DNA of 46,303 nt from a virus (taxonomy: Duplodnaviria > Caudoviricetes): positions 1 through 46,303 of IMG/VR virus record IMGVR_UViG_3300010286_000003, one strand, 5' to 3'. The notes beneath the pieces were generated by a model that saw only the letters and a list, made by a program, of their open reading frames with translations, searched no databases and had not been told where the DNA came from. This document shows, piece after piece, positions 1 through 46,303 of the stretch. Numbering within the stretch: position 1 is the stretch's first letter; every line of letters starts with the position of its first letter. The position numbers and the translations under genes are program-made.

Positions 1-61
1 CGAACCATGGAGGATATACAGCAAGAGGTCATGCAAAAAGTTAATTTAGCTTATAAAAGGG

Positions 62-268
62 GTGATAAGTATAAATAAGTTTAAGTGCATTTTTCACCAA
101 CACAAATGGATTTATTGCGGTCATTATGATAACCAATACAACTTCAAATGTAAAGTATGTAATAGAATAAAGAAAATAAACATTGTAAATGATGGAAATT
201 ATACACCTGAAAAAATTGATAAGATAAGAGAACAAATGAAAAACTCAACAAGACATTTGCAGAACTAA
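62..268 (+). CDS. small Cys/His-containing hypothetical protein
   Basis: ORF track; SD-like AAGGGGTGA at 57-65; CxxHxH and CxxC motifs; real start may be ATA at 71. Confidence 0.6.
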   Translation: MISINKFKCIFHQHKWIYCGHYDNQYNFKCKVCNRIKKINIVNDGNYTPEKIDKIREQMKNSTRHLQN

Positions 269-337
269 AATTTAAATTAAAAATCTATTTTATTAAATAA
301 AATATAAAACAAAAACCCTTTTAATAAGGAGGTTTTT

Positions 338-1015
338 ATGAATAAAGTATTAGCCATTTCAAATCATGAAGGTCTTTGCTGGAAATGCTTACAATCTTTT
401 AATAAATCAGAAATAATTAACATAACAATTCCTGAGTTGGGCTATGGAAGTATATTTGATGGTGAAGGAACAAAATTACAATTATGTAAAACTTGTTATG
501 AAGAAAGTATAAAAGATAATCCTCATTTATGGGACATGAAAATTAAAGAAACAAAAGAAGAAGATTTAACTACAGTAGAATATATGTATGAAAAAGAAAT
601 GTATGAATATTTAGAATCTTTACCTATACAAAGTAGACAATTTGTTTGGAATGAATTTGTTGAAGGAACTTACGCAAAACCATTATTTATGTCTCCGCAA
701 GACTGGATTGATTATCAATTAGGAATTTTACCACATGATAAATGTAAAAAATATGGAGTATTTTCATTTGATGAAATAAAAGCATATGATGAAAAATTTT
801 CTACATGTCAATATCCAATTAATATAATATACGATGATGGAACAATAGGATGTCAATGTCCATTTGGTGCATATGGTGGTTATAATCAAGAAACTGACAG
901 ATACATATCGACCGAATGTTACGAATGTAGTAAATATACAAAACGGACAACCCCTATAACAACTATGACAAAGGATGAATATAATCAAAAATACAGCATG
1001 ATAAATAAACTATAA
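338..1015 (+). CDS. Cys-rich hypothetical phage protein (probable Zn-binding)
   Basis: 225-aa ORF, AAGGAGG SD, three CxxC pairs. Confidence 0.75.
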   Translation: MNKVLAISNHEGLCWKCLQSFNKSEIINITIPELGYGSIFDGEGTKLQLCKTCYEESIKDNPHLWDMKIKETKEEDLTTVEYMYEKEMYEYLESLPIQSRQFVWNEFVEGTYAKPLFMSPQDWIDYQLGILPHDKCKKYGVFSFDEIKAYDEKFSTCQYPINIIYDDGTIGCQCPFGAYGGYNQETDRYISTECYECSKYTKRTTPITTMTKDEYNQKYSMINKL

Positions 1016-1033
1016 AATTATTAAGGAGGCAAT

Positions 1034-1726
1034 ATGAAAAAATATATTATCTTCTTATGCCTTGTAATTTTATTACCGAATAATTGTTCACATGTTAAGG
1101 CAGAAGAAGGTGTAGCAGGAATTAGTGCAACAATAAATCATATAAACTACACAGAAAAATGGACTACTACAAATGTAAATTTACGAAATAAACCTAATAC
1201 TAATGCCGAAATCATAACAACACTAAAAACAAGAACTAAAGTACAAATCATTTCTCAAAAAGAAGATTGGTCAATGGTAATATTCGATAGTAAAACAGGA
1301 TGGATTTGTACTAAATATTTAAGAGACACAGAAGAACCTATACTTGAATTTACAAATAAAGAAAAAGAAATGTTGTATAGAATTACTGAAGCTGAAGCTA
1401 CAGGAAAGTCAATTACAGCAAAAGAAAATGTAGTTAGTTGTATTATTAACAGAGTGTATAGTGCTGATTTTCCAGACACAATAAAAGAAGTTATATTTCA
1501 AAAAGTAGATGGGAATTATCAGTTTTCTCCTGTAGCAGATAAACGATATTGGAAAGTTGAAATTACAGAAGAAACGAAACAAGCAGTAGATAATGTAATA
1601 AAAAATGGAGTTACGCATGATGCCTTATATTTTTGCAATTACAATACCATTTCAAGCAAGCAAAAAAAATGGTTTGATCAATTGAACTATTGTTTTTCAG
1701 ACGATGTACATAACTTTTATAAATAA
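1034..1726 (+). CDS. secreted cell-wall hydrolase, SH3b + SleB/CwlJ-type (Hydrolase_2) domain
   Basis: N-terminal signal peptide; SH3b pattern VNLRNKP...GWI; catalytic-Glu segment ITEAEATG, IINRV, YQFSP, HNFY C-terminus. Confidence 0.85.
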   Translation: MKKYIIFLCLVILLPNNCSHVKAEEGVAGISATINHINYTEKWTTTNVNLRNKPNTNAEIITTLKTRTKVQIISQKEDWSMVIFDSKTGWICTKYLRDTEEPILEFTNKEKEMLYRITEAEATGKSITAKENVVSCIINRVYSADFPDTIKEVIFQKVDGNYQFSPVADKRYWKVEITEETKQAVDNVIKNGVTHDALYFCNYNTISSKQKKWFDQLNYCFSDDVHNFYK

Positions 1727-1731
1727 AGGAG

Positions 1732-1917
1732 ATGGTATATATAAAAAATAATTATTATGACGAGTATGATGAAAGTCCACAAGATTTATATGAAGATTTT
1801 TATAGTGTAAAAAGATGTTTATATTGTGGAATGAAATTAGTGGAAGGAAGAGAACATTATGAGTTTCTTGGAAAAGATATTTATACACCAGTTTGGTATT
1901 GTCCAAATTGCGGATAA
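1732..1917 (+). CDS. small zinc-ribbon protein
   Basis: CLYCG and CPNCG motifs; AAGGAG SD. Confidence 0.65.
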   Translation: MVYIKNNYYDEYDESPQDLYEDFYSVKRCLYCGMKLVEGREHYEFLGKDIYTPVWYCPNCG

Positions 1918-1948
1918 AAAATGTAATACATATAACATATAAAAGAAG

Positions 1949-2416
1949 GTGATTCAAATAGAAATCGAAAGAAAATTTTTAATTAATACATTTCCTGATT
2001 TACCTATAGAACAAGAGTTAGAAGTTTATCAATATTATTTAATAACTGATCCAATAGAAGTGCGATTAAGAAAAATTAATTCTGATAATTTAACAAATTA
2101 TAAAATGACTTTTAAAAGTAAAGGAAAACTATCAAGACAAGAATATGAGATTAATATATCAGAAATAGTTTATAATGATTTACTTTCATTTATTAATAAA
2201 ACACCAATTCATAAAATTATAAAAAAGTATAAATTAAACAATGGATTAATACTTGAATGTAATTTAGTTGATAATGAATTTATGTATGCAGAAATTGAAT
2301 TTAAAAATGAAAATTTAGCTAATCAATTTAATATTAAATCAATTCCAATTTTATTAAAAGATATAACGTATAATGATTTTTATAAAATGAAGAATTATTG
2401 GAAAAGAAAACAATAA
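1949..2416 (+). CDS. CYTH-domain protein (triphosphate tunnel metalloenzyme)
   Basis: EIERKF signature, RLRK, RQEYE, YAEIEF; probable start ATA at 1958. Confidence 0.85.
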   Translation: MIQIEIERKFLINTFPDLPIEQELEVYQYYLITDPIEVRLRKINSDNLTNYKMTFKSKGKLSRQEYEINISEIVYNDLLSFINKTPIHKIIKKYKLNNGLILECNLVDNEFMYAEIEFKNENLANQFNIKSIPILLKDITYNDFYKMKNYWKRKQ

Positions 2417-2467
2417 AATCACTGTTTGATTAAATATAATATAAAACGAATGGAAGGTGATAATTAT

Positions 2468-3121
2468 ATGAATTTTAAGAATACAAATGTTTATAATTTT
2501 GATGCATTAATCAGAGGGATGAGGAACCCATTGGAAAGCTGGCATAAGTCAGACAGCGAATGGGATGATGAACATAAAAAATTTTATATCGGTCAAAACG
2601 ATTTAAAACTAGCTCAAAAACTTATTTTAGCTGGTAACGAACATAGGAAATTTATGCGACAGATTTTTGTAAGCGTTGATATTACAGCACCTTTATATTG
2701 GTGGAAAGAATTTGACACTTACAAAATTGGCACAGTAACTAATTCAACATCTACTATGCATAAATTAGCATCTAAACCTATTACGATAGAATGTTTTGAA
2801 ATAACTGATTATAACAAAGAAATCGCAAATAATGCAGGTAAGCTTTATGATTTATCAATTGAATATAATTTAATACCGTTCTTAGAAAATTTACGACAAT
2901 TGTATCTTGAAACAAACGATAAAAGATATTGGAAAGAATTGATTAGATGGTTACCTGAATCTTGGTTACAAACTCGTACCGTAACTATGAATTATGAAAA
3001 TTTAAGAAATATGTATTTTCAACGTAGAAATCATAAATTAACAGAATGGTCAATTGATTTTGTAAATTGGATCAAAACATTACCCTATGCAAAAGAATTA
3101 ATAATGATAGAAAGTAGGTGA
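2468..3121 (+). CDS. divergent ThyX-like (FAD-dependent thymidylate synthase fold) protein
   Basis: EHRKFMRQI, APLYWWKEFDTY, LPES..QTRTVTMNYENLR, QRRNH..EW; canonical RHR-x7-S motif absent; ATG 2468 follows GAAGGTGA SD. Confidence 0.65.
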   Translation: MNFKNTNVYNFDALIRGMRNPLESWHKSDSEWDDEHKKFYIGQNDLKLAQKLILAGNEHRKFMRQIFVSVDITAPLYWWKEFDTYKIGTVTNSTSTMHKLASKPITIECFEITDYNKEIANNAGKLYDLSIEYNLIPFLENLRQLYLETNDKRYWKELIRWLPESWLQTRTVTMNYENLRNMYFQRRNHKLTEWSIDFVNWIKTLPYAKELIMIESR

Positions 3122-3125
3122 AAAT

Positions 3126-3683
3126 ATGTTATACCAAACTATTGTTTTAGTAGGTGAATCAGGATCAGGTAAATCATCAATAGAAAATGTCTTAGCAAAA
3201 AAATATGGTTATCATAAAATTATATCATATACTACTAGACCGCCAAGAAATAATGAAATTAATGGAATAGATTATCACTTTATAACTGAAGATGAATTTA
3301 AAGATTTAATGAATAAAAATTTTTTTGCTGAAGTAGCTAAATATCGAAATTGGTATTATGGTACTCCAATTAATGATTATAAAAAAGATAATATGATTGC
3401 TGTATTAACACCACATGGACTTAGACAAATAAAAAGAAATGATAAATTACAAATAATTAGTTTTTACATTAATGTCCCTCGTAGAGATAGGCTTATAAAA
3501 ATTTTACAACGTGGCGATGATATTGAAGAATGTTATAGGCGAAATTTATCTGATGTAGGACAATTTGATGGAATTGAAGATGAAGTTAATTATGTAATAC
3601 ATAACGAAGGATATAAAAAAACACCAGAAGAATTAGCAGATGAAATTGTTAAATTAATAAAATGCATAGAGGTGAAAAGATGA
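3126..3683 (+). CDS. gmk: guanylate kinase
   Basis: P-loop GESGSGKS, SYTTRPPR, E.NGIDYHF, YYGT signatures. Confidence 0.9.
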   Translation: MLYQTIVLVGESGSGKSSIENVLAKKYGYHKIISYTTRPPRNNEINGIDYHFITEDEFKDLMNKNFFAEVAKYRNWYYGTPINDYKKDNMIAVLTPHGLRQIKRNDKLQIISFYINVPRRDRLIKILQRGDDIEECYRRNLSDVGQFDGIEDEVNYVIHNEGYKKTPEELADEIVKLIKCIEVKR

Positions 3684-4111
3684 AAGTAAAAAGTATATAC
3701 CTTGCAGGAGCAATGGGATGTTTTAAAGACACACCTGAATTAATGACAAAATGGCGATATAAAGCAACAAAATTACTTAACCTATGTGCTAAAAATAAAG
3801 ATATCAAATTAGAAATCATTAATCCAACTGAATATTTTACTTTTGATATTATCCGTCATAAATCTGAAAAAGAAATCATGGAATATGATTTATGGCATGT
3901 TACTCATAGTGATTTAATACTCGTTAATTTAGATCATATCCATGATAGTCCAGGAACTATTATCGAATTATACGAAGCAAAAAAAAATAAAATACCTGTA
4001 GTTGCATTTAGTGATAATTTTGAATTACATCCTTGGATCAAAGAATGTATTAACAGAATAGAAGATAATTTAGAAGATGCAGTTAAATACATAGATGAAT
4101 TTTATTTATAG
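3680..4111 (+). CDS. nucleoside 2-deoxyribosyltransferase-like / nucleotide N-hydrolase
   Basis: IYLAG, INP, YDL..V..SD.ILVN, SPGT..E motifs; ATG 3680 overlaps gmk stop. Confidence 0.8.
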   Translation: MKVKSIYLAGAMGCFKDTPELMTKWRYKATKLLNLCAKNKDIKLEIINPTEYFTFDIIRHKSEKEIMEYDLWHVTHSDLILVNLDHIHDSPGTIIELYEAKKNKIPVVAFSDNFELHPWIKECINRIEDNLEDAVKYIDEFYL

Positions 4112-4140
4112 GAATAAAAGTATATTAATAGTCATATAAT
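4112..4140 (+). promoter_or_regulatory. sigmaE-like sporulation promoter
   Basis: GAATAAA (4112-4118), 14 bp, CATATAAT (4133-4140) versus B. subtilis sigmaE consensus (T/G)(A/C)ATA(A/T)(A/T)-14-CATACA(A/C)T; one mismatch. Confidence 0.5.
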
Positions 4141-4163
4141 GAAACAGCAAACAACAAGAGGTG

Positions 4164-4331
4164 ATGCATATTATTAATGATTTGACATATGAACAAATCA
4201 AAGAAATTAAGCAAATTATAAAAAAAATGAAAGAAGATGATGAAAGAGATAAAATAAAAACCAAACTTGATTTTACATATAAATATACAACAGAAGAAAT
4301 GATGATGAAAGTTGCCATGTCATATAAATAA
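4164..4331 (+). CDS. 55-aa protein missing from the ORF track; candidate recombination directionality factor
   Basis: Hand translation MHIINDLTYEQIKEIKQIIKKMKEDDERDKIKTKLDFTYKYTTEEMMMKVAMSYK; SD AGAGGTGA; own promoter and terminator; RDF role inferred from size and position only. Confidence 0.6.
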   Translation: MHIINDLTYEQIKEIKQIIKKMKEDDERDKIKTKLDFTYKYTTEEMMMKVAMSYK

Positions 4332-4343
4332 ATACATATTATT

Positions 4344-4374
4344 AAAAAGCTTGTGAAAACAAGCTTTTTCTTTT
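4344..4374 (+). terminator. intrinsic terminator (possibly bidirectional)
   Basis: AAAAAGCTTGT-GAAA-ACAAGCTTTTT followed by CTTTT. Confidence 0.85.
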
Positions 4375-4378
4375 ACTG

Positions 4379-4407
4379 TTGATAATGCCTTAATTATATA
4401 TTATAAT
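4379..4407 (+). promoter_or_regulatory. sigmaA promoter of the recombinase
   Basis: TTGATA-17 bp-TATAAT. Confidence 0.7.
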
Positions 4408-4440
4408 ATTTAATGAAGATACCAATGAAAGGGGATTACA

Positions 4441-6021
4441 ATGGAAAAATTTAAAACCGCTTTTTATTTACGTATATCACGTGAAGATGGCGATGATAAA
4501 GAATCAAATAGTATCACTAATCAACGTATTTTATTAAAACAATATATAACAACTCATGAAAATGAATTTGAATTTATAAATGAATATGTTGATGAAAATT
4601 ATACTGGACTTAATTTTAATAGACCAGCTTTCCAAAGAATGTTGGAAGATATAAAAAATGGATTAATAAACTGTGTAATATGTAAAGATTTATCCAGATT
4701 TGGACGAGATTATATAGAAGCTGGACACTATCTGGAAAAAGAATTTCCTAAATACAAAATAAGATTTATAGCTATAAATGATAATATTGACAGCTACAAA
4801 CAATCTTATGATTTATTATTGCCTGTAAAAAATATTTTAAATCAACAATATGCAATTGATATAGGTAGCAAAGTGCGTACAGCTATAGAATCTAAGCAAT
4901 CAGAAGGGTTATTTATTGGTGCATTTCCTTCTTATGGTTATTTTAAAGATCCCAAAAATCATAATAAACTTATTATTGATGAATATGCTGCTCAAATAGT
5001 AAGACGAATATTTAAAATGTATTTAGATGGATATGGTAAAATTAAAATAGCAAAAATCTTAAATAAAGAAGGAGTTTTATGCCCAAGTGAATATAAAAAT
5101 CAACTTGGAATGAGATATTATAATGGACAAAAAATTGGTAGTACAACTTATTGGACATATTCAACAGTACATCGGATTCTTACAAATGAAATGTATATTG
5201 GTAATATGGTTCAAGGAAGAACTAAAAGAATAATGAAAAGTAATCCAGAAATACTTCCAAAAGATAAATGGAAAATTGTTGAAAATACTCATCCGCCAAT
5301 AATTGATAGAGAAACATGGAATAAAGTACAAGCCTTATTAAATAAAAGAAGTAGAGAATTAAATGTAGATAATAACGTAAGTATTTTTGCAGGCTTTTTA
5401 AAATGTGGAGATTGTGGTAGATCTTTAGCAAAAAATATAAGAGGAAATGTTATTTATTATGTATGTGGCTCATATAAAAGATATGGTGGAACAATATGTT
5501 CTCCTCACACTATACGACATGATATGTTAGAAAAAAGAGTGTTAAATTTAATTAAAATTGCAGCAATCATTTATGAATCAAAAATGAATGAATACAGAAT
5601 AAAACAAGAACTTATTGACCAACAAACTAATAGTATAAAAAATGAAATAGAAAAAACAAAAGCTGCTTTAAATAAAATTTATAATTTAAAAAAGGGAATA
5701 TATGAAGATTATAAAATGGGAATATTAACAAAAGATGAATATTTTAGTTTTAAACAAGATTACGAAAAAGAAGAGCAATTTTATAACAATAAAATAAAAA
5801 CATTAGAAGAAGCAATGAAAAATAATGAACCTGATAAAGAAGCAAAAAAATATATCAAATACAAAAATATAACTGAATTAACTAGAGAAATAATGGTTGA
5901 TTGCATCGAAAATATACAAGTATTTGAAAACAATGAAACTAAAGAAAAAGAAATAGCTATAACGTTAACTTGTGATAATGAAATAGGAGAATTAATTAAA
6001 AAATATAGTGCCGAAATATAA
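4441..6021 (+). CDS. large serine recombinase (integrase)
   Basis: YLRISRED (catalytic Ser), DLSRFGR, recombinase domain YIGNMVQG, HPPII, Zn ribbon CGDCG..YYVC...C, C-terminal coiled coil. Confidence 0.95.
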   Translation: MEKFKTAFYLRISREDGDDKESNSITNQRILLKQYITTHENEFEFINEYVDENYTGLNFNRPAFQRMLEDIKNGLINCVICKDLSRFGRDYIEAGHYLEKEFPKYKIRFIAINDNIDSYKQSYDLLLPVKNILNQQYAIDIGSKVRTAIESKQSEGLFIGAFPSYGYFKDPKNHNKLIIDEYAAQIVRRIFKMYLDGYGKIKIAKILNKEGVLCPSEYKNQLGMRYYNGQKIGSTTYWTYSTVHRILTNEMYIGNMVQGRTKRIMKSNPEILPKDKWKIVENTHPPIIDRETWNKVQALLNKRSRELNVDNNVSIFAGFLKCGDCGRSLAKNIRGNVIYYVCGSYKRYGGTICSPHTIRHDMLEKRVLNLIKIAAIIYESKMNEYRIKQELIDQQTNSIKNEIEKTKAALNKIYNLKKGIYEDYKMGILTKDEYFSFKQDYEKEEQFYNNKIKTLEEAMKNNEPDKEAKKYIKYKNITELTREIMVDCIENIQVFENNETKEKEIAITLTCDNEIGELIKKYSAEI

Positions 6022-6052
6022 TATTCCCCTGGGAGAATAATAAAATAAGGCA
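6009..6052. other. candidate attP site
   Basis: Imperfect inverted repeat centred on TG 6030-6031, 15 of 21 symmetric positions complementary; overlaps the integrase stop codon. Confidence 0.6.
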
Positions 6053-6073
6053 TATGATAAAATAAGGATTTGT

Positions 6074-6112
6074 AAAAATAAGGGTGGAAGATTAATAATC
6101 AACCACCCTTAT
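6074..6112 (-). terminator. terminator between the convergent integrase and endolysin genes
   Basis: ATAAGGGTGG/CCACCCTTAT 10-bp stem; T-run follows on the - strand. Confidence 0.8.
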
Positions 6113-6116
6113 ATTA

Positions 6117-6914
6117 TTATTTTTTATATAATCCAAGAAGAACATTCCATGACTGATTGCCTAAAATATTCGTTGGATTTTTAGCACCCATAACTTTTTT
6201 CTTCATTACAATAACAGCATTTCCAGTATTATTTCCATATGAACCATCAATACCTTTTGGATCAAAACCAAGCTCCCAAAGTCGTTCCTGTGCTAATATA
6301 ACAATATCACCCTTCATACCAACCTTTAATGAAGGACAAGCAGATTTAGTTTTTTCGCCAGCGATACCATCTTCTTTAAGTTTATTTCCATCTTTATCTC
6401 TATATCCATTTGTATTTAAAGCTTTCTGTAATCTAAGAACCCAATCTTTAGTCGGTTTTGTTACATCTTTTCGTTTCCATGTTTTAATAAATTCATCGGG
6501 TGTTTTATATAACTGTTTCAAAAGAGTAGGTGTAGAGCCCCAATCGGGTAATTGAAAATGGGGTTTATCAACAATAGATTTCCAATTTCCACCCCATTCA
6601 AGTCCTAACTTCATTCCAATTTTACCTACTTTAGTAAAGAAATTATCATTATCGTAATATGCACCCTTACCATCATTTCTATAAAAATCAAAAGCTACAC
6701 CCCATTGATGCATTGAACTATAACTTGAACCTTTTGCATTTGTCACAATATTACCAGGTTTAGTTCTTCCTTGTGCATATAATTCATCTTGTTCTTTTAC
6801 AGTGCGAAAACATTCACCAATACCAATTTTCAAACCTTGTTTTTCACATTCTTCTTTTAATTTAGTTATTAATATTTGTAATCTAGGATGTAATTGAGAA
6901 ACATCTCTTGCCAT
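6117..6914 (-). CDS. endolysin, M15 (L-Ala-D-Glu peptidase type) + peptidoglycan-binding domains
   Basis: RTVKEQDELY.QGRT, SMHQWGVAFDF, DKPHFQ; two C-terminal DG..G..T PG-binding repeats. Confidence 0.92.
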   Translation of the reverse strand: MARDVSQLHPRLQILITKLKEECEKQGLKIGIGECFRTVKEQDELYAQGRTKPGNIVTNAKGSSYSSMHQWGVAFDFYRNDGKGAYYDNDNFFTKVGKIGMKLGLEWGGNWKSIVDKPHFQLPDWGSTPTLLKQLYKTPDEFIKTWKRKDVTKPTKDWVLRLQKALNTNGYRDKDGNKLKEDGIAGEKTKSACPSLKVGMKGDIVILAQERLWELGFDPKGIDGSYGNNTGNAVIVMKKKVMGAKNPTNILGNQSWNVLLGLYKK

Positions 6915-6932
6915 TATATCCTCCTTTCTAAC

Positions 6933-6965
6933 AAAAGAAAAGGAGAGTGAATTAAAGCACTCTCC
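6933..6965 (-). terminator. intrinsic terminator upstream of the endolysin
   Basis: GGAGAGTG/CACTCTCC stem followed by TTTTCTTTT on the - strand. Confidence 0.75.
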
Positions 6966-6969
6966 GTAT

Positions 6970-7016
6970 ATACAATATATAGTTTATATATTCAATTTTA
7001 ATACAATATGTAGTTT
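6970..7016. promoter_or_regulatory. tandem NrdR-box-like operators
   Basis: ATACAATATATAGTTT (6970-6985) and ATACAATATGTAGTTT (7001-7016), 31-bp period; 14/16 and 13/16 to acaCwAtATaTwGtgt. Confidence 0.6.
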
Positions 7017-7020
7017 ATAA

Positions 7021-7050
7021 ATTTAAATAAAATTATTCTTTTATTTAAAT
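7021..7050. repeat. perfect 12-6-12 palindrome
   Basis: ATTTAAATAAAA-TTATTC-TTTTATTTAAAT. Confidence 0.7.
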
Positions 7051-7449
7051 AACATAATCCCCATTATGAACTGCTTTATATTCGTCATATGTATTAATTG
7101 TCATTTGATCGTAAACATAATTTTTAATAGCTTCATTTGTTATTAACAAATTCCTTAATTCATCTAATGCATCATCTACCCATTTACTAAAAGTTGAAAA
7201 GGACACAATTTTAGCAACAACAGGGAATTTATCTACAAACCACGAATATACAAGTCTAAGTTTTAATTGTCCCGTACCATTTCCTAGTTCAATTTCAGCT
7301 TCAGTAACAGCGTATAATAGCCATTCTTTTATTTTAGCAATTTGATCTTTAGTAGGTAATCCTAAAAACTTACAAATAGAAATGCCTAAAACCACGACTA
7401 CAGCACTAATACCTAAAACAATATACCAATTATCTACAATCCAATTCAT
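7045..7449 (-). CDS. holin (LL-H-like, one N-terminal TM)
   Basis: N-terminal TM, AVTEAE..LG.GTGQLKL motif; next to endolysin. Confidence 0.75.
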   Translation of the reverse strand: MNWIVDNWYIVLGISAVVVVLGISICKFLGLPTKDQIAKIKEWLLYAVTEAEIELGNGTGQLKLRLVYSWFVDKFPVVAKIVSFSTFSKWVDDALDELRNLLITNEAIKNYVYDQMTINTYDEYKAVHNGDYVI

Positions 7450-7472
7450 ACTACATCCTCCTTATTCATAAT

Positions 7473-7769
7473 TTATAATTCATAATAATCATTTTCTGTT
7501 ATTTGATTTTCATTAACACTCATTTCTTTTTCTTTAAGTTCATTTTTCTTTTCACTGTATGTTTCAAAAAATGCTTTACACATATAACCAAGCATAGTTG
7601 CTATAATGACTGTAGCAACAGTTTCACTTAATGCTTCAGCAATAGAAACTTTATTAAATGTGGCTAATAAATAAGACCATGTAATCCAAATACAGCCAAA
7701 CCACATTAATCTATTCACCCATTTTTTAGTAAACGTTAAAATATTTTTATCATTTTTTTTTAATTTCAT
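7473..7769 (-). CDS. two-TM membrane protein, holin/antiholin-like
   Basis: Two hydrophobic helices, charged tail, inside lysis cassette. Confidence 0.6.
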   Translation of the reverse strand: MKLKKNDKNILTFTKKWVNRLMWFGCIWITWSYLLATFNKVSIAEALSETVATVIIATMLGYMCKAFFETYSEKKNELKEKEMSVNENQITENDYYEL

Positions 7770-7781
7770 ATAACCACCCTC

Positions 7782-8177
7782 TTAATCACCATTACGTACT
7801 TCTAAATGTCTAACTCTTTTAACTAAACCAGTAACATAACTATTTGAACGAAGTATTTCTGAATATACCGTATATAAATCTTCTAACGATTGTAATTCAT
7901 ATTCTTCTATGTAACCTTTCTCTATTGCATTCATACACGCTGACACAATAAGATATCTAATTATAATTTTATTTATTTCAACTAAATCATCTAACTTATT
8001 TGTTATATTTTTCATTTCTATAAATTCTTTTTCATGTTTATTTACTTTATCTATTAATTCCTGTTTTTCTTTTTTTAAATTATACACACCATTAAAATAT
8101 TTAACTAACCAATTAATTACATTAATAATAGTTAATCCTAAACCTAAAATTAATGATATTTTACTTATAATTTCCAT
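7782..8177 (-). CDS. lysis-cassette membrane protein (N-terminal TM + coiled coil)
   Basis: Hydrophobic N-terminus; LEDLY..Y....NSYV C-terminal motif; position. Confidence 0.6.
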   Translation of the reverse strand: MEIISKISLILGLGLTIINVINWLVKYFNGVYNLKKEKQELIDKVNKHEKEFIEMKNITNKLDDLVEINKIIIRYLIVSACMNAIEKGYIEEYELQSLEDLYTVYSEILRSNSYVTGLVKRVRHLEVRNGD

Positions 8178-8208
8178 TAATATGCACCAATCCTTTCTAG
8201 GTCAATAT

Positions 8209-8244
8209 AAAAAGGATAGATTGATTTAACAACCATCTATCCTT
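8209..8244 (-). terminator. terminator-like hairpin before the lysis cassette
   Basis: AAGGATAGAT/ATCTATCCTT stem with T-run on the - strand. Confidence 0.65.
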
Positions 8245-8482
8245 CAGGATCTGTTTGATTTTCTTCATCTTCTAAATCTTCATCTTCTTCAATTATTTCA
8301 TCATTATTTTCTTCTGTATTTTCATCGATAGCATTTATAACTATATTAAAATCATCTTCAGTAAGTTGTCCTTTATTAAAATAATTAAAAGACATTAAAT
8401 TTATTTGTGCTACTGTAAAACTTCGTTCTTTATATGTTTGTATTAAATTATCCCGTAACCATTCTGATAAATTAAATATCAT
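8237..8482 (-). CDS. small acidic protein after the tail fibre gene (possible fibre chaperone)
   Basis: 81-aa ORF, ATGA overlap with upstream gene, GGAGG SD. Confidence 0.6.
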   Translation of the reverse strand: MIFNLSEWLRDNLIQTYKERSFTVAQINLMSFNYFNKGQLTEDDFNIVINAIDENTEENNDEIIEEDEDLEDEENQTDPEG

Positions 8483-11289
8483 ACATTACCTCCTAATGCT
8501 AAAATAGCATTTTTTAATTTTTCTATTTCATTAGAAAATATGTCTACTATATAACTTAATTTGCTTCTAAAACAAGCTGTAATTGTCGGTTGTAATTGAG
8601 AATTAGTATATACATTTGTAGAATCAGAATATGATAATAAACTAGGAAGATCAATTATTGTTTCAACAGGATCTAATCTTTCATATACCACAGTAATTGG
8701 ATTATTTTGCAAAAACATCTTACATCCATTAGATGAAATTTCAGTGAGTCTTGAACGTTTTACCCTAACAAATATTAATCCTTCCTGATTTATCATAATT
8801 CCTTCATTGTCACCTGTGTACGTATCTGCACGAGCTTTAAAACGATCGCAAATTATTGTATAAGGTCTGTCATTATAGTTTAGCGTAGGATTTGCTTTAA
8901 TAGGAGGTGTAAATCTAAAAACAACAGTATTAGTACCTACATCATCAACATATATCGTTAATCCTGTTCCATTAATTGTAGTTTTAATAAGACGTTCAGT
9001 ATATTTAGCTTTACCGTTGCCTATATATTCTAAAGTATCAGCAACACCATTGGGTAATTTATTTAATTCATATGGTATAGTTATTTTATTATATTTAGGG
9101 GAAACATAATTGGAAGCAACATTTCCATATTCCAACTGGGGTTTTAATTGCAAATTATTGCATATCGATCCTGAAGATACAGATAAAGTAATTTCTTTAA
9201 GCATTATATTATTTACAGTTTTAGTAACTTTATGTCCTATACCACTTCCTAAATTTAAATCAAATATAACAGTGTCATTACTTTTAATTTTTATAGCAAT
9301 ACTATTATGAACAAAATTATTATTGGCACAAAAAGTATATGTCCCATTTAAAACTAAATTAATCGGTACGGTAAAGTAAGCTGCTGAAGAAGCAGTACCA
9401 TTTAAAATAATTGTTCCATCTTCTAAAACATTTAAGGTAACGCCATTTATAAAATTATTAGAAAAACGAGGTAATATGTTTTTACCTGTTGCTATAATAT
9501 TAAAATTTTGCAAACTTTCGATAACAGATGGGTAATCTACGCTAGGACTATCAGGGGTAAATGTTTCATATTGAGTTTTTACTGATCCATATTCTACTTG
9601 AATCCCCGTTACCGTAACAGTTGATTGTATATTAGGAGCAGTAGGCACATTATTACACATTATACGAATATATATATCTGTTATATTTTCAGGTATTGTC
9701 AGTGTAGTACCATTAACACTAAAATCACGATATTGTGCTATACCATTTACTATATACATAAGTTGTACTCTTGATCCAATATCGGGAACAGTAGAAGTAA
9801 ATGATTCATAAGATAATGTTACAGTTTTGTTTGCATATAAATGTTTTGGTAATTTAAATCTTATATTGGAATAAGCAATAGTATTATTACTAACAATAGT
9901 TATAGTTTTATCTACCCTAGACACTGAAACAATATCAGAATTTTGAATATAATCTCCGTACATATTAAATATATTTTTACTTTGGATAGTTTGTTTTTGA
10001 TATGTTGCACCTTCAATTTTATAAAAAATTTCTGCTTCTTCTGATTTACTAGAGTGTATAAATGATCCACTTTGAACATCAACATCATCAAACTGTGCTT
10101 TTATTTTAATTTTGTCTTCAATTTTCTCACTACTATATGTTTCGGATTTAGAAATGCTATTATCATTAATACCAATTTTTTCAGCTACCAAATTGCTAGC
10201 CATTTCATACGCTACATTGGCGTTTTGCAATGCTTGATTGGCATTTTGTATAGCTGTATTAGCTGTATTATTGACTGTATTAATAGTACTAATTAATAAG
10301 TTAAATTTATTATTTCTTTCTATTTCAGCTTGTTTGCGTTCTTCTTCATTGGTTATAATTTGAGCTTCTTGTATTAACCATTCTTGTAGCCATGAAGGCT
10401 CTGGTTTTTCTATAAAGGGATCTACATCCAAACCTTCAGACACATAAATTTGTGATGAAAGAGTAGACCATGCATAAAATTCTCCAAATTCATCATATCC
10501 TAAAACTTCAAACTTAAAATCAATATAACCACTTTTAACAGTTACTTTACTGTCAAGTAACCAACCAAATGTTATAGTATCATCAGAAACAACAACATTG
10601 ACAGGTGGAATTCTATCACCTTTACCTTCAGCATTTTTAAAACATATAGCTATAACTTTTTTTGATCTATCAACATTATCATAATATCTTTGCATGACAA
10701 AAGAAATTATTTGTGATCTATTATCACCTACTACTGCAACATCTTCTAAATTTGGCATTAATATTTTTCTGCCAACTATATAAATAGGTTCATCAGTATC
10801 AGAAATATTTACAATAGGATACCCACTGAAAGATTCATAGTATCTTTTTTGATCTTCATAATCTAATGGTGTAGCATCTCCTAATATTTGAAAAGATTTT
10901 TCAATAGGAAATGTTATCATTTTTGTTTTCCAAACATATATTTTTTTATTACTATTATCCTTTAATGAAAATTCAATAAATATACTAACTATACCACTTT
11001 GTACAGTGACACTGCTAGGAACTATCCAATAAAAAGTAAATTTATTACCAGACGTGTCAAATTCATACAAATAACCTTGACTATAATCAGTTTTACCATC
11101 AGCATTCTTATAACCAATTTCTATATTACATTGAGACAAATCAACACCATCAAAATAACGATTTATTTCAAAATAAAATTTTTTTGAATTAGAATCTCCC
11201 TCAACAACTATATCTTTTAATTCTATTTTTGGATTTATATCACGATTTATTATTTCAAAGTCAACTATCGACATAATCACCACCTCCAT
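8479..11289 (-). CDS. baseplate upper/tail fibre protein with duplicated BppU-like N-terminal domains
   Basis: Repeats VEGDSNSKKFYFEINRYFDGVDLS / VVGDNRSQIISFVMQRYYDNVDRS; coiled-coil linker; two KNI...Q(V/L)EYG modules. Confidence 0.75.
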   Translation of the reverse strand: MEVVIMSIVDFEIINRDINPKIELKDIVVEGDSNSKKFYFEINRYFDGVDLSQCNIEIGYKNADGKTDYSQGYLYEFDTSGNKFTFYWIVPSSVTVQSGIVSIFIEFSLKDNSNKKIYVWKTKMITFPIEKSFQILGDATPLDYEDQKRYYESFSGYPIVNISDTDEPIYIVGRKILMPNLEDVAVVGDNRSQIISFVMQRYYDNVDRSKKVIAICFKNAEGKGDRIPPVNVVVSDDTITFGWLLDSKVTVKSGYIDFKFEVLGYDEFGEFYAWSTLSSQIYVSEGLDVDPFIEKPEPSWLQEWLIQEAQIITNEEERKQAEIERNNKFNLLISTINTVNNTANTAIQNANQALQNANVAYEMASNLVAEKIGINDNSISKSETYSSEKIEDKIKIKAQFDDVDVQSGSFIHSSKSEEAEIFYKIEGATYQKQTIQSKNIFNMYGDYIQNSDIVSVSRVDKTITIVSNNTIAYSNIRFKLPKHLYANKTVTLSYESFTSTVPDIGSRVQLMYIVNGIAQYRDFSVNGTTLTIPENITDIYIRIMCNNVPTAPNIQSTVTVTGIQVEYGSVKTQYETFTPDSPSVDYPSVIESLQNFNIIATGKNILPRFSNNFINGVTLNVLEDGTIILNGTASSAAYFTVPINLVLNGTYTFCANNNFVHNSIAIKIKSNDTVIFDLNLGSGIGHKVTKTVNNIMLKEITLSVSSGSICNNLQLKPQLEYGNVASNYVSPKYNKITIPYELNKLPNGVADTLEYIGNGKAKYTERLIKTTINGTGLTIYVDDVGTNTVVFRFTPPIKANPTLNYNDRPYTIICDRFKARADTYTGDNEGIMINQEGLIFVRVKRSRLTEISSNGCKMFLQNNPITVVYERLDPVETIIDLPSLLSYSDSTNVYTNSQLQPTITACFRSKLSYIVDIFSNEIEKLKNAILALGGNV

Positions 11290-11812
11290 TAGCGGCTTTT
11301 AAATTTTCTAGCTCTTTATGAACTAGATTTACATAATTAATACAATCTTGCAATGTTTTTATACACTTATTTTCTATTTGATTCATCTTGATTAACCATG
11401 AATCAAAACATGGTTTTATTGACTTTATAGTTTCTTTAGGTAATTCTTTACTAGGTAAAATAGGCAAAACAACTGAATTAGTTTCTAAAGCAATTTCATT
11501 ATTATAATCATACATTTTTAGCCAAACATTAAGATTACCATCATAAGCTGTCATATTACTATCAACAATACCGTTAAACTGTAAATAATTATTATTATAT
11601 TGGTTATCTAACTTTAGTTCTTGATAACCACCATGGTCATTATCATTAGAATAAAACATATAAACAGTTGCATTAGTTAAATCAATATTGTTATATTTTA
11701 TCGGAATCAAACATTTAATTGTATCTACATTGCTCTCAAATTGATATATTGGAGTAGAAGATGTTAATTTTAAATTTTTTTCTTGCATAACAATTGTTAT
11801 CATAAATCTCAC
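11261..11812 (-). CDS. BppU-like baseplate protein
   Basis: IYQFESNVDTIKCLIPIKYNNIDLT resembles the repeats of the next gene. Confidence 0.55.
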   Translation of the reverse strand: MRFMITIVMQEKNLKLTSSTPIYQFESNVDTIKCLIPIKYNNIDLTNATVYMFYSNDNDHGGYQELKLDNQYNNNYLQFNGIVDSNMTAYDGNLNVWLKMYDYNNEIALETNSVVLPILPSKELPKETIKSIKPCFDSWLIKMNQIENKCIKTLQDCINYVNLVHKELENLKAANGGGDYVDS

Positions 11813-11821
11813 CTTTTTTAT

Positions 11822-11859
11822 AAAAATAAGTGGTACAAATTAATATTTTGTACCACTTA
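11822..11859 (-). terminator. intrinsic terminator
   Basis: 13-bp stem TAAGTGGTACAAA/TTTGTACCACTTA + T5 on the - strand. Confidence 0.8.
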
Positions 11860-11877
11860 ATATAAAATCAATTAATA

Positions 11878-12294
11878 TTAAAATATTTTATATCTTGGTT
11901 TTTCTTCATTAAAAAATAAATACCTAATATAATCATCTAATATAATTCCTAATAAACTTAATAAGCACCATATTAGCATAAACGGTAATGATATTTGACC
12001 TAATATATTAAATGGAAGATGAGAATAATCCCATATATTCCAATTTAATAAAAGATTTACAATACATCCAGTTATAAATTCCAATACTGTAGTAGTAAAT
12101 CCACCTAAAATCATTTGTTTCCATAAAGGCATTTTCCATGACCATATTTCATTAAATAAACCCATGAAAACGAAGCAAAATCCACCTAGACATAACATAG
12201 TCCAATGAGAATATCCACGATAAATTATTTCAATAAAAAAATAAGCTACTCCGCCTACTAACCATAAAAATATATATTTACTAAATTGCTTCAT
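11878..12294 (-). CDS. four-TM membrane protein, CmpB/TMEM229-like ('putative ABC transporter permease')
   Basis: GG..YF.IE, T..EF.TG, IWDYS..PFN..GQI motifs. Confidence 0.75.
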   Translation of the reverse strand: MKQFSKYIFLWLVGGVAYFFIEIIYRGYSHWTMLCLGGFCFVFMGLFNEIWSWKMPLWKQMILGGFTTTVLEFITGCIVNLLLNWNIWDYSHLPFNILGQISLPFMLIWCLLSLLGIILDDYIRYLFFNEEKPRYKIF

Positions 12295-12304
12295 ATTATC
12301 ACCA

Positions 12305-12934
12305 TCAATATTCTATAGTAATACGTAAAACTTCTTCTTTACTATTAGCTTTTTGTATTTTACTTTCTATTTCTTGTTGTTTTGTTACTAAAGGTCTAAC
12401 TGTTCTTTCAATTTCAAAAGCTAACTGTTGTAATTGTTCTAACGTCCAATCATATGTACATGGCTCACCTGTCGCATTCCATGAAGGTTGAAAATCAATT
12501 CCATTTTGCAAGGCTAATTGTGTAATTATTATCATTTGCGATAAATATTGTTGTTTTTCTTCGGTTATTGAATAATATGCACCATTTGGATCATGACAAG
12601 TAGAGAAAATAGGATTATTTTCTAAATATTCTTTTAATTTTTGCTTACTTAAATTAATATACCATTCTTTTAATTCTTCTAACGTACAAGTATCATAATT
12701 TATTTGTGGATTTACTATTTTACGCAAATTTTCAATTTCTCTTAATAATAATTCATTATTTCTTATTAATTTTGTATGTTTTAATATTTCATTCTTATCA
12801 TTAACATAACCTACAATAACATCATATAGATTTAAATCAAAATCTTCAAAACAGGTCAGCACATTCTCCCCTGTAAGAGGAGTAGTGCTTTTCTCTATCA
12901 ACATATAATTTCCGTCATGTCTGTAATAAAACAT
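12305..12934 (-). CDS. tail fibre assembly-like protein (DUF4376-like C-terminus)
   Basis: Follows fibre gene; WT.EQLQQLA..I...V..LV..QQ..E..I..A.S.EEV..I.I.Y pattern. Confidence 0.55.
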   Translation of the reverse strand: MFYYRHDGNYMLIEKSTTPLTGENVLTCFEDFDLNLYDVIVGYVNDKNEILKHTKLIRNNELLLREIENLRKIVNPQINYDTCTLEELKEWYINLSKQKLKEYLENNPIFSTCHDPNGAYYSITEEKQQYLSQMIIITQLALQNGIDFQPSWNATGEPCTYDWTLEQLQQLAFEIERTVRPLVTKQQEIESKIQKANSKEEVLRITIEY

Positions 12935-12948
12935 ATAATAAACCTCCT

Positions 12949-14466
12949 TTATAAAGCTGCAATCGCAGTGCCTTCATTCGCAAGATTGGTACTAATTGAA
13001 GATGGAAGTGTTTTTATTAAAGAAAATGTTATTGTATTTGATGATTTAGTATAGCTGAGTAGATGATATTTACATTCATAAGTACTTATAAATACTTTAT
13101 TACCACCTGAATTTACCGCTAAAAATCTAACAGAGGGGTCATCATTTAAAATAGTTGATGGAAATACAACATCATAAAATGTATTAGTAGATATATCATA
13201 AGCTATGTAAGTGCGGTCTCCACTATAAGGATTATAAGCATATAAGACAGTATTGGTATCAAGCCACCCCATAATTTCATTAACGATACTATTAGAAATA
13301 CCTAAATTATTATTTTTATACGTTTTATTAGCAATAGATATAACATTACAATATCTTGGAACAACTGGTGATATAGTAGATAATGCAAAGGCATCCGTAA
13401 AAGGATTTACTCGCACAGATGCTTTATAATCACCAGTGCTGGTAGATGACGAAAACAGTTTTATACCAGATGAAGGAAACGTGCCATCATCATTGGCAAT
13501 ATATAAGTCAACTTGTATATTGTTTAGGTTATCGTATACTGTAATTGGATATATTAATAAAACAGCTTTACCATTAGCACTTACACAAGCCAATGTATTT
13601 GAACTTCTGCTATTTGACGATACATAATACGTTTTTTCGAAAACAAATGTACTACCATCATTTCTATAAACTCTAAATCCAGCACTAGAACCGCTATAAT
13701 AAGGTGTTACTAATATTTGACCATCTTCTGTTAACGTTCCCTTTGTAGAAGGTGCAGTAAAATATAATGTGAAAACATCTCCCTGTCTTTTATAAATTTT
13801 ATCACCATGTAATAAATAATTACCATCTCTTGTGAATTTAGTGTTTAAATAAAGCAACATATCACCACTACTTGTCGTAGCTCGTAAAGGAAATCTGGCA
13901 TTAAGAGTTAATTCGTTGTTTGAAGTATTGAAATTATATATATCAAAATTACTATCATAATATGAACTGCTACCGCCGCCAGCCCATTGAGAAGTATAAG
14001 CAATATAACTGCCTTTTTGACTCAACAACACCCAGCTACTTCCATTCCACATATATGCAGTTTCCATGTCTAATACCCCGCCTATTTTGGAATATACTAA
14101 GGGTCGGCGTAAATAAGTATTGGAAGTAATATCTCCACTTATTGACTGCACAAGCCAGTCATTTGTTGTGTTGCTATCAGCAATACTGAAATTCTTAGTA
14201 CCACCATTTGTTAAAGTTTTTGAGTGGCTAGTATTAAAGTTTCTGTAAACTAAATCCCCTACTACTAGCATGAGTGTACCATTTGATTCTCCTGCATTGA
14301 CAGCTTCCACTATCTTTACAGTAGATATTTGAGAAGCTATATCTGCCTTAACCCAAATATGACCGTTTCTAACAGCAGTAGGTTGTGTATTAGATATAGT
14401 AAGAGGAAAATCATATATTTCTTTTATTCCTCCACCACCATACGGTAGTCTGCAAATCACTGGCAT
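12949..14466 (-). CDS. putative receptor-binding/tail-tip protein (beta-rich, propeller-like C-terminus)
   Basis: S/T/N/G-rich, QP....GHIWV fibre motif, position; locally higher GC. Confidence 0.6.
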   Translation of the reverse strand: MPVICRLPYGGGGIKEIYDFPLTISNTQPTAVRNGHIWVKADIASQISTVKIVEAVNAGESNGTLMLVVGDLVYRNFNTSHSKTLTNGGTKNFSIADSNTTNDWLVQSISGDITSNTYLRRPLVYSKIGGVLDMETAYMWNGSSWVLLSQKGSYIAYTSQWAGGGSSSYYDSNFDIYNFNTSNNELTLNARFPLRATTSSGDMLLYLNTKFTRDGNYLLHGDKIYKRQGDVFTLYFTAPSTKGTLTEDGQILVTPYYSGSSAGFRVYRNDGSTFVFEKTYYVSSNSRSSNTLACVSANGKAVLLIYPITVYDNLNNIQVDLYIANDDGTFPSSGIKLFSSSTSTGDYKASVRVNPFTDAFALSTISPVVPRYCNVISIANKTYKNNNLGISNSIVNEIMGWLDTNTVLYAYNPYSGDRTYIAYDISTNTFYDVVFPSTILNDDPSVRFLAVNSGGNKVFISTYECKYHLLSYTKSSNTITFSLIKTLPSSISTNLANEGTAIAAL

Positions 14467-15686
14467 TATAAATCACCTCTAATAATTATAGTAATTGGTA
14501 TATTAACAGTAGGTTTATTACCGTAAGCTTTTAAAGTAATAGAATTAGTAGATTGAGTTCCAGTAACAATCATTGCATCTGCTAAATTTTTTACTTGATT
14601 TACATCGAGATTATTTTGAGGTATTATTTCTATAACATTGTTAGATGTTACACCATTGATAGACAATGTATAAGTATATGGTGCAGATGAACCACTCCAT
14701 TGCGAAGCTGATAAAGTAACATTAGTAACAGTTGATTTTTGTGCTTTATTATTTAATTGTGATTGAATATTACCCGTTACTCCATTTAAATAATTTATTT
14801 CTTGTGAAGAAACTGTTGTACCTTTTAATTTATTAATTTCAGTAGCAGTAGCTTCTATTCCCAAATTTTTTAACGCTTGTGCAGCGTTTGACGCACCAGT
14901 TCCACCTCTTTCAATAGGTATGACTTCAGGTATATCTATAATTTTTGCTATTTCAAATCTTGTATTATCAATAATATTTTCAAAATAAACTCTTCCATCA
15001 TCAATAATATATCTATATGGTATATTAGTGGTTGAATCAATATAAGTTAAATCGTTTACATTTATCTCAAGAATTTTATACCAAACACTTGAATTAATTG
15101 ACGGAATAACATTAGTATTTTCTTCTGAAGATGCCCATAAAATATTATTATATGTAACCAATGCATCTTTTGGATAAGTAATATAAGGACTCCAAATTCC
15201 ATATGGTACTAATCCAGTACCAGGAAGTCCACGTTCACCACGTAAAGTTAGCGGCCACCAATAATTAGTATTTGTAGGTAAAGTACCTATAGGAGTATCA
15301 TTTCTAAAACACATATATGTTTCTAATGCAGAATTATTAGCATAAAGAACTACATCATATTTTTTATATTTAACAGTAGGAGAATAACCACCTTGTGGTT
15401 TAACAATGTTCATCAAATATTCTTGAATACTTTCTGTAAACAATAATTGTAATGCATTTATAGCATCTATAATAGGATTTAATGTAGCTGCACCTATATA
15501 TGAACGTTTTAATTGAGGATTTTCTTCTAATAAAGCATATGCACCTGCAATATCACCAGATTGAAACTTAGATTCAAATTCCTTTGCAAGTGCATATGTA
15601 TCTAATGTTATATCTATAAATCTTTGGAAATTATCAAGCTCATCTGGAAATTTTGTATCTGGAAATTGAGGATATGTTATTGACAT
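14466..15686 (-). CDS. tail fibre protein
   Basis: Two CBM5/12-like repeats (YKKYDVVLY; YPKDALVTYN), short GxxGxxG, PIERGGTGA..A..ALKNLG, YLNGVTGNIQSQLN. Confidence 0.75.
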   Translation of the reverse strand: MSITYPQFPDTKFPDELDNFQRFIDITLDTYALAKEFESKFQSGDIAGAYALLEENPQLKRSYIGAATLNPIIDAINALQLLFTESIQEYLMNIVKPQGGYSPTVKYKKYDVVLYANNSALETYMCFRNDTPIGTLPTNTNYWWPLTLRGERGLPGTGLVPYGIWSPYITYPKDALVTYNNILWASSEENTNVIPSINSSVWYKILEINVNDLTYIDSTTNIPYRYIIDDGRVYFENIIDNTRFEIAKIIDIPEVIPIERGGTGASNAAQALKNLGIEATATEINKLKGTTVSSQEINYLNGVTGNIQSQLNNKAQKSTVTNVTLSASQWSGSSAPYTYTLSINGVTSNNVIEIIPQNNLDVNQVKNLADAMIVTGTQSTNSITLKAYGNKPTVNIPITIIIRGDL

Positions 15687-15700
15687 AAAATCACTCCCTT

Positions 15701-17104
15701 CTAAACAATGTCAGGATAAAGTTCACTATACTTCATCATTGACACATTTATAATAAAATTACTATTTGATCCACTTATGGATTTAATAATATAATCTTTT
15801 GTTTCACCAGCTTCATTTGTATATGTGATTTTCTTATTTACATCAAGAAATGGAATATTGACCATTTCTAATGAAATTTGATCTAAAAATCTTGTTGATA
15901 ACCATGTTTCGTACTTAGCCCTCTGTTGACATAAATCATCAGATTCTAATTCATCTAACTGCATTGTATTAATAATCTCTTTCCCTAAATTAGTAATAGA
16001 AAATGGACAATCTTCATCATAACACTTGTATTCACCATATGCTTGATATTGTCCAAGCAATAAAAAATCATCAGTTGCCCGACGATATTTAAAAACATAA
16101 TCCATATTAGCTTTTAATCTATTACTAGAAATGGGGTTATTATAATCATCTAGTATTAATTTAGCACCAATTCCATTAATATTTAATCTAACATTATTTT
16201 GATTATTAGAAGGTATTTTTATAGCATACTTAGCAAAATTTTCTAATTCACTAATTCCTGAAAATGTAGCAGAATATATGTTATTAGAATAATTTGCAGT
16301 TTGAGTATAGTAATCAGGTTCCAAGAACTTTCCCCATATTTTTGTTACATTATATATTTTATTAAAAGTATTTTGTTTATTTTCTTTAATAACTAATGGA
16401 TTAATTATAGATTCATCTAAAATGGATATTTCATTTTTTGTTGTAGGTATTTTCTGTATTATAAATGTACCATCAATATCAAAAAACATTTCATATCCTG
16501 CATATAAATCAACTATATCTTTTAATACATCATAATATGTAGCATCAACACTATACTCTAAATCATAAGGAATCTCTTTACCTATATCTTGTACATAATA
16601 TTTTTTTATTCCAATTTCATTTAATAAACTCACTATTACATTTCTTATATAAGATCCAGCAGGAATTTTTAAAGAATAATCTTGTATTTTACCATCTATA
16701 TCACCATTTAAAATACACATTAAATCGCTACAAGTAAGAGATAATGTTTTATTTTCTTTATCATAGTTATAATCAGGTTCATTAATTATATATGTACCCA
16801 TTAAATACCATAAAACTTCTCCACTTCTTATATGTTCAATGCCTATATATGGACGTATATATCTATCTATCCATACTTTTTTATCTGCACCTATATCAAA
16901 AGTGCTATCAGAAACATATAATGTGCAATTATATGTTCTTCTAATAGCACTTTCAGCAGAAATACTAAATGAATCATCTATTAAATTTCCTGTAATAACA
17001 TCTATAACTTTTAAATTACGATTAAGTAACTCAATTTTATATGATAAATTTTTTACTCCTTGAAAAAGTATGTCTATATCTTTTTGTTGAATAATATAAT
17101 TCAT
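15701..17104 (-). CDS. minor tail/baseplate hub protein (DUF5048-like)
   Basis: S.IRRT, YEMFFD.DG.F, IPFLDVNKKI motifs; position. Confidence 0.6.
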   Translation of the reverse strand: MNYIIQQKDIDILFQGVKNLSYKIELLNRNLKVIDVITGNLIDDSFSISAESAIRRTYNCTLYVSDSTFDIGADKKVWIDRYIRPYIGIEHIRSGEVLWYLMGTYIINEPDYNYDKENKTLSLTCSDLMCILNGDIDGKIQDYSLKIPAGSYIRNVIVSLLNEIGIKKYYVQDIGKEIPYDLEYSVDATYYDVLKDIVDLYAGYEMFFDIDGTFIIQKIPTTKNEISILDESIINPLVIKENKQNTFNKIYNVTKIWGKFLEPDYYTQTANYSNNIYSATFSGISELENFAKYAIKIPSNNQNNVRLNINGIGAKLILDDYNNPISSNRLKANMDYVFKYRRATDDFLLLGQYQAYGEYKCYDEDCPFSITNLGKEIINTMQLDELESDDLCQQRAKYETWLSTRFLDQISLEMVNIPFLDVNKKITYTNEAGETKDYIIKSISGSNSNFIINVSMMKYSELYPDIV

Positions 17105-18021
17105 TATGATCTCACCAACCTTGGATCAAGGTCAAGAAAACCGTTATCTATTAAATCAGCAACATTTTCGGCATCACCAATCTCAACCCAATTAATTGTA
17201 GTAATAACATTATCATGATGACTAACAACATTTTTTACTGAATTTGGCACAATAGCTACAAGCCACATTCTACCATCATCACATTTTAAAATTTTAGGTT
17301 TACCGTTACTCAAAAAATCATCTACTTGTTGCCTGTATTTCCAAGCATTTTCAATATCCCATTCATTATTTAAATCTTGATCAATAAAAGTAGCTTGTAT
17401 TGTACCACTTTCATAATTTAATTTTGAATTAGTTATAAAAAATGGTTTTTCCCTTCCTTTTGTTTCAATTATATTACCACTAAAATTTCTATTAGTAGAT
17501 GAAATCGCAGCATTTAAAATAGCACGTATAACGGTTTCTTTCTCTATAAAATAAAATCCTTCAAAATCAGTTTTAATTTCATTAGTATTTAAATTGCCTT
17601 CGATATTATTTATAACAGGCACTAAAGAATATTGGTAATCTGTTTTACTACGTACAGTTCTATCAAATCTTTCAAATTTAAAATCTTCATTTGTCTTAAT
17701 AGGTATCTCATAAATGGTATCCCATTTATATATCCCCTTTTTTCTTCTTTTAACACGAATTGCAGACACTATATCCGATGTATAATCAACATTTCCTCCA
17801 AATAAATTATTACGAAAATGTGCAAATATTTTTGTATCAAAATCCCATTGTCTTTTACTTTCATCATATTCTATATTTGAATTTTTACTAACAAATAAAC
17901 TATCAAAAATACCTGCACTTAATCGAATATAATTTATATTAGAAACATTTGTAGGAGTTAAACTAAAACTAAAATTTTTACCACAAAATAAATTCATTAA
18001 TAACGGCATAAATAAAATCAC
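17104..18021 (-). CDS. minor tail protein (distal-tail-like)
   Basis: FL.NGKPKILK..DGR.WLV motif; position. Confidence 0.55.
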   Translation of the reverse strand: MILFMPLLMNLFCGKNFSFSLTPTNVSNINYIRLSAGIFDSLFVSKNSNIEYDESKRQWDFDTKIFAHFRNNLFGGNVDYTSDIVSAIRVKRRKKGIYKWDTIYEIPIKTNEDFKFERFDRTVRSKTDYQYSLVPVINNIEGNLNTNEIKTDFEGFYFIEKETVIRAILNAAISSTNRNFSGNIIETKGREKPFFITNSKLNYESGTIQATFIDQDLNNEWDIENAWKYRQQVDDFLSNGKPKILKCDDGRMWLVAIVPNSVKNVVSHHDNVITTINWVEIGDAENVADLIDNGFLDLDPRLVRS

Positions 18022-18027
18022 CCCTTT

Positions 18028-19101
18028 CTAGGATGATAAATTTTTTATATAGACACTGTATATATTATTTTTCCTTTTAATCCAAATAGATAGTAAATCC
18101 GTATCTAAAGGTGGGATAATATATTGACTATGTATAATATAATCTGTAAATGCACTAGGAACTTTTAATTTGAAATAAACTCTTTCCGAACCATCATCGC
18201 TAGCAAATGTACATTTTTCTTTTGATAATATAATTGTTTTTTCCCCATTTGATAAAATTAATATAGTACTAAAACTCATATTATATCCAATAATATTCAA
18301 AGTAAAATCTTTATCAATAAGAAAACCTTCATCAAAATATACATAAACTTTATTATCAGTCAAATCAATATATTCATTATCTATATAAACAGGATCACCA
18401 CTTCCAACATATTTACCCTCTAAACTAATAATATTAGACTGGATTTTAACACTACCTTCTTTTTTAATATTTTCAAGTGTTAAAAGAGCATAAACACTAG
18501 GCATTTCATAATTAACAGAAATAAAAACATATCCAGTATCCAATTCCATACCATTTACAGTTATACCTGTGGCACGAACATAATACGTACCATTATCATC
18601 TAAATCATACATTGAAATTGACAAGTTAGATGTATCATACCTAACACCAGAACTCCAAATTAAATTTTTATTAGTATTATACAAATGTAATTGATAAGAT
18701 TGTAATTCTTCGCCTTCAGGTTGATAATAATTCAATATTACATTATAAGACGAATTTCTTATAACTTGATTATCGATTAAATTTGTAAATTCAAAAGTAG
18801 GCTTGGTATAACAATAAAATAAGACTGGATCTGATGTTTCTGATTCAGTACCATTAATATCATAAACACTTATTGTTATATTATATAAAATACCATTAGT
18901 TAATATATGAGCAGGAATAACATGTTTCAACTGAAAGGTTTCCTGTATAGATTGATATACTATTGTATTTGTAGCATTATTTCTTATAATACATTTATTT
19001 TTAAAAGCTTGATTTCCTTGCCATTCAAATTCTATAGTTTTTTCATAACGAGCATCAAAGGCATTTATATTATAAACTAATGGTTTCATTTTAAATTTCA
19101 T
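18028..19101 (-). CDS. minor tail protein with Fn3/Ig-like repeats
   Basis: L.NG..Y.I/V repeats; position after tape measure. Confidence 0.55.
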   Translation of the reverse strand: MKFKMKPLVYNINAFDARYEKTIEFEWQGNQAFKNKCIIRNNATNTIVYQSIQETFQLKHVIPAHILTNGILYNITISVYDINGTESETSDPVLFYCYTKPTFEFTNLIDNQVIRNSSYNVILNYYQPEGEELQSYQLHLYNTNKNLIWSSGVRYDTSNLSISMYDLDDNGTYYVRATGITVNGMELDTGYVFISVNYEMPSVYALLTLENIKKEGSVKIQSNIISLEGKYVGSGDPVYIDNEYIDLTDNKVYVYFDEGFLIDKDFTLNIIGYNMSFSTILILSNGEKTIILSKEKCTFASDDGSERVYFKLKVPSAFTDYIIHSQYIIPPLDTDLLSIWIKRKNNIYSVYIKNLSS

Positions 19102-19112
19102 CCTTTCTTTAT

Positions 19113-19370
19113 TTAAAACAAAATAATCATATTATTATAATTATTCTGTGGAATAAGGATATAAACAATATCACCTACAGAATGATTAGATTTTGATTTT
19201 ACTATATACTGATCATCATTAATTAAAACTTTATATTTATTTGCAGGTACAATTTCTTCAATAATTATACCTTGTACAGTTTTATCAAATGGAGCATTTT
19301 TTAGTTCTTTATTTACAACTAACAATAATCCATCTATTAATTTTTTTAATGCCAATTTAGAATTAATCAT
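19113..19370 (-). CDS. small tail-module protein
   Basis: 85-aa ORF, FDKT..G.I, VGD.V.I..PQN. Confidence 0.6.
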   Translation of the reverse strand: MINSKLALKKLIDGLLLVVNKELKNAPFDKTVQGIIIEEIVPANKYKVLINDDQYIVKSKSNHSVGDIVYILIPQNNYNNMIILF

Positions 19371-19404
19371 AATATTACCACCAACTTTCTACTTATCACA
19401 TAAT

Positions 19405-19429
19405 AAAAGAGGGCGGTATAACCACCCTC
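19405..19429 (-). terminator. intrinsic terminator after tape measure
   Basis: - strand GAGGGTGGT-TAT-ACCGCCCTC-TTTT. Confidence 0.75.
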
Positions 19430-19433
19430 AATT

Positions 19434-22400
19434 TTATCTTTTGTGTAATTCCTGATTTACTAAAGGTATAAAATTAGTAACTATTTCATTAGCTAATTCA
19501 TCTACATGTTGCACTTCATGTAAATGTATATCCCCTGTAAACTGGAATACAGGAGAACTAGATTGTTTTGACGTTACGGCAGACATAGCAGTATTAATGC
19601 CAGCTTTATAAGAATTTAATACATTATTAAGTATATTACTTTGTTGCATCTCTGTTAATACAGCTTCATTAATTTTTAAAACACGTATTATTTCATCAGG
19701 TTTTAATGTATCTAATGCAATAATACGAAAAGCATCTTGTGATTGGATAGTATTCCCTATATAGCCTAGCTCCATACCTTTATGAGATTTACCTATTTTA
19801 AGTATAGGAGCATTATTCTTTAATGTACTTAAATAATCTTGAACTTCTTGATATTTAAACTGTAAAGTCATAAAATTTTCTTCAATCTTTGCAATTGCTT
19901 TTACACATTTGTCAGCCCATTTTATATATTCTTCAGCAAAATTTTTTACATTTTCCAAACGATCTTCTAAAATTAATTTTTCATAATTTTTTGCATTTTC
20001 TAAAGCTTCCTGAATCATATCTTGAGCTTTTTCAACATCAACTGCTCCATCTTCCCAAGCTGCTACATATTTATTTATAGACTTAATCATTTTATCATTA
20101 GCTTTAATTTGTTTTTCTATCTTTTGAATATTTTCGTCTAAATTTCCGTATAAAGTTTTCATTAATTCTAATAAAGAATTATCGCCACTTAATATTTTTC
20201 TTTGCCAATCCTCACCAAATAATTTTTCGGCTAAATCTAAATCAGCCATTCTTTGAATTGAATCAGCAATATCATTCCATAATTTTTTAATATCATTTAA
20301 TCTTTTTATTTGTACATCATATGATTCTAATGCGGATTTTTTAGCCTTCTCTAAAGCTTCAATTTCATTTTCTTTTGTATAAATTATTTTGTCATATGTT
20401 AATTGATCAAGCGTTTCCTGAGCTTTACGAATAGCATCCGTATCAGCTTCATATACAAAACCTTGACCTTCACGATAAATTTTATCAACCTTTTGATTCC
20501 TAGCACGTTCTAATTCATAAAGTGCTTGTTGCCATTTATATTGCCTTTCACGTTCTTCATTGATCTTTTTTAATAAATCTAATTCATCTTTTGCCTTATT
20601 TATTAAATTATCATAATAGTTTTCAGTATTTTCTTTTTGTTTATTTATACCATCTATTTCATCATCTATTACATCAACTACAGCACTAATTATTCTATCA
20701 TATGTATTTTTTATTTCATTTAATTCATCTAAAGTGTCTTTTAAAGTATCATTAAATCTTTCTAATTGTTGTATTGGCAATTCAAGAATTGCTTTATTCC
20801 ACTTATTTTGTGATACATAAGCATCAGCTATAGCATTTTCACAATCCTGAATTACTTTTTCTAAATTACGATATTCATCAGTATCATATTTAATATTCTT
20901 TAATTGTTCTTCAGCCAGTTGTTTTCTTTGTGTATAAAGCTCAATTTCTTTATTAGATAAATCAATAAGTTTTTGATATTGTTCTTCAGTACCTTTACCA
21001 TTAGCAACTTCAATTTCATTCAAGATATCTTGAATATTATTTGCATTTCTAGTAATTTCAGCTTCTATAACAGCCAGTTTTCTTTCATATTCTTTTATTT
21101 CCCACTCATGCAACTTAATTAAATTATCACGATATTCATCCTGATATTTTTTTACATCTTTGTAATATTTATCATTTAGTTTTCTTAATTCAGCATAATA
21201 TTTTTCTTCGTCAATTTCATCCATGTCAAGTTTAAATTTTAAATCAGTAAATTTACCTTTTATGACATCATCTTCAATTTTCTTTCTACCTTGATAAATA
21301 TCAACAACATATTTACGATATTCTTCAAGATATTTCTTCTTATTAGCACCAAAATATTTTTCATTTATTTTTTCTAAACGATCATAATATTCCGTTTCGT
21401 CAATTTGTTCAGTACCAAGTAAATAATCTATATAACTTTTTTCTCGATCAAATGCTTCTTTTATTAAATCTTTTTCTTTACCAGTACTAGTTTTAGAAGA
21501 TGAATAACCTTTAAAATTTAAAGTTATATTTACTGCTTTGTCTAATTCATCAATTATACTTTGGATATCTTTTACAGCTTGTCTACTTGCTTCAAGATCA
21601 ACTAAATCATGAACACCAAGTCTACCTTCCCAAGATTTTTCACGTAGTTCATCATATGTATGTTGTTCATTATACAATTTTTTCAATAATTCTAATTTGG
21701 CTTTGTGTAATGTAATCCAATTCTGATAATCTATATTATAGGTTTCAGCTAAAGTTTTTACCCAATCAGGTAACTTTTCTTTAACATTATTAAAAAAATT
21801 TTCGTTTTCAGATAATTTATTTATAACTGCATTTTTATAATTTTCTACATCAGTTTCATAAGCTTTAGACAATTCATTTATTAATTCATTTGTATCAATT
21901 AAACCAGCATTAAATCTTGTTACAGCATCTTTTAATTCAGTAGACTGAGATCCTATATTGTGCAATGTTTCAGAAGAAATATATCCTAATTCTTTAACTT
22001 CATCTTTGACATCTTGTAATAGCTTACCCGATTTATTCACTTTAGCTAAACTATCAGAAACATCATCAATAGCATTTGCAGTATTTAAAGCATGATCACG
22101 AATTTGACGTAAAACATTTTTATACTCTATACTAGAATCAAGATTATAATATAATGATTTAAGCGTTTTTTCTAAAGCTGTTCTTAATACATCTATTCCT
22201 TCTGAACCAGTATACCCATAATCTTTAAGCTGAGGAAACTCTTGTAATAAGTCCATTATTTCAGTAGGAGATAGATTATTAAGATTTTGAAGAGCTTTTT
22301 CAATAGCAGAAATTTGTTTTTGATATTCGTCAATTATTTCATTTTGTTCTTCAATAGATAAATATGATTCTTGATTTTCTTTAATTAAATCATCATTGGC

Positions 22401-24992
22401 GGAAAATAATCTCAAACTTGCATTTTCTGTAGCATCAAGATCCTTTAACCAATCATCATATAATTGTAAAACATTATTTATGATTTCTTTATGCTTTTTA
22501 CCTTCTTCAGTTACACCAGTTAAACCCTCGGCATCTTTTTGTAATGCAGTTGCTAATTCATTCGCATACTGCCGAGTTTCTTCCATTTGATCGCTTATAT
22601 TTTTTAATTCAGTATCATATTTACTAAGTAATTTGGGAGTTGATTCACCAGATTTAATAAGTTCCTCTTGCTCTTGCTGAAGTCTTTTGTATGACCTTGC
22701 TAATTGGTCATATTTATTCATTGTTCTTTGTAATTCAAAATCTCTTGTAATTTCATCTGGCTTAGTATAAGTTCCTATTAAATCACTATTAAACGTTGTT
22801 CCACCATATCTACTTTTTATTGGAGTTGTTAATGTTCTAATAGCTGTTTCTTCAGCTTCTAAAGCGGCAATTCGTTGTTTTTCCTTTAAAATACTTAACT
22901 GTCTTTCTAATTCTGCTGTTTGAGCTTCAAGTTTTTCTTTTTCTCCATCTTTAGTAAGTTTTACTCCACCAACAGAATTTAATTCTTCAAGTCTTGATTT
23001 AGTTGTATTTAATTGTTCTTCAAGTCTTTCTATTTCAGACGTAATTTGATTATATGCTTCTACCTGTTGTGATAATAATTCTTGAGTTTCTTCTAATGTC
23101 TGATTAAAATGGTCATAAGCTATAGTTATACCTTTTATAATTAATAAGCCCGCAACAACAGGAAGAATAGTACTTAACGCCATACTTAATGATGTTACAG
23201 CACTACTAGTAATTCCTACTTTTGTAGCTAATATTGTTAACTGATTTGCAAATGTATTTAATCCTAAAGAAGTTTTAGATCCTAAAACCCCAACCAATGT
23301 AATTAATGCAATATTAAATAAACCTACTTTATCTATAGTTTTAATTAACACATTTGACAAATCTAAAAAATATTTTATCCAATCACTCTCTATAGTGTGT
23401 TGCGATAATTGCTCAAAAGATGAACGAACAGCATTAATTTTACCTTGAATAGATTCTAATACTTTTTCATTTTCTTTTATAGCTGATCCTTGTGAGTTGC
23501 TAGCACTTATTACAGCTTTTTCTACATCTTCCCAACCAGCTAATATAGCATTAAGAACTTTAACTTGTCTATTACCAGCAGCTAGCTCTCCTAAATACTG
23601 ACGTTGTTCATCAGTAAGAGTAGGAAATACTTTAGCCATATCTGATAATATTTCATATGTGCTACGAAGTTGTCCATTGGTATTTTGTATATCTATATTT
23701 GCTATTTCTTTAAAAGCTTTTTGTAATTTAGGCATTAACCCATCAATTTCTTCGCCATCTTCAGTAATACCTCGTAAACGTTGCGACACCATTAAAAGTC
23801 CACTGGATACCATTTCAATATCCCTAAGTCTTGCGAAACCAGCAGTTAATAAACCAATTGTTTCTTCAATGCTCGTACCAGTCTGCGATAAAGTACCAGA
23901 AATCCTTCTTAAACCTTCAGTTATATTATCAAAATCTATAGGGGCAGTATTTGAAACTTCATTTATCATATCGACAACACGCATTGCGTCTGTCTCAGAT
24001 AAATTAAAACCTTTTAACGTTGCTATTAATGATGAAGCAGCATTTTCTACAGTTTTTATACCATCCCCTACATTAACCATTACTAAAGCTGCTTCAGCTA
24101 AATTTAAACTATCCTCTAGTGAATATCCCGCACGTCTAAAAACAGTAGTAGCATCTATAACTTCTTTGCCAGTTCTAGCAATTTGAGAACCAAGATCATA
24201 CGCTTTATCAATAAATTTATCTAATTCTTGTCCTGTTAAATCAGTTACTTTTTGAAGTTCAATAAGACTATCATCAAGTTCTATTATAACATTTATCATG
24301 CCTTTAATAGTACGTACAGCACCAGTCACTACTCCAGCTATACTATACCATGAAAAGAATTTTTTAGTATTATTTGCTAACTCACCTAACGCTGTACGTC
24401 CTGTCATTCCAAGTGCTTCAGCTTCTTTAGTCGCTGATCTAAATTCTCTTTGTAGATTTTTTAAAGTAAGTGCATCAGCATTTTTTATTTGGTTTTGTAT
24501 TTCTATTATTTTATTTTTTAAACCATCACTAAGTTTTTTGTTCTCATTTAAAAACTTAGTAATATTATTATCTAATATAGTTTTATCTATATTCAATCTT
24601 TCAGTTTCAATACGTTCTTGTATTTGGGCTTTTAATAAATTACTATATTTTTTAGCTTGTTCTTCACGCTTTTGAATTTCTAAGTCTATAGCATTTATAT
24701 TTTTCTTCAAAAAACTATCACTTAATTTTTCTAATTCCTTATAATATTGCCCCATTTTTTTTAATTCAATATTTGGAGCATTAAAAGCTTCTACAGCTTC
24801 TTTACGCAACTGTGTCCACATTTTAGTAGAAGTTTCTATAACTTTTCTTGCCTCTTTATCTGATAATTCTATATTTAATGCAAGTTTACTAGCTTTTTGT
24901 AAAGATTTTATTTGTCTATTTAATTCATTTTGTGCTTGTTTTAAATCAAAAGCTATATCTAATAAAACTTTATAATCGATAGACATCCACAT
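19434..24992 (-). CDS. tail tape measure protein (TP901 family)
   Basis: 1852 aa, largely helical; ELDD...ELQKVTDL, VDMINEVSN, ELAAGNRQ core. Confidence 0.92.
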   Translation of the reverse strand: MWMSIDYKVLLDIAFDLKQAQNELNRQIKSLQKASKLALNIELSDKEARKVIETSTKMWTQLRKEAVEAFNAPNIELKKMGQYYKELEKLSDSFLKKNINAIDLEIQKREEQAKKYSNLLKAQIQERIETERLNIDKTILDNNITKFLNENKKLSDGLKNKIIEIQNQIKNADALTLKNLQREFRSATKEAEALGMTGRTALGELANNTKKFFSWYSIAGVVTGAVRTIKGMINVIIELDDSLIELQKVTDLTGQELDKFIDKAYDLGSQIARTGKEVIDATTVFRRAGYSLEDSLNLAEAALVMVNVGDGIKTVENAASSLIATLKGFNLSETDAMRVVDMINEVSNTAPIDFDNITEGLRRISGTLSQTGTSIEETIGLLTAGFARLRDIEMVSSGLLMVSQRLRGITEDGEEIDGLMPKLQKAFKEIANIDIQNTNGQLRSTYEILSDMAKVFPTLTDEQRQYLGELAAGNRQVKVLNAILAGWEDVEKAVISASNSQGSAIKENEKVLESIQGKINAVRSSFEQLSQHTIESDWIKYFLDLSNVLIKTIDKVGLFNIALITLVGVLGSKTSLGLNTFANQLTILATKVGITSSAVTSLSMALSTILPVVAGLLIIKGITIAYDHFNQTLEETQELLSQQVEAYNQITSEIERLEEQLNTTKSRLEELNSVGGVKLTKDGEKEKLEAQTAELERQLSILKEKQRIAALEAEETAIRTLTTPIKSRYGGTTFNSDLIGTYTKPDEITRDFELQRTMNKYDQLARSYKRLQQEQEELIKSGESTPKLLSKYDTELKNISDQMEETRQYANELATALQKDAEGLTGVTEEGKKHKEIINNVLQLYDDWLKDLDATENASLRLFSANDDLIKENQESYLSIEEQNEIIDEYQKQISAIEKALQNLNNLSPTEIMDLLQEFPQLKDYGYTGSEGIDVLRTALEKTLKSLYYNLDSSIEYKNVLRQIRDHALNTANAIDDVSDSLAKVNKSGKLLQDVKDEVKELGYISSETLHNIGSQSTELKDAVTRFNAGLIDTNELINELSKAYETDVENYKNAVINKLSENENFFNNVKEKLPDWVKTLAETYNIDYQNWITLHKAKLELLKKLYNEQHTYDELREKSWEGRLGVHDLVDLEASRQAVKDIQSIIDELDKAVNITLNFKGYSSSKTSTGKEKDLIKEAFDREKSYIDYLLGTEQIDETEYYDRLEKINEKYFGANKKKYLEEYRKYVVDIYQGRKKIEDDVIKGKFTDLKFKLDMDEIDEEKYYAELRKLNDKYYKDVKKYQDEYRDNLIKLHEWEIKEYERKLAVIEAEITRNANNIQDILNEIEVANGKGTEEQYQKLIDLSNKEIELYTQRKQLAEEQLKNIKYDTDEYRNLEKVIQDCENAIADAYVSQNKWNKAILELPIQQLERFNDTLKDTLDELNEIKNTYDRIISAVVDVIDDEIDGINKQKENTENYYDNLINKAKDELDLLKKINEERERQYKWQQALYELERARNQKVDKIYREGQGFVYEADTDAIRKAQETLDQLTYDKIIYTKENEIEALEKAKKSALESYDVQIKRLNDIKKLWNDIADSIQRMADLDLAEKLFGEDWQRKILSGDNSLLELMKTLYGNLDENIQKIEKQIKANDKMIKSINKYVAAWEDGAVDVEKAQDMIQEALENAKNYEKLILEDRLENVKNFAEEYIKWADKCVKAIAKIEENFMTLQFKYQEVQDYLSTLKNNAPILKIGKSHKGMELGYIGNTIQSQDAFRIIALDTLKPDEIIRVLKINEAVLTEMQQSNILNNVLNSYKAGINTAMSAVTSKQSSSPVFQFTGDIHLHEVQHVDELANEIVTNFIPLVNQELHKR

Positions 24993-25027
24993 TCACTTCC
25001 TTTCTTTTTAGGAGTATTTTTTATAAT

Positions 25028-25053
25028 AAAAAACACTCCTAAAAAGGAGTGTT
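25028..25053 (-). terminator. intrinsic terminator upstream of tape measure
   Basis: - strand AACACTCCT-TTTT-AGGAGTGTT-TTTT. Confidence 0.75.
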
Positions 25054-25056
25054 GAA

Positions 25057-25085
25057 TTGACATAATTTATAAAATATTTTATAAT
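25057..25085 (+). promoter_or_regulatory. perfect sigmaA promoter of the moron gene
   Basis: TTGACA-17 bp-TATAAT; AGGAGG at 25106-25111. Confidence 0.85.
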
Positions 25086-25118
25086 ATATACATATAAATA
25101 AATTTAGGAGGATTTAAT

Positions 25119-25388
25119 ATGGGTTATATAATCGCTGGTATAATTAGTTTTATATTTTTAATATGGTATGTATATTATAATATTACTAATAAAGATAAAG
25201 CATTAGAATTTCGTAATAAAATAAAAGAACAAAATAAACCTAAAATTAATAAAAATGGTCTGATTATGTGTCCAAAATGTAATTCAACTCAAATAACTAT
25301 GATGAAACGTGGCTGGAGATTTACTACAGGATTTATAGGTAGTGGAAAAAACGAAAGAGTATGTATGCATTGTAAACATAGATTTTAA
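25119..25388 (+). CDS. moron: membrane-anchored zinc-ribbon protein
   Basis: N-terminal TM, CPKCNS...CMHC; opposite strand to operon; own promoter and SD. Confidence 0.8.
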   Translation: MGYIIAGIISFIFLIWYVYYNITNKDKALEFRNKIKEQNKPKINKNGLIMCPKCNSTQITMMKRGWRFTTGFIGSGKNERVCMHCKHRF

Positions 25389-25414
25389 TTAAAAATGAAC
25401 ACTATTTACTTTTC

Positions 25415-26437
25415 TTAATTTTCTTTTTTATTACGTAAAGCATTTATTTTATCACGAATTTCAGTTTTACTCATAGGTTTAATATATGCTGACCTAGTAG
25501 TTTCAGTAGATTGGTGATTTGCTAATTCAGCAGCTAAAGTTAAATCACCAGTTTCTTCATAAATATTATTTAAACGACTTTTCCGTATACAATGTGGTCT
25601 AAAATCATCTATACCTACAATTTTTCCAATTTTACGGACTCTATTGTAAATAGTTTCTCTTGACATAGGGCGATATTCGCCCTTATATTTTGTTATAAAT
25701 AATGCATCACATTCTAATTTATCATAACCATCTTTTCGCATTTCTAGCCATTCTGCTATTAATTCTTTAGCACGTTCCTCAAAAACAACTTCAACATATT
25801 GAGCACGTTTTTCTCTTATATCACGAAATACCATTTCATCTAAATCCAAAGATGAAAGTGTTAATCTTTCTAATGCTCCAAGTCTATTTGCAGAATCATA
25901 AGCTACTTCAAATATAATTTGATCTTGTATATCATACTCATCATTAGTAGATAATTCTAATCTAATTTTTTGTACTTGTTCAGGAGTAAGAAAGTAAGAA
26001 TTTATTATATGTTCATCTTGAGCGTTTTTCATTCTATCTAATTTGTTATCAAAAGGATGAGCCTTTATAAATCCACGTTTCATAGACCAGATATAAAACG
26101 AACTAACGGCTGATAATTTAGTATTTATAACTTTTTTATTATTATGTAAAACATCTTGGCAAAATGCTATATAATCTTCCATAATATCAACTGCATTTTC
26201 CATAAATTCATCAGAATATAAATCTATATTATCATATCTTTCAGCAAGAAAAGCTAACCAATGCATAAAAAAGTTTTTATAAGTTTTATATGTAGTATCT
26301 TTAACTTCTCTATTTTTAATTATATTTGATTGAAGATACTTTTCATAATACTTTAAATTTTTAGGAGATATTTTATTTAATTTATCTTTAGTAAAATATC
26401 TCACTTTTACTATTTTGGATTTAGCCATTGTTATCAC
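25415..26437 (-). CDS. tyrosine recombinase
   Basis: Catalytic set present: SANR, REKR, PHCIRKS, LANH, RSAY; N-terminal core-binding region. Confidence 0.9.
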   Translation of the reverse strand: MITMAKSKIVKVRYFTKDKLNKISPKNLKYYEKYLQSNIIKNREVKDTTYKTYKNFFMHWLAFLAERYDNIDLYSDEFMENAVDIMEDYIAFCQDVLHNNKKVINTKLSAVSSFYIWSMKRGFIKAHPFDNKLDRMKNAQDEHIINSYFLTPEQVQKIRLELSTNDEYDIQDQIIFEVAYDSANRLGALERLTLSSLDLDEMVFRDIREKRAQYVEVVFEERAKELIAEWLEMRKDGYDKLECDALFITKYKGEYRPMSRETIYNRVRKIGKIVGIDDFRPHCIRKSRLNNIYEETGDLTLAAELANHQSTETTRSAYIKPMSKTEIRDKINALRNKKEN

Positions 26438-26462
26438 TTCCTTCCTAATCCAAGTAGAAGAG

Positions 26463-26494
26463 AAGGGTAGTAGACTTTGACATCTACTACCCTT
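26463..26494 (-). promoter_or_regulatory. 12-bp hairpin with UGUCAAAG loop (copy 1)
   Basis: AAGGGUAGUAGA-UGUCAAAG-UCUACUACCCUU; no U-tract. Confidence 0.6.
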
Positions 26495-26525
26495 AAATCA
26501 AAAAACACTGATTTTATGTAAAATT

Positions 26526-26966
26526 TTAATGTCCAATCACTACTGTAAAACCTCTATCCTTCAAATATTCTCCAAACTTCTTTATTAAATAACCTTTATC
26601 TAACAATTCCATTGCATCGTCCCAAAAATGCACATCAGAAGGTCTACCATTAAAAGGAGGATAACCACCATGTAAACCTCTATTAGCATAATCCCAAACA
26701 ACTATAGGATCTATATCATCATAGTTAATATTAGTATCATCAAGATAAATAGCAACTTTGTAACCGTTGCCATCACGTACAACATCTGTAGTAGTAACTG
26801 ATTTTAGAAACTGATATGTACGATCATAATATTTAGGATTGTATTCATCATAATAAACCATTATAAAATCAGTTATTAAATCTTTTACTTCTTCTGCCAT
26901 TTTTTTTGCAGCTTTTTTACATTCTTCATCTAAAAATTTAGCTAAATCTGTTATTATTTTAGACAT
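26526..26966 (-). CDS. hypothetical virion-module protein
   Basis: 146-aa ORF, YY.EY.P..Y.RT motif, translationally coupled. Confidence 0.65.
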   Translation of the reverse strand: MSKIITDLAKFLDEECKKAAKKMAEEVKDLITDFIMVYYDEYNPKYYDRTYQFLKSVTTTDVVRDGNGYKVAIYLDDTNINYDDIDPIVVWDYANRGLHGGYPPFNGRPSDVHFWDDAMELLDKGYLIKKFGEYLKDRGFTVVIGH

Positions 26967-27199
26967 TATTTCACCTCATTATTTTCATGAGATTTTATAG
27001 TTTTAACTAATTCTTTAGCAATATCCTCTGATTTTAAATCTTTTAATTTATCAGCAACTTTAATAATGTCTTCATATGAATTTATTATATTTAAAAGAGT
27101 ATGCAATATTTTAAATTCTATAATTAATTTTGCCTTTTTTACAAATTTCTTTAACTGACGATATTCTCTATATTCCTTAATTTTCTTAATCATACTCAT
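26966..27199 (-). CDS. hypothetical protein
   Basis: 77-aa ORF with AAGGAG SD. Confidence 0.55.
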   Translation of the reverse strand: MSMIKKIKEYREYRQLKKFVKKAKLIIEFKILHTLLNIINSYEDIIKVADKLKDLKSEDIAKELVKTIKSHENNEVK

Positions 27200-27315
27200 T
27201 ACTCCTTTACATTTTATATTTTAAACAGATTTATATTTAATAAAGTATGTAACATGACCGACAGAAGAGTAATAATAAACTTTGAAAGATACTTTTATAT
27301 TTTATAATCTTTTTA

Positions 27316-27774
27316 TTACCCCTTTGTTTTATATTTTATATTATAAACTTCAATTTCAGTTCTAGGATTCTTTTTATCATATCCACACTGTAAAGTAAGA
27401 GAAGTTAAATGATTACAATCATCATCAATAATAAATCCAGATTCTACAAATCCATCCAAAATAAATTTTGGTACTGTATTATCAATATCATGCCTGTGAT
27501 TAGTACTATAATAAACGGAAAATTTCATTTCACATTTATCAATGTGTAGGTTAGAATAACCTTGATTTCTAATAAACCAAATAATGAAATCTTTCCATTT
27601 TTGTTTCAAAGCATTCATCATAGGACGTTTCATTATCATCCATCTATTTATAGAAGGGTGATATGGTTGATCAATTGGCTTTTTTTTGGCATTTCTATGT
27701 ATTGAAAAATAATATTTTGTATATTCTGAAATTGTTTCTTTATCAATAATTAATTTAATATTTTTATTTTTCAT
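27316..27774 (-). CDS. RusA-like Holliday junction resolvase
   Basis: DIDN..PKFILDG, IIDDD, PRTEI motifs. Confidence 0.8.
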   Translation of the reverse strand: MKNKNIKLIIDKETISEYTKYYFSIHRNAKKKPIDQPYHPSINRWMIMKRPMMNALKQKWKDFIIWFIRNQGYSNLHIDKCEMKFSVYYSTNHRHDIDNTVPKFILDGFVESGFIIDDDCNHLTSLTLQCGYDKKNPRTEIEVYNIKYKTKG

Positions 27775-28003
27775 TTAAATCACTCTTTGGTCGATTAGCT
27801 ATCCAGCGTTTATAAATATATTCTGTTTCTGGTTTAAAAAACCAAGCAACAATTTTATTTTCTTCTTTTTCGCTTTCCCAAATAAACTTGGGCTGACATC
27901 CATGTTTAGCATAAAATATTATTTGTTTTATATTAGTAATAGGAACTAAATTATCTTCACCATAACATTTTTTAGCTTCATCCAAATTTGAAAACTTAAT
28001 AAT
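27764..28003 (-). CDS. hypothetical protein (probable ATT start)
   Basis: Frame open upstream of TTG 27985; SD AGAAAGGA fits ATT at 28003. Confidence 0.55.
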   Translation of the reverse strand: MIKFSNLDEAKKCYGEDNLVPITNIKQIIFYAKHGCQPKFIWESEKEENKIVAWFFKPETEYIYKRWIANRPKSDLNEK

Positions 28004-28030
28004 AACAACACATCCTTTCTCAAAGTTGGT

Positions 28031-28080
28031 AAAAAAAAGGGTAAGAATAAAAACACGTATTGTGTTAGTATCCTTACCCT
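28031..28080 (-). terminator. intrinsic terminator after major tail genes
   Basis: AGGGTAAGGATA...TATTCTTACCCT + T-run on the - strand. Confidence 0.8.
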
Positions 28081-28091
28081 AAGAACACGAA

Positions 28092-28328
28092 CTACAATAC
28101 GTCACTTTCTTCTTTATTAAATTCAGTTTTTATTTTATTTTTTTTATTATGAAATTTTTCATATTCTTCTTTTGTTACAATATAATACTTGTCATTATGA
28201 TGTTTTACATATACTTCAGCAATATTTTTACCAATAGTATTTGGTAATTGCACCAAAATACCATCATAATCAATAACTATATTTTTTTCATTATGTAAAA
28301 TTATTTTACACTTTTTAATCATTAACAC
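28092..28328 (-). CDS. hypothetical protein
   Basis: 78-aa ORF, GAGGTG SD. Confidence 0.6.
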   Translation of the reverse strand: MLMIKKCKIILHNEKNIVIDYDGILVQLPNTIGKNIAEVYVKHHNDKYYIVTKEEYEKFHNKKNKIKTEFNKEESDVL

Positions 28329-28336
28329 ACCTCAAT

Positions 28337-29074
28337 TTATTCAGCATCTTCATCTTCAATTTCTACAATATCTAAAACATTATTATTTTCATCAACCATA
28401 CAATCAAACGTAATAGTAATAGTAGCAGGATCACCTTCACTAGATAATGATAAATTGAGATTTCTCTGAGGAGTGGCTTTATAAGCTGTAATTAAACAAG
28501 GTACCCATTTACCTCTTTCGTTCTTATCAAGAGTTTCCATAGTAATTCTGTAATATTTAGGTATTTTCTTGTCATTAAACGCAACTCTTTTAACACCAGT
28601 AGTTTTCTCAAATAAATAACATACAACATATTCTTTATCTGCAACAATATCTTCAGGATTAGTAGCTGTAAATGTCTTGTTTGCAAACGTACCCTTTATT
28701 GCAACACCACCAATATCACCATTATTATATACAAATACTGTTCCAGGCACAGGTGTATCTTTTGTTGTTAATTTGCCATCTTCAGTAGCTTTAACAACTT
28801 CTCTTACAGGTATAACAGCATTTGTTTCAATTGTTCCATCACTCAATAATGAATATATCTTAAATGGATGAACTTGGAATGTAATTTCCATTGTACCCTG
28901 AATAGGATTCTGGAAAGCAATTGCCCGATTACCTTTCTTCATTGCATAAACTGTATCGCCACTAAATCCTGTAGTAGTAGTATTACAAAAATCAGCATAT
29001 AAGAAAGGTTCATTTGTGCCATATTCTCTTATATCAAGATCGGCACATTGTCTATTAGCTCTATTAATATCCAT
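28337..29074 (-). CDS. major tail (tube) protein
   Basis: Strong SD, size, LSLSSEGDPATITITFD C-terminal motif, position. Confidence 0.75.
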   Translation of the reverse strand: MDINRANRQCADLDIREYGTNEPFLYADFCNTTTTGFSGDTVYAMKKGNRAIAFQNPIQGTMEITFQVHPFKIYSLLSDGTIETNAVIPVREVVKATEDGKLTTKDTPVPGTVFVYNNGDIGGVAIKGTFANKTFTATNPEDIVADKEYVVCYLFEKTTGVKRVAFNDKKIPKYYRITMETLDKNERGKWVPCLITAYKATPQRNLNLSLSSEGDPATITITFDCMVDENNNVLDIVEIEDEDAE

Positions 29075-29102
29075 TATATATTCCTCCTTTATATTTTATA
29101 GT

Positions 29103-29870
29103 TTATTTAAGCCAAAAGTTTATATCATAAGATTTAATATCGTTATAACTAACAGTATTAGAATAAATAGCATCATATAAATCTGCTTCTCTAATATGTC
29201 TATGTTGTATAAATTGATCATAAAATTGATAAACAGTCATATCAAAAACATTTAACAAATTAATTCCACATTTATTATCAGCACAATATTTTGATATCAT
29301 TTTAGATAAATCTATATTTAATTTAGGCTGATTTTTATTTAAACTTGCTTGACCTTTTTTAATTTTATCTAATATTTTTTTAACCCTTTTATTTTTACTT
29401 TTAGCTAATTCATCAAGCTCTGTATCAACTTTTAAATGATTTAATTGTGCTATGCAATCACGTACTTCATCAAAATTATCTTTATTTATATAACCTACAA
29501 CAACTTTTTTAGATTCGTCTTTACCTTCCTGTATAACTTCCTTCCATAAAACAAAAATTTCATTCTTTTTATCAAAAAACACATTTTCGATAAAAAAGAA
29601 TGAAAACATATCTATATATAATTGCAATATTTTATCATCTTGTTTTATTAAATCGTAAATATGTAATGTTTCAATTTCTTCATTACTATATTTATCTTTT
29701 AAATTCATGATTTCTAAATATTTCTCTACATCAACAACTAGAAAAGAAGTATATACATTATACAAATCATATATTTTTTTTATATCTCTTAATGTAGGTG
29801 GTTTTAAAGTACCAACTCCTTCAAGCGGGATAGGATCGTTGCTTAACAAATCAATATATCGTAATTTCAT
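29103..29870 (-). CDS. tail-module protein (possible assembly chaperone)
   Basis: PPTLRDI, DMTVYQFYDQF motifs; position. Confidence 0.55.
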   Translation of the reverse strand: MKLRYIDLLSNDPIPLEGVGTLKPPTLRDIKKIYDLYNVYTSFLVVDVEKYLEIMNLKDKYSNEEIETLHIYDLIKQDDKILQLYIDMFSFFFIENVFFDKKNEIFVLWKEVIQEGKDESKKVVVGYINKDNFDEVRDCIAQLNHLKVDTELDELAKSKNKRVKKILDKIKKGQASLNKNQPKLNIDLSKMISKYCADNKCGINLLNVFDMTVYQFYDQFIQHRHIREADLYDAIYSNTVSYNDIKSYDINFWLK

Positions 29871-29878
29871 ATCACCAC

Positions 29879-30385
29879 CTATTTAAAGTCATACATATAA
29901 AAAATAATTTCTTTACCATAATGATTAACAGTAGGTTGTATAATTCGCATAGTACTTCTAGGTTTTAATTCTAAATTCCCAATACCAAATTCTTTATTAC
30001 CACGCAATTTTCTCATAATTAAATCCATTAACACATCAATTCTATTACCGTAAAATCCTTCAGAATAAAATTTTTGCTTTTCATTTATTAAAAGAGGTAT
30101 ATTTTCTAAATGCGAAATTACCTGAATTACAATAGCAATACAATTTATTTTTGTATCCGCATCAACAATATAAGTGTCCATTGTAATATAAGTTTTAACC
30201 ATATCATCAGTTAAATTAATAACTAATGAATCAAAAATACGTTTATCTTTTAAATCTTGATTTATATTATTACTACCCAATAATAATAATCTAATATTTT
30301 CATCATCTTCAAACATCTTAATTATTATATCTTTTGCTTTTCCTAAAGGATAACCCTCTATTTGATTTTTACTTTTATTAACCAT
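29879..30385 (-). CDS. putative tail terminator/neck protein
   Basis: NRID.L.....KL.G....GIG motif; position. Confidence 0.5.
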   Translation of the reverse strand: MVNKSKNQIEGYPLGKAKDIIIKMFEDDENIRLLLLGSNNINQDLKDKRIFDSLVINLTDDMVKTYITMDTYIVDADTKINCIAIVIQVISHLENIPLLINEKQKFYSEGFYGNRIDVLMDLIMRKLRGNKEFGIGNLELKPRSTMRIIQPTVNHYGKEIIFYMYDFK

Positions 30386-30403
30386 TAATCCGCCCCCTTT
30401 TTA

Positions 30404-31399
30404 CTAAGCGGCAATTGTAACTTTCAATTCATTTTTTATCATTCCATCATCTGTAGAACACATAATTGTTATATATTCACCAATATGTTTATAAATATCA
30501 TAATCATCCTTTACTTTAATCATACATTTATTACCATCATACATAACAATAAAACATTTTTCTGGCATATTATTATAATCTATTGTCCATATAGGATTAA
30601 ACGATTGTATTACACCATTTACTATCAAATTAGCTGTAAATGTTCTTTGAATACCCCCAACAACCAATTTCCCATCTGATTCTATAGATATATATTTATC
30701 AGAAGAGGGCGGGGTAGTAATAGGTTCAAAATAATCACATATACCTAATTCTATATTATCAGTCTTAAGATTTATTTTATCCTCAGTACAATATAATTCA
30801 ATTAATCCTAATCGACTTGTTGAATCTGTAAATGTTAACCTATATGGTCTTGGACGAGTAGGATGATTATCTAAAAAAAATCTCCATGTTTTTTTATCAC
30901 TATTTTGCAATAAAATCGTGTTTTGATCTAAAGGTAATAATACAACTTTATTACCACTTGGTAATATACCAACATCAGTTTCCTTATCCCCGTATCCTTG
31001 AATACGATTAGAAGTAATGCAAGGGTAAGAGAGTATCTTACCCGTTTGAGGATGTTGAAATTTTAATGTATAAGTACAAAGTTGCATTTTACCAGAAGTA
31101 TATGCTTGATTACATACATCTTTAGAAATAACTATCCATGTATTATTATCAAAAATAATATAATCACCTGCATTAAAATCCTCATATGGTCTTGATTTTA
31201 TAGTTTTTATATATTCATCATTTGTTCGTATAATTAATAAATCTTGTGGATGATCATTAACTATTACAGAATAAAAATCAATAGTATCGGTAAACCTTTC
31301 ATTAATATGTTTCTTCAAATGATATAATTGAACTTCTTTTTTACTTTTAGCATTATACATATTATTTATTTTTTGGAAGTATGAAAAATCCATTTTCAA
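30404..31399 (-). CDS. putative head-closure/neck protein
   Basis: Position; GDYI.F....W, M..C...LK motifs. Confidence 0.5.
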   Translation of the reverse strand: MKMDFSYFQKINNMYNAKSKKEVQLYHLKKHINERFTDTIDFYSVIVNDHPQDLLIIRTNDEYIKTIKSRPYEDFNAGDYIIFDNNTWIVISKDVCNQAYTSGKMQLCTYTLKFQHPQTGKILSYPCITSNRIQGYGDKETDVGILPSGNKVVLLPLDQNTILLQNSDKKTWRFFLDNHPTRPRPYRLTFTDSTSRLGLIELYCTEDKINLKTDNIELGICDYFEPITTPPSSDKYISIESDGKLVVGGIQRTFTANLIVNGVIQSFNPIWTIDYNNMPEKCFIVMYDGNKCMIKVKDDYDIYKHIGEYITIMCSTDDGMIKNELKVTIAA

Positions 31400-31407
31400 T
31401 ACCTCCT

Positions 31408-31896
31408 TTAATAATCATATTTACTATGATCAATAATCTTAGGTTTGCCTGTTAATCTATCAACTGAAGCATAATGATCAATTTTTATAATATTTTCTTG
31501 TTTTATTTTTTCTACCATTTCCATAAAGGTTTTTCGTTCACTAGCAGGTGAAAATTGATTTAAATCTGATGGTGACATTGCAATTTTAAAAGCTTTAAGT
31601 AAAACTAAATCTCTTTCAAAATATACTTCACGCATTAAATCAGCTAATAAATTCTGTTCTTTATTAGTTAAATCAAAATTAAATTCTTGCAGACTTTCAT
31701 CATAATCATAAAAATCTACATCAGGAGTACATAGGCTTGTTAATTTATCTATAGCTTCATATAAATAACCAGTAGCTTGTTTTTCAGCTAATTCAATAGC
31801 TTCTTCAGGTGAAACATTATAATATGAAAAGAAATCCTTATCTTTTTCAATTCTACGATAAAATTTTTGACGAATTGATTCAAAAGGAGTTGGCAT
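31408..31896 (-). CDS. putative head-tail adaptor
   Basis: MPTPFE.I...F, FNFDLT..E..LLA, FSPA.ER; position. Confidence 0.6.
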   Translation of the reverse strand: MPTPFESIRQKFYRRIEKDKDFFSYYNVSPEEAIELAEKQATGYLYEAIDKLTSLCTPDVDFYDYDESLQEFNFDLTNKEQNLLADLMREVYFERDLVLLKAFKIAMSPSDLNQFSPASERKTFMEMVEKIKQENIIKIDHYASVDRLTGKPKIIDHSKYDY

Positions 31897-31908
31897 TAAC
31901 CCACCTCC

Positions 31909-32604
31909 TTAATTATTATTTTTATTAGAAGGTCTTCCTACTTTTTTACGTTCAGTTTTTGTTTCATTCTCGTTTTCTTGTGTTAATTCCTGAGATACAA
32001 CTTGCGTTTTCATCATCTGTTCAATCATTTTTTGCATTTGATTTAATTGTTCTTGAAGCAATTTATTCTGTTCTTTTAACGAATTAACTTCATCTGTAGA
32101 AACCATTTTCATAGTATCAGATTTTCGTATAATTATTTTACTATTTCTAATTCCTGCTCTTAATTCAGCATCCCTTTCTCTAATTAAATCTTCAACTCTC
32201 ATAGATATATCATACTTGTTTTCATTTTTTAATTTAACAAATATCCCTTTTACCCTTTCAAAGTTAGCTATATTTTGGATTTTTAAGATTTTACTCAATC
32301 CTTCTACTGTAGGATTTAAAATAATATCTTTAATTTCATCATTTGATAATATTTCTTTCCAATCCAAAATTTTAAGTTCAGTATATATTACTTCTTCATA
32401 TTCCTTTGGAAATCTTAATATACCTGTTTTAAATACTTCTGAATTACTATTTATATATGAAATTTCATCAAATGTAAGTGGTAAAAGACTAGGGTTGCCA
32501 TCTGAAGCAGGTGGAAGAGCATAACTATCTGTTTTAGTAGTAACTACTACAGTAAATTCATTATAATTTAAAACATTAATTGATTTTAATTCCCTAACGT
32601 TCAT
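31909..32604 (-). CDS. hypothetical protein with coiled coil and basic GRP tail
   Basis: 231-aa ORF directly after capsid. Confidence 0.7.
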   Translation of the reverse strand: MNVRELKSINVLNYNEFTVVVTTKTDSYALPPASDGNPSLLPLTFDEISYINSNSEVFKTGILRFPKEYEEVIYTELKILDWKEILSNDEIKDIILNPTVEGLSKILKIQNIANFERVKGIFVKLKNENKYDISMRVEDLIRERDAELRAGIRNSKIIIRKSDTMKMVSTDEVNSLKEQNKLLQEQLNQMQKMIEQMMKTQVVSQELTQENENETKTERKKVGRPSNKNNN

Positions 32605-32630
32605 TCAACCATCCTTTTCTATTTTATATT

Positions 32631-32658
32631 TAGTGGGATGGATAACACCATCCCACTA
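32631..32658 (-). terminator. stable hairpin after capsid gene (terminator or mRNA stabiliser)
   Basis: 11-bp stem TAGTGGGATGG/CCATCCCACTA; no clear U-tract. Confidence 0.55.
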
Positions 32659-32679
32659 GAAATTATTTTATAGTTTATA

Positions 32680-33669
32680 TTATGCCAAAGTAATCTTAGC
32701 AACTTTTTCAATATCAGTAATAGCAAAACCATACTGAAATCCAGTAACTTTTACATGTACTTTTTCAACATTATTATCCATGGTTTGGTAAACACGAATA
32801 TTACCTTTCTGATCAAGTGTACCAATCTTACCAGCTATACCAAAAATCTTCTTATCAGGAAGTAACTTTTCACCACTAACAAGCTTTTTAGCACCAGAAA
32901 TAGATGCAATTCTAACTCCATCATAGAAATTAACAAGACCATATCTATTAAAATTATTCTTCATTTCTTCAGACATATACTGTGCATATCCAGTCATTCT
33001 TCCTATAGCCTGAGCATATTTAGACAAACATACAGCAATAGGAGAAGTGCTTCTGTCAAGTAAATACAAAGATAATTTATCCATTGAAGTCTGAGAAGGA
33101 GTAGTACCAGTTTCAACTATAGCCTGTTCGTCACCTACAATAGCATTATCAACTATAGTAAAAATATCGTAAAACTGTTTATTTCTTAAAGCTTCTACAG
33201 CATAATTTGTAAGTAAAGCAACAGACTTAAATCCGTTACGTCTCATTTCAATATAAGGTAATTCAAATTCAACCTGTGCATGTTTCCATGTAGGTTTCAA
33301 GTATTCAAAATCAATGTAGGACTTATCTACATTACCGCCAATAGCAGCATCATAAGCCTGTAATGTATTCTTAGGAGTCTTGAATACCTGATAATCGTCA
33401 AATTCATCAACAGTACCTCTATCAAATATTTCATCAAGTAATTCATCTGGTGCATTATAAATTTCATCTGTTATTGTACGTCTAATAAATGCAGCAATAT
33501 CACAATCTCTATCATTACCAGTTTCAGCAATTTCTCTTACCCAAGCATCACAAATATCATAGATTTCTTTTTCTTCGGCATTTAAATTTCTATTATATGT
33601 GACTTTCTGTGCTATATCAAACATCAATCCATCTTTATTAATTAATTCAGCAATTTCTGTTTTCAACAT
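32680..33669 (-). CDS. major capsid protein
   Basis: 329 aa, AGGAGG SD, position after portal/protease/decoration, followed by strong hairpin. Confidence 0.75.
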   Translation of the reverse strand: MLKTEIAELINKDGLMFDIAQKVTYNRNLNAEEKEIYDICDAWVREIAETGNDRDCDIAAFIRRTITDEIYNAPDELLDEIFDRGTVDEFDDYQVFKTPKNTLQAYDAAIGGNVDKSYIDFEYLKPTWKHAQVEFELPYIEMRRNGFKSVALLTNYAVEALRNKQFYDIFTIVDNAIVGDEQAIVETGTTPSQTSMDKLSLYLLDRSTSPIAVCLSKYAQAIGRMTGYAQYMSEEMKNNFNRYGLVNFYDGVRIASISGAKKLVSGEKLLPDKKIFGIAGKIGTLDQKGNIRVYQTMDNNVEKVHVKVTGFQYGFAITDIEKVAKITLA

Positions 33670-33701
33670 ACTTTATACCTCCTATTATTTATTTTTAATA
33701 A

Positions 33702-34148
33702 TTAAGCAATTACTTCAATTACATGAAGTGCATGAGTATCAATAGTTTTAACCCCATCATAAACAAATCTGGTAGGTTCAGCAGATTTTACCCATTTGCC
33801 ATTTGTACCTACTGCAAGATAATCTCCTTGTTTTAAATCTGTAGTATCAATTTGATCAGTAGCATATCTTTCAGCCTTTTCAGGAGATACTAATTTAACA
33901 AATTCTGCGGATTTAATATTCATGAAAATATCTTCATAATCAGGTAACTCACCAAGACCAGCATAAATTCCTTCAGCAATCTTTTCCTTTGTTACAAAGA
34001 AAACATCTGTATCTGTAGCTGTCTCAGGAAATTTAACAGTACGAGCAACACGATCTTTAACAACACCCATACCAACAACCATATTTACAGCAGCCTTATA
34101 AGTTGCATCATAAACTTTACCAACTTTTGTCTGTAATTCTCTTAACAT
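33702..34148 (-). CDS. putative capsid decoration/cement protein
   Basis: 148 aa between scaffold and capsid; L..GDYL.V...GK motif. Confidence 0.55.
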   Translation of the reverse strand: MLRELQTKVGKVYDATYKAAVNMVVGMGVVKDRVARTVKFPETATDTDVFFVTKEKIAEGIYAGLGELPDYEDIFMNIKSAEFVKLVSPEKAERYATDQIDTTDLKQGDYLAVGTNGKWVKSAEPTRFVYDGVKTIDTHALHVIEVIA

Positions 34149-34161
34149 ATTATCTTCCTCC

Positions 34162-35634
34162 TTATTTCCTTAAATATGATTTAATGATTGATTTATAATC
34201 AGTTATATCATCATCATTTAATAAACTAGCTGAAATATTTATATTACTTTTTTCTTTATCGTTATTGCTTTGTGTTGCTTCAGTATTGTTTTTATCTAAC
34301 GAAGCTATAAATCTTGAAGCAATAATATTATTTAATGCTTGTTCATTTAAAGTATCAATATAACCCTTAATTTCTTCTGATTCTTCAAATTCTTTTTCAG
34401 TAATTAAACCAGTTTTCTTATATTTTTCTATTAATATCTTTTTACGTTCAGCTAATTCTTGCTGAATCCTAATTTGTTCAGCTTCTTCAAATTTTTCTTT
34501 ATAATGAGTTAATTCAGCTATTTGTGCTTTTAACGATTGTATTTCTTCACTAGCTTTAATAATTGCATTATTCTTTTCGTCAAGAACACTATTAATATCT
34601 GATACCTTTACTGTAAGTTTTACATATTGTGGTTCTGATAAAATAATGTCATCATTTTCACTTACTTCATAAGTAAATAAAATATAATCTAATTCACTTT
34701 CTCTATTAAAATCTTCAAACCAAACAGTTTTTTCAAGAGGGAAATGGAATGCAATCCAGCCATAAGTATTAAGTTTTTCTTCACAAGCACGAGTAAGTTT
34801 AATTCTTAAATCATAATCTGTAAGAGAAGAATTTTCAGTTTCAGTTGATATTTGTGTTGTTTCAGTAGTTTCCGAATTATCATTTATTTCAATAGAATTA
34901 TCTACATTATCCTTTATTTCTTCGGAAACATCATTGATTTTCTTTTTAGCCAAATCTACTTCCTCCTTTTCTGTTGAATTTACCTTAGAACTCTCAATTA
35001 TATCTTGTGAGAGTGCTTCAGCTATTAGTAATTGACAATCTTGTGCGGACAATGAAATTGCTCTTGCGTCTTTACCATAAGCTGGAGATGCATATTCATA
35101 ACCTAATAGACAATTTGATAAAAAGATGTAATCAGTAATTCTTTTAATCCCATCTTTATATTCATAAGCTGATGTAGCTATTTCCCACGAACTATATAAT
35201 TTATCTTCAGAAAATAATCGCCTAATAGCTGCAATTACATTTTTATTTCTTTTCCAAACTCTATATTTTGCAAATAAACAAGGCAATGTTTTTAATTCAC
35301 CATTAACATCAACAGTATCTTCTTGTATATAAACATCCGTATGTGTACCGATACTTTCAGTAGCAAACGCAATTTCGCCATCTTCATCAACATACATTTC
35401 ATGTGAACCAAATGTAGGTTCTCCTTTTGAATTAACTCTATATTTAGCTACAACAGGCATATTAATCAAAGTCTTAGCTTTTTCCTCAGCATCTTCAGAT
35501 GGTAAAAGAACATTATTAGCATTCGGCTCATCATAATAACAAACTCTATTTGTTAATTCCAAATAAGCTTCATGTTCAGCTATTTCTATAGTTTTACTTG
35601 ATAAACAAATATTTTCTTTATTCATCTGTGTCAC
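34162..35634 (-). CDS. prohead protease/scaffold fusion
   Basis: PNANNV, TL.NMPVVAKY, FGSHE, SSWEI, CLLG....PAY, then acidic coiled coil; likely start ATG 35625. Confidence 0.7.
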   Translation of the reverse strand: MTQMNKENICLSSKTIEIAEHEAYLELTNRVCYYDEPNANNVLLPSEDAEEKAKTLINMPVVAKYRVNSKGEPTFGSHEMYVDEDGEIAFATESIGTHTDVYIQEDTVDVNGELKTLPCLFAKYRVWKRNKNVIAAIRRLFSEDKLYSSWEIATSAYEYKDGIKRITDYIFLSNCLLGYEYASPAYGKDARAISLSAQDCQLLIAEALSQDIIESSKVNSTEKEEVDLAKKKINDVSEEIKDNVDNSIEINDNSETTETTQISTETENSSLTDYDLRIKLTRACEEKLNTYGWIAFHFPLEKTVWFEDFNRESELDYILFTYEVSENDDIILSEPQYVKLTVKVSDINSVLDEKNNAIIKASEEIQSLKAQIAELTHYKEKFEEAEQIRIQQELAERKKILIEKYKKTGLITEKEFEESEEIKGYIDTLNEQALNNIIASRFIASLDKNNTEATQSNNDKEKSNINISASLLNDDDITDYKSIIKSYLRK

Positions 35635-35791
35635 CCCCTATCGGTACACCTAATTCAATTCCATTATCCGCAAGTCTTTTTTGTAATTCTACTTGATTTT
35701 GTGTATCAAAAAAGATGGTAAATTCATTACCATCTTTAAATAAAATGCATATTTGATTTCCACAACAAGGACATCGTATATATTGTTTCAT
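35618..35791 (-). CDS. 57-aa Cys-rich protein missing from the ORF track
   Basis: Hand translation MKQYIRCPCCGNQICILFKDGNEFTIFFDTQNQVELQKRLADNGIELGVPIGGDTDE; AGGTGA SD; overlaps start of next gene. Confidence 0.7.
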   Translation of the reverse strand: MKQYIRCPCCGNQICILFKDGNEFTIFFDTQNQVELQKRLADNGIELGVPIGGDTDE

Positions 35792-35799
35792 TTAATCAC

Positions 35800-37434
35800 C
35801 TATGATCTTGTTTTATTATATTCATCATCGTAAATTGTTTTATTGTTTTCTTCATCAGCTTCGGGTCTACCACCTTTATTATCTCTTATAATTGTTCCTT
35901 TACCTGAAAATGTATAAGCAGTATTTCTAGGATAAAAGATTTCATCAAAATTCTGTTCATTTTCAGCCATACGCTTTGCTTTTTCATCATTAACATCAAT
36001 ACCTAATAAACCAAGACTTGTTTCCATAGAACCATTAAAAATAGTAAATAAAGTTGTAGCTAATTCCTTTCTTAATTTAAAATCTAATACTTCTGAATCA
36101 ATGATTTGAATTTTAGGACAAAATTCTAAAGGAATATTATTATCAATAAATACTTGACGATACCATTTATGTAAAACATTTTCAAATTGTTCCGATATTT
36201 TATTTATTGTTCTTAATAATTGATCAACTGATATATTTGCAGTACTTACAGTTTGAGAAGAAGAGTCCATTAAAAAACCAATTCCTAATGTACTTAAAGC
36301 TTTAGCACGATAATGATTAACAGTATTAATATCTGTTAATTGAACTTGAGGCTCTATATATTCAATACTTTCAACTTGTGGCGGAGCAGTAACAACTACT
36401 GTTGGCTGTTTCCAAGCTTTCATAAAAGTATCATGTGCATAAGCCATTTCTTCAAAACCTTTTTTATTATAATCTGTCCCCATAGTTTCTTTACGTAATT
36501 TTTGGAATATTATCTTTTTAGCTTTGGCTTTAGAATTAATTCTATCTGAATTTTCAAAAGTATCTAACATTATTATTGATTTTAAAGATCTAAAAATAGG
36601 AGATAAGCCATATTTACGATTTAAATTACCTATCCTTACTACACCTGTATATCTAACATCCAATTTAGCATACTGTTCTTTATTTTTAAAAGCTTCATAG
36701 ACTTCATCTGGATAATTAGCTTTAACTTCTTCTTCTATATTATCAAAAAATAAAGCTTTATTCTTTTTTGTCTTTTTATAAATTTTAAAAAGCCTATTTC
36801 TTAATTCATTAATATTAAATAAAACGACTGGTTCACCATCAACTTCATAATCAGATATTTCAGCAACTCCTAGAGGATAATAATCAACTTTATACTTTCC
36901 ATCTTTATTATGTCGTAAATACATAATATATGTTCCCTCAGCATATGTTGTGGTGATTCCTGAACGCAAAAGATTTTTTAATTTTATTTGTTCGTTAAAA
37001 TTATCAACAAACGATTTTACTTCTTCTAATTTTTTTAATTTATTTCTGTCTTCAATTCCTGCATTATATGACAATTTAATATCTGTATTAACATTTGTTT
37101 CAATAGACTCTACTGTTTTACCAATAATATCATCTTTATTTATTTCTTTACGAATTATTTGATTTATTCTTAAAATCTTATTAAGATCTGTTTGAGGTGA
37201 ATCTGCTAACTCATCTAATAATTCTGGAGTAATAACATCTTTTGAAGAATCATCTTTTAAATAAGCCGAATATAACTGATTACTAGCATCAAAATTTTGC
37301 ATTGCTTCTAATAACCATTTTTTCGCTATTTCAGTAGATGTTAAAATAACAGGTTCACTATTATTTTTAGATTTTGACATTAACACAATTTCAAAATCTT
37401 GAATATTTCCAATTGATTCATTACCCATGCCCAC
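35800..37434 (-). CDS. portal protein
   Basis: 544 aa directly after TerL; YGLSPI, C-terminal GGRP motif. Confidence 0.8.
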   Translation of the reverse strand: MGMGNESIGNIQDFEIVLMSKSKNNSEPVILTSTEIAKKWLLEAMQNFDASNQLYSAYLKDDSSKDVITPELLDELADSPQTDLNKILRINQIIRKEINKDDIIGKTVESIETNVNTDIKLSYNAGIEDRNKLKKLEEVKSFVDNFNEQIKLKNLLRSGITTTYAEGTYIMYLRHNKDGKYKVDYYPLGVAEISDYEVDGEPVVLFNINELRNRLFKIYKKTKKNKALFFDNIEEEVKANYPDEVYEAFKNKEQYAKLDVRYTGVVRIGNLNRKYGLSPIFRSLKSIIMLDTFENSDRINSKAKAKKIIFQKLRKETMGTDYNKKGFEEMAYAHDTFMKAWKQPTVVVTAPPQVESIEYIEPQVQLTDINTVNHYRAKALSTLGIGFLMDSSSQTVSTANISVDQLLRTINKISEQFENVLHKWYRQVFIDNNIPLEFCPKIQIIDSEVLDFKLRKELATTLFTIFNGSMETSLGLLGIDVNDEKAKRMAENEQNFDEIFYPRNTAYTFSGKGTIIRDNKGGRPEADEENNKTIYDDEYNKTRS

Positions 37435-37444
37435 CCTCCTTTCT

Positions 37445-39280
37445 TTAGAAAGATATACTACTTACACAACGAGGGGCATTTGAATAATCATAATTAAAAG
37501 AATTTCCAATTAAATCTTTCTCTAATTGATCTATAAAATAAGAACCGTATGAAACAGAAGTATATCTATCTTTTTTATTTAATCCTTGTTTTTTAATCCG
37601 AATTACACCAGTTGACAATTTCTCATATTGTAATTCAGCACATTCATTAATCATTAATTGAGTATTTAAAAATGGCATTTCAAAACGAACTTGTTCATTC
37701 GGATCATTTGATTCAACATATTCTTTAAATTGTGAAAGTATTTCTTCTTTAGCAGTACTATAATTTATTAAAAAGTCAATTTTATTTTCAACTAAAATTT
37801 TTCTAAAATTAATTGCTATATCGCTATTTAATTGCGAAGTTGCATTTATTACAAAAATACATTCTTTAGCATTAGGATTTTGGCATACTTTAGCATATTC
37901 AGAATTATTCATACATTTTAATGGTTGATATTCAACGCCTCTTTCTTCGTCATATAAAACTTTTTGTAAACTATATAAAATTTGAATACCACCATTTCTT
38001 GTATCTAATACTATATAATCAGCTTCAAAATCTTCATATAATTGTCTTATTCTAATAGCTTGTTTCGTAGTATCACCAATTTGATTTGATTCTAAATATG
38101 GAACTTCTCGTCTATAACCATTTTTTATCTCAATGTTTTTATTACTTCCTCCCGTTTCATATACAACTGATTCAGGAATTGCCCTTATACAACTATAAAC
38201 TGAATTATCATTTTGTGTTCCTGCTACAAACGCAATATCACATGATATAATTCTAATTTCGTCTGGTAGTTTAGGTATAAAATATTTATTTTTTTTATTT
38301 GATTTATAATCAATAGATAAACGTGGATAAAACACTTGTTTTAATCGCTGATTTTGTGTTAACATTGAATATGTAAAAAAAGCAGAAGTATTTTCTTTAA
38401 CACGTTCATTAAGATATTCAATTCTCCATGATAAGGCATCTAATTTTTTCTTTTCTTGTTTTAATTGACGTAATGTTCTAATATTATGTTTAAGTGTTAT
38501 ACTTTCATCAAATGCTAAAAGACATGAAAATTTATCATCTAGCATATCTTTACATGCTTGATCTACTATATTCCACATCCAATGTCCGTTATCAAACCAA
38601 CTAGAACTTATATATATATCAACAGGTTCTTCTTTCAATTCTTTAATCGTATTATAAGGTTCATTTATCATATAAGGAGCTTGTCTAACAGTTTGGAAAG
38701 GAGATAAAATACTATCATCTATACTTTTATCAATTTGCCTAAATTCTTCTCTAATACAACAATGGCTTCTATTACCACGACCATTTTCTGATGCTGGAAC
38801 AACAGTAATAGTACTACCATTACGAAAATATACAATTGTTTCATTTAAACTATCTTTAATATCCTTAATCTCTCTTCTTAAAGGAGGTGACATATTCATT
38901 AATTCATTTTTTATCTTTTCTGACACAATTAATTTACTTTGCTTCTTCGTAGCACTCGATATTACAATTTTAGTATATGGACGGGTTATACATCTGCAAC
39001 AAGCATATAAACCAATGATAAAAGATTTTGCAGCGGCTCTACATGCAATTATCACTATAAATTGACTTATACCCATTAAGTATAAAAGTATAGCTTGATA
39101 CAAATGTAGTTTAATTCTTAAATAATCTATCGCTAATCTATGTAAATTTCGCCTAAAAAAAGTATTCCACAATAAAACATGATCTACATTTTTTGGATTA
39201 CTTAAAAAATGTGTAGATGGAAACTTTGTATGTAACTTTAATTGATTCTCATCAGCATATTTACTCATCATCGTCACCAT
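37445..39280 (-). CDS. terminase large subunit
   Basis: HLYQ, variant Walker A RAAAKS, RGNR, variant Walker B IREE, YISS; nuclease ISCDIA, VLD, KDRY. Confidence 0.88.
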   Translation of the reverse strand: MVTMMSKYADENQLKLHTKFPSTHFLSNPKNVDHVLLWNTFFRRNLHRLAIDYLRIKLHLYQAILLYLMGISQFIVIIACRAAAKSFIIGLYACCRCITRPYTKIVISSATKKQSKLIVSEKIKNELMNMSPPLRREIKDIKDSLNETIVYFRNGSTITVVPASENGRGNRSHCCIREEFRQIDKSIDDSILSPFQTVRQAPYMINEPYNTIKELKEEPVDIYISSSWFDNGHWMWNIVDQACKDMLDDKFSCLLAFDESITLKHNIRTLRQLKQEKKKLDALSWRIEYLNERVKENTSAFFTYSMLTQNQRLKQVFYPRLSIDYKSNKKNKYFIPKLPDEIRIISCDIAFVAGTQNDNSVYSCIRAIPESVVYETGGSNKNIEIKNGYRREVPYLESNQIGDTTKQAIRIRQLYEDFEADYIVLDTRNGGIQILYSLQKVLYDEERGVEYQPLKCMNNSEYAKVCQNPNAKECIFVINATSQLNSDIAINFRKILVENKIDFLINYSTAKEEILSQFKEYVESNDPNEQVRFEMPFLNTQLMINECAELQYEKLSTGVIRIKKQGLNKKDRYTSVSYGSYFIDQLEKDLIGNSFNYDYSNAPRCVSSISF

Positions 39281-40292
39281 CTTTTACACAATATTCTGTA
39301 TCTCTATCATTAGTTCCTAATATTAAATTTTTTAAAGGTCTTAAAAGAAATCGTTTTATATATTCTTCAAGACCATCAAAATCTTTATAAAGTTTCTTGT
39401 CTTTATAATATTCTTCAGGAGTATATTGACTAATTACTGCTAAAGTTACACCAAGAGTTTCATCATTACTACTATCAGATTCTTGTACAGTTTTTAATCC
39501 AGCTTGTTTAAAAGTATCCCTATATAGCTTTGTTGCCTTTTCAAAACTTTCAAAATCATTATTTTTTAATGCCTTCATTTGTTGTAATTTTGTATAACAT
39601 AAATCTTTAATAAATATTTCCTGATTACTATCGCAATTTGGATTTACTTTCTTTAACATTCTATAATGATCATCTAATATTTTATATTCTTCATCATTAA
39701 ATATTCCAAAACCCCATCGTTCCGCAGAAGCCATAGAAACATTTACTTGTCCATCTTCTTTTAATTTTTGCAAATGATCAGACGACTCGATAATTGTACC
39801 TTTTCTTCTTATATATTCGTTTTTAACTGTATCTATATCTGTGTAACCATATTGTGTTGTCTGTGGGAGATTCTTTTTAGCAAGATAATGTGAAATTCTA
39901 CTTCTATCATTAGATATTTGTCTGGATGCTGCTAAAGCATCTAAATCAAATATCCATCCAAATTGCCTACACATATGTTCAATGGCTTTTTCCTCACTTC
40001 CTGAATATAAGTCAATTAATTGATAATAATATGCATCTCGACAATCATTGCAAATTGTTATATATCCATTATTACTCTGATAAATTACTGATTGAGATGC
40101 ACTAAAATGCCCTTTTTGAGAATCCCATGAATTACCACAACATGTACATTTATATTTTTTATCTTCCTTAATATTTTGATATTTAGGTATTTGAATATTA
40201 ACATTAATATCAACAATAGGGGCAGCATTCATGGCTTCTTGTGTTTTTCTTTTTTTTAGTTCTCCTTTTTCATTATTCTTTTTAGCCATCAC
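39261..40292 (-). CDS. putative terminase small subunit (Zn-binding N-terminus)
   Basis: CTCCG, ICNDC, RWG.G, overlaps TerL start. Confidence 0.65.
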   Translation of the reverse strand: MMAKKNNEKGELKKRKTQEAMNAAPIVDINVNIQIPKYQNIKEDKKYKCTCCGNSWDSQKGHFSASQSVIYQSNNGYITICNDCRDAYYYQLIDLYSGSEEKAIEHMCRQFGWIFDLDALAASRQISNDRSRISHYLAKKNLPQTTQYGYTDIDTVKNEYIRRKGTIIESSDHLQKLKEDGQVNVSMASAERWGFGIFNDEEYKILDDHYRMLKKVNPNCDSNQEIFIKDLCYTKLQQMKALKNNDFESFEKATKLYRDTFKQAGLKTVQESDSSNDETLGVTLAVISQYTPEEYYKDKKLYKDFDGLEEYIKRFLLRPLKNLILGTNDRDTEYCVKDGDDDE

Positions 40293-40317
40293 AACTACCT
40301 CCTTACTATCACAACTA

Positions 40318-40349
40318 TAGGACTGTATCCTTTGACAGATACAGCCCTA
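40318..40349 (-). promoter_or_regulatory. 12-bp hairpin with UGUCAAAG loop (copy 2)
   Basis: UAGGGCUGUAUC-UGUCAAAG-GAUACAGUCCUA; G-U pair on the - strand only. Confidence 0.6.
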
Positions 40350-40353
40350 AAAC

Positions 40354-40950
40354 TTATATAAAATCCACATTTGATTTACGTTTAAATCCTATAAGTATTT
40401 TATTATGCAAATTTGTACCTCTATGATTTATTTTAAAATCATCACTTAATATATAAAAAGTAGTTGCTTCATCAACTAATAAAATATCTATATTTTGAAA
40501 CTGTAGCATATCTAACATTCTCAAATCTACAATACGGACATGTAGCCCCATGGTTTTAGCATATTCTTCTAAATTATGACCATCACTTTGATAATTTTTA
40601 ACCAATATTGGAATGCCATAATTATTAGATAATTTAAGAAGGGTAGTAGTTTTACCAGTAGCACGATGTTTCATTTCATTCTTTCTATTCGAATAATCTA
40701 ATTCTATTAATTGTGATTGTTTTGTTTCAATAAAGAATTTAAGTACACTATACCAATCTAAAAATTGATTATTCGATTCTTCTTCAATTGTAATTGGTAC
40801 TCCAAATTCTCTTAATTGCCTTGTAATAGATTCAACGTTTTTCATTACATTAAAAGCTTCATTAATTCTTCCTTCTGATATTAATTTACTGTGTGCTGAA
40901 ATCAATTTATCTAAACTTTTTTGTAATTCTATAACACTTTCCTTTTTCAT
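40354..40950 (-). CDS. small P-loop NTPase-like protein
   Basis: RATGKTT and ILLVDE; AAGGAGG SD. Confidence 0.65.
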   Translation of the reverse strand: MKKESVIELQKSLDKLISAHSKLISEGRINEAFNVMKNVESITRQLREFGVPITIEEESNNQFLDWYSVLKFFIETKQSQLIELDYSNRKNEMKHRATGKTTTLLKLSNNYGIPILVKNYQSDGHNLEEYAKTMGLHVRIVDLRMLDMLQFQNIDILLVDEATTFYILSDDFKINHRGTNLHNKILIGFKRKSNVDFI

Positions 40951-40995
40951 TTTACATTCCTCCTTAGCGGTACGGTCGCCACCCTAAATATTACG

Positions 40996-41193
40996 TTATT
41001 TTACTAACTTAGATTTATCTATTGGCTCTAATTTCACATATCCATTATTAAAATTTACTTGTATTAAATTATCTCGTAAATCAATTGCATTTGATTTAAT
41101 TAATTATTCATAATAAGACATACCAAGATTAGAATCAGCCAATCTTTTTCTTGATAAATTATTTATTATTTGAATTTTAATCAAAACTATCAT
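40996..41193 (-). pseudogene. possible small pseudogene with in-frame TAA
   Basis: 29 codons + TAA (41106-41104) + 35 codons in the same frame, GGAG upstream. Confidence 0.25.
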
Positions 41194-41290
41194 AACTCCA
41201 TTAGAATAGAAAATTTTATTAAAAAAGCCGGTAATCGCAAGGCGAAAACTGGATTCTTAACCTACACATGGTAAGTAATCGAAGAGAAGA

Positions 41291-42259
41291 TTAATCCAAA
41301 TCAATTAATCTAGTTTTATTAGGTATTATATTACCATTTTTATCTTGACATATATAAATAAATCCCTTTTGAGCAGGGAGTGTCATAAATCCATCATAAT
41401 AATCAAGTAATTCTGTCCTACAACAACAACCTTGTTCATACATATATATATTTCCTTGAATATAACTTCCCAACCTATGAGTATGTCCAAGTACAATTGT
41501 ATCAAAATCTCTATCTTTCCTTAAAAAATAATCAACGGCTTTTTCTGTAGTTTTTAGCATTCCATTTGAATAAGAAAGTGGATGTATAAAAATTGTTCTT
41601 CCTACTTTACGCCACCAATCGCCAGTATATGAAATTTCAATGCCTTCATCTTTAAAAAATTCTACTAATGGACTGTACCAAGTTTCAGTTTTATTTAATC
41701 TATCACGATTTTTAAAACCATCATTTATAAGTAAATCCATAGCAGTATCAGGCATTATATTTAACAAATCTTCATTTAATTGTTCTGATAAATATTTACC
41801 CAATCTAACTTCATGATTACCTTTTACGATAATAACTTTTTTTGGTTTAATCATTCTTATTAAATCTATAATATATTGTCTTGTTAAAATCATTTCTTCA
41901 ACAAAAGGAATTCTATAATTTTTGCGAAAACGTGAAATTGATTGAGCATCTTGCAAATCTCCATTTAATACAAGAATATCTACTTTACCAAAATAATCTT
42001 TAAAAGTTTCTAATGGAAGATTAAATGGTATATGTAAATCAGAAATTGATAATATTCTGGTAGCAACACCGTCAAATCCATGTATATAATTATCATATTC
42101 AATATATCCATAAGCCATTTTTCTTAAATGATCAGGTGATATATCTAATTCAAGTAAATCAACAATTTCTTGCCAATCTAAATCAATTTCACGATTGATT
42201 TTTGCTTTACAAAGTCTTAATTTATATTCAAATGCTGTTTCATTATCTAATTTTTTCAA
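41291..42259 (-). CDS. calcineurin-like metallophosphoesterase
   Basis: SDLH, NGDLQD, GNHE, H, GHTH motifs. Confidence 0.9.
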   Translation of the reverse strand: MKKLDNETAFEYKLRLCKAKINREIDLDWQEIVDLLELDISPDHLRKMAYGYIEYDNYIHGFDGVATRILSISDLHIPFNLPLETFKDYFGKVDILVLNGDLQDAQSISRFRKNYRIPFVEEMILTRQYIIDLIRMIKPKKVIIVKGNHEVRLGKYLSEQLNEDLLNIMPDTAMDLLINDGFKNRDRLNKTETWYSPLVEFFKDEGIEISYTGDWWRKVGRTIFIHPLSYSNGMLKTTEKAVDYFLRKDRDFDTIVLGHTHRLGSYIQGNIYMYEQGCCCRTELLDYYDGFMTLPAQKGFIYICQDKNGNIIPNKTRLIDLD

Positions 42260-42293
42260 AAAATCTTGTATATCAATTCACCCTTTCATTTTA

Positions 42294-42485
42294 TTATTCT
42301 ATTTCTTCTTCTAACTTCGTCTCTAATTTTCCTTCTATGTATTCCCCAGCAAACTTTTTAAATAAATCAGCGATAGAAGTTTGTACTTCATCTAATTTTA
42401 TATACAAACCATCAAGACTAACCTCGCCTGTAAACTTTAAAGTTTCAATTATTTTTCTTTTATGTTGAATAGCTTCTTTAGCCAT
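42294..42485 (-). CDS. YonK-like small protein
   Basis: 63 aa, DLFKKFAGEYI resembles SPbeta YonK from memory; similar neighbourhood. Confidence 0.45.
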   Translation of the reverse strand: MAKEAIQHKRKIIETLKFTGEVSLDGLYIKLDEVQTSIADLFKKFAGEYIEGKLETKLEEEIE

Positions 42486-42577
42486 AATTCACAACCTTTC
42501 TTGAAAATTACTTGACAGAATAGAAGATTGATGATAATGTTATAATGGGGTATTTTAGACATTATATCTAATAAAAA

Positions 42578-42829
42578 TTAATAATCCTCTATATCATCAT
42601 CACTTGTATAATAAATCCCGCCACAATTATCATTATTCAATTGATTAACTGGCGAGTTAATAAAATCCTTTAACATTACAACTTCTTTTTCATAATCTAT
42701 TATACGTTTTGCAGAATTAATCTTTTTTGCTTCAAACCATAATAATATTATTTCTTCAATTTTACTTAAAATAGGAGTAAAAACAATAGCAGATGTAAAA
42801 CCTAAAAAGAAAAATAATGCATATAACAT
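42578..42829 (-). CDS. small membrane-anchored protein
   Basis: N-terminal TM, acidic tail. Confidence 0.65.
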   Translation of the reverse strand: MLYALFFFLGFTSAIVFTPILSKIEEIILLWFEAKKINSAKRIIDYEKEVVMLKDFINSPVNQLNNDNCGGIYYTSDDDIEDY

Positions 42830-42844
42830 AGGAAATCACTTCCT

Positions 42845-44068
42845 TTACATCATGTCAACTAAATTGGCTAGTTTACTTCTCCAGATGTTTTGAAGTTCAA
42901 CATAACCAAAAATATCAGTTCCTTTTAAAACATCAATAGCACGTTTCATGCCATTATTATTTCCTTCAAATAATACATTATCAACTTGTTGTGTATGATC
43001 ACCTTCTATAATAACTTTTGCATTTTCACTAACTCGTGACAAACACAATTTTAATAAATCAATTGTAGTATTTTGTGATTCTGTTATGTATAAAATTTCA
43101 GAATCTTTTACCTCCATACCACGACAATCACACATAGCAACAAGTTTTAATTTATCTTGTTGTATAAATTCATCTACGATATATCTATCGCCGAATTTAG
43201 TGATTAATATATGTCCTATATTAGATTGCATAGCTTTTTCTAATGCATTACCAGAATAATAACCCATTTGTTGTGAACCACGAACAGGAGTAGGATTATG
43301 TAATACAACAAGTCTATTGTAATTACCTTTTTCAATCAAATACATAGCTGTCATTAAAGCAAGATATGTTTTACCACTACCAGCTTTACCTGAAATAGCA
43401 GTAATAGTATTATTTAATATGGAATCTATTACCATTTTTTGATAAATATCTTTTGGTTTTATTTTTTCTTTGAATACTTCAATCGGTTTATTATGTACAG
43501 CTTTATGTTCTTGCCCGTTCCACCTATAACAGTCTATTATCTCATTGTTATTATCTTTTATAACTAAATACTCATTAATTAACAACTTATATATATTCTC
43601 TTTTTTATTTTCATAAAAATAAGCCATCCCATTATCTGATGGCATAATTTCTTTAAAACCTTTATATTCAAATTTTTCTTTTAAATTAATATTACCAACT
43701 TTTAATCCAAATCTATGAATCGCCATTAATTTACATGCTACATCAGCAGTTATGAACTCAATAGGAGAGTGTTTGTTGTATTGATAAGCACAAGCTAAAA
43801 TAATATTATCTGGAGTATACTCTAACTCCATATCTTGTAATAGATCAAATATTTTATTATCAGGTATAACAACTTCATATTTATCAATATTTTTATCTAA
43901 TAATTTTACTAATTGTCTAGCTTTATATTTTATATTTTGATCTTTATTTGCACTGGTTTTTATATTCTCTAATTCTTCAATTGATTTTAAACTACATACA
44001 AAGTTTTCTTTAAAGATAGTATCTTGCAATTCAATAAGTGCATTTGTGTCATAAAACTTTTTAAGCAC
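42845..44068 (-). CDS. phoH: PIN-PhoH fusion (PhoH2-like RNase/ATPase)
   Basis: PIN acidic residues YDTN, EELE, PDN, TAD; PhoH GKAGSGKT, RG, ITESQN, SRV, EGD..QVD, RS. Confidence 0.88.
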   Translation of the reverse strand: MLKKFYDTNALIELQDTIFKENFVCSLKSIEELENIKTSANKDQNIKYKARQLVKLLDKNIDKYEVVIPDNKIFDLLQDMELEYTPDNIILACAYQYNKHSPIEFITADVACKLMAIHRFGLKVGNINLKEKFEYKGFKEIMPSDNGMAYFYENKKENIYKLLINEYLVIKDNNNEIIDCYRWNGQEHKAVHNKPIEVFKEKIKPKDIYQKMVIDSILNNTITAISGKAGSGKTYLALMTAMYLIEKGNYNRLVVLHNPTPVRGSQQMGYYSGNALEKAMQSNIGHILITKFGDRYIVDEFIQQDKLKLVAMCDCRGMEVKDSEILYITESQNTTIDLLKLCLSRVSENAKVIIEGDHTQQVDNVLFEGNNNGMKRAIDVLKGTDIFGYVELQNIWRSKLANLVDMM

Positions 44069-44089
44069 ACATCCACCATCTTTCCATTA

Positions 44090-44284
44090 TTATTTTTTAT
44101 TTTTTAAAATTCTTATAATATCAGAACACTTATTATATGGTATTAAATTTTTAATTTGATTTAATATACTATATGCTTGTTTACACTCAACCATATAATA
44201 ATGCCTTTTCTTGACTGTCTTTTTTATATACTGCGGACAAATTTGAATCATAATTTTTCCTTCAAGTTTACTTATTGCTTTTAT
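44090..44284 (-). CDS. 64-aa basic protein with ATA start, missing from the ORF track
   Basis: SD GAAAGGGAGA then ATA; MKAISKLEGKIMIQICPQYIKKTVKKRHYYMVECKQAYSILNQIKNLIPYNKCSDIIRILKNKK. Confidence 0.6.
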   Translation of the reverse strand: MKAISKLEGKIMIQICPQYIKKTVKKRHYYMVECKQAYSILNQIKNLIPYNKCSDIIRILKNKK

Positions 44285-44341
44285 ATTAGATCTCCCTTTC
44301 TATATATATTTAACTCCCAAAATGGGAGAAAAATTCAATAG

Positions 44342-44364
44342 AAAAGGCTATCATATGATAGCCT
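44342..44364 (-). terminator. terminator downstream of the RNA cluster
   Basis: Perfect 20-bp palindrome AGGCTATCATATGATAGCCT with short T-run on the - strand. Confidence 0.7.
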
Positions 44365-44372
44365 CAAAAATT

Positions 44373-44975
44373 AAAAAACCTAATCTCGATCGGAGAACAG
44401 GATGATCCATCTGCCGATGGTAGATATGGTAGATAAGCTAATATCATCAATCGCCTACTTATAATAAACGACTGAAGAAACTGTTTGCACGTTTGTGCAT
44501 CAGCTATCTAGTATTTTTCTTTTCCCGTAATTACGGTAAGTCGGTATGAGGATGCATACTCAACCTCGTGCAGAACCTCCGCAATGCCTTTCCCGACACC
44601 TTCGACAATGCTTCAACGGTCGTTTGTGACCTTATAAACGCCTTTCCTGCTATAAAAAAGCAGGTACATACAAACTTCCAGCCACAGCACAGATAAGCAA
44701 ACGCAGCACTTGCCATACCGTTTTAATGCTTAATTCTGCACCAAGTTTTTCGCCACGACATCAGGTAAGTTAAACATGTAGTCATGGTTCCTAGACGTTA
44801 TACAGTGTTTTTATAGTCGTTCCCTGCACCCGACTTCGCCCACGCAATGTAAGCCACACGCAACTTTAGATCCCGGCTTATATTTAAGCTCTCCGCCGTA
44901 GAGAATTCGAGAGTTGCACCCGAATAATTACTCTGGCATTCGCCTGCCTGTAGGATTATCCACCGGCTTTGAAGC
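44373..44975 (-). ncRNA. large (~600 nt) structured non-coding RNA, ROOL/GOLLD-class or new
   Basis: High GC (34/60 at 44821-44880), no credible ORF, 5'-3' closing helices, several long-range stems including crossing ones, 3' hairpin + U6, begins right after tRNA-Ser. Confidence 0.8.
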
Positions 44976-44978
44976 AAA

Positions 44979-45071
44979 CGGATAATAGAGGATTCGAACC
45001 TCTGCACCTACTTTATTTTCGGTGTACAGATTAGCAATCCGCTGCATTCAACCTGATTCTACCAATTCTCC
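44979..45071 (-). tRNA. tRNA-Ser(GCT)
   Basis: GCGGA-TTGCTAA-TCTGT anticodon arm, long variable arm, GGTTCGAATCC, G73; G4-A69 mismatch; no encoded CCA. Confidence 0.85.
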
Positions 45072-45075
45072 GAAA

Positions 45076-45160
45076 CGCCATGTGTAGGACTCGAACCTAC
45101 AGTGCAGTTACGCATCACTGGTTTTCAAGACCAGCTCCTTACCAATTAGGATAACATGGC
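45076..45160 (-). tRNA. tRNA-Ser(TGA)
   Basis: GCCATGT/ACATGGC acceptor, CTGGT-CTTGAAA-ACCAG, variable arm, GGTTCGAGTCC, G73. Confidence 0.9.
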
Positions 45161-45165
45161 ATTAG

Positions 45166-45249
45166 TGGGAAGTGATGGAGTTGTACCATCCGAGTCTTTC
45201 GACAACAGATTTACAGTCTGCCCCGCTACTATCTACGGATTAACTTCCC
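45166..45249 (-). tRNA. tRNA-Tyr(GTA) with non-canonical D/T loops
   Basis: GGGAAGT/ACTTCCC, GCAGA-CTGTAAA-TCTGT, GTC-GAAA-GAC variable arm, T-loop TACAACT, A73. Confidence 0.8.
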
Positions 45250-45262
45250 TAAAAATAGTGAA

Positions 45263-45323
45263 CTGAGAAAAGAGGACTTGAAACTCTATCGCCAGAGTTT
45301 ACCTACCATTGAACGATTTCCCA
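45263..45323 (-). ncRNA. tRNA-like element lacking an anticodon stem (tRNA-Gln-like remnant or mimic)
   Basis: TGGGAAA/TTTCTCA acceptor + G, D-like GTTCAATGGTAGG, T-loop TTCAAGT; 61 nt. Confidence 0.55.
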
Positions 45324-45375
45324 ATACGGGACAAAAAGATTTTAATCTTAAGTCCCGCAAAATAGTTTAACTTTA

Positions 45376-46303
45376 TTAAATTGTTATTGGTTTATATCTG
45401 TCACTATCAAGTATTTGATACATTAACTCTTCTGGAGTTTTATCAATAGCATTAATTACATATTTGAATGTACTAGCTGATTGTCCAGACACAAGTTGAA
45501 CACCCTTTCTATTTTTATCAACATGAAATACATTATGCCTACTATTAACATTCCAAAATACTATATTAGGAATTTGATAACCATTCTCATCATATATTCT
45601 AGCTATATAATCATAGAATTGTTCTTTATGTTTTTGAGATACACAGTAATCAATTTCCATATCTGATATAATTATTAATGATTTTGGAATTTCTTCTTGA
45701 GAACAATTATTTTCTTTAGCAATTTCAAGTATTTTTAACAAAGCAGCTTCTAAATTAGTATTCATTTCCCAATTAGCTTTTGAAATAAAATTTATTTTAT
45801 TAAAAAGAGTGTTTCCTTTAATTTCCACTATCTCGGGTTTACTTGAAAAAGTCATAAATACATTATGATATGCACCTTTATTTCTTTCAGCAAAATATAA
45901 GGCAAGACCAATAGATGTTGCCATAGGTCTACCTTTCATTGATCCAGATACGTCCGCCATAACCAAAACATTACATTCATTATCTATGTAATTGGGAAGA
46001 TTATTCCACTGAGCTTCAAGGACAGTATTATCTTCATGCCCGTATAAAACTTTTTCAACAATGTCATATGGATACAAAGTACCGGTATTTATTTTTTCTT
46101 TGCCAACCGACACATCATTCAAATATTGCGAAAATCTCTCTTCATCGTGTCTCATAAAGGCATTCCGATAATTCATCATAGCCTTTGATGGAACAGAAGA
46201 GTAGTTAATAGTATTCCACTCGTTAGCAGACATACGTCTTTCTACAATGTCAATGTATTTTCTAAGAGATTTCACTAATCTCTTATATACATATACAGAA
46301 AGA
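45376..46303 (-). CDS. DUF2828-family TROVE/Ro60-like protein with C-terminal vWA domain (5' partial)
   Basis: YSSVPSKAM, LYPYDIV, EAQW..L, MIDAS DVSGSM, FMTFS, TNL, ISDME, IVFWN, VSG.S; frame open to the window edge. Confidence 0.85.
   Translation of the reverse strand, partial: LSVYVYKRLVKSLRKYIDIVERRMSANEWNTINYSSVPSKAMMNYRNAFMRHDEERFSQYLNDVSVGKEKINTGTLYPYDIVEKVLYGHEDNTVLEAQWNNLPNYIDNECNVLVMADVSGSMKGRPMATSIGLALYFAERNKGAYHNVFMTFSSKPEIVEIKGNTLFNKINFISKANWEMNTNLEAALLKILEIAKENNCSQEEIPKSLIIISDMEIDYCVSQKHKEQFYDYIARIYDENGYQIPNIVFWNVNSRHNVFHVDKNRKGVQLVSGQSASTFKYVINAIDKTPEELMYQILDSDRYKPITI

Follow-up and report, generated by a model that had tools for sequence, protein, structure and literature searches.

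A GC-rich stretch behind phage tRNAs reads as a chain of small RNA modules, including an orphan drum RNA that may act as an antitoxin decoy

A GC-rich, 603-nt stretch that follows a tRNA cluster in a large phage is very probably a chain of small RNA modules, each folding separately, so that its build is modular. The stretch occupies positions 44373–44975 on the minus strand of the window, by which we mean the whole 46,303-nt piece of DNA that was analyzed (IMG/VR record IMGVR_UViG_3300010286_000003); all coordinates below are window positions unless a locus is named, and all features of the RNA region lie on the minus strand. The preliminary description of this DNA had proposed a single pseudoknotted RNA of ~600 nt, but the first 55 nt (module A), the next 70 nt (module B), and a 116-nt drum RNA are each found in different genomes without the other two. 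Because RNAs of the drum kind precede a predicted RNA-cutting toxin gene in bacteria, it is plausible that the virus carries these RNAs as decoys. Our leading reading, held with a little less than even confidence, is that the stretch is a cassette of orphan RNA antitoxins, transcribed together and serving as decoys against host RNase toxins. An antitoxin role is suggested for the drum RNA by its genomic company in bacteria and is extrapolated from there to modules A, B, and C.

Spanning 46 kb, the window represents ~27% of the genome of a large tailed phage and contains terminase, tape-measure, integrase, and lysis genes. It also carries a tyrosine recombinase within the virion gene block (25415–26437) and a large serine recombinase adjoining the lysis genes (4441–6021). 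The low GC content of the window, together with the relatives of the phage, points to a Firmicute host, and the phage appears to be of a temperate type. On the minus strand, the order begins with a DUF2828/vWA gene (45376–46302, PHROG annotation "RNA-binding protein"), the upstream neighbor of the RNA region, which is truncated by the window end. There follow a degenerate tRNA-like element (45264–45322), which was recognized by eye with approximate ends and is missed by ARAGORN and Rfam; a tRNA-Tyr with a GUA anticodon and an atypical T loop (45166–45249), which scores 38.2 bits with the Rfam tRNA model and is missed by ARAGORN; and two tRNA-Ser genes, with UGA (45075–45161) and GCU (44978–45072) anticodons. 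The 603-nt stretch comes next and is closed by a terminator-like hairpin with U6 (44373–44401), assigned from the sequence. Behind it lie a second hairpin (44365–44344), the only one of the two called by a terminator scan, a 53-aa ORF, and a PIN-PhoH gene (42845–44068) that is common in this phage group.

Several features of the preliminary description held up. The stretch has a GC content of 44.1% as compared to 27.3% for the window, it directly adjoins tRNA-Ser(GCU) at the end of the tRNA cluster, and neither of its two overlapping ORFs (61 and 69 aa) matches a Pfam family, consistent with a non-coding region. The local hairpins named there, along with the 3′ hairpin and its U6 tail (44401–44373), are present in the sequence, and the predicted fold of the stretch beats 20 of 20 shuffles (z −2.27). 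Thus, the assignment of a structured non-coding RNA to the tRNA island of a large, Firmicute-type temperate phage was upheld.

The suggestion that this RNA is ROOL-like was not borne out. At E values up to 10, neither ROOL (RF03087, cut-off 99.1 bits) nor GOLLD (RF02032, a conserved-domain model, cut-off 150 bits) matched the stretch, and in one scan the ROOL control was also without a match in any genome. The Rfam comparison that had been recommended was likewise negative for OLE, RNase P, tmRNA, and introns at E up to 10, and positive for a family that had not been named, drum, at 48 bits. None of the models for known self-cleaving ribozymes or introns matched the stretch convincingly at E up to 10; the single match to a plastid group II fragment (12.7 bits, E 7.6) is far under its cut-off. 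Comparison by eye with consensus sequences also spoke against a group I intron, RNase P, pistol, hammerhead, or HDV-like core, and Rfam agrees. A hairpin at 44503–44467 has flanks that look like a hammerhead core by eye, but the invariant positions of the consensus are missing and Rfam has no match there. BLAST searches with the whole RNA, as well as with its first 116 nt, found nothing real among 50,697 phage and 72,556 plasmid records, and four weak matches in 401 Bacillota genomes were read as chance. The stretch beyond module A, used as a query, gave six weak matches in 30 records, of which the five that were inspected read as chance matches in coding-like sequence. The sole full-length relative that was found, L153, is an identical copy.

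The first module in transcript order, module A (44921–44975), is an unnamed RNA of ~55 nt with no Rfam family. It forms two local hairpins, one pairing 44963–44960 with 44953–44950 within a 3-bp outer stem and the other pairing 44944–44942 with 44937–44935. Module A is present in 15 other contigs, a count that leaves out the identical copy L153 and two weaker matches (L238 and L241). A looser viral scan returned 119 loci, 13 of which scored as real (E < 1e-8). The 13 loci of a metagenome scan included L147 and L151, each truncated within the element, in addition to L153, and L128, a relative found through DUF2828, holds the first 50 nt of module A just before its contig end. The L128, L147, and L151 contigs all end 70–180 nt from the start of module A, possibly through an assembly effect. 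Strings from module A were absent from the six of eight supplementary files of PMC8040213 that were searched. In an alignment of 11 sequences, 95.5% of the cells of the two-hairpin fold are paired and three pairs show changes in both strands, a level that none of 500 shuffles attained. Part of the first hairpin had been built into the search pattern; the second hairpin lies outside it and accounts for two of the three covarying pairs. A loop-to-tail pseudoknot was also considered for module A and rejected, since the mean best helix was 5.6 bp within sequences versus 5.2 bp across them.

What lies behind module A differs in all but one of the 15 contigs; L147 keeps the order A, B, C. In L221 and L234, a tRNA-Val begins ~90 nt after the start of module A, while a tRNA-Ser lies ~330 nt after it in L202 and a tRNA-Gln ~400 nt after it in L212; at the remaining loci, tRNA-like elements were recognized downstream by eye. 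None of the ten module A loci with 327–700 nt of downstream sequence has a drum core. Other elements were observed in these islands. A second shared element of ~35 nt, absent from the window, stands just after module A in L128, L151, L202, L221, L234, L244, L252, L259, and L260. The tRNA-like elements that follow module A in L165, L212, L244, L252, and L259 have, by eye, an acceptor stem and a T arm with long inserts replacing the anticodon arm. Two more conserved, GC-rich non-coding elements of tRNA islands, without an Rfam match, occur at L128:7270–7410 and 7595–7700 and at L151:420–540 and 230–335.

Module B (44859–44926) is an unnamed RNA of ~70 nt with three hairpins and a pseudoknot, and it too has no Rfam family. 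A scan with a 17-letter pattern gave 17 loci, two of which are real (L320 and L325); in both, module B stands alone between a phage gene and a terminator-like hairpin, with neither a tRNA nor module A. The loop that had been described as T-loop-like (44917–44912) pairs with 44865–44860 to form a 6-bp pseudoknot, and this pairing is kept in all four sequences with changes on both sides. The three nested helices are paired in the same four sequences with only one-sided changes. Upstream of module B, L320 (1290–1348) and L325 (1410–1465) share an unnamed conserved element of ~55 nt without an Rfam match, which is adjacent to B in L325 and ~110 nt off in L320. Module C (44796–44860) consists of a hairpin and then an H-type pseudoknot with an A-rich linker, in which 44835–44831 pairs with 44819–44815 and the loop 44828–44824 pairs with 44805–44801. 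Its one relative, L147, preserves both hairpins and the loop pairing although the letters have changed, so that module C is described from a single homologue; a pattern scan for it returned 24 loci, none of them real. Folding alone defines the unassigned segments D–F (44622–44790), with predicted hairpins at 44787–44753, 44741–44687, and 44664–44646, and segment H (44407–44499), with three predicted local hairpins. These segments make up about 40% of the stretch and have no homologue among 347 loci.

The module that links the stretch to a known family is the drum RNA (RF02958) at 44506–44621. Its score of 48 bits exceeds the cut-off of 43 (E 1.2e-7), and the match spans positions 1–112 of the 112-position model. 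Faster scans missed this copy, and the match is therefore regarded as moderate and the counts of drum RNAs elsewhere as lower bounds. The drum kink-turn has been shown (PMC8191799), and the window copy keeps both kink-turn strands together with its own pseudoknot (44597–44593 with 44544–44540), which suggests that it is still under selection. The loop pseudoknot is the best helix in 9 of the 11 other drum RNAs, with letters that differ between genomes. In the window copy it comprises 5 bp in the same register as those nine, and the longest helix computed was a different one of 7 bp. A relaxed sigma-70-like pattern found no promoter of its own for the window drum. There is no terminator directly behind it; the terminator lies ~105 nt further on. 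The window also has no toxin gene directly behind the RNA and terminator, as the next ORF is the 53-aa one, which belongs to no family, and PBECR4, PemK, and DUF3800 were found in none of the 44 window ORFs scanned.

In bacteria, drum RNAs have a different setting. Weinberg et al. describe drum as associated with nearby proteins and occasionally linked to DUF3800 (Weinberg et al. 2017, PMC5737381). We scanned 151 Bacillota genomes and found one drum RNA; 151 genomes from the class of that match gave nine drum RNAs in seven genomes, and two small classes gave none in 22 and 40 genomes, respectively. A pattern scan returned 119 loci that are mostly chance, with two sequence groups of true drum RNAs. 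At the nine chromosomal loci, the gene directly after the drum RNA encodes PBECR4 in six cases and a PemK/MazF-like protein in one, while the remaining two run into a gap and a contig end. PBECR domains are predicted RNases (PMC5512222); PBECR4 has no PADLOC model and no solved relative. With the relaxed pattern, a sigma-70-like promoter lies 28–37 nt upstream of all nine chromosomal drum RNAs, and a terminator-like hairpin was seen by eye between the drum RNA and the gene at most of these loci. In the reverse direction, a drum RNA is directly upstream at four of six PBECR4 loci found by protein (three above the cut-off), where the four matches came from drum-linked protein queries and 3 of 16 plasmid hits were examined. 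An unbiased Pfam search placed a drum RNA at one of three PBECR4 loci.

The arrangement of promoter, drum RNA, terminator-like hairpin, and PBECR4 gene was observed at loci L330, L332, L333, L334, L337, L338, and L345–L348, with a PemK-like gene instead at L336. The same layout is described for AbiF (10.1101/2025.04.15.648962) and TenpIN (PMC12283969) type III toxin–antitoxin loci. We infer that drum and PBECR4 form a type III-like pair, the RNA binding to the predicted RNase and thereby blocking it, and from their sequences these loci are a candidate for a type III family that is so far undescribed. The drum motif itself is already known. Our partial coverage of the literature returned no account of a drum–PBECR4 pair or of mixed decoy cassettes, and the supplement to Weinberg et al. 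2017 may already describe the protein. At a further locus (L342:1200–1460), a PBECR4 gene stands behind a promoter and an element other than drum, ~200 nt long, which contains an internal repeat, is not matched by Rfam, and may be another class of RNA antitoxin.

There is precedent for an RNA antitoxin that works away from its toxin gene. The pseudo-ToxI of phage TE is a toxin-less copy of an antitoxin RNA for which suppression of abortive infection has been proposed (Blower et al. 2012, PMC3475682). For AbiF, the RNA antitoxin is reported to be active in trans (10.1101/2025.04.15.648962). In the mechanism we propose, modules A, B, and C, the drum RNA, and the further hairpins would be transcribed together with the three phage tRNAs, each folding independently. 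Infection or prophage induction would cut host transcription, and a PBECR4-type toxin would be freed. The phage drum RNA, produced from the tRNA transcript, would then bind the host PBECR4-type RNase and keep the toxin blocked, such that the infection is not aborted. By extrapolation, modules A, B, and C would do the same job against other RNase toxin families. Orphan drum RNAs in other phages are compatible with this proposal: a search for PBECR4 alone in five further phage records with a drum RNA, of which two are complete, found none. In the 149-kb phage G001, a drum RNA is directly followed by skipping-rope, another protein-associated motif, within a tRNA cluster.

Other observations count against the decoy reading, namely the moderate match of the window drum, the kept order of A, B, and C in L147, and the ~40% of the stretch that falls to the unassigned segments D–F and H. 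Modules A and B have not been met in a toxin locus: a model of module A, which has low sensitivity, found none in 151 genomes, the module B pattern gave matches in 3 of 401 genomes with none scored real, module A is absent from 15 drum or PBECR4 loci, and no toxin gene was found beside either module. Since the window covers ~27% of the phage, a cognate toxin could also lie elsewhere in the genome. A broader proposal is more tentative still, namely that the tRNA islands of Firmicute phages are places where RNA antitoxin decoys are combined into varying cassettes, that drum–PBECR4 is an undescribed type III family, and that A, B, and C are antitoxins of further RNase defenses.

The strongest rival accepts the chain of independent small RNAs and gives its members other or mixed jobs, such as processing signals of the tRNA transcript, self-cleaving ribozymes, regulators, or tRNA-like decoys, with the drum RNA a passenger from a host locus. 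All occurrences of modules A and B were in non-coding islands of phages, none of them next to a toxin gene; degenerate tRNA-like elements are numerous in these islands, and module A of the window starts 3 nt after a tRNA. However, in other phages module A is at least 100 nt from the preceding tRNA, no ribozyme family matches at E up to 10, and a mere passenger sits poorly with the kink-turn strands and pseudoknot that the drum RNA retains. We consider this explanation rather unlikely.

A second rival makes the RNAs partners of a neighboring phage protein, either as the antitoxin leader of the PIN-PhoH nuclease-ATPase or as Y-RNA-like ligands of the DUF2828/vWA protein, and we regard it as improbable. 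The order of RNA, terminator, and nuclease gene does resemble a type III layout, but the 53-aa ORF and ~300 nt separate the terminator from PIN-PhoH, and PIN-PhoH relatives occur without these RNAs; in the five of eight relative loci that were scanned, drum at its gathering cut-off was absent. (In the related phage L124, a skipping-rope RNA at 7514–7594 lies ~300 nt downstream of the PIN-PhoH gene.) DUF2828 carries an RNA-binding annotation and is present in two other module A records (2 of 13), but it is missing from all five near-complete module A phages and has no solved relative by sequence. The DUF2828 gene is thus not an obligate partner of the RNA stretch.

The single-RNA model rested on five long-range stems, namely 44964–44956 with 44436–44428, 44954–44950 with 44458–44454, 44821–44815 with 44473–44467, 44741–44732 with 44577–44568, and 44836–44830 with 44544–44538. 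All five lie where they had been placed and are fully pairable, but long-range stems are not above chance in the stretch. When helices whose strands are separated by 100 nt or more were counted in four length classes, the stretch had 8, 2, 3, and 2 as compared to shuffle means of 5.5, 1.3, 2.0, and 1.8, and 20–54% of 100 dinucleotide shuffles reach the observed counts. Ensemble pair probabilities of the five stems, in the order given, are 0.16, 0.00, 0.00, 0.69, and 0.10, where the calculation cannot model pseudoknots and several local alternatives score low too. Four of the five use strands that are paired locally in homologues. The two-hairpin fold of module A occupies the strands of the two closing stems, and the arms 44836–44830 and 44821–44815 can pair mutually inside module C. 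The proposed crossing pseudoknot lacks support: its two 5′ arms can pair together (44835–44831 with 44819–44815), and one of its 3′ arms is the strand (44544–44540) that partners the drum loop. The remaining stem, that with probability 0.69, overlaps the drum closing stem by 4 nt; its other 6 bp could coexist with the drum fold, so 44741–44736 may pair with 44573–44568 in place of the predicted local hairpin. The search found no diverged full-length homologue in which the covariation of 5′–3′ stems could be read. We regard as improbable a single ~600-nt RNA closed by such stems, which would be a large class not described before, with drum and other domains taken up into it, and which might assemble itself as ROOL and GOLLD do. 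It could draw on three nested complementarities that link the 5′ third to the 3′ end, on the one stem with high ensemble probability, on one terminator without an internal promoter, and on the A, B, C order in L147, but it has against it shuffle-level helix counts, stems that clash with local folds, parts that occur apart, and no ROOL or GOLLD match.

Should the decoy reading be correct, phage tRNA islands could be read as a catalog of the RNA-controlled defenses of their hosts. The type III layout with PBECR4 gives a testable lead to what drum and related orphan motifs do, a question posed since 2017. If a phage copy rescues in trans, decoys against toxin–antitoxin defense would be an arsenal stocked beside the tRNAs, and pseudo-ToxI would be no single case. 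Under either reading of the chain, modules A and B are two unnamed, covarying small RNA motifs. The stretch also illustrates that GC-rich sequence behind phage tRNAs can mimic one ROOL-sized RNA without being one.

Compared with known systems, the stretch resembles ROOL and GOLLD (features as given in PMC5737381 and PMC12286853) in being ~600 nt long, GC-rich, and directly behind tRNAs in a Firmicute-type phage; it differs in that neither model matches it, its long-range stems lack support, and several of its parts are found on their own. Its drum RNA resembles the family in its whole-model match above the cut-off, its loop pseudoknot, and its kink-turn strands, whereas it lacks its own promoter, an adjacent terminator, and an RNase gene and is embedded among other modules behind tRNAs. 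The chromosomal drum loci share with the type III systems ToxIN, CptIN, TenpIN, and AbiF a promoter, a structured RNA, a terminator-like hairpin, and an RNase gene. They differ in a mostly PBECR4 toxin of the BECR fold and in one RNA unit of ~115 nt in place of repeats, and they are known from sequence alone; the window has the RNA half only. A parallel in proposed function is the pseudo-ToxI of phage TE, as reported in PMC3475682, which is likewise phage-borne, toxin-less, and pseudoknotted and is a proposed suppressor of abortive infection. Pseudo-ToxI is a tandem repeat of one unit, with its action against ToxN shown experimentally, whereas the units in the window differ from one another, sit in a tRNA transcript, and have a putative role.
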